Assembly: GCF_006345805.1 (NCBI RefSeq)
Contig: NC_042998.1
Span: forward strand, 190,712,001 to 190,776,000
DNA: 64,000 nt
From: Octopus sinensis
Lineage: Eukaryota
Direction: 5' to 3'
The stretch's first letter is position 1. Each line of letters opens with the position of its first letter. Below the pieces are notes generated by a model. That model was not told the origin of the DNA and made no database searches. It saw only the letters and a program-made list of their open reading frames with translations. The position numbers and the translations under genes are program-made. Below are positions 1 to 64,000 of this stretch, piece by piece.

Positions 1-429
1 GCTCAACCGCAAAAGCATTCGAAATAATACAACTATTGAACAGTAATACCGCAAACAGTAATACTCCAAACTAACTGCATGATGATTGTTCTAGAATTAT
101 CCCTAACTCTGCTGCCCAATGACTCTTTCAGAGTAAAATTAAGATATGCTTAAATATTGCGATCCTAGATTGGTTATTTTTTTTGTATACAGCGTGGAGA
201 AGGAGAATCTGACGTGTTTGGACCGAACGTTTATCTCAGAGGGTATTTTGCTCTCTTTATTTTTATGAAAAGGCAGTCCTGAAATATCAGATTGTTCTTC
301 TAACCACAGCATATGAACTTGCTCAAACAACATTGCTATAAAACTTTAGCCGATCCAGTCTACCACCAGTTTCCTCAGACTACATACCTACATACATACA
401 TATTTTAGTGGACTTCCAACCGGGACCAA

Positions 430-1030
430 GGCCTATATCAGTTCTACAAAAATATTAGGAAAGACACCTCGATAGGCTGCATGAAAAGACTTAAAGAATA
501 TTGAGATAAGAAACAATCACTGGCAACTACTAAAGCAGCACCCATTGTTACACCCAAAATTAAGTTATCAACAGGCATATTCGAGATTGATAGTTTATCT
601 GTAATGATTGTTTGAACTGGCAGTGAACTCCCTGTCAACTCTATTAACAAAATGCTAAGGCTACATGCTGGGGTATGCAGAAAAAAATAAAATTGATGTC
701 ACCCACATGCCACACTGTATCACTCAGACAACAGCTGCTGAACAGTAGAGAAAGAAATGAGTACATTACATGCATACTCAAAAGATGAGAACAACAACAT
801 CTTCAGAGTTGTAGAACTATAGAGTAGGTACTCTGAGAATACAACTATCTCAGGTGACCCCAAAAAGGCTAATTTGACCTTCTTCAACAGGAGCACGTGG
901 TAGAAGCAGGCATCATACCAATGAAAAGCAATGCATGAATACATATCCCAAAAGCTAGAGGATAACAAGTATTGACAAGGAGAGTAGCCTCTTCTGGATC
1001 TGTGATCTGGAGCTCTCTCAAGAACTCAAA
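430..1030 (+). mobile_element. Possible very decayed R4/Dong-like LINE fragment
   Basis: The frameshifted peptides (W)KAMHEY... and IDKESSLFW resemble the post-RT region of R4-clade elements. There are many stops. Confidence 0.35.
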
Positions 1031-1334
1031 TCTCAATGTGTGTGCGTAGACATAATAAATTTGTCAGCCTTTGGATAGGAATGTTTACTGCAATTGATTT
1101 AATATAACTTTATAAGATGCACAAAACTATTATATCATAGGACCCTAAGACACTTATTCAGCAGAAACACATGTTGGAATGTAATATGAAGAAAATGCTT
1201 TTTATTAAATAAATTTTAATGCTGTATAACTTTCCATTCTTCATTAGTACTCTACATGGAATCTATTGAAGCGAAGGTATATATTGTTTATGGCGAAGGT
1301 ATATATTGTTTATGGCGAAGGTATATATTGTTAT

Positions 1335-1562
1335 GGCGGTGAGCTGGCAGAAACATTAGCACGCCGGGCGAAATGCTTAGCGGTATTTCGTCTGCCGTTA
1401 CGTTCTTAGTTCAAATTCCGCCGAGGTCGACTTTGCCTTTCATCCTTTCGGGGTCGATAAATTAAGTACCAGTTACGCACCGGGATCGATGTAATCGACT
1501 TAATCCCTTTGTCTGTCCTTGTTGTCCCCTTGTGTTTAGCCCCATGTGGGCAATAAAGAAAT
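1335..1562 (+). mobile_element. SINE family 1 (ggcggtgagctggcag...aataaagaaat)
   Basis: Homologous to the copies at 53385 and 60205. It has a B-box-like gttcaaattcc and a TSD aggtatatattg(t)ttatg, whose right copy is at 1563-1580. Confidence 0.9.
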
Positions 1563-2939
1563 AGGTATATATTGTTTATGTTTGTAACGTCCTTGTTCAG
1601 GTGAGTTGGTTTGTGAAACAGTTTGTTTTAAACAACCTCAAACGATTACATATGTGACCTTAGCTCATAGAGAATGAGAGCTCATGCATACAGTGTTCTA
1701 TATTAGCCGAAATATCCACATTGTAGTTCCTGTACTTTATCTAGTGGCTTATAAGACAGAAACATTATAAATATACCTAATTTTTGCAGGCTCTTTCTTG
1801 AACCACTCCTTTCAGTAACTCAAAACCTAACCTGATGTTTATAAGACATAAGTTGATTTTGTGGAACATATTTTTCTTTTGGAGAAAGTGCCCCTCACAA
1901 GGCATTAACTACAATTTTAATTTTTACATCTTTTCCTTTCTTATCTTATTTTCTCTTATGATTCAGAGCTAATGTTCAAGAAATTATTTCTTAGTAATGC
2001 ATGAAATTTATTTATATTTTTGAATTTTACCATTAATGAAAGAACTGATTTCTAACAAAGAAGCAAAAATCTCTAACTCGAGCTTACATAACAGCAACGA
2101 TCAAAAGCTATGGAAATTTAGAAAAGCTTCATATTTTTACTGTTTTGTTTGAAAATTGAAAACCCATTTTATTTGTAATTACCACTTAAACATTAATTGA
2201 CATAACCAAGTGTTAAAATAATTATTGGTACAAATGTAAATTTGTTAATTGGGTAGAGAAGCTATGTTTCGAAATGGTTTTTCATATATTCTCTTTCTCA
2301 GTGATTTCTAATGAAATGTTCACATTTGCAGAACAGCTGAGCTCTGTAAACTCCATATTATTGTTTTTCTGTCCTTCAAGATGTAGCATACCTATTTGTG
2401 GTGGTGGTGATTTGTGTGCATGTGTGTGTGTGATTGTGTGCATTTCTGAATATGTTTATGTGTATGTTGATAATACTATCAACATTTCCTTTACTACATT
2501 CTCCATGTGCACTAATCTGATGCAGATTCAAATTCAAACTGTATTCTGAACTATAGATCTGGCCCACTAGTAAGGCACAAGGAGACAACTGGTAAATTGG
2601 TCTAATGAAGAAATGTATAGATTTGGTATCTATTTATGATATCTATGTGGGCTGAGCACAGTTGTGTTGAAAATGACTTTTGAACTTGTGGATTCGAATG
2701 ATATAAAATGTCTTTAATGAAATTTGGATAGGATGTCCAACATCTTCACCATTTTGCATTTACACACCGGGCTGGTTTTACTCTGCAAATGAACAATAAA
2801 CAATGTAATATTATTGTACACTTGGAAAGGAGAAAAATATACCCTACAACACCTGTATGTATGCATGTCTATGTATATATGTGTGTGAATGTAAATGTGT
2901 GTATGTGAGTGTATATGTGTGTAGTATGTTCTGTCTCGT

Positions 2940-3400
2940 TGCTGGCCTCAACACCTTGCTCACCTTGCTAAGACAGCGTCGGCTGTGCTGGCTTGGCCAC
3001 GTTCGCCGTATGGAGGATAGTCGGATCCCAAAGGATGTCCTCTTCGGAGAGCTTGTCGGAGGGCGGAGAAACGTTGGCCGCCAGAAGCTGAGGTACAGGG
3101 ACGTGTGCAGGAGGGATATGAAGGCACTTGGCATCAACACCAATTCCTGGGAGGCTCTCGCAGCCGACCGAACCAGCTGGAGAGGCACTCTTCACAAACA
3201 ACTGCAGACCAGCGAAGAGAATTTGAGGGTGGCGGAAGATGAAAACCGAGCCCGCAGAAAAGAAATGACAGCCAACAGACCGGATTCAACGTATAGGTGT
3301 GACCTCTGCAAACGAGACGCATCGGTCTCTACAGCCACAGGAGGCGTTGCAAAAAACTGAATAGACAACTCAACGGACGGATGACATCATCCATGGTCAG
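2940..3400 (+). mobile_element. RTE-clade LINE 3' fragment
   Basis: LRQRRLCWLGHVRRMEDSRIPKDVLFGEL..GRRNVGRQKLRYRDVCRRDMKALGI..WEALAADRTSWR is the typical RTE C-terminal region. Confidence 0.9.
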
Positions 3401-3403
3401 CCT

Positions 3404-3597
3404 CGTGTGTACCGTTGGCAATTTCTTTTCCCTCTGTCTCCCCTTCTCTAGATCTTTCCTTCTCCTATGTTTCCGACGAAAAGCTCCGCTCGAAACGTTA
3501 AACCCTCCTTCTTTCCTGAGCGTCCAATAATACTATATTTGTTCCACGTCCTCGTGTTGTTGTGTTTTTTTGTGCTTTCTTGTTTGGATTAACTTTA
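3404..3597 (+). mobile_element. Short Penelope-type terminal-repeat remnant with a hammerhead-like motif at 3469-3503
   Basis: Reads gttt-CCGACGA-A-aagc tcc gctc-GAAA-CG-T-T-aaac, with stem I gttt/aaac and an ACGT palindrome. The 3' end abuts (TA)n. Confidence 0.6.
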
Positions 3598-3602
3598 CAT
3601 AT

Positions 3603-3664
<62 letters not shown>

Positions 3665-3679
3665 ATGTAGATATATATA

Positions 3680-4675
3680 TCTGGTGAATATGGAGGGTGG
3701 GGTAACACATCCCAGCCGAGCTGCGGCAATTTTTGTCTGGTTCCCAAAAAACGTGCGGTCTTGCATTATCATGTTGGAAAACAACACCCTTCCTGTTGGC
3801 CAATTCTGGACGTTTCTCTTGAATTGCTGCTTTTAACTCGTCAAGTTGTGTGCAGTATTTCTCAGAATTAATTGTCTGGTTACTTGGGAGAAGCTCATAG
3901 TACAGAATCCCTTTCCAATCCCACCAGACACAAAGAAAGTCTTTTTTAGGGTGAAGACCCGCTTTTGGGGTGGCTAAGCGTGGCTCATGTCGCTTACTAC
4001 AGGATCACTTTCTCTGAACATTTCGGTAGATAATCCATTTCTAATCACCTGTCACAATTTGCTTTAAAAAAGGCGCGTTTTCATTCTGTTTATAAAGCGA
4101 ATCCCAGGTAGAAATACGATCCAAAAGGTTCTTCTCACTGAACTCATGTGGTACCCAAACATCGTAGCGATTTGTGTACCCAAGCTTTACCAGGTGCTCA
4201 TGAACGACGCATTTTGATAGGTTGAGGCTTCCTGACAATTCTCGGGTTGTGCAATTCTCAATTAATGACTTGATTTGGTCATCGTCTGTAGTGGATGGTC
4301 TGCCTGATCGCTCTTTATAAATAAGGCTACAATCTCCAGCTCGGAACCTTGCGAACAACTTCCGTAGAGTTCTTTCGAATAAAGAAACATCACCATAAAC
4401 TGCGCATATTTCTTTGGTTGCTTGTGAAGCAGTTTTCCCTTTACGGAAAAGAAAAGCATCGAGTGCCGAAAATGAACTTTCTTATCTTCCATTTGAAAGG
4501 GTAACAGAATTAACACAGGTTATAGGAACATAAACCTTCTTCCACGAAAAGATAGCTTAAACTGTGCTCTAAATGGAGGTGTTGTCAAATCCTATTTTAT
4601 GAACTCAACCATGTTCTAAAATTAGTCGAAAGATAAGCTACTATAAATCGGCACGATCTTTCCGGACAACCCAAT
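3680..4675 (-). mobile_element. mariner transposon relic, 3'-truncated, with a disrupted transposase
   Basis: The 5' TIR-like sequence tattgggttgtccggaaagatcgtgccgattt lies at about 4645-4675 next to TA, and the ATG is at 4492. Motifs WVPHE, IVTGD, LHPKK, HDNARPH and PHPPYSPD are spread across frameshifts. The element is cut off at (TA)n. Confidence 0.92.
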
Positions 4676-4731
4676 ATATATATATATATATATATAGATA
4701 TATATATATATATATATACATATATATATTA

Positions 4732-4794
<63 letters not shown>

Positions 4795-4844
4795 CATACA
4801 TAAATTCAGCAAATTTTTCTTGCATATATATATATACATATATA

Positions 4845-6070
4845 CAAGAGGGTGTATGAAAAGTTTTGAGCCTAACTTAGAAACGGGGCTGCTAGATAGC
4901 TGAAACAATTTTTCTGGTAAGTACAGTCTTTTTGGAGTATTCTTGTTCATTTTTCATGATTCTGATATTTTATTTTTATCGGTTGCAGATTTTTGAATAA
5001 ACAAGAGTCAAGGTTACAAGGAAATAGGAGAAAACTGTGTATCGCGCTGTCATAAAGTACCTTCATTTGAAAGGCATGACTCCATCAGAAATCCATGAAG
5101 ATATGGTGAGAATCTTAACAGACAATGATCATTCATATGCAACAGTCAAACGCTGGGTAAATGAATTCAAGTGTGGCAGGGAGAGTGTGGAAGATGATCC
5201 CAACCCAGAGAGACCTCCAACTGCAACCACCAAGGAAAACCTTAACCTTGCTCTTGGTATGATAATGCAAGATCGCCGAATTTCATGTCATCAGATATCC
5301 GAAAGACTGGGCATCTCAATTGATAGAGCAGACAACATTGTGACAAAAGAACTTGGGTTCTCAAAGGTTTCCACAAGGTAGGTTCCTCGCCTTTTGAATT
5401 CTGAACAGAAACGCACCAGGTGCTCTTTGTCCACGAGCAATCTGGAACTGTTTGAAGCCGATGAAGAGAATGTTTTTGCTCGTTTCATTGCTATGGACGA
5501 AAGTTGGGTTTATCACTACCAAAGAACAATCAAAGCAGGGGAAGCACACATCTTCAACTACGCCAAAGAAGGCCAAGGTAATTCCTTCAGCTGGCATGGT
5601 CATACTGTCCGTTTTTGGGGGTTCTCAAGGTGTCTTGCTGATCTATTACCTCCTGTGACAGGATTGTATTATTCTCAGCTACTGAAACGCCTCCGAGAAG
5701 CTATCAAAGAAAAAAAGGCCAGGAATGCTCACCAGATGAGTTTTTTTATCATCACGACACTACTCTAACCCTCACCTCAGTGGTTACCTTGGCATCAATT
5801 TGTGATTGTGGATATGAACTTGTTCCCCATCCGCCTAATTCACCAGACTTAGCCCCCTCTGATAATCATCTTTTCCCCAAAATGAAAAAAAGCCCTCGAT
5901 GGCTGAACACTTTCTCCAGCGGTGTCTAAGCGCCATTACCCTGTTGTAGAAGAAAATTACCCTCCAAGAAAATTCCTACAGCGTCTATGACGTCATCGTC
6001 ACTAGCAAAATGGCGACCAGCCAGGGCTTTTTTCATTTTTGGGAACAGATGAATGTCAAAGGGGACTAAG
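4845..6070 (+). mobile_element. Second mariner relic from a different subfamily, with stops, frameshifts and an inverted 3' end
   Basis: The start tacaagagggtgtatgaaaagttttgagcct is TIR-like. Peptides include YRAVIKYLHLKG, R*VPRLL, FIAMDESWVYHY and PHPPNSPDLAPSD. The C-terminal GRHFASDDDVIDAV...RWRKC is on the minus strand at about 5895-6065. Confidence 0.9.
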
Positions 6071-6344
6071 AGAGTTATTATGCCAATGATGATGAAGAAA
6101 AAATATGTAACATCATTTGGAGCATTTTAAGCAAAAGTACCTTTGAAAGTAATGCATGTATCTTGGAAGAACTTTGTGAGTGATGTTGAAGTCTTGTTGC
6201 ATCTTATTAGCAAGTAGCAGTCATATAGCCCTATTAAATAGTTAGTTTCTATCATGTTCATTATGTATGTATGCATGCATGCATGCATGGCCATATATTG
6301 ACAAACCTAGATGTATATATATGCATGTACATTTATATGTATGT

Positions 6345-6386
6345 ATATTTATACATATGTATATAAGTATGTAATTATGTGTGTGA

Positions 6387-6442
<56 letters not shown>

Positions 6443-6444
6443 AT

Positions 6445-6485
<41 letters not shown>

Positions 6486-6855
6486 GCTGAATAACATTAA
6501 AACAGTCTGGTTCTCACGTTTTTCATTGTGGTATTTTACTAAAATTAACGCTTGCATACATGGTGTAATCATCAGATTTCAAATGTGTTTAACTGACAGT
6601 TGAGTTCTTGACAACACTAGTACCTCTTAGAATGATCCAATCAAATGAATTTTTAGTATACCTTTTTGATAAATCTGCATGTTCTTAAACATCATTTGAA
6701 ATTTGATGAGTACGCTATTTATGAAAGCGCTAATTTTGTTAAAATATAATATAAAAAAAACGTGAAAAACAGAATATGTTTTAACTTTATTTTAACTAAT
6801 ACATTATTCTATATGCATTCACACAAATTCGAAACAATATATATAATATATATAT

Positions 6856-6889
<34 letters not shown>

Positions 6890-6906
6890 ATATATATATA
6901 TATATA

Positions 6907-6941
<35 letters not shown>

Positions 6942-7410
6942 TCGAATTTGTGTGAATGCATATAGAATAATGTATTAGTTAAAATAAAGTTAAAACATAT
7001 TCTGTTTTTCACGTTTTTTTTATTATAGTATTTTAACAAAATTAGCGCTTTCATAAATAGCGTACTCATCAAATTTCAAATGATGTTTAAGAACATGCAG
7101 ATTTATCAAAAAGGTATACTAAAAATTCATTTGATTGGATCATTCTAAGAGGTACTAGTGTTGTCAAGAACTCAACTGTCAGTTAAACACATTTGAAATC
7201 TGATGATTACACCATGTATGCAAGCGTTAATTTTAGTAAAATACCACAATGAAAAACGTGAGAACCAGACTGTTTTAATTTTATTCAGCTAACACACACA
7301 ACACACACACACACACACACACACAACACACATATATATATATATATATATATAATATATATATATATACATTCACACACATAATTACATACTTATATAC
7401 ATATGTATAT
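6345..7410. repeat. Large fold-back inverted repeat centred on (TA)n at 6838-6936
   Basis: The unique sequence 6482-6837 is a near-exact reverse complement of 6937-7292, and the flanking microsatellites are mirrored too. Confidence 0.9.
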
Positions 7411-7453
7411 ATGTATGTATGTATATATGTATATAAGTTTATATATACATATG

Positions 7454-7715
7454 TGGAGGCACACGAGCCCAGTGGTTAGGGCTGCAGACCCTCGGACGTA
7501 GGATCGCGGTTTCGATTCCCAGATTGGGCGTTGTGAGTGTTTATTGAGCGAAAACACCTAAAGCTCCACAACTTTCTCTCACTCTTTCTTCTGTTGGCCT
7601 GCTCGCTTAGCCAGCGGGGTGGCGTCATTTGAAGGCTAAAACAATGCGAAGCACATTGTGACCAGCGATGCGTAGCAACATCTGATAACCTGGTCGGTCA
7701 CGGTGATCACGGTGT
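7454..7715 (+). mobile_element. tRNA-derived SINE family 2, tail type A
   Basis: A-box-like cccagtggttagg and B-box-like ggtttcgattccc. The 13-bp TSD tatatacatatgt is at 7442-7454 and 7716-7728. Confidence 0.88.
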
Positions 7716-8439
7716 TATATACATATGTATATATATACACACACACACATATAATTGTCTAAAATATATCTTGAATGTATATAATTAAATCGTGGGTAAA
7801 ACCATGATGCTGTTAGCATGAAACACCTTAGTCATTTGCTCTGGCTAGTTAATCTCCTCAAATAACATGACAAACAAATATATACATCAGTATATATGTG
7901 TGTGTATGCCTGTTTTTGAATATTTATATATGGGTATCTGTGTATGTGTGTGCGTGTATTCATGTATTCATGTTTCCATTTCACTTACTGCCACTACAAG
8001 GATTTCGTTATGGCATCTGACATTATTACATTTTCACAAAGGGTAATTTTTCCTTTCTGCTGAGTTTGTAGAGAAAAATGTCTGTTGTATGGATTTATGA
8101 CTGATATTTAGCTGTATTATGTGTCAGCTTTAAGAAGATTTGTTGTATTAATCTGTAAGACTTAACAGTCAATACTTGCTATGATTAAGAATTATTTATT
8201 TCTGAATCTTGAATTGTGGAAACAGGAAGCTATGAAATATTTATGGCTGTGAGAACAATGTATTTTTTGTTTCCTATTATCTTTAAAATTTTCATTTTTT
8301 TTTTATTGAATTCGTATAGTGATCTTCAGAAATTATACACAACTGTTTATGTATAATTTAAGCATGTATAATTTGGTTGGATATATCAGAATTACTTTTG
8401 ATGTAATTTAATTTGGTTGTTGAATTATTATATTCTATA

Positions 8440-8826
8440 GCGTGGAGGCGCAATGGCCCAGTGGTTAGGGCAGCGGACTCGCGGTCATAGGATCGCGGTT
8501 TCGATTCCCAGACCGGGCGTTGTGAGTGTTTATTGAGCGAAAATACCTAAAGCTCCACGAGGCTCCGGCAGGGGATGGTGGTGATCCCTTCTGTACTCTC
8601 TCACCACAACTTTCTCTCACTCTTACTTCCTGTTTCTGTTGTACCTGTATTTCAAAGGGCCGGCCTTGTCACTCTCCTGTGTCACGCTGAATATCCCCGA
8701 GAACTACGTTAAGGGTACAGGTGTCTGTGGAGTGCTCAGCCACTTACACGTTAATTTCACGAGCAGGCTGTTCCGTTGATTCGGATCAAACGGAACCCTC
8801 GTCGTCGTAACCGACGGAGTGCTTCC
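8440..8826 (+). mobile_element. tRNA-derived SINE family 2, tail type B
   Basis: Same head as the copy at 7454. Imperfect TSD atatt(ct/cc)atagc at about 8430 and 8827. Confidence 0.88.
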
Positions 8827-9879
8827 ATATTCCATAGCTGAATTAGTTCTCTGATACTACAAATAAAATTTACTAAAATTCCAATAAAACTACTTATGCA
8901 AAAAATGGTTTACTTATTTAAAATTGGATAAGCCAATAAGTATATGCCCTCAGAATTTTGAAAATCTAACATTTCAATCAGGGCCCTTTGCCAGGGAAAA
9001 GAAATATTAGGAGACCCTTTCTGAAATGTTAGTATTCACTGTTCTCCATTGATATCTTTTCGTTATTCAGTGCCTTAATCAAAGTAGAGAGAAAGAAAGA
9101 GAGAGATGTGTCTAGGATTCTTCTCAAGTCTTCCATAATTGGTGGGCATAATTTATCCTCAAACTGCAAACCTGGCCTGTATGTTTGCAACAGAGTGAAG
9201 TCCACAGCAAGGCACCTATGCAACTACATGGCAGTTTTGTAATTCATTAAAAGTATACATTTAATGAATGGATAAACACATAAATACACCATAGTAAGGT
9301 CAAAAAGGGAACTGTTCTCTGTAGATTTAGATGAAGAGAAGCTCTAAGCCATTCCACTTGTAAGGCCCTTTCCAGCCTCACCCTCCATGACTGGAATTGT
9401 ATATATACCGTGGCTGATTGCCTTTTAGATTTTGTAACCCTAGGCTTTGTCTTCCCACTTCTCAGCTTGTTCATAATAGCAGTCTTTGTAAAATCTCTTT
9501 AGAACCATTTACCTGTGACTATTATATTACTTGAATTGTAACTGGAATAATTTCAATGTTATTTCTATTAATTCTATTTCAAATAGTAAAATAATTGTCA
9601 ATATGTTCTCTGCAGATTTCTTTACTACGTGCTAAAATAAATATGACAAGAGTTAAAACATGTCTGTGGTTGATTGATATAATTATGTTTCTCAGATACA
9701 TTTTGAGACTCCTTTCAAAAAATTCTACATACTTCTTTCATGTCTGAGTTCATTTTTTCAGTGTACTCAAAATGAATGCAAAATGTACTTTAACTAAAGT
9801 ATTTCATGAAGATTTAATCAAAATGTTCCATATTTTGTTCATAAACATTCTCTTCTTAACTGAATATTATGAATTACTT

Positions 9880-10235
9880 ACTTCATTATATTTCGTTTTT
9901 GGATTTGGTTTGCAAGATTCTTTATATGAGTTCGTGTGTTGAAGCATATTCTGTTGTGTCTGGGTGAGCCATTTTCTTTTTGTGCCTTATAATGTAACAC
10001 ATTCACTGGTAAAATTTCCATTTTTTTCTTATTTTTATTTTCCTAAAATTTTCGTTGCGTCTTGCAAACTTTTCAATAGATTTTTTCAATAGTTTCAAAA
10101 CTATTGAAAAGGTTGCAAGACACAATGAAAATTTTAGGAAAATAAAAATAAGGAAAAAGTGGAAATTTTACCTGTGAGTCTGTTACATTATAAGGCACAA
10201 AAAGAAAATGACTCTCCCCAGACACAACAGAATAT
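9880..10235. mobile_element. Inverted pair of Penelope-type terminal repeats (arms about 9946-10079 and 10101-10235) with U3-A8 hammerhead-like motifs
   Basis: Imperfect inverted repeat with arms of about 135 bp. The two-arm consensus is cta-TTGAAAA-G-GTTGC aagac GCAAC-GAAA-ATT-T-tag. Confidence 0.65.
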
Positions 10236-12299
10236 TAATTCATTATGTATTTGATAATATTAATGTTTTGTTAGTATTTGAACATGAAAATTAATATTTA
10301 TATATTTACTCTTTGTTTGGAGGGAGATCTCTTTGTTACCTATGGAAAACAAATGATGTAATCTGCAGAAGCTAAAAATAAAAAGAGAAAGAATCCCTCT
10401 TTGAACCAATAAAGCTTCTTGTCCCTGATCTCTAGAAATAACAATAGCAATGAAATTTCTTGCAAATCTTACTTCACCATCTTAAAAATATTAACATATT
10501 TGTGCATGAACATCAACTTGCTATAAACCACTTACTGGATATGATATAAGATGTGAACCATATAAAATGTTTTCTTTAAGTTGTGAGCAAAAGTGTTGTG
10601 TGTGATATCTAATCAATATAACACCTGTTATCATTCCTATCCTAAGATGTTCTCACTGCAGCAGTAACATATTACAATTTTCACATTTTTGAAAAAAAAA
10701 AAAATTTTTTTGAAGAAATTTGATTAGTATTTTTTTTTTTTTTTTTGGTCTATTTACACAAACATACAAATTGAATACATTTTCCAATCTCTTCAGAAAA
10801 TTAGGTTTGTTTGACTGTTGGAAATAATTGATAAAACAATTGAATAGAAAGCAGTCTTTTTCACTTTATTATCCCTTCGGTGAATAGAGAGCATAAGTTT
10901 TTAAAGAGTCTCAACGGAGAAAGTCTCCAAAGGTTTACAATAAAGAATAGTGTTAATTAAAATATTAATTAATTGATGATAACAGTCATTACTGGGTTGC
11001 CTGTTGTCTAAATTACGATTATCATTTTCATTATCATTGGTATTATAATGAATAGTTGTCACTTGTCTTCACTATTGCTATTCTAGAAATAATTATATAA
11101 TGATAGGTGAAACAATTAAGACCATTGCTGGTGGTTATGAAGTTTTAAACAACAACAAAAACAAGATAGTTCCGCTTAAAGAGTGTAAGAAGTCCAATGA
11201 GAAAAACATACTCTTTGAGCGGTTTCTTTTTTCTCTATATAATAACATATTTTTAATTAAGAAAAAGGTCTCTTATTTTTTGCTTTTAAAAAAGTAGGAT
11301 TTAAAAAAAAACTATTCTGAGTAAGAGAAAATGATATTTCTTACAAAGAATTTTCTTTTCGACCATTTTTTTTTTTTAATCTCTTAGATTATAAAAAGAA
11401 ATCTGTACACACTCCCATTGCATGTGTGAGTTGTAGAGTTGAGTCGCCATCAACACGACTATAATAAGGCGAGTGTTTGTGTAAGCCATGGCAGAATGGT
11501 TATAATATTAGTCATGGTGGGAGAAAGGGTCTTAATGCCAGTTTCAGCTTGGCCTAGTGGCAAACACTGCATTCCTTCAGATCATTGAAGTTGAACAATG
11601 CCAAGCCAGGGTTGTACTTGGTTCAATGGCTATTTTCAAAGGCCATCTAAGTACTAGCAAGGTGTTGTATGTAAACAACTTAACCATGCTTTCCTTTTTT
11701 TGGAAGAGTAAAACCAGCCCCTGCAAAAGTTGTGATAGATCAAAAGGGTTTAATATCAGCTATGTATAAATAAAGGATTTTGTTATAAGATGTGGTAAAA
11801 CAAAGGCTTCTAATATCAGCCATAGTAGACCAAAAGGGTTTTTATAATAGCAGTCTATATATATTACTCTTTTTTTCTGCCATTTGCTTCTCAAATGGAA
11901 AAAAGAAGAAACTCAAAGAAAAACATGATCAGATCAGCTGTAATACAGTTAAAGGGTCAAATTGTATTCATATTTTAAAAGTGGGGGAAAATTTAACTGC
12001 ATATTTTATTTTCAGTGATCTAGTTTTTCTGTAACACATTCAAAATTAGTTATGTATAGTCATGCAATAAATATGCATGGGCATTTCAAGAAACATAATC
12101 ATTCACGCATATGTGCACATGTGAATGTGCACACACTAGCAAGCATACATGCATACATGCAAATCTTCATACACTCTCGCACATATACGTAATACATACA
12201 TTAATATGTTAAGATATATGGATATAGAAAACAAAATTAACTGTGAGAGATGGCATGCGTAAGAACATAATTACAATATACTTTTATACAGAGTTATAT

Positions 12300-12798
12300 A
12301 CATACATACACACACACACATATATACACACACATGTATTTACATGTGTGTGTGTATATATATATTATATATATATATATATAATATATATTATAATATA
12401 TATATAATATATATATATGTATATGTATATATATTGTATGCATATGTGTGCATATAGTATGATATATAGTATAGTTGTATATAATTATATGTGCAACATA
12501 TATCTGTATTTATAGATGTATACATGCACATGTGCATATATGCAAATCCATACAAATAGGCTCACACATACATACACATACATCATTTATACCTATGTAT
12601 AATATACACACACACATATATGCATGTGCTTACATATGTATCTGTATATACATATATATGTATGTATGTATATGTATGCATGTATATATATACACACACA
12701 CACAGACACACACCTATGCATATATCTATATGTATATACATACGTTATATGTAAATATAGTAAATATATGTATATGTGTGTGTGTGAGTGTATGTATG

Positions 12799-12862
<64 letters not shown>

Positions 12863-12973
12863 TATATATTATGTATATATATATTATATGTATATATATA
12901 TGTATATATATATATATGCATTATATATATGTATATATATATATATATGTATATATATATGTATATATATATG

Positions 12974-13005
<32 letters not shown>

Positions 13006-13740
13006 TATATCTATATATATATATTATATATATATATATGTATATATATATTATATATATATTGTTCACACACAAGCCACATATTAATGCACACATGTAT
13101 TGATATGTGACTAAAAATATGTGCGTATATGTATATGTTTCTATGCATAAAGGTAAGATATTTAAAGGTCAAATGTCAGCTCTACGATTTGACCCTATTT
13201 TAAATAAAAAATAAAGCTTGTAGAGCATATAAGCTAGTTTTCCTTTCGAATTGGGGCTCTAAATAACTAGGAAATTGTGCCTTGTTTCAGTCTGGCTTCA
13301 AATATATTGGAAACTAGGGTTGCAAGGCATTTCACTCTACATCGATTTCATTGTATTGTAACTGTGTAAGGGGAGTATAAACCTATGTATACTCACCCAA
13401 ACATACCCACTCATATGCATTCAAACACACATACACGCTTACACATACAAATACACATTCATTTACACTCATTCACAAAAGCATAAACACTCATTCACAC
13501 ATATACACACATGCACATATACATATATAGATATATACGTATTTCTATATATATCCATATATGTGCAACACATTCATTCATATGCACATGCTTTTATATA
13601 CGTACATATATGTACAAACATATCCATGTATATACATATGTAAATATATACCTATGTACATGAATAATATATATATATATATATAAAGTATGTGCATATG
13701 TATATACATGGGAGTATTTCTATGTGTTTGTGTGTGTAGT

Positions 13741-13789
<49 letters not shown>

Positions 13790-14709
13790 TTATATGTATA
13801 CATATATATAAATATATATATATATGTATACATATATGTTTTTATATGCTAGTGCATATTCTACAGAAAATGTATATATAGTAAAATATATGTATCATCA
13901 ACTTCATCCTCATCCCCCTTTAGCATCTTCATCATCCTCATCATTATCTTCATCATAACTACTATTGTCATTATCATCAACAACATGATCATACTCCTCA
14001 TAGTTATCACCTTATTATTATCATCATCATCATCACGATCATAATCAAAGTTATTGTATTGTCATCATCATGGTTATCATCATCAGCATCATCGATGTCA
14101 TCGATGTCATCATCACCACTGTTTGTTACATATCACTTTCCATGGAAGCATGGTTTCATTTTCTATCAACCAATGATAAAAAAAAAAACTCAATATAATA
14201 TTATGGGACTATACAGTATATTTGCATACATTAATATTTCTGGAGTAAACAGTATTGTACACTTGTCTTATAATGGTTATATCAGCTGTGTTTTAATAGA
14301 TAGTTGTGGCTATACATACATAAACACATACATACATACCTACATACATACATGTTTATATAAACATACATACATATTTATACATACATTCATATATATT
14401 ATATATATATTTAGATATAGATATAGATATAGATATAGATATATGTATATATGTATATGTATATGTATGTATAGATATAAGTGTTATATGCATAAATTAG
14501 CTCCTGGTGACTAATGTATATAGTTAATTCCCACCTGCTCGCATATTTGGCAATTATTCTCTTTGTATGTTTCTCTGTATATACATACAATGATGTATAT
14601 GTGTATCTGTGTGATGTGTTTGCATGTATATATATATATGTATAAATATATATGTGTATATATATATTTATGCATTATATATATGCATGCACACAGATTA
14701 TGTGCATAT

Positions 14710-14779
<70 letters not shown>

Positions 14780-14826
14780 GTATCTATATTTATATATATT
14801 GTATACATACATGTTTACATACATGA

Positions 14827-14865
<39 letters not shown>

Positions 14866-14885
14866 TACACACAACACTCACATTG

Positions 14886-14919
<34 letters not shown>

Positions 14920-15616
14920 ATATATATATATCCACATATATATGTATGTACACCCAGGGGAATTTGGTTGACCTTTGTTAATTGTCCAACAGATGCAATT
15001 ATCATGTGACATCATGTCTAAATTGAATTGAAAAGCAAAATCATCAACAGATGACCAAGGACATACAAATGTAGATACTCTACTCACTCACACTGAGAGA
15101 CACTAATACTACACTCACACTCACACTCACATCTGTTCAGCATTCAGCTACATCACTAAGTACCTCATTCATCATTTATCTTGTGAAGTTTTACATCCCA
15201 AAGATGAATTGGCTCTGAGGTTACATATTCAAACTCTGAGTAGGTCTGTCAGAATAGGCAAAACATTGTAAAAGCTTAAAAGTAATTAACATATTTTTTA
15301 ATTATTTCACTAAAGGGAGCTTCAGAACTTGAGTAGTTGCCAGTTTCTATTTTGAGAACAAAATTGCAAAAACAAATGTTACTTGATATAAACACATACA
15401 AACACATTTGTATATATAAGTACATGAACAGGCATATTTGTATGCATACATATGTACTTGTAATGTATGTGTGTATAACTATAGATGTAGACATAAATGC
15501 ATTCACACACATACACACACACACACACATATATAGCCTTATATACCCAGGAAGACACATATATGAATATTGATAGATGTATGTGTGTATGTGTTTATAT
15601 ATATACATGCATATTA

Positions 15617-15653
<37 letters not shown>

Positions 15654-15697
15654 ATAATATATATATATATATGTATGTATGTATATATATATATATG

Positions 15698-15744
<47 letters not shown>

Positions 15745-18166
15745 TATATATATATATATATATATAATATGCATGTATATTTATACTAACTTGTAGACAT
15801 ATATACATACATCTCTATGTATACACACATATATACACACACATATGTATGCACAGACACATGGGTATGTATAAATCTCCTGAACATATATTTGCATATG
15901 TGTACCAACATTGATTGCTTAAATGAAACATGCGGTCATTTATACAGTCAGTCGTGTATATAACTTCAAAGGAGCCATCAATGTATGTATTTAAAATTAA
16001 TAAAGCCATTGTTAATTCTAACTGCTGAAAAAGAATTATGTGTAAGATGATATATTGTCACATGCATATCATAAACGTTTCATTCTGCGAATAATTCTAT
16101 TTCCTGCATATACATCGATGCATATTTTAATTTGTATGTTTTTATGTGTATAAAACCACACACGCATTCTCTCAGTACATGTATGTATGTTATGTATGTA
16201 TCTATGTGCATATGTGTGTGTGTGTTTGTGTGTGTGTGTTTGTGCACAGCTCATTTGACTGGTATATTTATGAAAAGTATATTTACCTGCGTATATACAC
16301 ATACATGTATCTGTATATACATATAAATATATATACGTAGACATATATACATATGCATACATATATATACGGAAATGTATACATATACAAACATACATAC
16401 ATATATACATATATATATAAGTACATATATATATATATGTATGTATATATATATATATATATGTATATATATAATGCTTTGCAATAATATACCAAATAGT
16501 AGGATCTTTCATGTCAACCAACATGTTTTACCTACAGTTGTTAGACAACTTCCGATAGGTTGATTTCATTAGCTTCCTCATGGAATTTCAAAACAGATTT
16601 TTGAGTAATATTACTGTCATTTTCTGAAGTAGTCTATATTTTATCTCACCAATATTTGTAGACTTCAACTTAATTTTTTTTTCATTTTTCTTTTTTAAAA
16701 TTTCATTTGTAATCATATTTTTCTCTATTCACTTGCACTCCGTTTTTTTTTTTTTTTTTCCATAAAGGTTTTAGTTTACTGTTTCTGAGGGCACTTACTG
16801 GTAGAAATTTATGCATAATTATATATAAACTAATACAAAAGTGGTAGAACTTGTACATATGATTAACAATAATGTTTAAATAAGAAAGTTTACATTGGTT
16901 TTGCATCAATGAAAATATTAGACCCTTTTCTTAAGAAAAAAAGTCATGAAAACAAAGAAATGGTTTCTTAGAAAAAAATAATTTGGAGATTTTTTGTGTT
17001 TCTTTTGTTCTTTTTTTCTTTGCTATTCAAAAAGAAAAATAACAAATCCTTTTAAATTGTTTCAAATTCTTTTTCATTTTTCTCTAGCATAGTTACAATG
17101 TAAGGGAAATAGAAAAAAGTAATAACAGTATTGGGAAAGCTTTCAATAGAAACAAACAAATATTGCATGGAATGTTATTGAAAAATTGAAAATATAAAAA
17201 TAATAAGAATAATAAAAGAGAAAATTTAAACAAGAAATAAAGCTATATTTTGTGTAACTGTGGTTAAGTGTTAAGAATTGAAACACACACAAGGTGACTA
17301 ACCTTTGAGAGAATGTAGATTTGGGAGGAGAAAGGAGTAGGAATGTAATTAAAAGAAAGACTATAAAAGATAAAATTCTTGCAGGAGGAAAAAAAAAAAA
17401 GAAAAAGAGTTAAATTTACACATAAAAGTTTTAATAATGGACCCTGATATAAAAAGAAAAGTTTTATTAGAAGCTATACAGCAGGTTGTATTGGTAATGT
17501 TTTAGCTTATAATAGTCAGGGTATCAAGTTGTTGATATTGACTAAAATCTGTTAAGTTTCCCATAAGGTCTCATAATAAAAATTATACAAAAAAAAAGAG
17601 AAAAAAAAACGAAACAAAAAATAAATAAAATAAAAATAAAAAATTCAAAAGCAGAAAAGAATCCATTTGTAATCTATTTGTTTATTATTATAATTGATGA
17701 AAATAAAAGTGAATACTTAAGATTCACACTGTTGGTATTTTAATAGAGGAATGTATAGAGCGAAATGTATTTAGATGCTATCTACTTTATAATAAGGTAT
17801 CTGACTCTAACTGCAAGGTAAGGTACACATGAAGTCATCTATAAGATTGCATCAATAAAGGATTTAAAAAAAATGTGATTACTTAATTTCTTATTGTACT
17901 AAATATAGATTAGGTTATGGAATTAATTTTGACTGAATTTCCCATTATTGTGTAAAGAAAATCAGCATTTATGTTATTTGTATATCTGTTTGCAAGAATG
18001 CAGAATTCTATAAGTATAATTCCACATATTTCGCATCATTTTGGTTTTTGCTTTCACTGTCAGCTCTAATGTAAGTATATACATGCATATATATGGAAAC
18101 TTGAATTTACATAAATAAGATATACATATATACATACATGTAGATATATATATATATATATGTATG

Positions 18167-18237
<71 letters not shown>

Positions 18238-18406
18238 GTATATATATATATATATATAATACACACATACATGTATATGTGTAAATATATATACATATGC
18301 CCACACATCATCATCATCATCAACAACGTTGTTTATGACTATATGTATATATGTAGATATATATGTGTATGTGTATATATATATATTATATGTATATATA
18401 TATGTA

Positions 18407-18441
<35 letters not shown>

Positions 18442-18569
18442 GTACATATTCATAGACGTATAGACACACAGATACACACACGTATATAGTAAACTTATAT
18501 GAGTATATGAATACTTATATGTGCATATATATGTATATACACATGCACATATTTGAAGATTTGTAGTTA

Positions 18570-18631
<62 letters not shown>

Positions 18632-19189
18632 TACAATAATCAGCATGTAATGACATACCACTGCATATACTAGTGAACAGATATACTGTGGATATACTAG
18701 TATACATGTATGTATGTTTGTAAATACCTACATGCGAATGTATGCAAATATCTATATATAACGAGGTATATATATATTTATTAGTATGGGTGGAGTGATG
18801 TGTTTATAAACAACTACTTATATATATATATTTATGTATATATTTGCTTCTCATCATGTGTATGTGTTCACTTTTTACACACACACACACAACACAAATA
18901 TATGCATGTGTATATGTATACATTATGTTTTTTTATAAAGGTTTTTAATATGCAAGACATTTGGTATAATGGTATGTGTAAATATATATTTTAATAAGCA
19001 TTTACCACAATCACTCACACACTCATATATATATATGCATAAACATACATTTGTACATATGTATACTGATATGTGCATATATATATATATACACACACAC
19101 ACACATTTATGTATATAATTATGTATATATGTATATAAATGTATATATCTACATAAATATATGTGTATGTGTATATATATATATGTGCA

Positions 19190-19232
<43 letters not shown>

Positions 19233-19280
19233 TAATGAACAGCTATATTTTGATCCATATAGTTTTATATATATTTCCCT

Positions 19281-19337
<57 letters not shown>

Positions 19338-20303
19338 GCACCTTATAATTGTTGTAGTAATAGTACTGCCCCAGTAGTTGAAGTAGTAGTAGTATTGTAC
19401 TAGTTGTAGTAGTAGTTGTAATAACTAATATCAACTATTAATTTTTCTACAATCATTTTGCAATTATTAGTAAATAAAGCTGATTTTCTTTATATCAAGA
19501 TATCAACTGTCAGGATTGAAGAGGGGAAGAGAATTTTAATTTATTTCTTATCTTAAGTTTTTTAAAAAATTTTTTTACAAGCCTTTTTAATATTTATGTC
19601 AGATTTATTTGCTGATAACTAATGTTATACGATGTATGTATTTATGTCTGCGATTCTTTCTATTCAGAAACCACTTTTATTGAAGATACGTTCTATTGTC
19701 ATAGTCCAAATTAATCTTCAAATAACAAACATTAAAACAATTCATTTGTAGATTGAAACAGTACAGACTTGTTTGCAATGTTTTAAATTATTTTCAAAAT
19801 ATTCTGTTGAACAATTTTCTTTGTTTCATTACATGAGCATTCATTCATGAAGCCGTATTTTGGATCAAGGTATCCTATCAATTCTCACAAATTATATGTA
19901 TATTCAGATATATGCAAATATATGTGTGTGTATGTAAATATTATAAATATATAATTACATATGTATTTGTTTTTGTTTAAATACATATGCTGCATATATA
20001 TATATACTTTCTTATAATACGTACGTACTGTGTGTATATATATATATATATATATGTGTGTGTATGTGTGTATATATGTATATATATTGTCCAAATCACA
20101 TGTAGAATTAGTATGCCAAATTTTAACTCCTTAAATAATTCTGTTAATGATTTTAACGGACTATCATTAAATATATTTAATAGAATAAAACAAAAAGAAA
20201 AAAATGTTTTACAATTAAATGTAATTAAATTATATGCAACAGAAATAAACCACACTTGAAAACTAAATAAAAGTTTCTTGATTCATGGGTAAATGCAATT
20301 TTA

Positions 20304-20364
<61 letters not shown>

Positions 20365-20382
20365 TATATGTATATATATATA

Positions 20383-20442
<60 letters not shown>

Positions 20443-20530
20443 ATATATATATGTACACATATATGTATATATATGTATGTATATATATATATTATATATA
20501 TACGTATGTATATATATATATATGTGTGTG
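12300..20530. repeat. Region dominated by (TA)n/(CA)n/(TACA)n low-complexity microsatellites
   Basis: Directly visible; the source of the YIYIYI-type ORFs. Confidence 0.9.
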
Positions 20531-20894
20531 TATTTGCATACTCTTTCTGCTTCTTATAGATGATAACAGCTTTGCTTCCTCTACCCCTATGTATTAAATA
20601 AAATTTTAAATATGATATATCATAAAATAGTTTAGTAGTTTTGTTTGATAATTGTTCTGCTTTTACGCCAAAAGTAAGTATCAACTTTACTTCTGCTTAC
20701 CAGCATGGTTTTGTCTACATGCTATATATTTATAACATCTCAAATTTTCATTTGAAATCAAAGGGGCAACATAAAAGAAATTGTCAGTTTCCCTTAAAGA
20801 AAAATAAATAAAAAAAATAAAGAAAATGTAAATGTATGTAAATGTAGGTTTTAATTTAAATTTTATTTGGTATATATATATATATATATATAAT

Positions 20895-20937
<43 letters not shown>

Positions 20938-23279
20938 TATATATTATATATATGTATTATATATATGTATTACATGCATATGCATAAATAAGAACTTATA
21001 TATACATGAATATGTAAGGATTGGTTTTATATGTGAAGAATATTTATAATGTTACATGCTGATATTGGAATATTGTTTTATTTTTGCTTTTTTAAAATTG
21101 TTATTATTATTATTATTGTTATTATTGTTATTATTATTATTATGATTATTATGTGACATCATGTAGATAATATGTTGCTTCATGCTTTATAATAGAAATG
21201 TGTCACTATGTTACGTCCTACATATAGTCTCCTGTATAGGGTATTGTTTCAATGTTTGGCATATTTATGGTTCTCTATGTAAAGTATTATAATATTAGTG
21301 TTTATTCTGGCAATATTCCTCTATGTAATCTAATATGATTGTTCTACTACGGGTCCTCTATATGTATTTATGTTTTTATGATAGTATTATTTGTCCTATC
21401 ACTCGTCTTCTATTCAAGGTGCTATGATCTTCATATTTGTTCTGGCAATTGTCTTCTACATAGTATAACGATTTGAAGGTTTGTCTTATTGAGGGTCCTC
21501 ATGTAAGTTATTACTGTTTGTTTTGTATAAGATATTACAAAATTAGTATTTTTCAAGTGTTAGCATTTTGTGTAAGAGAAAAATTGTTTCTAAGTAAATA
21601 CAGTAACTTATTTCAGTTATGAAGAAAAGGATTTGTACTTTATTATCATGTGTGCCTAAGTCAGAAATTATTACTGTTGTTAGAATGATCATTTTTATTA
21701 TTGGATAAAATGCATGTAATTCTTCTGTAATACTTACTAAATACTTATAATTATTTGTTTAGGTGTAGTATGAAGAAAAAACCAACAACAACATCAACAA
21801 CAACAATAACGATAAAGATAAAGATGAGGATAAGGATGATGTTTATGGTGGTGATCATGATGGTGATGACAACAACATTGATAGTGATGGAGATGAGATT
21901 TTGATGAGGTGATGAGGGTGGTAGATGATGATAAAGAAAACTTCTTATTCAGTCATAACAGAGAAACAGAGAGTGGTTGAGATGTTTATCCTGTCCTAAA
22001 TATTATTTCACAGATTCTAACCAAAAAACTCTCATCTGTTTACTCACAATCTAGTGTTATGCCACCATGTAACCTTCCACAAAATTCTTGTGATATCGAC
22101 AAGTTTTAAATTAGTCATAAAGCTTTTTAGCAAAGCAAGTAGAGTTAAGTTTCTTGTCTAATGAGGTAACACATATCTACAGCTAGGCTGCAAATTTGTA
22201 TCCAAGCTAACTTATTTGTTTGCTCATTGCCCCTTCTTGATCTTCTAATAGTAAAAATTAATAATAATAATCATAATAGTAATACTAATAATGATAATAA
22301 TAATAAGAATAAGAATATTAATAATCCTTTCTGCTATAGGCACAAAGCCTGAAAGGATGAAAGACAAAGTCAACCTCCTGTACTTGTCTGGTATTATATT
22401 TTTTTTACCCTTCCTTGAGAGAAATGAGAGGCAAAATTGACCTCGGCAGGATTAAAACTCAGTAAAGAGATGTAACAAAATTCTTCTTGGCTACCAATTA
22501 TGCCACATCAGCACCTTACTACTAATAATAGCTATTACTAATACTAATAATATTTAAGTGATAATGGGAATAATTTTAATGTTAATAATCACAGTAAATT
22601 CCGAATTTGCTATATCGATCAAAATTCTATAAAATAACCTTAAGCTTAGATAAATTGTACTCTTTTTTTGCTTACTTCTATAGTAATTTAAAAATGCTTT
22701 CCATCACATATGCATATATAGATACTACACATGTATGAATACACACTTATATATACATTGATATATATATATACACATACACATATTCTTTCGCTAGTTT
22801 CAATCACTAGACTTCAGCTATTCTTTGGCATCATCCCAAGGGTACAGCCAATGATATTCACTGCAGCACTTGACAGCTAGTTCTGATATTACCCTCAGAA
22901 AGAGGTCTACCTGAGTAGAATTTGAACTCAAAATGTTATGAGTCATAACTGAATGCCAGAAGGTATATTCTTTGAAACTCCAGTGATTATATATATATAC
23001 ATATAGATATTTATAAATGCATATATGTATACATAGAAAAACATATTCATATTAAGATGCACACTCACACATACACGCGCATGTATATGTACATATACAC
23101 ACACATGGAATGTATAACTATCTTCTGTCTTCACTGTTGGAGCACCACTGGAATCTCCTGTTGCATTAAGTGTACTAAAGGAGTAAATTACTATACATGA
23201 GCCAGCCCTTACACCTTACAACTGAAAACATTATGACTCCGAGTATACCTACCTACCTCCATTCACATAAAGATACATA

Positions 23280-23280
23280 G

Positions 23281-23375
<95 letters not shown>
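23280..23375. repeat. (TATC)n tetranucleotide array
   Basis: Directly visible. Confidence 0.95.
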
Positions 23376-23529
23376 ACTAAAGCAAATTTAAAAGGGTGGC
23401 TTATTAACAATTAGAACCTAAAGGGCAAAATTAATTAAGGTCACAGAAATGATGGAGGGTACTGACTAGCACCCCTTATGCTAAACTCTTATCTGTCTAT
23501 CTATCTATCTACCTACACAGACACACACA

Positions 23530-23570
<41 letters not shown>

Positions 23571-25390
23571 CATATATAACTGTTTAAATGATATACAATT
23601 GATGCATAATTGCATATGTTTATCGTCTGCAGATGTTAGATATGTTAAAGCCAGTAATGTAATTTGTGTAATTACCTTCACAATTATTAATATTATTATA
23701 ATTGTTTGTAATGCTATATTCATGTTCAGAGTTCAAATCCCTCTTGGAGTGAACTTTATCATTCATGTTACGGGAGCAATAAAACACTTATTCATATTGA
23801 TTCAAGTCAATTTTCGGATGACTTTGTGTCAAATTTTGAAGTCAGAGTCATTAGTCTCACCATCACAAACGCTGCAACTATTATGCTTTAGTAGTAGTAG
23901 TAGTATGCAGTGGGCCAAAAGAAGTTAACCCAGCAAGGATTTGCTCATCTTTAGTTCTCAAAATGAGTCTAAGAGAGGTGTATCACATGAATCACAAATG
24001 CCTATTAGATAAGCATGTGTCATGTAATCATTATTCTCTTCCGAAAAATCAAAAACATAAATTTTAAGAAAAATTAATAAAAACTGATGATTTCAGTCAA
24101 TAAAGGAAATCAGTTAGCTGGTACTACTACTGTTACTACTAGTGCACAATCATAAATGATTTTACTAGTACTAATGTTTTTCCTTGTCTGTTTCAATTGC
24201 TATAGCAGATCCCTCTGCCATGAAGTCCTAGAAGTATAAGTTGACAACAGCTAAAACTTAATATTTCATTCCATTATTTGCTTTAAATTGAGAGCTCATA
24301 TTTTGTTCATGATAACACTTGCAATGTAGTCTTTAAGACTAGTATTGTCTTTGCTCAGGGTTTCCTCACATAAGTTATTGATAAACCTTAGGATTTTCAG
24401 ACAACCATGTTGCCATTTTACTAATATGTATCTATGTATATAACCAAAATAGCCCCTAAAAGCTTCAAATGAATCCTTGTTTTGATGAAACTTCTAATTT
24501 CAGAAAGTTTGGGTTCTAGCTAGCCAAATTCTATATATTGTCACATACAGTTATATATATATATATTATATAGAGAGAGAGAGCATGTATAATTTGATTT
24601 ATATACACACACATCTCAAAATGCATGTCCTTGATATATATATATATGTATATATTTAAATCTTTGTATATATGTTGTTTTGTGGTAAATAATGTAAGCA
24701 GTATCCTTTATTATCATCATCATCATCATCATTGAAAGATGAAAAATATTTGGCTAGGGTCAATTTCAAGTAACTCATTTATAATAAATAATTAATAATA
24801 AATTCTAGAACAATAAATTTCTTTTTAAACAAGTTCATATCTAAATGCAGTGCTCCAGCATGGCCTTAGTCATGATGAATTCAAACAAACTAAAGGGCTT
24901 AACATATATATATATATATATATATGTATGGTACACTTTACTCTATCTTTTGACCTGAAATGCATCTTCGTGTATATTTTTCACACTGGCAGTGATAATA
25001 TTGACTAATATATTATTTAAAAAGAAAAACCCCCAAAACTAGCGGAAAAAACTGAAATTTACCAATGGCATAAATTTGGGGTGAGGAATTATTAGATAAT
25101 GTACTGAATACAAATAGACAAAAAAAAAAAAATTCCCAAAGGAAATTTCAGTAATGAAGAATTTCTTGCATGTGTCATTCAGAGCATCAGTCCTTAATTT
25201 ATGTTTATTAGGTTTATTAACTTACATTTACTACGAGATCTTGGACATGGGTTGTTTGTGAAAAGATGGTTATACTTTATGTATGATCATTCCACATGAA
25301 GCTTAGGGACGTTTTTCTTAGCTTAAATCAGCCTGACAGCCTCTGGCCATTTTGATGATGATGATGATGAAGGCAGGCAAATGACAGGTG

Positions 25391-25439
<49 letters not shown>

Positions 25440-25622
25440 TATTGAGTGAGAGAGCAGTGCATGCCATCAAAGTGAGACTGGGGTGAAATATACGAAGCCC
25501 AATATACCCATCATGACTACTCGTCTGATAAGGGTACACCAGGCACATGCATCACAACCACATGTGTGCGGCATGGTGATTTCATATCAAGATAAACAGC
25601 GCATGACCTTGCAGGTGGGGCC
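25440..25622 (-). mobile_element. Short copy of the same (ATT)n-associated repeat as 63130-63320
   Basis: Direct homology seen between the two loci; flanked by ATT arrays. Confidence 0.6.
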
Positions 25623-25656
<34 letters not shown>

Positions 25657-25762
25657 CATAATTATTATTATCATTATTATCATTATTATTATTATTATTA
25701 TCATTATTATCATAATTATTATTATTATTATTATTTTATTATTATTATTATTATTATCATTA

Positions 25763-25793
<31 letters not shown>

Positions 25794-25806
25794 CATTATT
25801 ATCATA

Positions 25807-25850
<44 letters not shown>

Positions 25851-25855
25851 CATTA

Positions 25856-25886
<31 letters not shown>

Positions 25887-25922
25887 CATTATCTTATTAT
25901 TATTATTATCATTATTATCATA

Positions 25923-25953
<31 letters not shown>

Positions 25954-26053
25954 TATTATTATTATCATTATTGTTATATTATTATTATTATTATATTATC
26001 ATTATTCTCATTATTATTATTATTATTATCATATTATATTATTATCATTATTA

Positions 26054-26090
<37 letters not shown>

Positions 26091-26208
26091 CATTATCAAT
26101 TATTATTATTATTATTATTATATTATTATTATCATTATTATTATTATTATTATTATCATTATTATCATAATTATTATTATTATTATTATCATAATTATTA
26201 TTATCATT

Positions 26209-26240
<32 letters not shown>

Positions 26241-26268
26241 ATTATTATTATTATCATTATTATTATCA

Positions 26269-26350
<82 letters not shown>

Positions 26351-26380
26351 CATTATTGTTATTAGAGGTAGTAATGGTGA
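25623..26380. repeat. Long interrupted (ATT)n/(ATC)n microsatellite
   Basis: Directly visible. Confidence 0.95.
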
Positions 26381-28214
26381 TGGTGACAGAAGTAGTTGGA
26401 GGAGGAGGCGAAGAGAGGTGCAGCAGCATTTGTGTGTGTGTGTGTGTGTGTGTGAATGTGTGGAGAGTGTGGATCAATAGTGAAAATACTAGCAGTTAGC
26501 AGTGTAGCTATACACTGCTGTTGTTTAGCCCAGGTCAGCTCTGAATGAGTCGACCTGTAATCAAGTATTTTCTAGCATTGAACGGCCATCATTTCACATA
26601 GACTACATTGTCTAATGTATTCTTTGTTTCAACATGGGGGAAGTGATTTGAAGAAGATTCGGTTATCAAGAGTGGTGGTGGCCATCGTGTTACTGTTAGT
26701 TGCTTGAGTGATGCTGTTGTTGTTAGCGATAGTGTTATTGTTGTTGTTTTTAATGTTGGTGATGTTACCATTAATGTTTAGTAGTAATGTGTTATATAGT
26801 TTAATCTCACTCTTATTATTGAGGCAATGGAGTATTGTTATTTTTGCTATATCTTTTTAGATTGTTACTGCTATTAATGTTGTTGTTGCTATTGGTATTA
26901 CTGGTAAAGTTACTGGGTATAAATGTAAAAAATATAAAACTTAGTGATGTACATGACAATGGCATAGGTATTAATCCAGTCATATCATCAGATTCGTTAG
27001 GCCCTACTTGAGCTGGGACCAGACTGTCCAGGATCTAGTTGACCTAAAATGTAACCCTCTTATAGGACCCCTCAGACTAATTTAAGTCCACACTTATCTC
27101 TTGCTTCTCTGTTGTTAAATGTACATGACACAAATTGCATCTCTCCCTTAATAACACTAATTTACTGGAAGTAAAATTGTCATTACTTCTGACTAGGTGA
27201 ACTTAGGCATTAATATATCCCAGCTTCCACTCACACTCACAAGAAAAACCAGCAGTACAACTGAACTTACTGATCTTATATAAATAATCTACCTGGCCAT
27301 TCAACTCTATTTTGTTTACTACAGTTAACTAATTTCATTGGGCTGGAAATGTTATCTCCTATTTGTTTGTATTCTACCGCAATAAACTATAATAACTATT
27401 ATTACTACCATCATCACGATCCAATGGTTCCATGTGAGTTTCTACTTGTGGTGCACCTGAGCACTGAATACAATAATTTCATTATTATTATTCATCACTA
27501 TATTTCTAATACATTTACTGTATTAATAAGCATAGAATTTTGTTTGTACAGTACATCTTGTTTGCTTTAGTCTGAGTTTTTGTTTTATTGCTTCTGGTGT
27601 TTCTCTAAACTTTACTCTATTTCTTGTGTAGAATGCATGTACTGTCTAAGTTCATCATCATCATCATAATCATCATTGTCATCAGCAAAGTGTCACTGAA
27701 CTTGTTAGTTATAACTATTTTTTGGCTACGCTCATAGATATACTAACTGTTTTTACTAGAATTGCAAATATTTGTAATTCTGTTAATAACTATGTGTGTG
27801 TGAATGGTGTCTGTAGCTATTATTATTCCTCTGGTCATATATATAATTTTATACTTTTACTAAATACAGTTGTGTGTTTGTGTTTTTTTCTTTCTTGAAG
27901 ATATGGAAAGAAACTAATTTTTGTCATGTTTCAAATGCTTGTAAATGTTTATTGATCGAGACATTAATATGTTTTAATATTGCTAATGGTAACAGTTTAA
28001 TATTCCAAGACAGGAATTCATGTGGCAGTAGTTGTAACAATAATGGGATTACTTTGACTATATACCATTTTGTAATCATAATGGCATGTCAATTTGGAAG
28101 GATGATAATATTAGGGTTACTAATAAACAAGAAATATTGCATTTTGTGTTGTAGCTATATACACCATCATTTTTAGCATCAGCCACATCATCAATTTATT
28201 ATCAGGCTTGTGCA

Positions 28215-28345
28215 TAATAATTTAATTAGCCAGAGTGTTATTGTGAGTTTTAGTGGCAACAAGTCTCCTCAAATCTTAAGAATCTTTCTCAGGATTCATG
28301 CAGAATATAGTCTTATAGGTAGCATTTTAGGTGTTGTACCAAATA
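28215..28345 (-). mobile_element. Degenerate R4/Dong-like LINE 3' end
   Basis: The minus strand translates to LYSA*ILRKILKI*GDLL, like the family's terminal 'ARILRRVL' motif. It is adjacent to (ATT)n. Confidence 0.5.
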
Positions 28346-28373
28346 CACCAGTCACCATGGAATATTATTATTA

Positions 28374-28425
<52 letters not shown>

Positions 28426-28705
28426 CATTATTTTTAATGTGTCTACCCTGTTACAAGATATTTTCTGAATCAGTGATTCTTTCTAAATCCGTCCAAGAGT
28501 GTGTAACTCTGCATCTATGTATATAGTGGCAGTGTCAACAAATATGATGGGTTGGTGGGTGGGTAAGTTGGAATCTCAGACCTCACACACTCTTTTGGTA
28601 ACTTTACACTTACTTACCAAAACTTCTAACAACTTCTGACGATGATGCATAAAATACCTATAGTGCAGTATTTAGTCATGATTGAGGGAATCACAATTTT
28701 TCAGT

Positions 28706-28736
<31 letters not shown>

Positions 28737-29205
28737 TATCAATCAATGCTTATCATCATCATAATTACTGCCAATAATGTTACCCTCACCAATTCCACAC
28801 ACTCAAACTAATACTGTCATCTTCATCATCAAGCATTATTATCATCATCAAAAAGAAACTCTATGCTACATGCAAAATACACGAGAGATCATTCTAAAAT
28901 CTATATATATATGTCTATGATATATCACAAATGTTTCTTGAGGTTTGGACAAATCAGCAAATACATTACTTAGGTTGTTTAATTTTATTGGTATTTTCTC
29001 TTATCACAGTCTTTTTGAATTTTGTTTAAAAAATCTTTGGTCAATTTCTTCCACTTTGGTTGCACTTGTTCACCTATTCAAATAATAGCACTGCAAATAC
29101 CTTTCTCTCTTCCAAACTATTCAATGATGAACCGCTACAAACTTCAAATATGCCTCTTTATTAATTTCAAACCCTATGAAATTCCTTATGCTAATGAGCC
29201 ACACT

Positions 29206-29266
<61 letters not shown>

Positions 29267-29281
29267 CATTATTTTTATTAT

Positions 29282-29593
29282 TCCAACAAAAACTCGAATT
29301 TTGTGGGAACTTCTGGAGTCTTGCATGCTTAGTGGGCTTGCTACCTGCAGCCTATGGTACCATACTATCTGTTCCTTTCAACTATGTAATAATTTCCTGA
29401 TTATTCTGGCTGTGCCATAGAGGCAAACATTTTGTAACAGTTCTACTGGGCACTCTATTCCAATTTCCTTTATATTCCTCTTGATGCCTTCTGATATTGA
29501 CCCCAAGGATCCAAGAATAACTGGTGCTATCTTCACTTTCTTTATTTTCCACAGTCTAGCTACCTCGTATTTAAGGGGGCTGTATATGTCTAT
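29282..29593 (-). mobile_element. R4/Dong-like LINE 3' fragment inside a (TAA)n array
   Basis: Peptide YSPLKYEVARLWKIKKVKIAPVILGSLG...LLQNVCLYGTARIIRKLL. ATT repeats lie on both sides on the plus strand. Confidence 0.85.
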
Positions 29594-29604
29594 CATTATT
29601 ATTA

Positions 29605-29669
<65 letters not shown>

Positions 29670-30087
29670 AGTAAGTATCTCCCATTCTATACTGTAATAT
29701 TATTCTAGTGTATATTACAAATTCAGTTTCAGAATATGTACCTCTACTTAGTGGCAAAGTCACAGTAACATGTACCTCAATCCAGTCACTGTAAGATATA
29801 CCTGATATCCACCTGTTCCATGTACCATAGTAGTTTCTTCATTACTGTTGATATTTATTCTATAGCATGTATAATTCTCATCATGTCCATAAGATGCAAT
29901 AAGATTTTTTCATAGGTACTTTATTACACGGTTACTATTATACCATTTTTATTATAGTAGTGGCATTATGTATACCTACCTTATACCTTATTCAGTAACA
30001 TATACATCTCATTTCACAGAAATATGTCTTTCATACACGCACACACTCACACATACACACACACACAGATACACTATATGTATATCC

Positions 30088-30208
<121 letters not shown>

Positions 30209-30235
30209 GTATATATATATGTATGTATATATGTA

Positions 30236-30277
<42 letters not shown>

Positions 30278-31678
30278 ATGATATGTGTGTCTGTGTATGT
30301 GTGTTTCTATGTGAAATATTGAAGTTTTCTCTCGGAAGATCTGTTTTATGATATATGAATAAAATAACAACATAGATATCAACATAACATCAACAAGAAT
30401 GTTAACAGATTTCACCACGCAAAAACATAAACAATTAATGAAGAATAATTTCAACATATTAACATAATGTTTTTTTCTTTTTACATAATTTCAATGTAAA
30501 GAAAAATATTTCTTGTATAACACAGATATTTTCTGGGCTTTGGTTTCTGCTACTGAAAAAAATTTTAAAAATCTGAACATTTTCTAGATTGATGGGAAGT
30601 AGTACTCAAGGTGGGTGTATGTCTGTGTATGCATTACGATGTTTGGGTGTATATGTATATACAAATACATTGTGTGCTTATATATACAAGTACATACATG
30701 CATACATACAGCCATACATGCATATATATATATGTATATATGTATATATATGTATGTATTAATGCAAACATGCATGTATATAACTGTATATTACAGTGTG
30801 AGAGTGTATATATATATATATAGATGTATATCACTGTGAATGTGTGTTGTTTGTAAATGAATTTAATTAGTTGGAACAGGGAAGAATCATTTAACTTAAT
30901 TAATAAGTATTAATTAGTATTAAAAGAGGTGGAGAAGTTTAAATTTACTTCCTAAAGAGATGTTTGAATTTATGAAATATAATAAACAATTAAAAAAGTT
31001 ATAATTGAAAACATGAACTTAAAGGATACATTCTAAATCTAAGTGTATATATGTGGTGTGTGTATGTGTGCATGTGTGTGTATATATATGTATGTATACA
31101 TACATGTGTGTATGTGCATGTATATGCATATGTGTGTGTGAGTGTGTATATATACATACATATATGTACATGCATATACACATACACACACATAAACATT
31201 CACATGTAAACATACACACAAACACACATATACACGCATATATAAATAAGAATATAATTGTTCATAGATATAAGCAAAATGCTTGTTTTTGTCTGAATGA
31301 TTTTATATACATATACATTATATACATATAACTATATATAACTCTGTATATATCCTTTATATTTATATATACATGCATGACTATTCATATACATATACAT
31401 ATACACACATACACACATATATATATACAGACATAGATATATATACGCATGTGTGTATATATATATATAAACACACACATACATATATATATATATATAC
31501 ATATATGTGTACATATATATATACATATTTACATACATATATATTCATATGTACATAGATATATGTACATATATTTGTATACATGCTTACATATATATTC
31601 TTATATGCATATATGTGTGTATATTTGATGCATATACATGCACATTGTATGTATATTTGTAAGACTGTGTGTGTGTGT

Positions 31679-31712
<34 letters not shown>

Positions 31713-33140
31713 CTAAGTTTATTTACATGAACGTGATGTATGTGAATATAGATATAGAACTTTATCTGTTAAGATTACATCACGCTAGGTTTCAAGAAAA
31801 AGAAAATTCAATGTTGGTGCTCTATAAATTGTGCTTGGATATTAGTTAATATTAGTTAGCATATTATAATGATAATTTTCAGTTATAATAATTAATTCTA
31901 TAGCTAAGTATAAGTAGGATTATTGCTGCTGGGTTTATTTTTATAATAATAATTATTATTATTTTTAATTTATTTAAATTATTATTACTGGATTGTAAAA
32001 GTGAGTATTGTACCATATAGTAAGATTACAACCATATACAATCCCCATGATTCTGACGTATAGAGCCTCAGAGAATGTGGATCAGTGAAGACCTCTTGTC
32101 ATTGTTCAAATAAACAAGCACAAGGAGAAGTAAATTTAGGGCAGAATCTTATTGCTAGTCAGATGGGGCTGCTGTGATATAAAGCAGGTGAGATGCTGCA
32201 ATCACATGTATCACTAATTATAAAAAAAAAAGAAAAAAAAGCCTTGAAGCTTTGGTATATTTTATGGTGCTCAGTTAAGATGTATTCTTATTTGCTGCTA
32301 GTTTACACATTCAAGATGTGTGTGTTTGATTAAGTGAGTAAGGTGGTTATGTGACTATGTAATTATGTGAGTATGTGATTATGTGAATTTGTGTGTGAGG
32401 GAGTATATCTCTGTGTTTTGTGTGTATGTGAGCAGACTGAGCTGGAAGAATGGACGGCCTAGAAATATATTCTCTTCTAACTTTCATAGTTTCATATTGT
32501 AAAAGATTTAATTTAATCAAATATTGTTCTAATTTTTTTCATGGAAGAAAATTAATATTCTTTTTTTTTTTTTGTAGTGGATGGGGGGAAAAGACTAAAA
32601 ATAAAACAACAACAGCAACAAAACAACAACCAATTGTAACTATAATTGGCTTCTTTTTGATACATTAAAAAAACTTTTTTTTAAAAAAAATGTAGGGGAA
32701 AATAGTAAATGAATGCATTAATGTTGTATGTTATTGAAATTCGTAAAAACATACTGCCACTGCCACAAACTTAAATATTCAATTACCTAAGTCATTTATA
32801 TTTATATACACACCCTTGCTTTTTCATATAAATATACACATACATTCATGCACATACACTCACACACATATGCATATTTATATATATACATATATATGTA
32901 TGTATTTACAGTATTAGATACATGTGCATAATTATAGAACAATATATACAAATAGTTTATATACATAGATATATGTATGGCTAAATCTGAAGTAAATATA
33001 TGTGCATTATCACATATATATGTAATATAAACATACACATAACTATCTACACGTATATCTATATATGTTGAAGTTATATGTATGTATGTATGTATGTATG
33101 TATGCATGTATGTATTTATGTATTTATGTATGTATGTATG

Positions 33141-33172
<32 letters not shown>

Positions 33173-33453
33173 TATATATTTGTTAACTCATACATATGCA
33201 CACATCTATGCATACACACACATGATAAATGCATGGTATATATAAATATGCATGTATGTATAAAGGAATATATAAATATGGGTGAATGTATGTGTATGTT
33301 GTGTAGATATTTATTATTAGTAATTTTATTATAACTATTATTAATATTCTTAAATATTTTGTCAATAAAAATTTATACTTCTCATTAATAAGGTTATAAA
33401 ATATAATTCTTTATTTTGGGTGCCAGTTAGACATGCTTGCAGAAAACTACTTA

Positions 33454-33508
<55 letters not shown>

Positions 33509-33605
33509 TATATATATATGCAGAGGTATACACCACATACATATATATGCATATATTATATATGTGTGTATATATATATATTTGTGTGTGTGTGTGTGTG
33601 TGTGT

Positions 33606-33656
<51 letters not shown>

Positions 33657-34779
33657 ATATATATATGCCTGTGTGTTTTCTGTGTTTTTTTTTGTATTAA
33701 TATTTTTAACTGAAGTGAAATATATCTATGTCCATGCAATGGCTACATGTTCATATCTACTGAGATAGCGTTTAGTAACAGATGATCATTAATAATAGGA
33801 ATTTGTTATTCATTATGCATATTTGCATGCATTTCTTTATAATGTATACATATATATGTCTAATATATATGTATATACACACATACACACACGCAATATG
33901 TATATATGAATGTGTGTGCATTTGTATGAGTTTATTTGGGAGTGAGACAGTTGAAACCAAATCTTAAACTAAGACAAAGAAAAAAAAATAGTCTTAATTC
34001 AATTATGAAATTAACTTCAAAATTGCAATTAAGATATCCTTTAAGATCGCTAATAATGTTGTTGTTTGTTGTAGCAGCAGCAGCAATACTAGTAGTAGTA
34101 GTAGTAGTAGCAGTAGTAATAGTAGTAAGAATAGTTGTTGTATGTATGGTGCTGGTATGTAATAGTGGTAGTGGTAGTAATAGTGGTAGTGGTAGTAATA
34201 GTAGTAGTAGTTGTTTGCATTATTTATAATTTCCCTACATTGCCCCATTATTGATTGAGTCAGAAACATGTAAAAAACATGATCTTTCTGTTGTGACTTC
34301 TCTTCAACACTTATGTTTGGTCTTGTACTATTTGTGCAATTGGTGTCCTTATAGTGTACTATACTGACCGTCATTACAGATAGGAAGTTTCTCTTTAAGA
34401 CCTAATGTTCTATCAGTGTATGTGTGTGTTCATGTTTGCTTATGTCTCAGTCACAGTGTTAATCTGATATATTTTACTGTTCATTTAATGCCTATTAACT
34501 TCCTTTCCATTTCACTTGCCTATTAATTATTCTCTTTCTCTAGACCTTAACATTCTTGTCCTGAGTAACCAACCAAATATTTGGCAGAATTTTTACTTGA
34601 TGATATTTTTATTACAAGAATAATATTCTACGTTTATGGTTTAATCAATCCAGTGAAGCAAATCAACTCTAGATTTTTTTTCCTAATCTGTTTTGTTTAT
34701 GTATGTATAAAGAGGAGAAAAGTGTTTACGTAGCTTCAGTTGCCAGTATCTTTATGGAATGAAGACTCACCCAGCCTTA

Positions 34780-34785
34780 TTTATT
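34780..34785 (-). promoter_or_regulatory. Candidate polyadenylation signal (AATAAA) of the innexin 3' UTR
   Basis: tttatt on the plus strand, about 330 nt downstream of the stop. The motif is common in AT-rich DNA. Confidence 0.3.
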
Positions 34786-35111
34786 TGAAATGGTTTCTTA
34801 ATCCTATGACTAAAGTTAATAAACAAAAATTTAACTTTCATTCTATTAATCTGTTAGTTTAAAACACTTTGGATGTTTTTTTAAATTTATTTTGGTATAG
34901 TTTTTTTGGGCTGTCCGCAGCTAGTTGTGTTGCCTTGGCAATACCCCAGCCGAATTTCGTTTGACTCGCGACATATCTGTTGTTGTCGCTGTCCTTTGAG
35001 TGCCCTTCCTGATAAAAGGACACCGTGTTCGGCCTCCACGGGCCATAGCAGGCGTAACAAACGTGAGTGTTGTTTGAGTTGAAGAAATTTGATAAGGTGC
35101 CTGACGGCTAG

Positions 35112-36315
35112 TCAGACGTTACTGTTGTCGTCGCTAATGGGGTTGGCGTGCCGAAAAAGTGGCTTGTTCCGGTAATGGTTCCACAGTTGAAGAACAAGCT
35201 CGGATACCAGCACGTCATTGGCGTTTTTGCCTACAAGTCTCAAAACAAATATCCCATCATGCCTTAAGTATTGATCCGCGAATTTCACCGCCATTTTTTT
35301 ATCCAGTTCTGTCTTGTAACATTCGTTCACTCTCAGGAACTTTTTCAGATATCTAATACGGTGTTGGCGGAATACCATTGCATAAAACCATATCAGAAAA
35401 TTGCCGGCACTAAAGGTTGAAACAAACACTAACCAGAACCAAATGAAAATAAAAATCTTCTCATTGAATAGGTTGATGGGTAGCACACACTGTACAGTGT
35501 ATTTATGAACATTTTGCATCTGGCGAATTTCAAAGTCACACATCGTCACACGTGGGAATCTAGGAGACTCCGTCCAGTCATCTCCATTGGCTAAGTGACT
35601 CAGGACTTCAAATCCGTACAGATTATAGTTTGTGCCTAAAAATTCATTCAAAATGAAAAGCTGGCCTACAGCATTTCCCATGTAAAAAATCTTGATAACC
35701 ATGTAGATAATAAAGAGGTAATTTCCATAGCGTTTCCCCCACACAATGCAACAGTATTTCGATAGAGTCTGGCGCATTCGTATGAGGCAGCCCGATCGAT
35801 ATTCCCTGGCGTTTTCAAGCCAGCGGTCCATATATCGGACTATATGTTTGATAGTTCTCTCTCGATCTTCAGGAGCCACAAATTGGGTGTCGGCTGCTAA
35901 CGTAACAATCTTATCCAGGTTTACGCCTCCGGAAGCACCAAGGATCCTCCACAATATACAAGGAACTTTAAATAACAAGGCTTGGAAGAGAAGGATCATG
36001 GGAACCCATTGATAATATCCGATCTCCTTTTGCTGTTTTCCCTCCCGGTGCAAAGGTATTCGCTCCTCGAAAGGAACGTAGTACGTGTTTGATATCCAAC
36101 ACACGTTATTGGCATAATCCCTGTGTCCGGAAGTAAACTGTGCAGGACACCAGCAGTGAATCGGTTCCCCAACATACTGCTTGGTGCTCACAACAATTGT
36201 GAAAATAATAAATATTATTGTCGTGTAAAGGTGATTTAACCGGTCGATCCAGTCATCGTCGTAGCGCCCTTTCAAGCGAGCATAAGTTGCAAAACTTCCC
36301 AACACACTGTCCAGC
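35112..36315 (-). CDS. inx: Innexin (invertebrate gap-junction/hemichannel subunit, UNC-9-like); main coding exon
   Basis: The 397-aa ORF has the innexin hallmarks DDDWIDRLNHLYT, HCWCP...VCW (EL1 cysteines), YYQWVP, FPRVTMCDF...QCVLPINLFNEKIF (EL2) and four hydrophobic TM segments. It ends in TGA at 35114-35112. The ORF-track start is only a GTG. A polypyrimidine tract plus CAG acceptor (AG at 36317-36316) opens the exon at 36315 in phase 2: G|CTG GAC AGT GTG = (x)LDSVLGSF. Confidence 0.96.
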
Positions 36316-36415
36316 CTGGAAAAGAAAAAAAAAGAGATATTAGTTTTCTATGTCTTACTGGATTTCCACATATATTACACAATTTAAAAAAATATTAAAA
36401 TAAAAATGATATATT

Positions 36416-36700
36416 AAACAATTGCAGCGTGGAAGGTGTTTATAAGCCATTTAAGAAACACACAAAAGCCGTTCGATTCACTTCAACATTTAAGTTTAAT
36501 TTGTCAAAATATTTTCGTCGCTAAAATCCGCGACCTGTTCACTGACAAAGTCCGTGCTGCACGGACTTTGTCAGTGAACAGGTCGCGGATTTTAGCGACG
36601 AAAATATTTTGACAAATTAAACTTAAATGTTGAAGTGAATCGAACGGCTTTTGTGTGTTTCTTAAATGGCTTATAAACACCTTCCACGCTGCAATTGTTT
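36416..36700. repeat. Perfect 285-bp palindrome (142-bp arms, 1-nt centre at 36558), probably head-to-head termini of a Penelope-like element
   Basis: 36416-36557 is the exact reverse complement of 36559-36700 (checked by eye). The right arm continues into further repeat-like sequence to about 36760. Confidence 0.93.
36567..36616 (+). ncRNA. Minimal hammerhead-ribozyme-like motif, G3-C8 core variant (mirror copy at 36500-36549, minus strand)
   Basis: The fold is stem I TTTGTCA/TGACAAA, core GTGAACA plus one G, stem II GTCGC/GCGAC, GAAA, palindromic AATATT in place of stem III, and a UUU cleavage triplet. Confidence 0.65.
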
Positions 36701-36899
36701 TCGTTTCAGCACACGATCTCAGATCAAATTACTTGCTATGCGAGTACATCTCCGTGATATATTAAAGATGTACACTTATTTCTTCATTACAATTATTGTT
36801 CGTAAAAATCACATGCAAAAACATTTAAACGAAATACGTACATAATATCAGTTGAGGAACAAATACATAAATATATTAATCAAACTATGCAGTATTAGA

Positions 36900-37083
36900 G
36901 ATCCATTACAGCCGATCATTTTCGCACTGGATATTAAATAACTGGACAGGTAGGTATCTAATACACGTTCTCTTCAGAGGCGGCAAGTATGGAAAAAATC
37001 CCACGATTCTTGGTTATTTGATAACCGCTCAGTTATCCAATAACCCGTGCGAAATCGATTAGTAAGCTCGGCTGTAATGAATC
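36900..37083. mobile_element. Possible small MITE
   Basis: The terminal inverted repeats gatccattacagccga and tcggctgtaatgaatc match at 15 of 16 positions. Confidence 0.4.
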
Positions 37084-37436
37084 TAAAATACTATATACTT
37101 TGACTAATATACCAACTATGTTGCCAAATATATGAGTGCCTATATTTTCTGATTTATGGATTCTTAGACAACGAAGAGATATATATATAGTTTCACGTGT
37201 CTATTAAACAGAATGTAATTGGTATGTATGATATTGAAATTATATTGGGAGTAGTATTAAATTACATTTAAATTTTAACGGAACAACAAATTCAGATGAC
37301 GAAATTGTTTGACTATATAGAGATTGAAAGCAAATTTGGGAAGGCGAACTCAGTGAGTCTTTGCTCGTTTCTACCATAAGAATACATTCAGGTTCACTCT
37401 CACACTATCTGCTCAGGCTCAAGTACTCATACTCAC

Positions 37437-37471
37437 GATTTCCATATGTGTAAGTCTAAATATGCCAACAT
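37437..37471 (-). CDS. Candidate first coding exon of the innexin (MLAYLDLHIWK/S)
   Basis: The minus strand reads ATG TTG GCA TAT TTA GAC TTA CAC ATA TGG AAA TC followed by a consensus GTGAGT donor. The 35 nt give phase 2, matching the acceptor at 36315 and predicting MLAYLDLHIWKSLDSVLGSF. There is no transcript evidence. Confidence 0.4.
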
Positions 37472-38259
37472 GCACGAGTGGGTCTGATGGTATGTATGCA
37501 TGAAATGTTAAAAAATATTTAAAACAATAATTTGAATTATGCAATAGAAGTAACTCTAGAGTTAAACTTTATCTATATGACATATGTAATGTATGTGTGT
37601 CGTTGAAGAACCAGAAGCTAAAGTATTCGTCCGAGACAAAAAAATAATCTCCCTATAGACATAGTTAATAAAGCAAAATATTCTTCAGAGCTACTCGAAA
37701 CGAAATCGTCTAGGAAGTGATTGCAAGAACGACAGATGTGCACTTCGCCGTTATTACGGTTTGTCAATATCACGTCGTCGCGTCACTGAAGGTTTGATTA
37801 ATTTATATTCATGGATTTTCTGAAGGATGGTGTAGACAAAATAATATGGTTTATTTGAGAAGGTGGAGTTTTTCTTAAAATATCTAGAAATACACTAAAG
37901 TGTAAAACAGATAACAATGCGTGCTATTAAAAGTATTTCGTTATCGGTGTACATTAAAAGGTTAAAGAGGGGTTTATAAATTTCATGTCTGAATGAAGAA
38001 GTTTTTCTCAACTGTCTATTTTCTTGGCAAAAGAATTTCGTTATTTCTGCTGTGCACGAGTTATGCTAATATAACATATACGCCACATAAGTTATATAGC
38101 TTTTCTTATATTTCCATTTTATGACTCAGGTCTCGAGAGGATAATCCGTTTTATATAATATTACTCATTTTCGTTTTTCAGCTTCTAATGCAGATAATGA
38201 GGTGAATTTACATCTATTCATATTTCTGAATGTAAGCAGGTGCTGGGTACGCACACACG

Positions 38260-38347
<88 letters not shown>

Positions 38348-39137
38348 CAGACAGACAGACACACACACACAAACACACATATGCACGCACACAGTCATAT
38401 ATCTACATACACCCATTCTATATATAAATATATATACAGATAGATATAGATATAGATATAGATATATACACATACATACAGACACACACATGCATGAATT
38501 CACATACACATATACGCACACTCACAAATACACATATATACACGCACACATTCATATATCTACATACACCCAATATATATATATACATATATATATAAGA
38601 ATACACACACTCAAGTACAGAATTATTGACATATAATTATAGATAGATACCACAAACACTATAAGTATTGATCAGGTCTGGTTTTGGCATCTTTTGTTTA
38701 TGAAAGTGGTTTTAAGAATCACACGCTTTCTCACCGAACCAATACATGGTCTTTGATTCACGTCTACTAAGAATTCATTGTCTTATAAAATGGCAAGTTA
38801 AGGAGGTTGAGAAGGATGAAGAGTAGGAGAAGAATGATGAAATGGAAAAAAAAATGAAAAATTATAAAAAAAGGACAGACCAAAAGAGAGAAGAAAAAAA
38901 TATAAGAAGAAAAGAATTCATTAATAATTTTGATCAATTCTTTATTTTTGTACATCTGCTACAGAAAACTGTTTTCGGAACTAAATTTGAAATACAATCA
39001 GACTCAATTTACTATCAATTGGAATAATTGTGTCGGGTTTAAATCGCTTAGAATATATAGTTTAGCATGCACACAGACACATACACACATACATACATAC
39101 ATACATACATACATACATACATACATACATACATACA

Positions 39138-39170
<33 letters not shown>

Positions 39171-39537
39171 GTGTGTGTGTTATGATTTTATAGGTAGTCT
39201 TCAGGAGATCATTTTAAATAAGAAATTTGATAAGAATAAACTAGAATTTAAAGAAACCGAATCACTCTTCTCACTATTTAGATATCTGATTTCATTCACC
39301 TTTTATTCTTTACTTTTGTTTTCATTATCTTTCCCGTCTTTGCTTTCAATTGATAATTTTGTTATATGTATCCGATATTATAAGCTTTTTTTTCTCTCTC
39401 AACATCTCACTTTCTTTTAATTGATCAGTTTCTTCTAGTTGCTTTCAATCACGTTTTCACATTCCCCCCGCTTTTTTTTCTTCTAGTCACATAATTACAT
39501 TAGCAAAACCAGACAAAAAAAAAACAATAAGTATATA

Positions 39538-39575
<38 letters not shown>

Positions 39576-40149
39576 CTAACAACAATAATAAACATTTATA
39601 CAAGGACAAAAAAAACAGCAACTAGAAAACAAAATTGGGAGGACAAAAAGAAGTTGAAAAAACTAGTCCTATTGATTCACAGATTCGATAGAACATTTGG
39701 AACACTTAAAACCCAGACTATAAAATGTAACAACAACAATATTTAAAGGCTGCTGTGTCGTTGTTGTTGTTATTGCTACTGTTGTTTTATTGTTGAGGTT
39801 GTTGCTGTTGAAGTTGTTGTTGAGATTCTTGTTGAGAGTTGGCCAACTCTTTTTAGGTTTGACCAAAGACATAGAAATAGGCGATCAACAAATCTCTCGA
39901 TCGATATTTTAGACGTCGCTGTCCTGTCACCCTTCTGCCGTTTTGGATTCTGTCACTGCTTAGCTCCAGATCAGGAGTGATTTTACAATCTTTGATGCCA
40001 TACTTGATCGAATCATACTTGGCCGTTACTATCACATTTTCTTGTAAATTATTTTTATTATTACTCTTTAGCTCCAGGTCTGGTTTGATCCTGCTCCCAA
40101 AGACGTTTCAGCCATGACGAAACTATCTTTTATTATCGCCTCTAGCGAA

Positions 40150-40690
40150 AGCACATCCTTACAATAACTGCGATCACATCCCGAATTCTGGTCCTTCTCT
40201 TCAGGGACAGGGACCAGAAAATATTTCAGCCATTAGCAGCTGCTGACATTTTACAAGAGTCAAGTAAGGCTTACAGTGGAGTACTGCTTCTACATTTGGG
40301 ATGGTACTATTGCTACACATCTTGAATCGCATCCAGTTTGTGATTGAAAGCAGTTAGTCGAGTAGACGAAGGGCTACCCGACTAAGTGGTTTCAATCACG
40401 CTTCAGCTTCTGACTGACCCTTTTCTATCACGGTTACAATGGTCTCTATTCATCGGAGCTTACTAGTTTCGTACTCGCAACTTTCGGGCACTTTAATCCT
40501 ACTCGTCTTTCCAGATATCATCACTCTTGATATGTCCAGCCCCGACCAACCTCGCCTTAACCATTATACCAAGTCCCTTCACCATAGAACATTAGCCCTC
40601 TAGAATATTCTCACTGTTCATGTCTTTTCTACAGGTGTCGACAGGCCAACTGTTCAAACGGGATATTAATCCATCAAGTCTCCCAGTCTC
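40150..40690 (+). mobile_element. Decayed CR1/L2/Jockey-group LINE 3' fragment
   Basis: The frameshifted peptide KYFSH*QLLTFYKSQVRLTVEYCFYIWDG...LFYHGYNGLYSSEL...LFKRDIN resembles the post-RT region of this group. Confidence 0.7.
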
Positions 40691-41276
40691 GGGGAGCCAA
40701 AAATAATGGCCAATGTCTCTTTCTTCAAACTCAACGATTAAAAACTAAGCATTCACAGATAATCGGATGTTAGACACCGGGAAAAACTTTGCAGCACAGG
40801 AAGGAAAACCATCAAGATGAGAGAATATTTATGCAAATGCTATAAATTGCAGTCATGTCCTACAGTCTTAAAAAAAGACGAATAAAGACAGCAATCTAGA
40901 CAATTTTGTCCGGGACCACTGATGATAAAGTTTATAATGACAGCTGTGACAAACCACGTGTATTTTGGTAGCCTACGATATATACTTTGTGAAAACGTTC
41001 TCTCTCCAATATCGTTTTATAGTTTATTTATAAGAATTTGTCTAAAACTAAAATACATGTTTTCACGAAAGTAGCACTGCAAGAAAACTACTACTGAAGA
41101 AATTAAAAAATTCCATACGTCACTGGCCCTTGATACACTATACCAGAAAAAAAATAGACGGGTTGTTCACGGATAGAATGCCCTTCATCAAAAGGACGAC
41201 GAAGACTACGACGACGACAACCGCCGCCGCCGCCGCCGCTGCCGCCGCCGCTACCACCACCACCACCACCACCACC

Positions 41277-41308
<32 letters not shown>

Positions 41309-41611
41309 AGACAGTAGCTGTAGTAAAAAGAACATGCAATCGATATTTTCAGCATTTACTGGAATCAATAGAGTAAATAGAGAGATAAAAAGACTGATTG
41401 AATAAATAACCTTTTTTTTTATGAGTAAAAATAAGAACAATGAATAATATAATAACCGAATTTTTGGCAGGGTTGAAGACAAGTTTACAATGATAAACCT
41501 CAAAAATCGTTGCCCAACCAGTCGAGGGGGTATGTAAATGTGTTAATAACGAGACGGAGACCGACGTCCCAGGTTAAACCGGATTTAAGATGGTTATAAC
41601 ACACACACATT

Positions 41612-41684
<73 letters not shown>

Positions 41685-41912
41685 ATTCATACACAAACGT
41701 GTGCGTACGCATGCCACCACTAACAAACGGAAGAAACCTCTAAGTGGTTGCTAGTCATGGTAGAAATATTGTGCTCCGATATGGCCGCAGTCGAATGATT
41801 GAAACAAGTAAAAGAATGTATGTATGTATGTATGTATGTATGTATGTATGTATGTATGCATGCATGCATGTATGTATGTATGTATGTATTTATGTATATG
41901 AAATGTGTGTGT

Positions 41913-42470
41913 CAGGTCACTTTCGAGTGCTACTCGTAACATGTAACCCAGTACAACCTGTTGCATGGTCGGGTCGTCGGCGACTAAACCGGCAACCCCA
42001 CCAAGCTTGCTTGGTGAGAAGGGTGCTTATTGGACACCCTGCGGGATGAAAAACAAAACCTGTCAAAGGGCGGAGGAACTCTTGAGAGTCAACGGCCATC
42101 CAATAAATGTCTTAAGGCTGTATCATGCGCGGGGACATAGAAATAATCGGATTGAATACCCGATCGCGCGGTTAAACCATTGGGAGTGAAGGACTCCTAG
42201 CCTTTGTTAGGGCATCCTTCTAGGGGAAGGTAACTCAGGTAACTGGGATAACTCCGACATAAAAGCTGCGGCTCAGTGGTTGCCGATGATGTTGACTTGT
42301 TCTTCTTTTCAGATTATGGCTGCTGTTGCTTAGTGAGTGGGATTGACTCAGTGCACAGCCTTTCCTCACTTTAAAAAAAATCTTCTTGCATAGGCATTGC
42401 ACGATAACAACATTGATTAAGCTACGTGCAATGGCTATACTCGATAACGAGGGGGCAGCCACCATGTATG
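41913..42470 (+). mobile_element. Non-autonomous retroposon, probably RTE-derived, with a TSD of about 22 bp
   Basis: Flanked by tatgtatatgaaatgtg(t/a)gtgt at 41891-41912 and 42471-42492, with an (ATGT)n tail. The internal ggcatccttctaggggaaggtaactc resembles an RTE 5' UTR motif. Confidence 0.6.
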
Positions 42471-43522
42471 TATGTATATGAAATGTGAGTGTGCATGTGT
42501 ACATGTGTACTATGCGTGAATAAAAGACACAATTCTCACGACCAGAAGTTATCTGTCGGATCATGGCTGATCTGGAGCCGATCTAGCCAAGATGACAACA
42601 ATAGCGTTGTTTACTTACTTTCTGCATCTGCAATATTTTTTTCTCCTGTAATCTATATTTTTTATTTCGATTTTTAAATGCACCTCGTTAATGTTGGTAC
42701 TCTCCAATCGTTACACGTTTCTCTAAAAATTCATTAATTTTAAAAAAAATGTAATCGATGAATGATTATTAATGATATATATATATAATCAAAATAAGCA
42801 ACAAGAATATCTCCGGTAATTTAGTACGATCGTTTCACGCTGCATCATTTTATTAGATATTGTAAGTATTGTATTGTAAATATTATTTTGATTATAATCA
42901 CCTAATGGATTTATAATGATAACACCATACAAAGTTCTGGTGCATCTAACTTAAGTACCATACTCATCTGAATCTAAATTTTGCTGAACTTATACATATA
43001 TAAAAATTGCGATAGTAATGTATATTTCTAGAGTATGTGTTAAATAGTTTTTTCTGTTGCCTGACTGAAGATATCAATGATCTTATTTCTCATAATTAGT
43101 GTAACACCAAATGAAACATCATAATCAGTTAATCATTTAATTAGCCAGTGTCTAATGTTAACAGTAGAAAATAAGGAAGAAAAAAAATCAGAAAGAATTC
43201 TCCCCCAAATTTCTTTTATTTTTTACCCTCACGCTTTGCTTAAATGTAGACAAATGACAATGTTTGTTATCTTAACTGCATATGATCTCCACAAATGTCA
43301 TGCTACGACTTGGAAACGTGGCTTCAAAGTAAAGAAAGCTTGATTTAAAAATCAGATATTCATAATTTATTTATCCGTTTCCCATGTTCATAAATGCTCA
43401 CTGAAAACTCTTTATTTGATATACTATGCTGTCATAATTAGTCGCCTATATAATTAACATGTAAGCGGATTTACTGTACTTAATTGTGTCGGGTGATAAT
43501 GTCATATCTGACCGACACGTTC

Positions 43523-43528
43523 CAAAAA

Positions 43529-43603
<75 letters not shown>

Positions 43604-43847
43604 AAAGAGTAAAAAAAAACAACGCAGACAAAACAAGAAATAAATACAATAAAATATGTCAGCAAAGAACACCTACACTGATGCTTATAGAAACTTTAAC
43701 TATCAGCGCCTATATAACTGTCAGAATGTATGCTCGGAGAGTAAGTAGAAAACGGGGGATGAAAGGAAAAGATGAAGAGCCAGTCTTCTCATTCATTAAA
43801 ATGTGGGTCGAAAGGTACTTGCATGCATGTGCGTGTGTTTGTGTGTT

Positions 43848-43896
<49 letters not shown>

Positions 43897-43927
43897 ATAT
43901 ATATATATATGTATGTATGTATTATAT

Positions 43928-43959
<32 letters not shown>

Positions 43960-43977
43960 CACATATATTATATATAT

Positions 43978-44008
<31 letters not shown>

Positions 44009-44075
44009 CTATATATATATGTATATATATATATAATATATGTATGTATGTATGTATATATATATATATTATATG

Positions 44076-44107
<32 letters not shown>

Positions 44108-44216
44108 CATATATATATACACATATATTATATATATTATATATATATATAATATATGTATATATATTATATATATATGCATATATATTATATGTATATT
44201 TATATATATATATATA

Positions 44217-44265
<49 letters not shown>

Positions 44266-44346
44266 CTTATATATATATATTTGCATATGCACACATACAT
44301 ACATGATATATATATGTATATATTTATACACACACACACACACACA

Positions 44347-44383
<37 letters not shown>

Positions 44384-44460
44384 CATATATGCACACATAC
44401 ATAGATTATATACATATAGATATATATATATCTACATATATATATATATATATATATCAG
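43523..44460. repeat. (AG)n followed by a long (TA)n/(CA)n compound microsatellite
   Basis: Directly visible; explains the spurious 346-aa ORF 43486-44526. Confidence 0.93.
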
Positions 44461-44697
44461 GATAAAAGTTATTCGGCATTCAAGATCACGCTCAGAGTTA
44501 ATGATATACGTCACCACATCGCATAAATAGGCAGAACCACAAGGAAACAAACACCATATTGCATTTGATAACGCGTTATACCACCATTTATAAACTTGCA
44601 TAAATGTGTTGTAATATACGCTTATACATACACACAACCACATATACATATATTTATATCTGCATCTATCTGTCTGCCTGCTTGTCCCCCTGCCTGC

Positions 44698-44732
<35 letters not shown>

Positions 44733-44760
44733 TCTATCTATTTATCTATCTATATATCTA

Positions 44761-44927
44761 TCTATCTTTTTTTAAAATTCTATTCCCCCCTTTTTTGTCC
44801 TCTTTCTTTCCCTTTACGATCCCTTTTGATCGAAAACCAAACCCCCTTTTTTTACCCCCAAAAGAAAAGCTCTACCTTGTAATTTTGTCCTGTCTGTGTG
44901 CAGCCCTGTGTGGCTAATAAAGAAACA

Positions 44928-44986
<59 letters not shown>

Positions 44987-45171
44987 TTATCTATCTATAT
45001 ATCTATCTATCTTTTTTTAAAATTCTATTCCCCCCTTTTTTGTCCTCTTTCTTTCCTTTACGATCCCTTTTGATCGAAAACCAAACCCCCTTTTTTTACC
45101 CCCAAAAGAAAAGCTCTACCTTGTAATTTTGTCCTGTCTGTGTGCAGCCCTGTGTGGCTAATAAAGAAACA

Positions 45172-45172
<1 letters not shown>
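44761..45172 (+). repeat. Tandem duplication (period about 244 bp) of a retroposon 3' tail plus (TATC)n
   Basis: 44767-44926 and 45012-45170 are almost identical and end in a SINE-like ...gctaataaagaaac. Confidence 0.85.
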
Positions 45173-45225
<53 letters not shown>

Positions 45226-46415
45226 ACACAAGCAAAAATAAGCACAAATGCACACACATATTTATTATATTTGCTCATACACATAGACGCATTTTTTATA
45301 CTGCGAACACATACATATTTATATGCATAGAGGTGTATGAAAGCGAGTGTGAATAAAAGCCTGCGAGTCTGAAGCATTTATGTTTATATATAGTGATCTA
45401 ACAAGAAACCATGACTGTGCAAATATAATTACTAAAGCAAGAACTTAAAAATACACTGTGATATCAAGAAGAGAAATAATTGATTTCTTTCATTGATACA
45501 ACTCTATAAAACATTGCAATTTTCTTGAATTCTCTAAAATAGATATGCCATCCATTAGAGAGAAAACAACAACAGCACGAGTTTTCCTTTCCAACCTTAT
45601 TCGAACAGTCCTAAAATCAATGAACTTTTAAATACTAAAGCTTCATCAGTAATATATATCGGCTTTATAATTCTTTTTAAAAGATAAGACCGTATGTTTT
45701 TCAAGAAAGCAGTAGTATCAGATTATGAGTGACATTTGACATTATGATCAGTTGGTGAGTGTAAGAACGACACGCTGCCAGAATCTGGCATTATTTAGTC
45801 TCGAGTAAAGTAAATCAGTCGCCTTCGCCCCACGAACTCAATCCATCATACCCTTTCCTGCAAATGATGTACAGTTAAAGAAAGCTTGGTAAAGATTTTC
45901 TCTTTGGAATACCACAGAAGAATTTCACTGCATGTGGTATCCTAATAGAAATTGTAGTACTTGGGCTTATTACATGAACTATACTTCCTCGTGGGTACAC
46001 TCTTCTTTCCTTTCTCATGCTCTAGCTACATCTATCATACTATACTTCCGAACGTCTAATAGAGTCCCATATCATAGTGGAGCTCCCTATGTCGTATAAT
46101 TTCCCAGGTTCTGTAGCTTTCCATATAGTGCAGCACTCTTTAATATAGTGCATTTCACTTTATACATCTCGCCAAGTTACACTGTAGCTCTGATTCGTAG
46201 CTCCCTGTGAATCCAGAAAAAACGCGAGAGTTGTTAATTTTAACACTAAGCAGCTCAGTTTTCTACAGTTATGGAATGATATTCAGCAACTTGGAGAATA
46301 ATCTCATTTATAAATTTATACATTTCGATGTAATAAAGTTATATTCGACTATAATTAAACAATTTTTCTTGAACAAATTTAAACTTTAGAATATCTTAAG
46401 TCTGACGTTATTAAT

Positions 46416-46806
46416 ACTAGCAGTTTCGCCCGGCGCTGCTCGGGTTTGTTTCGACTCTTTAGAATTGGAATTTTTGAAAAGTAAAAGTTTTGCATTATGT
46501 AGCTTGTTATTCTCTTTAAGTGAACATTTTTCTGGTTGAAATACACCGAAAAATGGCGACACAGCAGTAAAAAAATCGTAAAAATAGGGATTTTCATAGA
46601 AAAAAAGCACCTTCTTGATGTAAATAATTTTAGGTGTTAACATGGTCCGATTTGAATCTTTTCTTCTACGGATGGAAGAGCAAGCCTTCCTCTATCATAC
46701 TCTCAATTTTGGTCAACTTGCGCCGCAGGGTCTCGGAGGAGATAGTGTTAGTTGAAGGCTACCAAACCTACCATACACAGACAACTTCAGCTTTATATAT
46801 AGAGAT
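46416..46806 (+). mobile_element. Non-autonomous Helitron-like element (about 390 bp)
   Basis: The 5' end actagcag..cgcccggcg..gctcggg and the 3' end gctttatatatagagat resemble non-autonomous rolling-circle elements. There is no TIR or TSD, and a second copy lies at 53966-54357. Confidence 0.65.
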
Positions 46807-46949
46807 TATGCAAGCAAGGAAAGCTCTGTTATTTTACACTAATTGTTTTGGGCTAATTGTATTAGCCAACGATTGCTTGGAACATGCAATTTTACGACGG
46901 GAATGATGATTATGAATTGAGAGGATTGTACCTCTTCTGAAAAAATTCT

Positions 46950-48280
46950 GTTTTCCTATTTACTGTGATGATGAACCGATAGTTTTTGAGTTATGAATGG
47001 TCAAGCAATGAAAGGAGTTCATTAGCACAATCAAAAATATTTAAAGATCCCAGTAGATATGAATTTAGGAAGAGTTAATTTCTAAGATATAATTTTAGAT
47101 TTAGATACTGGAAAATATCGCTTGCATACTAACTCTAACGAGACATTAAAACCATCCTGCAATTATGCCTAAAAATTTAATGAATAATATTAGTGAACGC
47201 ATATCCAACTTATTCTTTGATGGAAAATCATTTAACCATGCTGCTTATTATTACAAAGGCATTCAAAAATAGTGGTTTCCAAGCTAGAATACACTATATA
47301 CACAAATGAACTAACACTAAAAAAAAATATTTTTAAATGTCGCGAAATTTGGAAATGAAATATTTTATAGTATAAACCTACATCTAATTCAAATGTTCGT
47401 TTCAATGATATCGGGATTTTCCTAAACCTTATATATAAACATTTTCACGTTGACCATAGATATAATAAGATATAGAATTAATGTGAGTTACGGTATCATC
47501 AACAACGCTGCCAGCGGAAGAAAACGTGCCGATATGAACATTCAAAACCACTCTCTATGTTATTTCATTTACGCTTTTATCTACCCTCTGAAGAGCATGT
47601 GTCTTTCTAAAGCATTAGCTCATGGAGTTAAGGCTTGTCTTGCATACAAAAAAGTTACAGCAGTCTTACTAAAACCAATCTAAAAATGATTGTCGCATTC
47701 TTGGATATTGTGAAAGATATTTTTCACCCCAGAGAGGGTCTGTGATGTCGAAGTGCTCTGCCGCAGGAATGGCAGCCAAGGACGCGAACCTAAGAGAACG
47801 AGAATTCAACATCTTTGGGATTTTGTATGGCGACTGAAGGAGGATAAAACGAAGTACAGCATTAATTGGTCTGTAGTAAGGTATGCGAAACCATACAATA
47901 TAATTTCCAGGAGATGCCATCTCTGCTCCGAGGAATCCCTATCTATTCTGTGGACGCGAAGATAATTAATAAAATTTCTGAACGACTCTTGAGATGCCTA
48001 CACGCATATAAATGTACTTTCGCACAATGCAGTGAGAATGAATTTTGAGTAACCGTTAACTTAATTTACTTTAAGGTATGGATGACTTTTACTTTTAACC
48101 TCCCCAGTCTTATAAACACCAAGTAGATAACTAACTCGCTTTGTGATCATGAGTGCATCAAACCTCACTTGTGCATATGCTCACATTTTTGCGGATGCTT
48201 GTATGAGCGAGAGTACTCGCGCCATGCAGCTTGCCCGAGGGCGTTTATACATCCATACCTGTTAACGGTTATTTTTAATA
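46950..48280 (+). mobile_element. Highly decayed Penelope-like retroelement (RT C-terminus, GIY-YIG endonuclease and terminal repeat)
   Basis: Frameshifted peptides VNF*DIILDLDTGKY, NISERISNL, YPLKSMCLSKA and VWRLKEDKTKYSINWSVVRYAKPYNIISRRCHLCSEE resemble the Penelope RT thumb and GIY-YIG C-terminus. A short inverted repeat (taaccgttaac...ggtatggatg) occurs at about 48050 and 48250. Confidence 0.7.
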
Positions 48281-48597
48281 CTTTTCTCGCTGGATTGCAA
48301 GTTCGTGTCTCTTTTTGTCATCTGTGATTTTATATTTGATCTTCTATAAAAATTAAGATATTTCCTGCGTCTCTCTACAAAACGGAAAGTTAACTTTGCG
48401 GAACATTCTTTAACGAGTTGTATTTATTTATCACCCGACGAGATACATCTGCACCACCGGATGCCCCTGAACTAGTTGTTGAGTGTCCAACCTAAGAGGA
48501 ATCGATGCTAGATGTGTCGAAACAGTTGTCGTGATTTATAATAAATTTCTTCGTGTATTCATCTTCTGCTTTCATTGCCATATAAATTTGTATATAT

Positions 48598-48634
<37 letters not shown>

Positions 48635-48677
48635 GGGCGTGTGTGTGTGTATGTATATATATATATGTATATATATA

Positions 48678-48734
<57 letters not shown>

Positions 48735-48736
<2 letters not shown>

Positions 48737-48920
48737 AGTTTACGAAAGAAACAAAAGACAAAGACAGGTGTGTACAAAACAAACAGATGTATTAGTATAA
48801 CGCTCAGGAATAGAAAAAGTCTTTTATCTTTCGAGCCTACGCTCTTCTACAAAAAGGGACACAGAAAAAAAACAAGGAGAGAAAAAATGTGTGTAGTGGC
48901 TAACGATCTATCATGGCGAC
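48735..48920 (-). mobile_element. Short Penelope-type terminal-repeat remnant, family B (hammerhead-like motif 48821-48856, damaged)
   Basis: Reverse-complement homolog of 51960-52150. It contains gtagaa-gagc gtag gctc-gaaa, and its 3' end abuts (TA)n. Confidence 0.65.
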
Positions 48921-49504
48921 TAGTGCAGCGTGTGTATGTGTGCGCGCATTAATTCCAAGTATTTACGTATATACAATTTAGTGTCTTTGTTTCAGTAGGA
49001 GAAATGAATACAGGGATGAGGAAGTAAGTATACGATTGACATACACAAGTCATTAACTGTCGTCATTGCCATTTGCGGTATCGTTGTGTCGCTATTCAGC
49101 CAGTCTATCTTCTCGAAGCATACTTTTTCTATTATTTGCTCCACTGACATTTAATAAAATCAGAAATACAATGATGTATATTCACTGAAGGATACTCTTA
49201 TGTGGCATTAGTTAAAGTAAATATTGAAATAATACTATTTATTTAATACGTAGAATGTGATTTTTATAATCGTGTTGAACGCGTCATACTCAAAATGTTT
49301 TTATGTATTTACTTGCTGTTGGATATCATTAATTTCTATACTGATGTTCACCTAAAATGGCGTCTAAGTACAATTTTGATAACGTCAAATCAAAACTGTA
49401 TTGGAGGGTTTATTAAAATGGCGCTAAGCGCCAACATTATGGCAAAGTGCATTTCACCACTCATTCTCTCTGTTTCTCTTTGTTTCTCTCTCTCTTTCTG
49501 CTCC

Positions 49505-49545
<41 letters not shown>

Positions 49546-49887
49546 CTGTCTATCTGGTTTAAAGTTGACGCCCATCGACAGATTAATTCAATTTCTCAGA
49601 TGGTTTAACGAAATCTGTTTTCTCTCATATGAAAGATTAGTTGTTTTGTGTTTTTTTTTTTACTTGTTTACACATAATGGCTGTATTGATTAATCATAGA
49701 TAAATGAATGAAATGAACACAGGAAGGCACAAAATAAGTTTTTATGAAAACGATGTATTCCGTTCTATGTTAGATATAATAAAACAATAAATTGAACTTT
49801 ATAGGTCTCCAAAGATTTGATTTGTTTTGTGTTTAGAAATTTTTCAGTTCTTTCTCTCTCTCTCTCTCTTTCTTTCTCTTTCTCTCC

Positions 49888-49918
<31 letters not shown>

Positions 49919-50133
49919 TCTCTCTCTCTCCGCTAAGTAGATCATGTGACAGGTATTAAAGCTAACATTGACACTGACACTAATATATGTTTTATTTACT
50001 AATGGGCAATTTGCAAAAACATTTTGGAAAATTATATTTTTGAAGATTAGTTAATAGGAAAATGATAATATACTCTATGGTACTTAAATTGCACCTAATT
50101 GAACTGCTTTAATTAAAATTTACTGGACATTAC

Positions 50134-50186
<53 letters not shown>

Positions 50187-50340
50187 TATATATAACATAT
50201 ATATATATATACATATATATATATACATATATATTATACATATATATACATATATATATATACATATATATATACATACATATATATTACATACATATAT
50301 ATATACACATATATATATATACATATATATATATATACAT

Positions 50341-50386
<46 letters not shown>

Positions 50387-51913
50387 TGTGTGTGGGTGTG
50401 TGTGTGTAGGTATGTATGTACGTGCGAATGCGCTTTTCTGTGTGTATATCTATCTATTTGTATACTAAGTTTTGCAAATATAAACGGTACAAAATGTTTA
50501 GGTAATATTTATATAGATTGCATTTGTAGAAACAAATATTATACTCAAACTATGTTAGCTTCCGGGCGATATTACAGAAAAACTCATTAATAGTTTTTAG
50601 ATCATTAGACTGTATTTTTCAATCGAAAGTTTCCAGAATTTATAAGAAGCTAATATATTCATTCTTAGGCTATTGCCGTGTATTAAGAAGTGAATCTTTA
50701 GATACAACACATAAAAGGCTCCGGAAAGAAACACTTGGTATAGAAATACTCAACTGAATATTTGCTAAGCACTTTGTACTCTATATTTTTTATTAGAAGG
50801 TGGTAAAAAGTCAAATTACTGGAATGTTTAAGTTACAATAGAATCAGTGACTGTAGGAATTGTAAGACATGATGATTGTAGCTTCGTAAGAAGTTATGAT
50901 GGATCAATTTCATAAAATTTCTATAATTAACGAAATAGTGACTGAGTCGGTGAACATAGAGAAAACTAATAAACAAAACTTGGTTTTCAAATCGTGATTG
51001 AAAAAAAAAAATGAAACATCATTTTTGTAATTATTCTGCAAGAATCGATGCAATAAAAGAAAACATACCCCTTTTTAGCATCCCCTTCAGGTGAGGGCAA
51101 TTTTAAATTGAGTTCCTTCAATGACTTCAGTGCCGACAAATTTGGCCATTCTGTCTTTTTCTTTAGAGCATTTTGACGCCCGTTTGGTATCAAAGAATTC
51201 ATTCGGCCTTTCCATAACTATACCCCAGAAGTAAGGGTTTGACACTAGACCTTCCTTGATATATCTATCTGTTGCATAGTCAATGTCAGAACGTCAGTTG
51301 ACAGTCAGTATTTTATAGTGACATGTCTAATGCATATACAACACACAGTAAAGGTGCAGTATGTGTTGGTTGTATTCTGAATGGTCTGTTATTCCTCTTT
51401 TTGGTTATAAAATTTCTCTCTCCTCTGTTTGACATTTCATTAAACTTTCGTATTTTCCTGCCCATTTTTCTGTCCTTATTTTGTATTTAACTCAGGTACA
51501 AATGTAAATAATTTAACATTAAAAACGAGAGAGAAAAAAAGAGAAAAGGAAATAATTTGACAGTAGTGAGCTAACCATAGATATGAGCAAAGTTATCAAC
51601 GGAAATGACGCTGATTTTTCAGGTGCATAAGCTACTTGGTCGAATGAGATAACCAATCATTATTGAAATTATTAAAGATTAGTGAAATGTACTTTCAGCT
51701 TTAATTAGACTAACACAGGGCTTCAGTTAGAGACTTAGCGTCACATCATTTCATTCTCTGATCCTCAACCGCATAAATCCAATTGCTTTGCTGTCTGACA
51801 TTCTGAAACAAAGCTCATCAAGTCACTGTTTACTCATATAAATGCCCAGACAAAATGTATCATGACACACACACGCATTTAGAAATACATACATACATAC
51901 ATACATACATACA

Positions 51914-51949
<36 letters not shown>

Positions 51950-51959
51950 TATATATACA

Positions 51960-52150
51960 TGCCATGATAGATCATTAGCCACTACACATTTTTTCTCTCC
52001 TTGTTTTTTTTTTCTGTGTCCCTTTCTGTAAGAAGAGCGTAGGCTCGAAATGTAAAAGACTTTTTCTATTCCTGAGCGTTATATTAATACATCTGTTTGT
52101 TTTGTACACCACCTATCTTCGTCTTGTTTTTTTTTTTCGGAAACTCTCCC
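51960..52150 (+). mobile_element. Short Penelope-type terminal-repeat remnant, family B (hammerhead-like motif 52022-52058)
   Basis: Reads cttt-ctgtaagaa-gagc gtag gctc-gaaa-tgta-aaag, followed by cctgagcgtt. The 3' end abuts (TA)n. Confidence 0.65.
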
Positions 52151-52411
52151 TATATATATATATATATCTATATATATATTATTATATATATAATATATAT
52201 ATATATGTAGAATGAGAACATACGTCTTCCACAGGGAGTAGCAATTTGCTATAGCGAGATATTTTTCACCAATTGTGGTAATAAATATTTATACAAACTG
52301 AAGATTATTTCCGGCTGGTGTGTAAGAATAGACGGAAAGAATTAACTTCTGAGAGATGATATAAAGGGAAATGTGATCTTATCTGGCAGAAAGTCTTCTA
52401 TGTATATATAA

Positions 52412-52466
<55 letters not shown>

Positions 52467-52474
52467 CATATATA

Positions 52475-52516
<42 letters not shown>

Positions 52517-52697
52517 ATATATATATAATATATATACTATAATATATATACATATAATATATATATATCATATACATATATATATATATATATATAATAT
52601 ATACATAACATATATTATATATATATAATACACACACATATATAATATATATATAATACACACACACACACACACACACATATAATATATATACATA

Positions 52698-52755
<58 letters not shown>

Positions 52756-52777
52756 ATATATATATATATATATACAT

Positions 52778-52810
<33 letters not shown>

Positions 52811-53384
52811 GTGTCTGATGTTCACATACATATGATTTAGTTGTACATACATATATACAAATATATGCCCTCTCTCTATCTCTCTCTGTTCCTCTTTCTC
52901 TCTTTCTCTCTCTCACGCAAGCACACACACATACACATACACATGTACACGCATACATATAATACATACATGCACTTCGTAAATAATCCGTTAATCAATA
53001 TATTTATACTGATATATAGTTTTTGAGTTACGTTCTGCATCGAGCAGCGGGGGGTTTACTAAAAAGAAGAAAACAAGCAGCCTTTCTTTTGTCCCAGATT
53101 AATGACTTTTTAAACAGGCACGAAGATTTAGATTTTGATATTGAGTTTATTGAGTTTTGAGAAATCTTGCCAGTTATGGCAGTTTCCATTATGTTGCATA
53201 CACGTACACACACGCACTCCCTCGCTCTGTGTCTGTCTCTGCCTCTCTCTCTCTCTCTCACCTCACCAAATAGATACTAGCTACAAACGATATTATCTCC
53301 TTATAAATCCAAAAAATCTAACATTTCTTCCTTCCGTGCCCTAAATTTTCCTTGCAAGCTTTGGTTTATGTTTAAGTCGGATAC

Positions 53385-53617
53385 CTATTTCTTTATTACC
53401 CACAAGGGGCTAAACATAGAGGGGACAAACAAGGACAGACATAGGTATTAAGTCGATTACATCGACCCCTGTGCGTAACTGGTACTTATTTAATCGATCC
53501 CGAAAGGATGAAAGGCAAAGTCGACCTCGGCGGAATTAGAACTCACAACATAAGGGCAGACGAAATACGGCTAAGCATTTCGCCCGGCGTGCTAACGATT
53601 CTGCCAGCTCGCCGCCT
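53385..53617 (-). mobile_element. SINE family 1, full length, with a 16-bp TSD
   Basis: TSD tgtttaagtcggatac at 53369-53384 and 53618-53633. Confidence 0.93.
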
Positions 53618-53965
53618 TGTTTAAGTCGGATACTAATCGCATCAATGCTACTATCTGGAAGATTCTGGAAAACCTATAAGTGCTGTCTGATCTCCAGTCA
53701 CTAACTGTTAAAGAACACCTGCCGTACAAACAAATATGAAGCTATTCAGCATATCATATGCGGAGAGATCCAACCGAACTTAGTTGCTACTCCGAGTTTT
53801 GTGCTGGAAGTGGTATTCAGATGAAGTAGCTACTTCATAAATGCCAAGGATATCTATATTGAGTACTTTAACACGAGAGTAAGTTCGATAAAAAGTACTC
53901 TTTACGTAAAGACGCTCAAGAACCTCAGAAAAGGGTGATACATTTAAGTTCTATTATGTCAATAT

Positions 53966-54357
53966 ATCTTTATATATAAAGCTAAAGTTGTCTGTGTATG
54001 GCAGGTTTGGTAGCCTTCAACTAACACTATCTCCTCCGAGACCCTGCGGCGCAAGTTGACCAAAATTGAGACTATGATAGAAGAAGGCTTACTCTTCCAT
54101 CCGTAGAAGAAAAAATTCAAATCGGACCATGTTAACACTTAAAATTATTTACATAAAAAGGTGCTTTTTTTCTATGAAAATCCCTATTTTTTACGATTTT
54201 TTTTACTGCTGTGTCACTATTTTTCGGTGTATTTCAACCAGAAAAATGTTCACTTAAAGAGAATAACAAGCTACATAATGCAAAATTTTTACTTTTAAAA
54301 AATTCCAATTTTAAAGGGTCGAAACGAACCCGAGCAACGCTGGGTGATGCTGCTAGT
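53966..54357 (-). mobile_element. Non-autonomous Helitron-like element, second copy
   Basis: Full-length reverse-complement homolog of 46416-46806, roughly 5-10% diverged by eye. Confidence 0.65.
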
Positions 54358-54419
54358 ATATATATATATATTTACATTCTCACCACATACACTCACACAC
54401 ATGCACTCTAATATATACA

Positions 54420-54540
54420 CTTTGCCTTTCATCCTTTCGGGGTCGATAGATTGAGTACGAGTCAAGTATTGGGGTCGATGTGATCTACTATCCCCAACCC
54501 TCAAATTCCAGGCCTTGTGCCTATAGTAGAAAGGATCATT
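54420..54540 (+). mobile_element. 5'-truncated SINE family 1 variant with an (ATT)n tail
   Basis: tttgcctttcatcctttcggggtcgata is shared with family 1, but the tail differs (ccaggccttgtgcctatagtagaaagg). Confidence 0.7.
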
Positions 54541-54574
54541 ATTATTATTATTATTGTTGCTGTTGTTATTATTA

Positions 54575-54926
54575 TTATTATTATTCGTGCTTATTATTAT
54601 TATAGCGTGCTTTCACTTCACTACCGAGCGCAGCTCTGCGTGCCTTGGGTATGTGCTGTGATTTGTTGTGATGCTCTGATGGTTATTGTATGGAAAGTGT
54701 TCTTCGTAGGATGTGTGCAGTGCCTAGTAGTGCAATTTTCTGTATGTTATATGTGTTTGTAAGTCCTGGTGTTTTTGTTATGTATTTGTCTGAATATTTT
54801 TTTATCATGCCTAATGCACCTACTATGATAGGAATTGTTTCTGTTTTTAGATTCCACATTCTGGTTACCTCTATTTCCAGGTCTTTATATTTTGAAAGTT
54901 TCTCCATTTCTTTTAGAGACACGTTT
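54575..54926 (-). mobile_element. R4/Dong-like LINE 3' fragment inside a (TAA)n array
   Basis: Peptide KEMEKLSKYKDLEIEVTRMWNLKTETIPIIVGALG...IQKIALLGTAHILRRTL. ATT repeats lie on both sides. Confidence 0.88.
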
Positions 54927-54959
54927 TTATTATTATTATTATTATTATCATTATTATTA

Positions 54960-55004
<45 letters not shown>

Positions 55005-55454
55005 GTATACGCCCCCAACCCCACACGCATATGTTTGTGTGTCAGTGTTCGTGCACTCGTATCTGTGTGTGTGTGTGTGTGTATGTTTGTGTTTGATTTT
55101 GTGTCTTAATTTTGAAGTGACAGTAACATTTCTTGATATCAACTGATAACCTCCCAGAAAATCAACTAAGATTGTAACGGAAATACGGGAGACAATAGAC
55201 AGTTAGCTTATATAAAAGGGAAATAACTCTTGTTACTTCTTATAAAGTGTTGGTTTCAACTTGGACCATAATTATTTCCTGTGGTGCAAAAAGGGAAAAG
55301 GAAAAATAAAAAAAATAAAAAAACAAACAAACACACAAACAAACCATACGAAACATGCTATTTGTAATGATCTTTAGCATGATCAAATGATATGTTGATC
55401 TCAGGACAAGTGCAGTGAAATTAAATTTGGTGTCTAATGTTATATGTAATAAAT

Positions 55455-55611
55455 GCAGGCTTGGCTGTGTGGTAAGAATCTTGCTTCTCAACCACATAGT
55501 TCTAAGTTCAGTCCCACTGCATAATTCTTTGGGCAAGTGTCTTCTACTATAGCTTCGGGCCTTCCAAAGCTCCGTGAGTGGATTTGGTAGACGGAAACTG
55601 AAAGAAGCCCA

Positions 55612-55669
<58 letters not shown>

Positions 55670-55915
55670 GTGTGTATGCGTGTATGTATATATATATGTT
55701 TGCGTCTTTGTGTCTGTCTTTTGTCTACCCCACCACTGGTTGACAACCGGTGTTGCTGTGTTTACGTCCCTGTAACTTAACAATTCAACAAAAGAGATGG
55801 ATAGAATAAGTACTAGGCTTTTAAAACGTTAGACCTGGGGTCGATTTGTTTGATTGAAACCCTTGAAGGCGGTGCCCCAGTTTGGCCACAGTCAAACCGA
55901 CTGAAACAAATAAAA
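55455..55915 (+). mobile_element. tRNA-derived SINE family 3 (CORE-like segment, internal TA/GT microsatellite)
   Basis: ggctgtgtggtaag...gttcagtcccact...ttgggcaagtgtcttctactatagc; homologous to 57267-57622. Confidence 0.85.
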
Positions 55916-56172
55916 AATATATATCAGTCTGATTGTTATGGCCAGTCAGAAGATGACCATTGGTTTCGCAGAAATAAGATATACTTTTAGTTTTATTTCG
56001 GTCGAGTGAGTCGTAACTTTCCTGAAGACCACGTGTACTCACAGACGAAACTCAGAGTAGCAAGATACTGACTGGATCAATATATATATATATATACTCA
56101 TACATAAAACAAATATACATATACTCATATTTTGAGTTCTATTTATCCTATTTACATCAACATGCCTACACA

Positions 56173-56236
<64 letters not shown>

Positions 56237-56349
56237 AACAAAAATTTTAACTATTATATATATATATATATATTTATATACATATACATACATGCACACA
56301 CACACACACTCACACATAGGATATATATAAGTAGTTGAAACATGCACAA

Positions 56350-56500
56350 AATTAAAAGACGAAGACGTGTATGAACAACGAGCAGATGTATTAATTTTGA
56401 CGCTCGGGAAAGTGAGAAAGTCTGTTACGTTTCGAGCCTACGCTCTTCAACAGAAAGGAATAAAAGAAAATAAACAGAGAGAGAATAAAAAAATCTTGTG
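56350..56500 (-). mobile_element. Diverged family B terminal-repeat remnant (hammerhead-like motif 56422-56457)
   Basis: The minus strand reads cttt-CTGTTGA-A-GAGC gtag GCTC-GAAA-CGTA-acag, followed by cccgagcgtc. Confidence 0.6.
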
Positions 56501-57266
56501 GATAAGAGATATATGTATATATCTACATATGTTTATATATATAAATGACAGGAAAATAGGTTTAGAGATACCGCTTATGGTTTTCAGAAAATTAAAGTAT
56601 TTTCCTGCCTCTTTTTTTCTTTTGGCGCAAAAAGAATATAAATATTTGTAGCACTGAAGAAATTTCTCTTTTTGAAATATCGCCTACGTTACAACATTGG
56701 GCATGAACGTAATTTAGTGTTAATTGGAAATGATGGAAGTTTAAAATAATGCAAGCTGGCTCAGAAGATGAGTTACGTTGATTAACCTAAGTTTTCATCA
56801 GCGGAGCATATATATATATATATGCAATAAACCTGCTTGAATAATTATGTTATATGAATAACGACGATAGCTAGTGTACAAGCGTCATACATACACAGGT
56901 ACATATATACGCACATACACATCTTCATATATATATATATGTGTGTGTGTGTATGTGCGCCCTAGTGTTACCGGTCATATGAAATGTAATTTTGGAAGTA
57001 TACTTTTGCCATTATGAGTAATATTAAGAAACATTGCATACATAAAATAATCATAGTTTAAAATTTTATTAAATTAGCTGTTTTATTTGCCTTCTTTTCT
57101 TTCTCGTGCTAATCTCCATTGCCTTCCTTGCTTAGTTTATTTTAAGTTTAGGTTTCATAAAATAACTGAAAAAACTTTACACAAACAATTGTGACGTTCG
57201 TTTCACTCAATAATATGATTTAAACATTGAAAATATGATGTGCTTGTTTAGAAATGGTACTTAAGT

Positions 57267-57622
57267 GGCGTAGGAGTGGCTGTGTGGTAAGTAGCTTGCT
57301 TACGAACCACATGGTTCCGGGTTCAGTCCCACTACGTTGCACCTTGGGCAAGTGTCTTCTACTATAGCCCCGGGCCGACCAAAGCCTTGTGAGTGGATTT
57401 GGTAGACGGAAACTGAAAGAAGCCCGTCGTATATATGTATATACATATGTGTGTGTGTGTTTGTGTTTGTCCCCCCAACATCGCTTGACAACCGATGTTG
57501 GTGTGCTTACGTCCTGTAACTTAGCGGTTCGGCAAAAGAGACCGATAGAAGAAGTACTAGAATAAGTACTAGGTGGTGTTCCAGCATGGCCACAGTCAAA
57601 TGACTAAAACAAGTAAAAGAGT
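57267..57622 (+). mobile_element. tRNA-derived SINE family 3
   Basis: Same head, caccttgggcaag core-like segment and ccagcatggccacagtcaaatgact tail as the 55455 copy. Confidence 0.85.
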
Positions 57623-58648
57623 AAGATATTAATGTCTTTTAGGAAAACTTTTTAATTGTTAATAGAATAGTAATACTTTTTAATAAAAAAAAAATGGAAA
57701 AACCTGGATAGAATGTTTACAAGTATTGTTATTCCTACTTTTCTTGTTCATTGGGCAGCAATTGATAAATTTTACAAGTTATAACAGTATATCGGCTGCT
57801 CTTAAAGTCACGTGATAATCTCACTTCCACTTCTGTCTTCGGCTAAACTGTTCTAAATTCTAAAGTGTGGTGTTTTGTTGTTTGTAAAATATGCTATAGA
57901 ACGGTAATTAAGTCAGTTTAATTAATCTCAATAATCAAAGATATCATTTGCAAGGTTAATATGTACTTTAGGTTTAAAAAGAAAATGAAAGTGACCAGAA
58001 GTGACGCCTGTGGCATCCTATAATTTCATCTTAAATATTTCAGAAATAGCAGGTGAGGTACATTTTTCTGGAATACTGCTTCGTGAGATATTATCTAATT
58101 GCAGCTTTGACCAAGCTTTAGAATAAGTTCGTTCTTATCCGGGCATATTTGGCTTTCAAAGATAATATAGATAATATATCTATTAAAATAAGATGTCAGT
58201 GTTATATTCATTTTTGTGTAATTCAGACGACAATATATTCACGGCACCCTGTGTGTGTATGTGCGTGTGTGTATTTATATATATATATATGAGATAGGTA
58301 GTCTATTTGGTCTTTGACCTACTTGCAATAGGACGGAATATCGCTTAAAAACTTGATTCCTGATTATTTTGATCCACGAATAAAACTTATAGAACAAACT
58401 GGATTGTATGATATACATGAATTTCATATATGTATATATTTTGTCTACTTCCAGATAAATGATGAATTATGAAAAATGTCCAATATCATATCAAACTACT
58501 TAAGAGTTTAAAAACCGCTGACAAAAGTTTTGTCTACATGGTCAACTAACCTGCTAGAAAAGAAGCCAAATCTTGCCTAAATCGTACACTCTTTCGTCAT
58601 ACATACATACATACATACATGCATACATACATACATACATACATACAT

Positions 58649-58726
<78 letters not shown>

Positions 58727-59277
58727 CATGTATGCACACATAAATGTAAAATGCACAAGGAAACAACAAAAGTTAAAGAGTACGCAATATTGTGGCAGAG
58801 GAACAGTCAAGTGAATATATATATATATAAGATAACTATGTATACATATGAATATACATTAATAAATACGTTCACATATAAAAGCTAAATAAATAGTACT
58901 AAGGACAACAATAAATTTATAATATAATCCCTACATAGTTAAATTCATCGTCGAGACCGACTTGCCACTTTTTAATGTCAATCTACCTTCATAATAGTAG
59001 CAAAATTCAGAATAGCCTATCAATTCTTTGGAATGTTAAATATATATATATATTTGTGTGTGTGTGTGTATGTGTGTGCGTGTGTGTGCATGTCTCTCTC
59101 TCTATCTGCATGTGTAGTATATATATGTATTCACATATGTGTATTTATGTATATTACAGATATATATATATATATTTGTACAAATTTTATTTACATATAT
59201 ATAAAATGTTATATGCAATGTAATGTAATATGATATAATAATACAATATTATACACACACATATATACATACATATA

Positions 59278-59350
<73 letters not shown>

Positions 59351-59954
59351 ATAAAATCAATATATATATATATATGTATATATATTTGCAGATTATATCT
59401 GGAAGCATCACCAAGTCTCGAATATCCTTGTTGACGTAAGAGAATAAGAGAATAGGAGAATAGTAATGCAGCCACGTTAATGCACTAACAGTAGCCAAGA
59501 CTCGTTGCATTCGGAAGATGGACGAGAAGGAAGTACTCTTGTTCGCCAACTAATCTATAAAATCAAAGCAGCGCCTTGAGCTGAACGCATGGCCTGGTTT
59601 GATAAAATCGTCCTGGTTTCTTGAAGTGACAGTACACTAGGAATGAAACATCGGAAGAAGAGACACAGAAGGAAAGGACTAAAATACATAGGAAGGACTT
59701 TGAGAAAATTGCGTGAAGCACGAAAATGTGAATGTAGTGTGTTTTGAGTAGAGTAGATGTGGGATATATAGATTTGGAGCTAGATTCATAATACCTGGTT
59801 AGCTTTTAATTTAAGAAGTATACAATAGCACTGATTTTACGAATTGGAAAGACAAGCAGAAAATGCTTTATCATGGATATGGCAGAGGTATGTGATAGAT
59901 AAACCAAGGCGGACAGTGAAGAGTAAATCTTCAGCAAAATTTTAAAAATATATT

Positions 59955-60690
59955 TTCTATATAAATATATATATTTGCAGCTGTACATAGGTTGCTGTGG
60001 TGGATAACGAAGGGAAAAGCGCTCCACAGGAATTGCTCTGTTAGTATTAAAGCTGTTCAACACCATTTGAGGGTACACTGCAATCAGAAGATGCAAGAAT
60101 TGTTGTGATCTAATGACAGCTGATTAAGGAAATGTCTCGTAGTACCACCTGGATTTAACACGCACACACATAGGTATACAGGTACACACACAGACTCACA
60201 TATATATTTCTTTACTACCCACAAGGGGCTAAACACAGAGGGGACAAACAAGGACAGACAAAGGGATTAAGTCGATTACATCGATCCCAGTGCATAAATG
60301 GTACTTAATTTATCGACCCCGAAAGGATGAAAGGCAAAGTCGACCTCGGCGGAATTTGAACTCGGAGCGCAACGACAGACGAAATACGGCTACGCATTTC
60401 GCCCAGCGTGCTAACGTTTCTGCCAGCTCGCCGCCTTCTATATAAATATATATATTTGCAGCTGTACATAGGTTGCTGTGGTGGATAACGAAGGGAAAAG
60501 CGCTCCACGGGAATTGCCCTGTTAGCATTAAAGCTGTTCAGCACCATTGGAGGGTACACTGCAATCAGAAGATGCAAGAATTATAGTGATCTTATGACAG
60601 CTGATTAAGGGAATGTTTCGTAGTGCCAGCTGGATCTAACACGCACACACATACGTATACAGGCACACACACACAGACTCACACATAGAT
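59955..60690 (+). repeat. Diverged direct duplication (59955-60200 and 60436-60685) separated by a SINE
   Basis: About 15 substitutions counted over about 245 bp. Confidence 0.9.
60205..60436 (-). mobile_element. SINE family 1, full length, between two direct repeats of about 245 bp
   Basis: Reverse-complement homolog of 1335-1562. Confidence 0.9.
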
Positions 60691-61089
60691 GCATACAAAC
60701 ATACACGTATGTACATGCACACACATGTGTGTGTAGGCGTTGTATCTACTTGAGGTTTTCAAGAAATAAATTTCTAAGAGTGTTTCTATAATCTCCAAGA
60801 ACAATTCCTAATGGTTATTTTCTCATTAGTTATATAACAACAGATATTAAAAAAATTTTTTTATTTCATCTAGTTTCAGCTCACGAGCTGTGGCCATGCT
60901 GGGGCACCGCCATTTATTGTGAGTATTTAGTATGAAAATCAGCAATATTGATAGTTTAATAAATGCAATTATGAAAAATACCAACAGCTTCTTATTTTAT
61001 CCTTTTTGAAAAGAATTCGTACTGAACAGCAATAACAACAATGAGAACAAAAACAGCTTTTACTTTTTACTTTTATGATGATGATGAAG

Positions 61090-61143
<54 letters not shown>

Positions 61144-61163
61144 TAATAATAATAATAATAATA

Positions 61164-61249
<86 letters not shown>

Positions 61250-61250
<1 letters not shown>

Positions 61251-63125
61251 ACCAAACGTGAAAGATTAGTCCCTGATGCTGATGGAAGTCGGACTTTTCT
61301 GGGGTAAGATACAGAATAAGCAAGAACAATATAATATTACAGCCTGAAGCAAGCAGATTCTCATCCTCAGCAAGAGGCTATGCACTTCACAGAAGACAGT
61401 ATCAGAAATATGAGTAAAAAAGATGAATAACTGAAAAGCAGCAGGACCTAATGGGGTACAGGGATTTAGGATAAAAAAAAATAGTTCAGTAATTGCCATA
61501 AATTGATCGCAGGGCAATTTAAATCATTGATCAGTGGAGAAAAAGAAATCCCGGGCTGGTTGACAAAAGGACGAACGGTGTTGTGTCTGAAAGATGGATC
61601 AAAGGGAAATGCCGCTGGCAATTACAGACCAATTCCCTGCCTCCCATTAATGTGGAAGTTACTGCCAGGAGGAATTGCAAGAAGAGCTGTATAAATTTTT
61701 TGATGAAAACGATATATTACCGACGTAACAAAAAGGCTGTAGAAGGAGATTCAGTGGCATCAAATATAAACTATTGATAGAAATGCAAGATTGTAAACGA
61801 AGGAGAGCAAATCTGAGAATGGCCTGGATTGACTTTCGCAAAGCTCATGATATGATTCGACATTTGTGGATCATCGAGTGCTTATGTCTGTTTGGAATTG
61901 CAAAGAATGTAATGTGTTTCCTGAAAAGAAGTATGGTAGGATGGAAAACTGAATTGACATCTCACGGAAAAATCTTGGGCACCCTGGGTATCAAGAGAGG
62001 AATTTTCCAGGGTGATAGCCTATCTCCATTGATTTTTGTTCTCTGCATGACCACCCCTGAACTTGGTAATTAGGAAAATGAACCTGGGGTACTAACTGAA
62101 GGAAAAATCCCAAACAATCAACCGCCTCATCTTTATGGATGATTTGAAACTGTATGGCAAGGATGTGACTCAAGTGAGTTCCTTGAACAGTCCACTGTTT
62201 TAGTATTGATATTAGAATGGAATTTGAACTCAAGAAGTGCGGAATAATCTACCTAAAAAGAGGCAAGGTACAGTCTGTAGCAGGGATAGAAATACCGAAT
62301 ATAGACTTTATTAAACACATCAAAACAGAAGGCTACAAATACCTTGGTGTACTAGAGTTCAACGAGATAATGGAGAAGGAAATGAAGGAGTAATTCAGGA
62401 TGGAATATTTCCGAAGAGTAAGGTTGGTGTTGCGCTCAAAACTGACTGGAAGGAATAAAATACAAGCAGTTAATATGTGGGCGATAGCATCACTTCGGTA
62501 TGTGAGAGGGGTGAAACGGTATGGCGCATCGTTTGCGAATGCCTGAAATTGGCGCACTGCGAATAGAAAAGACGCCATGACAATGTGACAAGAATGATCC
62601 ATTCGGGGCTCTGTGGAAATCACGGCCTACAAAGAGCAAAGATGTGGTTTGAACGAACCCCAGAAGGAGTCACTGAGAATGAGAATTGGAAAATCAGGAC
62701 ATCGGAAACCGGACATTGTTGTGGTGAATAAAAAGAAAGAACATGCATGATAATCGGCATAGCCTGTCCTGGTTACAACAGGATCAATGTGAAAGAAGAA
62801 GAAAAAATAAACAACTATGACGATTTGAAGTGGGAAATACGAAGGTTGTGGTCAATGAAGAGAGTAGACGTGATACCAATAGTAACTAGTGCACTTGGGC
62901 GTATCAACACTCAACTACCAACATGTCTGAAAAAGATTGGTGCAAGTGTGAAGGCAGAACACCTACAAAAAATCAGCATTGCTTGGAACAGCAAGAATTC
63001 TTTGCAGGATTCTTGAAGTATGAGCAGTAAACACGTGTCACATTAGTCTGCTGGCTGTGAACAACCGACACTTTCCATCATACCCAGCAAAATAAGCTGT
63101 GAGCTTTCATCACATGATAATATTT
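61250..63125 (+). mobile_element. R4/Dong-clade non-LTR retrotransposon relic (RT plus restriction-like endonuclease), 5'-truncated
   Basis: RT motifs [35 protein letters not shown] and FMDDLKLY; endonuclease region RKPDIVV...EKINNYDDLKWEIRRLW...IPIV. It has stops, frameshifts and deletions, and abuts (AAT)n/(ATT)n. Confidence 0.9.
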
Positions 63126-63129
63126 GTTA

Positions 63130-63900
63130 TTATTACTGAGTGAGAGAGCAGTATACACCATCAAAGTGACACTGAGCTACAAAATATATAGAACCCGATA
63201 TACCTATCATGACTATTCGTCTCGTAAGGGTACACCAGGCATATGCCTTACAGCAATATTTATGCCACATGGTGATCTCATATCAAGATAAACAGCTCAC
63301 GACCTTGCAGGTGGGGTCCGGTTAAAATTTTCTTCGGGTCGAGTAACCCATTCCAGTCTAAAGTCCTTGAATAAGAGTTGTTTAAGAATGATGAACGAAG
63401 CACCAATATTTCCAGGAGAGATTTATTCAGACCCTAAATAATCCCTTTCAAAACATGGCTATGATACCCCACCAACTACTCCTGCTCGTGATCAGAGATG
63501 CACATATCGTTAGCCAATAAGGGCCTTAATCAACTGGTTAAGATCAAGTTACTGACAAGAAAATCTGTAGTATTGTGCAGAATATTTGCTGTAGCTCACC
63601 TTTTACACTGAGACAAAACATTCTCTCACTAAGTGATTGGCTGTAGATGGTGTTCATACCAGTTCTTAAGGGGCGGGATATAATAGTGACGGCATGTGCT
63701 CCAGTGCTAGTATTGGTCAACTCGATCAGGTCTGGTTTTATATTCTGGAAGAGCAAGGATTGAGCGACCGGAAACAATGTTGTCAATTCTTTGAAGTTTG
63801 TCATTGCAGAGTCTATGCTTTGTGTCTGCCCCATTGTGCAAGACATTAGCTTAATAGTTTCGGGTAAGGAGATTATGATCTTGTGTCACTAGGATAAAAT
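63130..63900 (-). mobile_element. Interspersed repeat, probably a LINE 3' tail (a shorter homolog lies at about 25440-25622)
   Basis: 63136-63320 aligns by eye with 25442-25622 (gagtgagagagcagt...gaccttgcaggtgggg). Both copies start at (ATT)n. The coding identity is uncertain. Confidence 0.5.
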
Positions 63901-64000
63901 CTTATTTTGGCTTACAAACCGTTGCTCTACAGCCACTGATGGGTTCTTCTCATATCTATATCATCATCAGGGAGGTTAAGCTCTCATCTGTATTTATATA

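Follow-up and report, generated by a model that had tools for sequence, protein, structure and literature searches.

An innexin gene of molluscs appears to end in a stop codon that is not always obeyed. It is likely, with a probability of about 0.8, that its UGA, followed by CUAG, is a site of conserved, programmed stop-codon readthrough; that the resulting protein is translated we infer from evolution. A leaky stop is followed by 74 codons that evolve like coding sequence right across the molluscs, chitons and octopuses included, and because of this a longer innexin isoform is very probably made. The initial annotation of the locus, drawn up from sequence alone, had proposed just such a minor, C-terminally extended innexin, and the proposal is supported: of the refuting tests named in that annotation, all those that were feasible here went in its favor.

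The DNA in question, referred to below as the window, is the whole 64-kb stretch of the Octopus sinensis genome that was analyzed, and positions are those of the window. Its pertinent features are these:

51068..51202, minus strand: one alternative first coding exon (MNSLIPNGRQNALKKK...GDAKKG) belonging to the innexin gene, located by tblastn
35115..36315, minus strand: unc-9-like innexin, large terminal coding exon, with its acceptor AG at 36317-36316
35115..35123, minus strand: S-N-V codons AGT AAC GTC, the canonical C-terminus, of class I PDZ-ligand pattern
35108..35114, minus strand: putatively leaky stop and its context, UGA-CUAG, the stop TGA being at 35114-35112
35099..35117, minus strand: 7-bp hairpin GUCUGAC-UAGCC-GUCAGGC enclosing the UGA, found in the minimum-free-energy fold (z=-2.3)
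34890..35111, minus strand: putative readthrough extension of 74 codons (LAVRHLIKFLQLKQHSRLLRLLWPVE...SCGQPKKTIPK), the frame remaining open to TAA
35034..35111, minus strand: best-conserved portion of the extension, codons 1-26, of which residues 2-15 are predicted to be helical
34908..34922, minus strand: distal conserved motif S-C-G-Q-P, immediately ahead of the second stop
34887..34889, minus strand: second in-frame stop, TAA, overlapped by an AATAAA hexamer (34891-34886) and coinciding with a collapse in GC content

The reading frame upstream of the stop is that of an innexin, matching Pfam PF00876 over profile positions 1-333 of 333 (E=4.3e-105). The protein encoded by the terminal exon is 100% identical to the innexin unc-9 isoform cluster of Octopus bimaculoides, O. 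sinensis, O. vulgaris and Argonauta, and orthologues across Mollusca are 76-84% identical. The alternative first exon encodes 45 aa that are 100% identical, by tblastn, to the N-terminus of the O. vulgaris/O. sinensis isoform P0125, a match that marks the window as Octopus. Around the stop the minus strand reads ...AGT AAC GTC TGA CTA GCC GTC..., and the coordinates, sequence and 74-residue in-frame peptide given in the initial annotation held exactly. So did its statement that GC content is coding-like here and collapses near the second stop: it is 0.47-0.53 across 34900-35150, and 0.19-0.26 below 34900.

Orthologous DNA was assembled from 10 further mollusc lineages, making 11 in all: a second cephalopod, two gastropods, six bivalves or bivalve-like lineages (one an unplaced mollusc, L003) and a chiton, the last assigned by 99.8% identity. 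The set contains no vetigastropod sequence. The N-terminus of the cephalopod contigs L005–L007 matches exon 51068..51202 at 76% identity, and since it maps to that exon these contigs are spliced mRNAs; each of the three has TGA at the stop. The conservation of the stop context at the level of nucleotides is plain. TGA followed by C at +4 is present in 11/11 lineages, CTA in 9/11 and the complete CTAG in 5/11. In all nine lineages that have leucine at the first position after the stop the codon is CTA, which accounts for only 9% of the Leu codons in these genes; other Leu codons within the extension, unlike this one, vary freely. The chiton and L003 have UGA-CAC and UGA-CAA instead of CUA, and their extensions resemble those of the remaining lineages only loosely. 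The context is UGA-CUAG in the window and UGA-C in the sample as a whole, and the feature is pan-molluscan, not specific to cephalopods.

One rival explanation is that the UGA terminates translation in the normal way and that only an ordinary 3'UTR lies beyond it, with a frame open by chance and any conservation due to RNA elements such as sites for miRNAs or RNA-binding proteins. The window alone gives this view some comfort. Dinucleotide shuffles produce an open frame of at least 74 codons with P=0.025-0.06, and frame +2 in Octopus stays open for 62 codons, too; the length of the Octopus frame, by itself, is weak evidence for translation (P about 0.03-0.06). Among the orthologues the picture is different. 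In frames +1 and +2 a stop mostly appears after no more than 0-26 codons, whereas the readthrough frame is open in 11/11 lineages, for 37-113 codons, and Fisher's combined probability for the open frame across nine lineages is 4e-8. Frameshifts or early stops in this segment would have refuted the proposal; none occurs in the 11 lineages.

What decides against a chance open frame is the pattern of substitution by codon position. In the innexin coding sequence proper, Octopus and cephalopod L005 differ at 181 nucleotides and not at a single amino acid, so synonymous sites between them are saturated. In the first 44 codons of the extension there are 35 nucleotide differences, distributed 8/2/25 over the three codon positions; 18 of the changed codons are silent and 9 alter the amino acid (P<=5e-5 under random placement), whereas the silent/replacement counts in the shifted frames are 4/26 and 0/29. 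Omega for the extension is 0.12 overall, and it falls to 0.03 over codons 1-26, where 13 nucleotide changes (2/0/11 by position) yield one amino-acid change. All of the indels between the two extensions are multiples of three, including an insertion of 31 codons, and downstream of that insertion L005 still encodes S-C-G-Q-P, with silent substitutions in its codons (TGC/TGT, CCC/CCA). Three venerid-like bivalves display the same third-position bias and enrichment of silent changes, with P<=1e-4 in every pair, and the remaining five frames fail the test; the bias belongs to the readthrough frame only. Frame-preserving indels and synonymous-biased substitutions were the two marks of coding sequence to be sought in orthologues according to the initial annotation, and both are there. 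Protein-coding constraint on the extension is, then, something we regard as shown.

The constraint is not uniform. Past codon ~26 evolution of the extension is rapid, with pN of 0.31 in cephalopods and omega of 0.29-0.41 in gastropods. In the close gastropod pair L008/L009, extension and 3'UTR diverge at about equal rates (7/279 and 9/406 changes, respectively), which counts in favor of an ordinary 3'UTR; comparisons of close pairs are too similar to inform, except that the extension is without indels. Set against these points are the frame open throughout, the third-position and silent-change bias confined to one frame in two independent clades, the frame-preserving indels, the placement of an [S/T]-x-V exactly before the second stop (see below), and the fact that RNA elements yield no 3-nt periodic pattern of substitution. 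We consider the ordinary-3'UTR explanation very unlikely. An antisense ORF (34906-35082, plus strand) was also considered as the source of the constraint. We rejected it because, in the other cephalopod, the antisense frames are interrupted by stops, and because they score below the sense frame.

All orthologues read have the same canonical C-terminus, ...DDNSNV, without exception. Bivalve extensions end in -ETEV (six lineages), and those of the two gastropods in -TSV and -SDV, so that in both groups an [S/T]-x-V lies exactly ahead of the second stop. The Octopus extension ends in -TIPK, without a terminal [S/T]-x-V. Both the canonical -SNV and the extension ends -TEV, -TSV and -SDV fit the sequence pattern of class I PDZ ligands, as had been pointed out for -SNV; that they bind PDZ domains is inferred. 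The accompanying suggestion, that readthrough masks the PDZ ligand, fits Octopus, but gastropods and bivalves gain an [S/T]-x-V of their own. The ancestral logic therefore resembles the moving or swapping of a PDZ ligand more than the hiding of one.

The peptide itself is unfamiliar. Near its start Octopus and the bivalves have in common the motif L-[AT]-V-[RK]-x-[LI]..L..[KQ]-Q-H, and AF2 predicts a helix, at low confidence, at residues 2-15. We do not claim that this is a membrane-binding amphipathic helix, hydrophobic moments being moderate (about 0.13-0.44 in most lineages). A word-indexed search of 5.8 G proteins found no homologues of the extension; exhaustive comparison with 1.84 G representatives by phmmer returned one weak match, in seven stretches, that is probably low-complexity; and no known domain was found in Pfam, only a sub-threshold chance match.

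No conserved stimulatory RNA structure was found 3' of the stop, where a stimulatory stem had been thought worth seeking: folding z-scores for nine lineages lie between -2.3 and +1.8, and the lineages have no hairpin in common. The 7-bp hairpin around the Octopus UGA can form in L005, where a C-to-U change leaves a G-U pair; it cannot form in gastropods or bivalves and for that reason is probably not the conserved signal.

Three other routes to a protein containing the extension deserve mention. The first is insertion of selenocysteine at the UGA, in which case the long form would be the main product and would depend on a SECIS element. In its favor, the stop is UGA in 11/11 lineages, and never UAA or UAG. 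Against it, Rfam cmscan found no SECIS in window positions 33000-35400 at E<=10, nor in eight orthologue loci at E<=1 (some of whose 3'UTRs may run past the ends of contigs); no lineage has cysteine (TGT or TGC) at the UGA position; the UGA directly follows an invariant PDZ-type C-terminus, and is not within a redox motif; and the constraint on CUA at +4 to +6 is a signature of readthrough, not of selenocysteine. This, too, is a very remote possibility.

The second is that coleoid cephalopods reach the extension through A-to-I editing, which would turn the UGA into UGG (Trp), in place of readthrough or in addition to it. Coleoids recode their mRNAs extensively by ADAR, and the Octopus UGA lies inside a small hairpin. 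The A of the UGA has a G on its 5' side, however, and G is the 5' neighbor that ADARs favor least; the stem is just 7 bp long; and the three assembled cephalopod mRNAs read TGA, with the reservation that this is assembled sequence and not read-level evidence. The UGA and a conserved extension are found, moreover, in bivalves, gastropods and a chiton, groups that are not known to recode extensively. Editing cannot be the ancestral route because the same UGA and extension occur where extensive recoding is not known, and we think it most improbable that it accounts for what we see.

The third is that the extension is reached by an alternative splice past the stop, or by independent, non-AUG initiation on a downstream ORF. 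Either would likewise give rise to coding constraint downstream of the stop. But the spliced mRNA contigs L005–L007 are colinear through the UGA and the extension, and the RefSeq Octopus isoforms, of which there are at least 12, vary only at the N-terminus and all end DDNSNV at the UGA. What precedes the stop is purine-rich, conserved coding sequence rather than the polypyrimidine tract of an acceptor; conservation begins at the first codon after the UGA, in the frame of the coding sequence, in 11/11 lineages; and the Octopus extension contains no AUG. Neither variant of this explanation is at all likely.

Readthrough remains the preferred reading, and the decoding it calls for is inferred, as are its efficiency and the actual translation of the extension. 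Most ribosomes would terminate at the UGA and release the canonical innexin subunit with a free C-terminal -S-N-V. UGA followed by CUA(G) would make a poor terminator, however, and a fraction of ribosomes would decode it with a near-cognate tRNA; in other eukaryotes, near-cognate decoding of UGA inserts Trp, Arg or Cys. These ribosomes would continue for 74 codons to the UAA and produce an extended subunit with three parts: a conserved basic-hydrophobic segment straight after the stop, probably helical; a fast-evolving linker, probably disordered; and a lineage-specific end. In the extended isoform of Octopus, -SNV would no longer be a free carboxy-terminus, and in those of gastropods and bivalves a new [S/T]-x-V would be presented. 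Because their C-termini differ, the two isoforms should engage scaffolds differently—a consequence that is, again, inferred—and mixed channels could contain subunits of both kinds.

There are good precedents for behavior of this sort. The UGA-CUAG motif drives 3-31% readthrough in vertebrate genes, as mutagenesis has shown (PMC4132726), and the initial annotation was right to call it a characterized animal context, its validation being in vertebrates. Among the closest parallels is AQP4 with its extended form, AQP4ex. Like innexin, AQP4 is an oligomeric membrane channel; it has a canonical S-x-V C-terminus (-SSV, with a GUA Val codon before the stop) followed by UGA-CUAG; and its extension is conserved and requires no 3' structure (PMC4132726). 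The extended AQP4 isoform controls anchoring and localization with the PDZ protein alpha-syntrophin (PMC6444679), which bears out the remark, made at the outset, that this extension alters where the channel resides. The differences are that AQP4 belongs to an unrelated protein family and a different phylum (innexin is PF00876); that innexin extensions are longer (37-113 codons), and most conserved at the start; that those of gastropods and bivalves carry their own terminal [S/T]-x-V; and that the innexin case is without experimental evidence.

OPRL1, OPRK1, MAPK10, MDH1 and VDR have the identical stop and tetranucleotide, and in them too the nucleotides of UGA and CUA have been preserved over deep phylogeny (PMC4132726), but theirs is conservation within vertebrates whereas that of innexin is within Mollusca. 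The context being conserved in Mollusca, UGA-CUAG either works across bilaterians, therefore, or was recruited independently. Readthrough is abundant in insects, Drosophila among them, and the candidates identified there by PhyloCSF (kelch and hdc, for instance) share coding constraint past a conserved stop and enrichment of UGA-C; their extensions are typically disordered, with short linear motifs (PMC4999894). These are insect genes, however, some of which rely on 3' stem-loops, and no such structure is conserved in the mollusc innexin; no innexin was found among insect readthrough cases in the searchable literature. For the role of -SNV, the functional analogy is with the neuronal connexins Cx36/Cx35 and their partner ZO-1 at vertebrate electrical synapses. 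The connexin is a gap-junction subunit whose extreme C-terminus is a PDZ ligand, without which it can neither bind its scaffold nor function properly at the synapse (PMC8081524). Innexins and connexins share no homology, however, and PDZ binding by this innexin is inferred only by analogy; no readthrough isoform of a connexin is known.

A bolder reading can be entertained, one that we rate as somewhat less likely than not. It holds that molluscs as a whole possess an ancient system of two isoforms, gap-junction subunits with different C-terminal scaffold ligands, whose ratio depends on how efficiently translation terminates; that this system originated before the split of chitons from conchiferans, roughly half a billion years ago; that the canonical subunit ends in -SNV; and that the extended subunit comprises a conserved helix and, ancestrally, a second [S/T]-x-V. 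If this is true, the composition of electrical synapses would be tuned at the ribosome, and UGA-CUA(G) would be leaky across Bilateria rather than a vertebrate peculiarity.

For cellular genes, functional readthrough that is conserved has been well documented among insects and, in vertebrates, for a handful of genes. The searchable literature yielded no report of it for an innexin or for a gene of any mollusc, and the earlier impression that it is undescribed for a mollusc innexin stands to that extent. If confirmed, the present case would be a lophotrochozoan example with very deep conservation. It would place the UGA-CUA(G) context, identified in vertebrates, far outside that group, and would bear on how the ribosome and eRF1 read 3' context. 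It would also reveal a hidden isoform of a highly conserved gap-junction subunit of neuronal type (100% identical across octopods, ~80% across Mollusca), altered in the one innexin region expected to bind scaffolds, and it would flag an annotation gap at the innexin UGA.

As for that gap, the RefSeq isoforms all end at the UGA, and some metagenome-style gene calls place Trp there by accident. In P0010 and its cluster mates the stop appears as TGG (Trp), but the DNA reads TGA; the 'W' is an artefact of a gene-caller using an alternative genetic code, and is evidence neither for editing nor for a sense codon.

The large coding exon of the innexin gene ends, on the minus strand, GAC GAC AAC AGT AAC GTC TGA CTA GCC GTC, and beyond the TGA the same frame stays open for 74 codons, to a TAA at 34889-34887. 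GC content is ~0.5 across this extension and 0.19–0.26 immediately below 34900. The initial annotation had reported the TGA-CTAG, the 74-codon peptide, the second stop and the collapse in GC, and it proved exact in every detail.

Coding features of the innexin gene in the window
36315-35115, minus strand: large innexin exon, coding; acceptor AG at 36317-36316; Pfam Innexin E=4e-105
35114-35112, minus strand: stop TGA, with CTAG directly 3'
51202-51068, minus strand: alternative first coding exon; 100% identity to the O. vulgaris/O. sinensis isoform N-terminus

On its own, the open frame in the window is weak evidence: one this long arises with P=0.025–0.06 in dinucleotide-preserving shuffles, and frame +2 is likewise open, for 62 codons. 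An AATAAA hexamer (34891-34886, minus strand) overlaps the second stop; its use as a poly(A) signal would put the mRNA 3' end just past the extended ORF. More AATAAA/ATTAAA sites lie downstream at 34785, 34645 and 34613, and the mRNA of a second cephalopod runs >200 nt past its own second stop.

The innexin encoded in the window matches, at 100% identity across 397 residues, a cluster containing the 'innexin unc-9' isoforms of Octopus bimaculoides, O. sinensis, O. vulgaris and Argonauta hians. The alternative first exon, whose identity to the O. vulgaris/O. sinensis isoform assigns the window to Octopus, lies ~14.7 kb upstream of the main one. RefSeq lists at least 12 N-terminal isoforms for the Octopus gene, which implies that numerous alternative promoters or first exons are in use, the majority located elsewhere in the window or beyond it. 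These isoforms vary at the N-terminus only; all end DDNSNV, as does every orthologue that we read, including Haliotis, Babylonia, Pomacea, Biomphalaria, Mercenaria, Saccostrea/Crassostrea-like, Solemya and Liolophura-like sequences. Between the window (35115-36305, minus strand) and L005, a spliced mRNA from the second cephalopod (443-1633), the innexin core has 181 nucleotide differences—13/0/168 by codon position—and no amino-acid change in 397 codons, and hence synonymous sites are saturated. The core is under extreme purifying selection between the two cephalopods, the only ones that we could compare, and neutral sequence at this distance should be unalignable.

The stop region was obtained from ten lineages besides the window, eleven in all.

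Stop, next four nucleotides, extension length and extension C-terminus by lineage
Window, Octopus: TGA CTAG, 74 codons, -TIPK
L005-7, second cephalopod, spliced mRNAs: TGA CTAG, 105 codons, -LIKK
L008/9, caenogastropod-like: TGA CTAG, 93 codons, -VTSV
L010/11, heterobranch (clusters with Biomphalaria/Elysia): TGA CTAG, 113 codons, -VSDV
L012/13, bivalve: TGA CTAG, 52 codons, -ETEV
L001, Crassostrea-like oyster: TGA CTAA, 48 codons, -ETEV
L002, L014 and L015, three venerid-like bivalves: TGA CTAA, 49–51 codons, -ETEV
L003, unplaced mollusc: TGA CAAG, 45 codons, -YANL
L004, chiton, 99.8% to Liolophura sinensis: TGA CACA, 37 codons, -AEMM

TGA is followed by C, and the in-frame ORF is open, in 11/11 lineages; frames +1 and +2 are mostly shut after a few codons. 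Shuffle probabilities for nine lineages, Fisher-combined, give 4e-8. The chiton and the unplaced mollusc back the open frame and UGA-C, and little beyond.

Public gene calls on oyster contigs (P0010, P0158, P0159, P0161 and P0164) include the full extension, with UGA read as Trp (L001 1962-1964). The Trp in P0010 and its cluster mates is an artefact, present because the gene caller used a UGA=Trp code and not from sequence evidence; the DNA is TGA. Such calls could be mined as a cheap, systematic screen for long in-frame post-UGA extensions. That the UGA encodes selenocysteine is very unlikely: no SECIS family matched, whether in 2.4 kb of the window (E<=10) or in eight orthologue loci (E<=1), and no lineage has Cys at this position. 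We also give little credence to A-to-I editing of UGA to UGG, which in coleoids might at best supplement readthrough. ADARs disfavour a 5' G, which the A of UGA has; assembled cephalopod mRNAs carry TGA; and the UGA and extension occur in mollusc classes without extensive recoding.

Substitutions in the extension follow the reading frame. Over codons 1–26, 13 nucleotides (2/0/11 by codon position) and one amino acid separate the window from L005; over the first 44 ungapped codons the nucleotide count is 35 (8/2/25), with 18 changed codons silent and 9 amino-acid-changing. Scored in the +1 and +2 frames, these differences yield silent/replacement counts of 4/26 and 0/29, and the three antisense frames score worse and hold stops. 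Random placement of an equal number of changes never matched the pattern in 20,000 trials (P<=5e-5). The Nei-Gojobori nonsynonymous/synonymous ratio is 0.03 for codons 1–26, rising to 0.12 when all of the alignable extension is taken; all indels preserve the frame, a 31-codon Thr-rich insertion included; and conservation extends as far as the second stop, with a distal S-C-G-Q-P motif whose codons differ synonymously. The venerid-like trio is an independent replicate: third-position differences per pair are 20/37, 16/24 and 22/40, silent changes are enriched (P<=1e-4 for each pair), and shifted frames fail again. A pattern of this kind is the standard comparative mark of translated readthrough; translation itself is inferred and not observed. 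Conservation of the extension purely as an RNA element is very improbable, as 3-nt periodic substitutions would not be expected of one. Nor is alternative splicing or separate initiation a likely source of the extension: the mRNAs are colinear through the stop, RefSeq holds no C-terminal isoform, conservation begins in frame at the first post-UGA codon in all lineages, and the Octopus extension has no AUG.

The stop context is constrained separately. The first codon 3' of the stop is Leu in nine lineages and CTA in 9/9 of these, although CTA's share of Leu codons in these innexin genes is just 9%, and so UGA, +4 C and, mostly, +5/+6 UA are constrained at the RNA level. Leu codons further into the extension swap freely. 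Vertebrate UGA-CUAG genes show the same constraint; in them, deletion of CUAG abolishes readthrough, and 12 nt 3' of the stop suffice for maximal readthrough without 3' structure (PMC4132726). Consistent with this, no stable or shared structure was found 3' of the stop in the mollusc lineages folded (z-scores -2.3 to +1.8). In Octopus the UGA lies within a 7-bp hairpin, GUCUGAC/GUCAGGC (35099-35117, minus strand). It is kept in the second cephalopod, where a C-to-U change retains a G-U pair, and is absent in other mollusc classes; conceivably it modulates termination, or serves as a substrate for editing, in cephalopods alone.

No library searched yielded a homologue of the extension peptide or a domain in it. 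Its first ~15 residues form a basic-hydrophobic motif common to Octopus (LAVRHLIKFLQLKQH) and venerid bivalves (LTVRKILGMLKAQQH), within which gastropods have a 5-residue insertion. Single-sequence AlphaFold makes residues 2–15 helix and the remainder disordered, with low confidence (mean pLDDT 53). The middle is variable and low-complexity—Thr-rich in one cephalopod, His/Asn-rich in the heterobranch—and the end is lineage-specific. All bivalve lineages (six counted, five in the list above) end -ETEV, and the two gastropods -TSV and -SDV; these share with canonical -SNV the pattern [S/T]-x-V of class I PDZ ligands, for which we have no binding data. Cephalopod extensions end basic, -KTIPK in Octopus and -KLIKK in the second species.

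Across Mollusca the innexin gene has a stop context of the leaky type that is held at the RNA level, with a protein-constrained in-frame extension behind it. Unless we misread the evolutionary evidence, from which translation is inferred and not observed, programmed readthrough of the innexin UGA yields an extended subunit (probability ~0.8). In a minority of termination events, near-cognate decoding of UGA would produce this subunit; efficiency and the inserted residue are untested. Class I PDZ ligands require a free C-terminal carboxylate, and the extended subunit therefore cannot present -SNV. The gastropod and bivalve forms may present a different ligand, 50–110 residues further out, and the Octopus form none. 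With -SNV lost, the two isoforms, and mixed channels, would be predicted to engage scaffolds differently. In vertebrate AQP4, the closest parallel, the canonical end is -SSV, a Val codon precedes the UGA-CUAG stop, and the readthrough isoform is necessary for syntrophin-linked anchoring; vertebrate Cx36-ZO-1 is a gap-junction precedent for PDZ dependence. The mechanism is already known. The innexin instance is probably undescribed, and full-text literature searches found nothing relevant for innexin with readthrough, or for stop-codon readthrough with the word mollusc or with names of molluscs such as Octopus. This instance is conserved to an unusual depth and connects translation termination to electrical-synapse scaffolding in a way that can be tested.

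Downstream of the gene, 33000-34400 is dense in TA/CA/GT microsatellites and (GTT)n/(AAT)n-like low complexity; the many Rfam matches there to mir-297, mir-3149 and mir-1277, on both strands and all far under gathering scores, are artefacts of these repeats. In the intron ~100 nt upstream of the large exon's acceptor lies a perfect palindrome (36416-36700), its 142-nt arms 100% complementary around a 1-nt spacer and encoding identical 58-aa ORFs on either strand; its origin may lie in a foldback or MITE-like element or, alternatively, in an artefact of long-read assembly.
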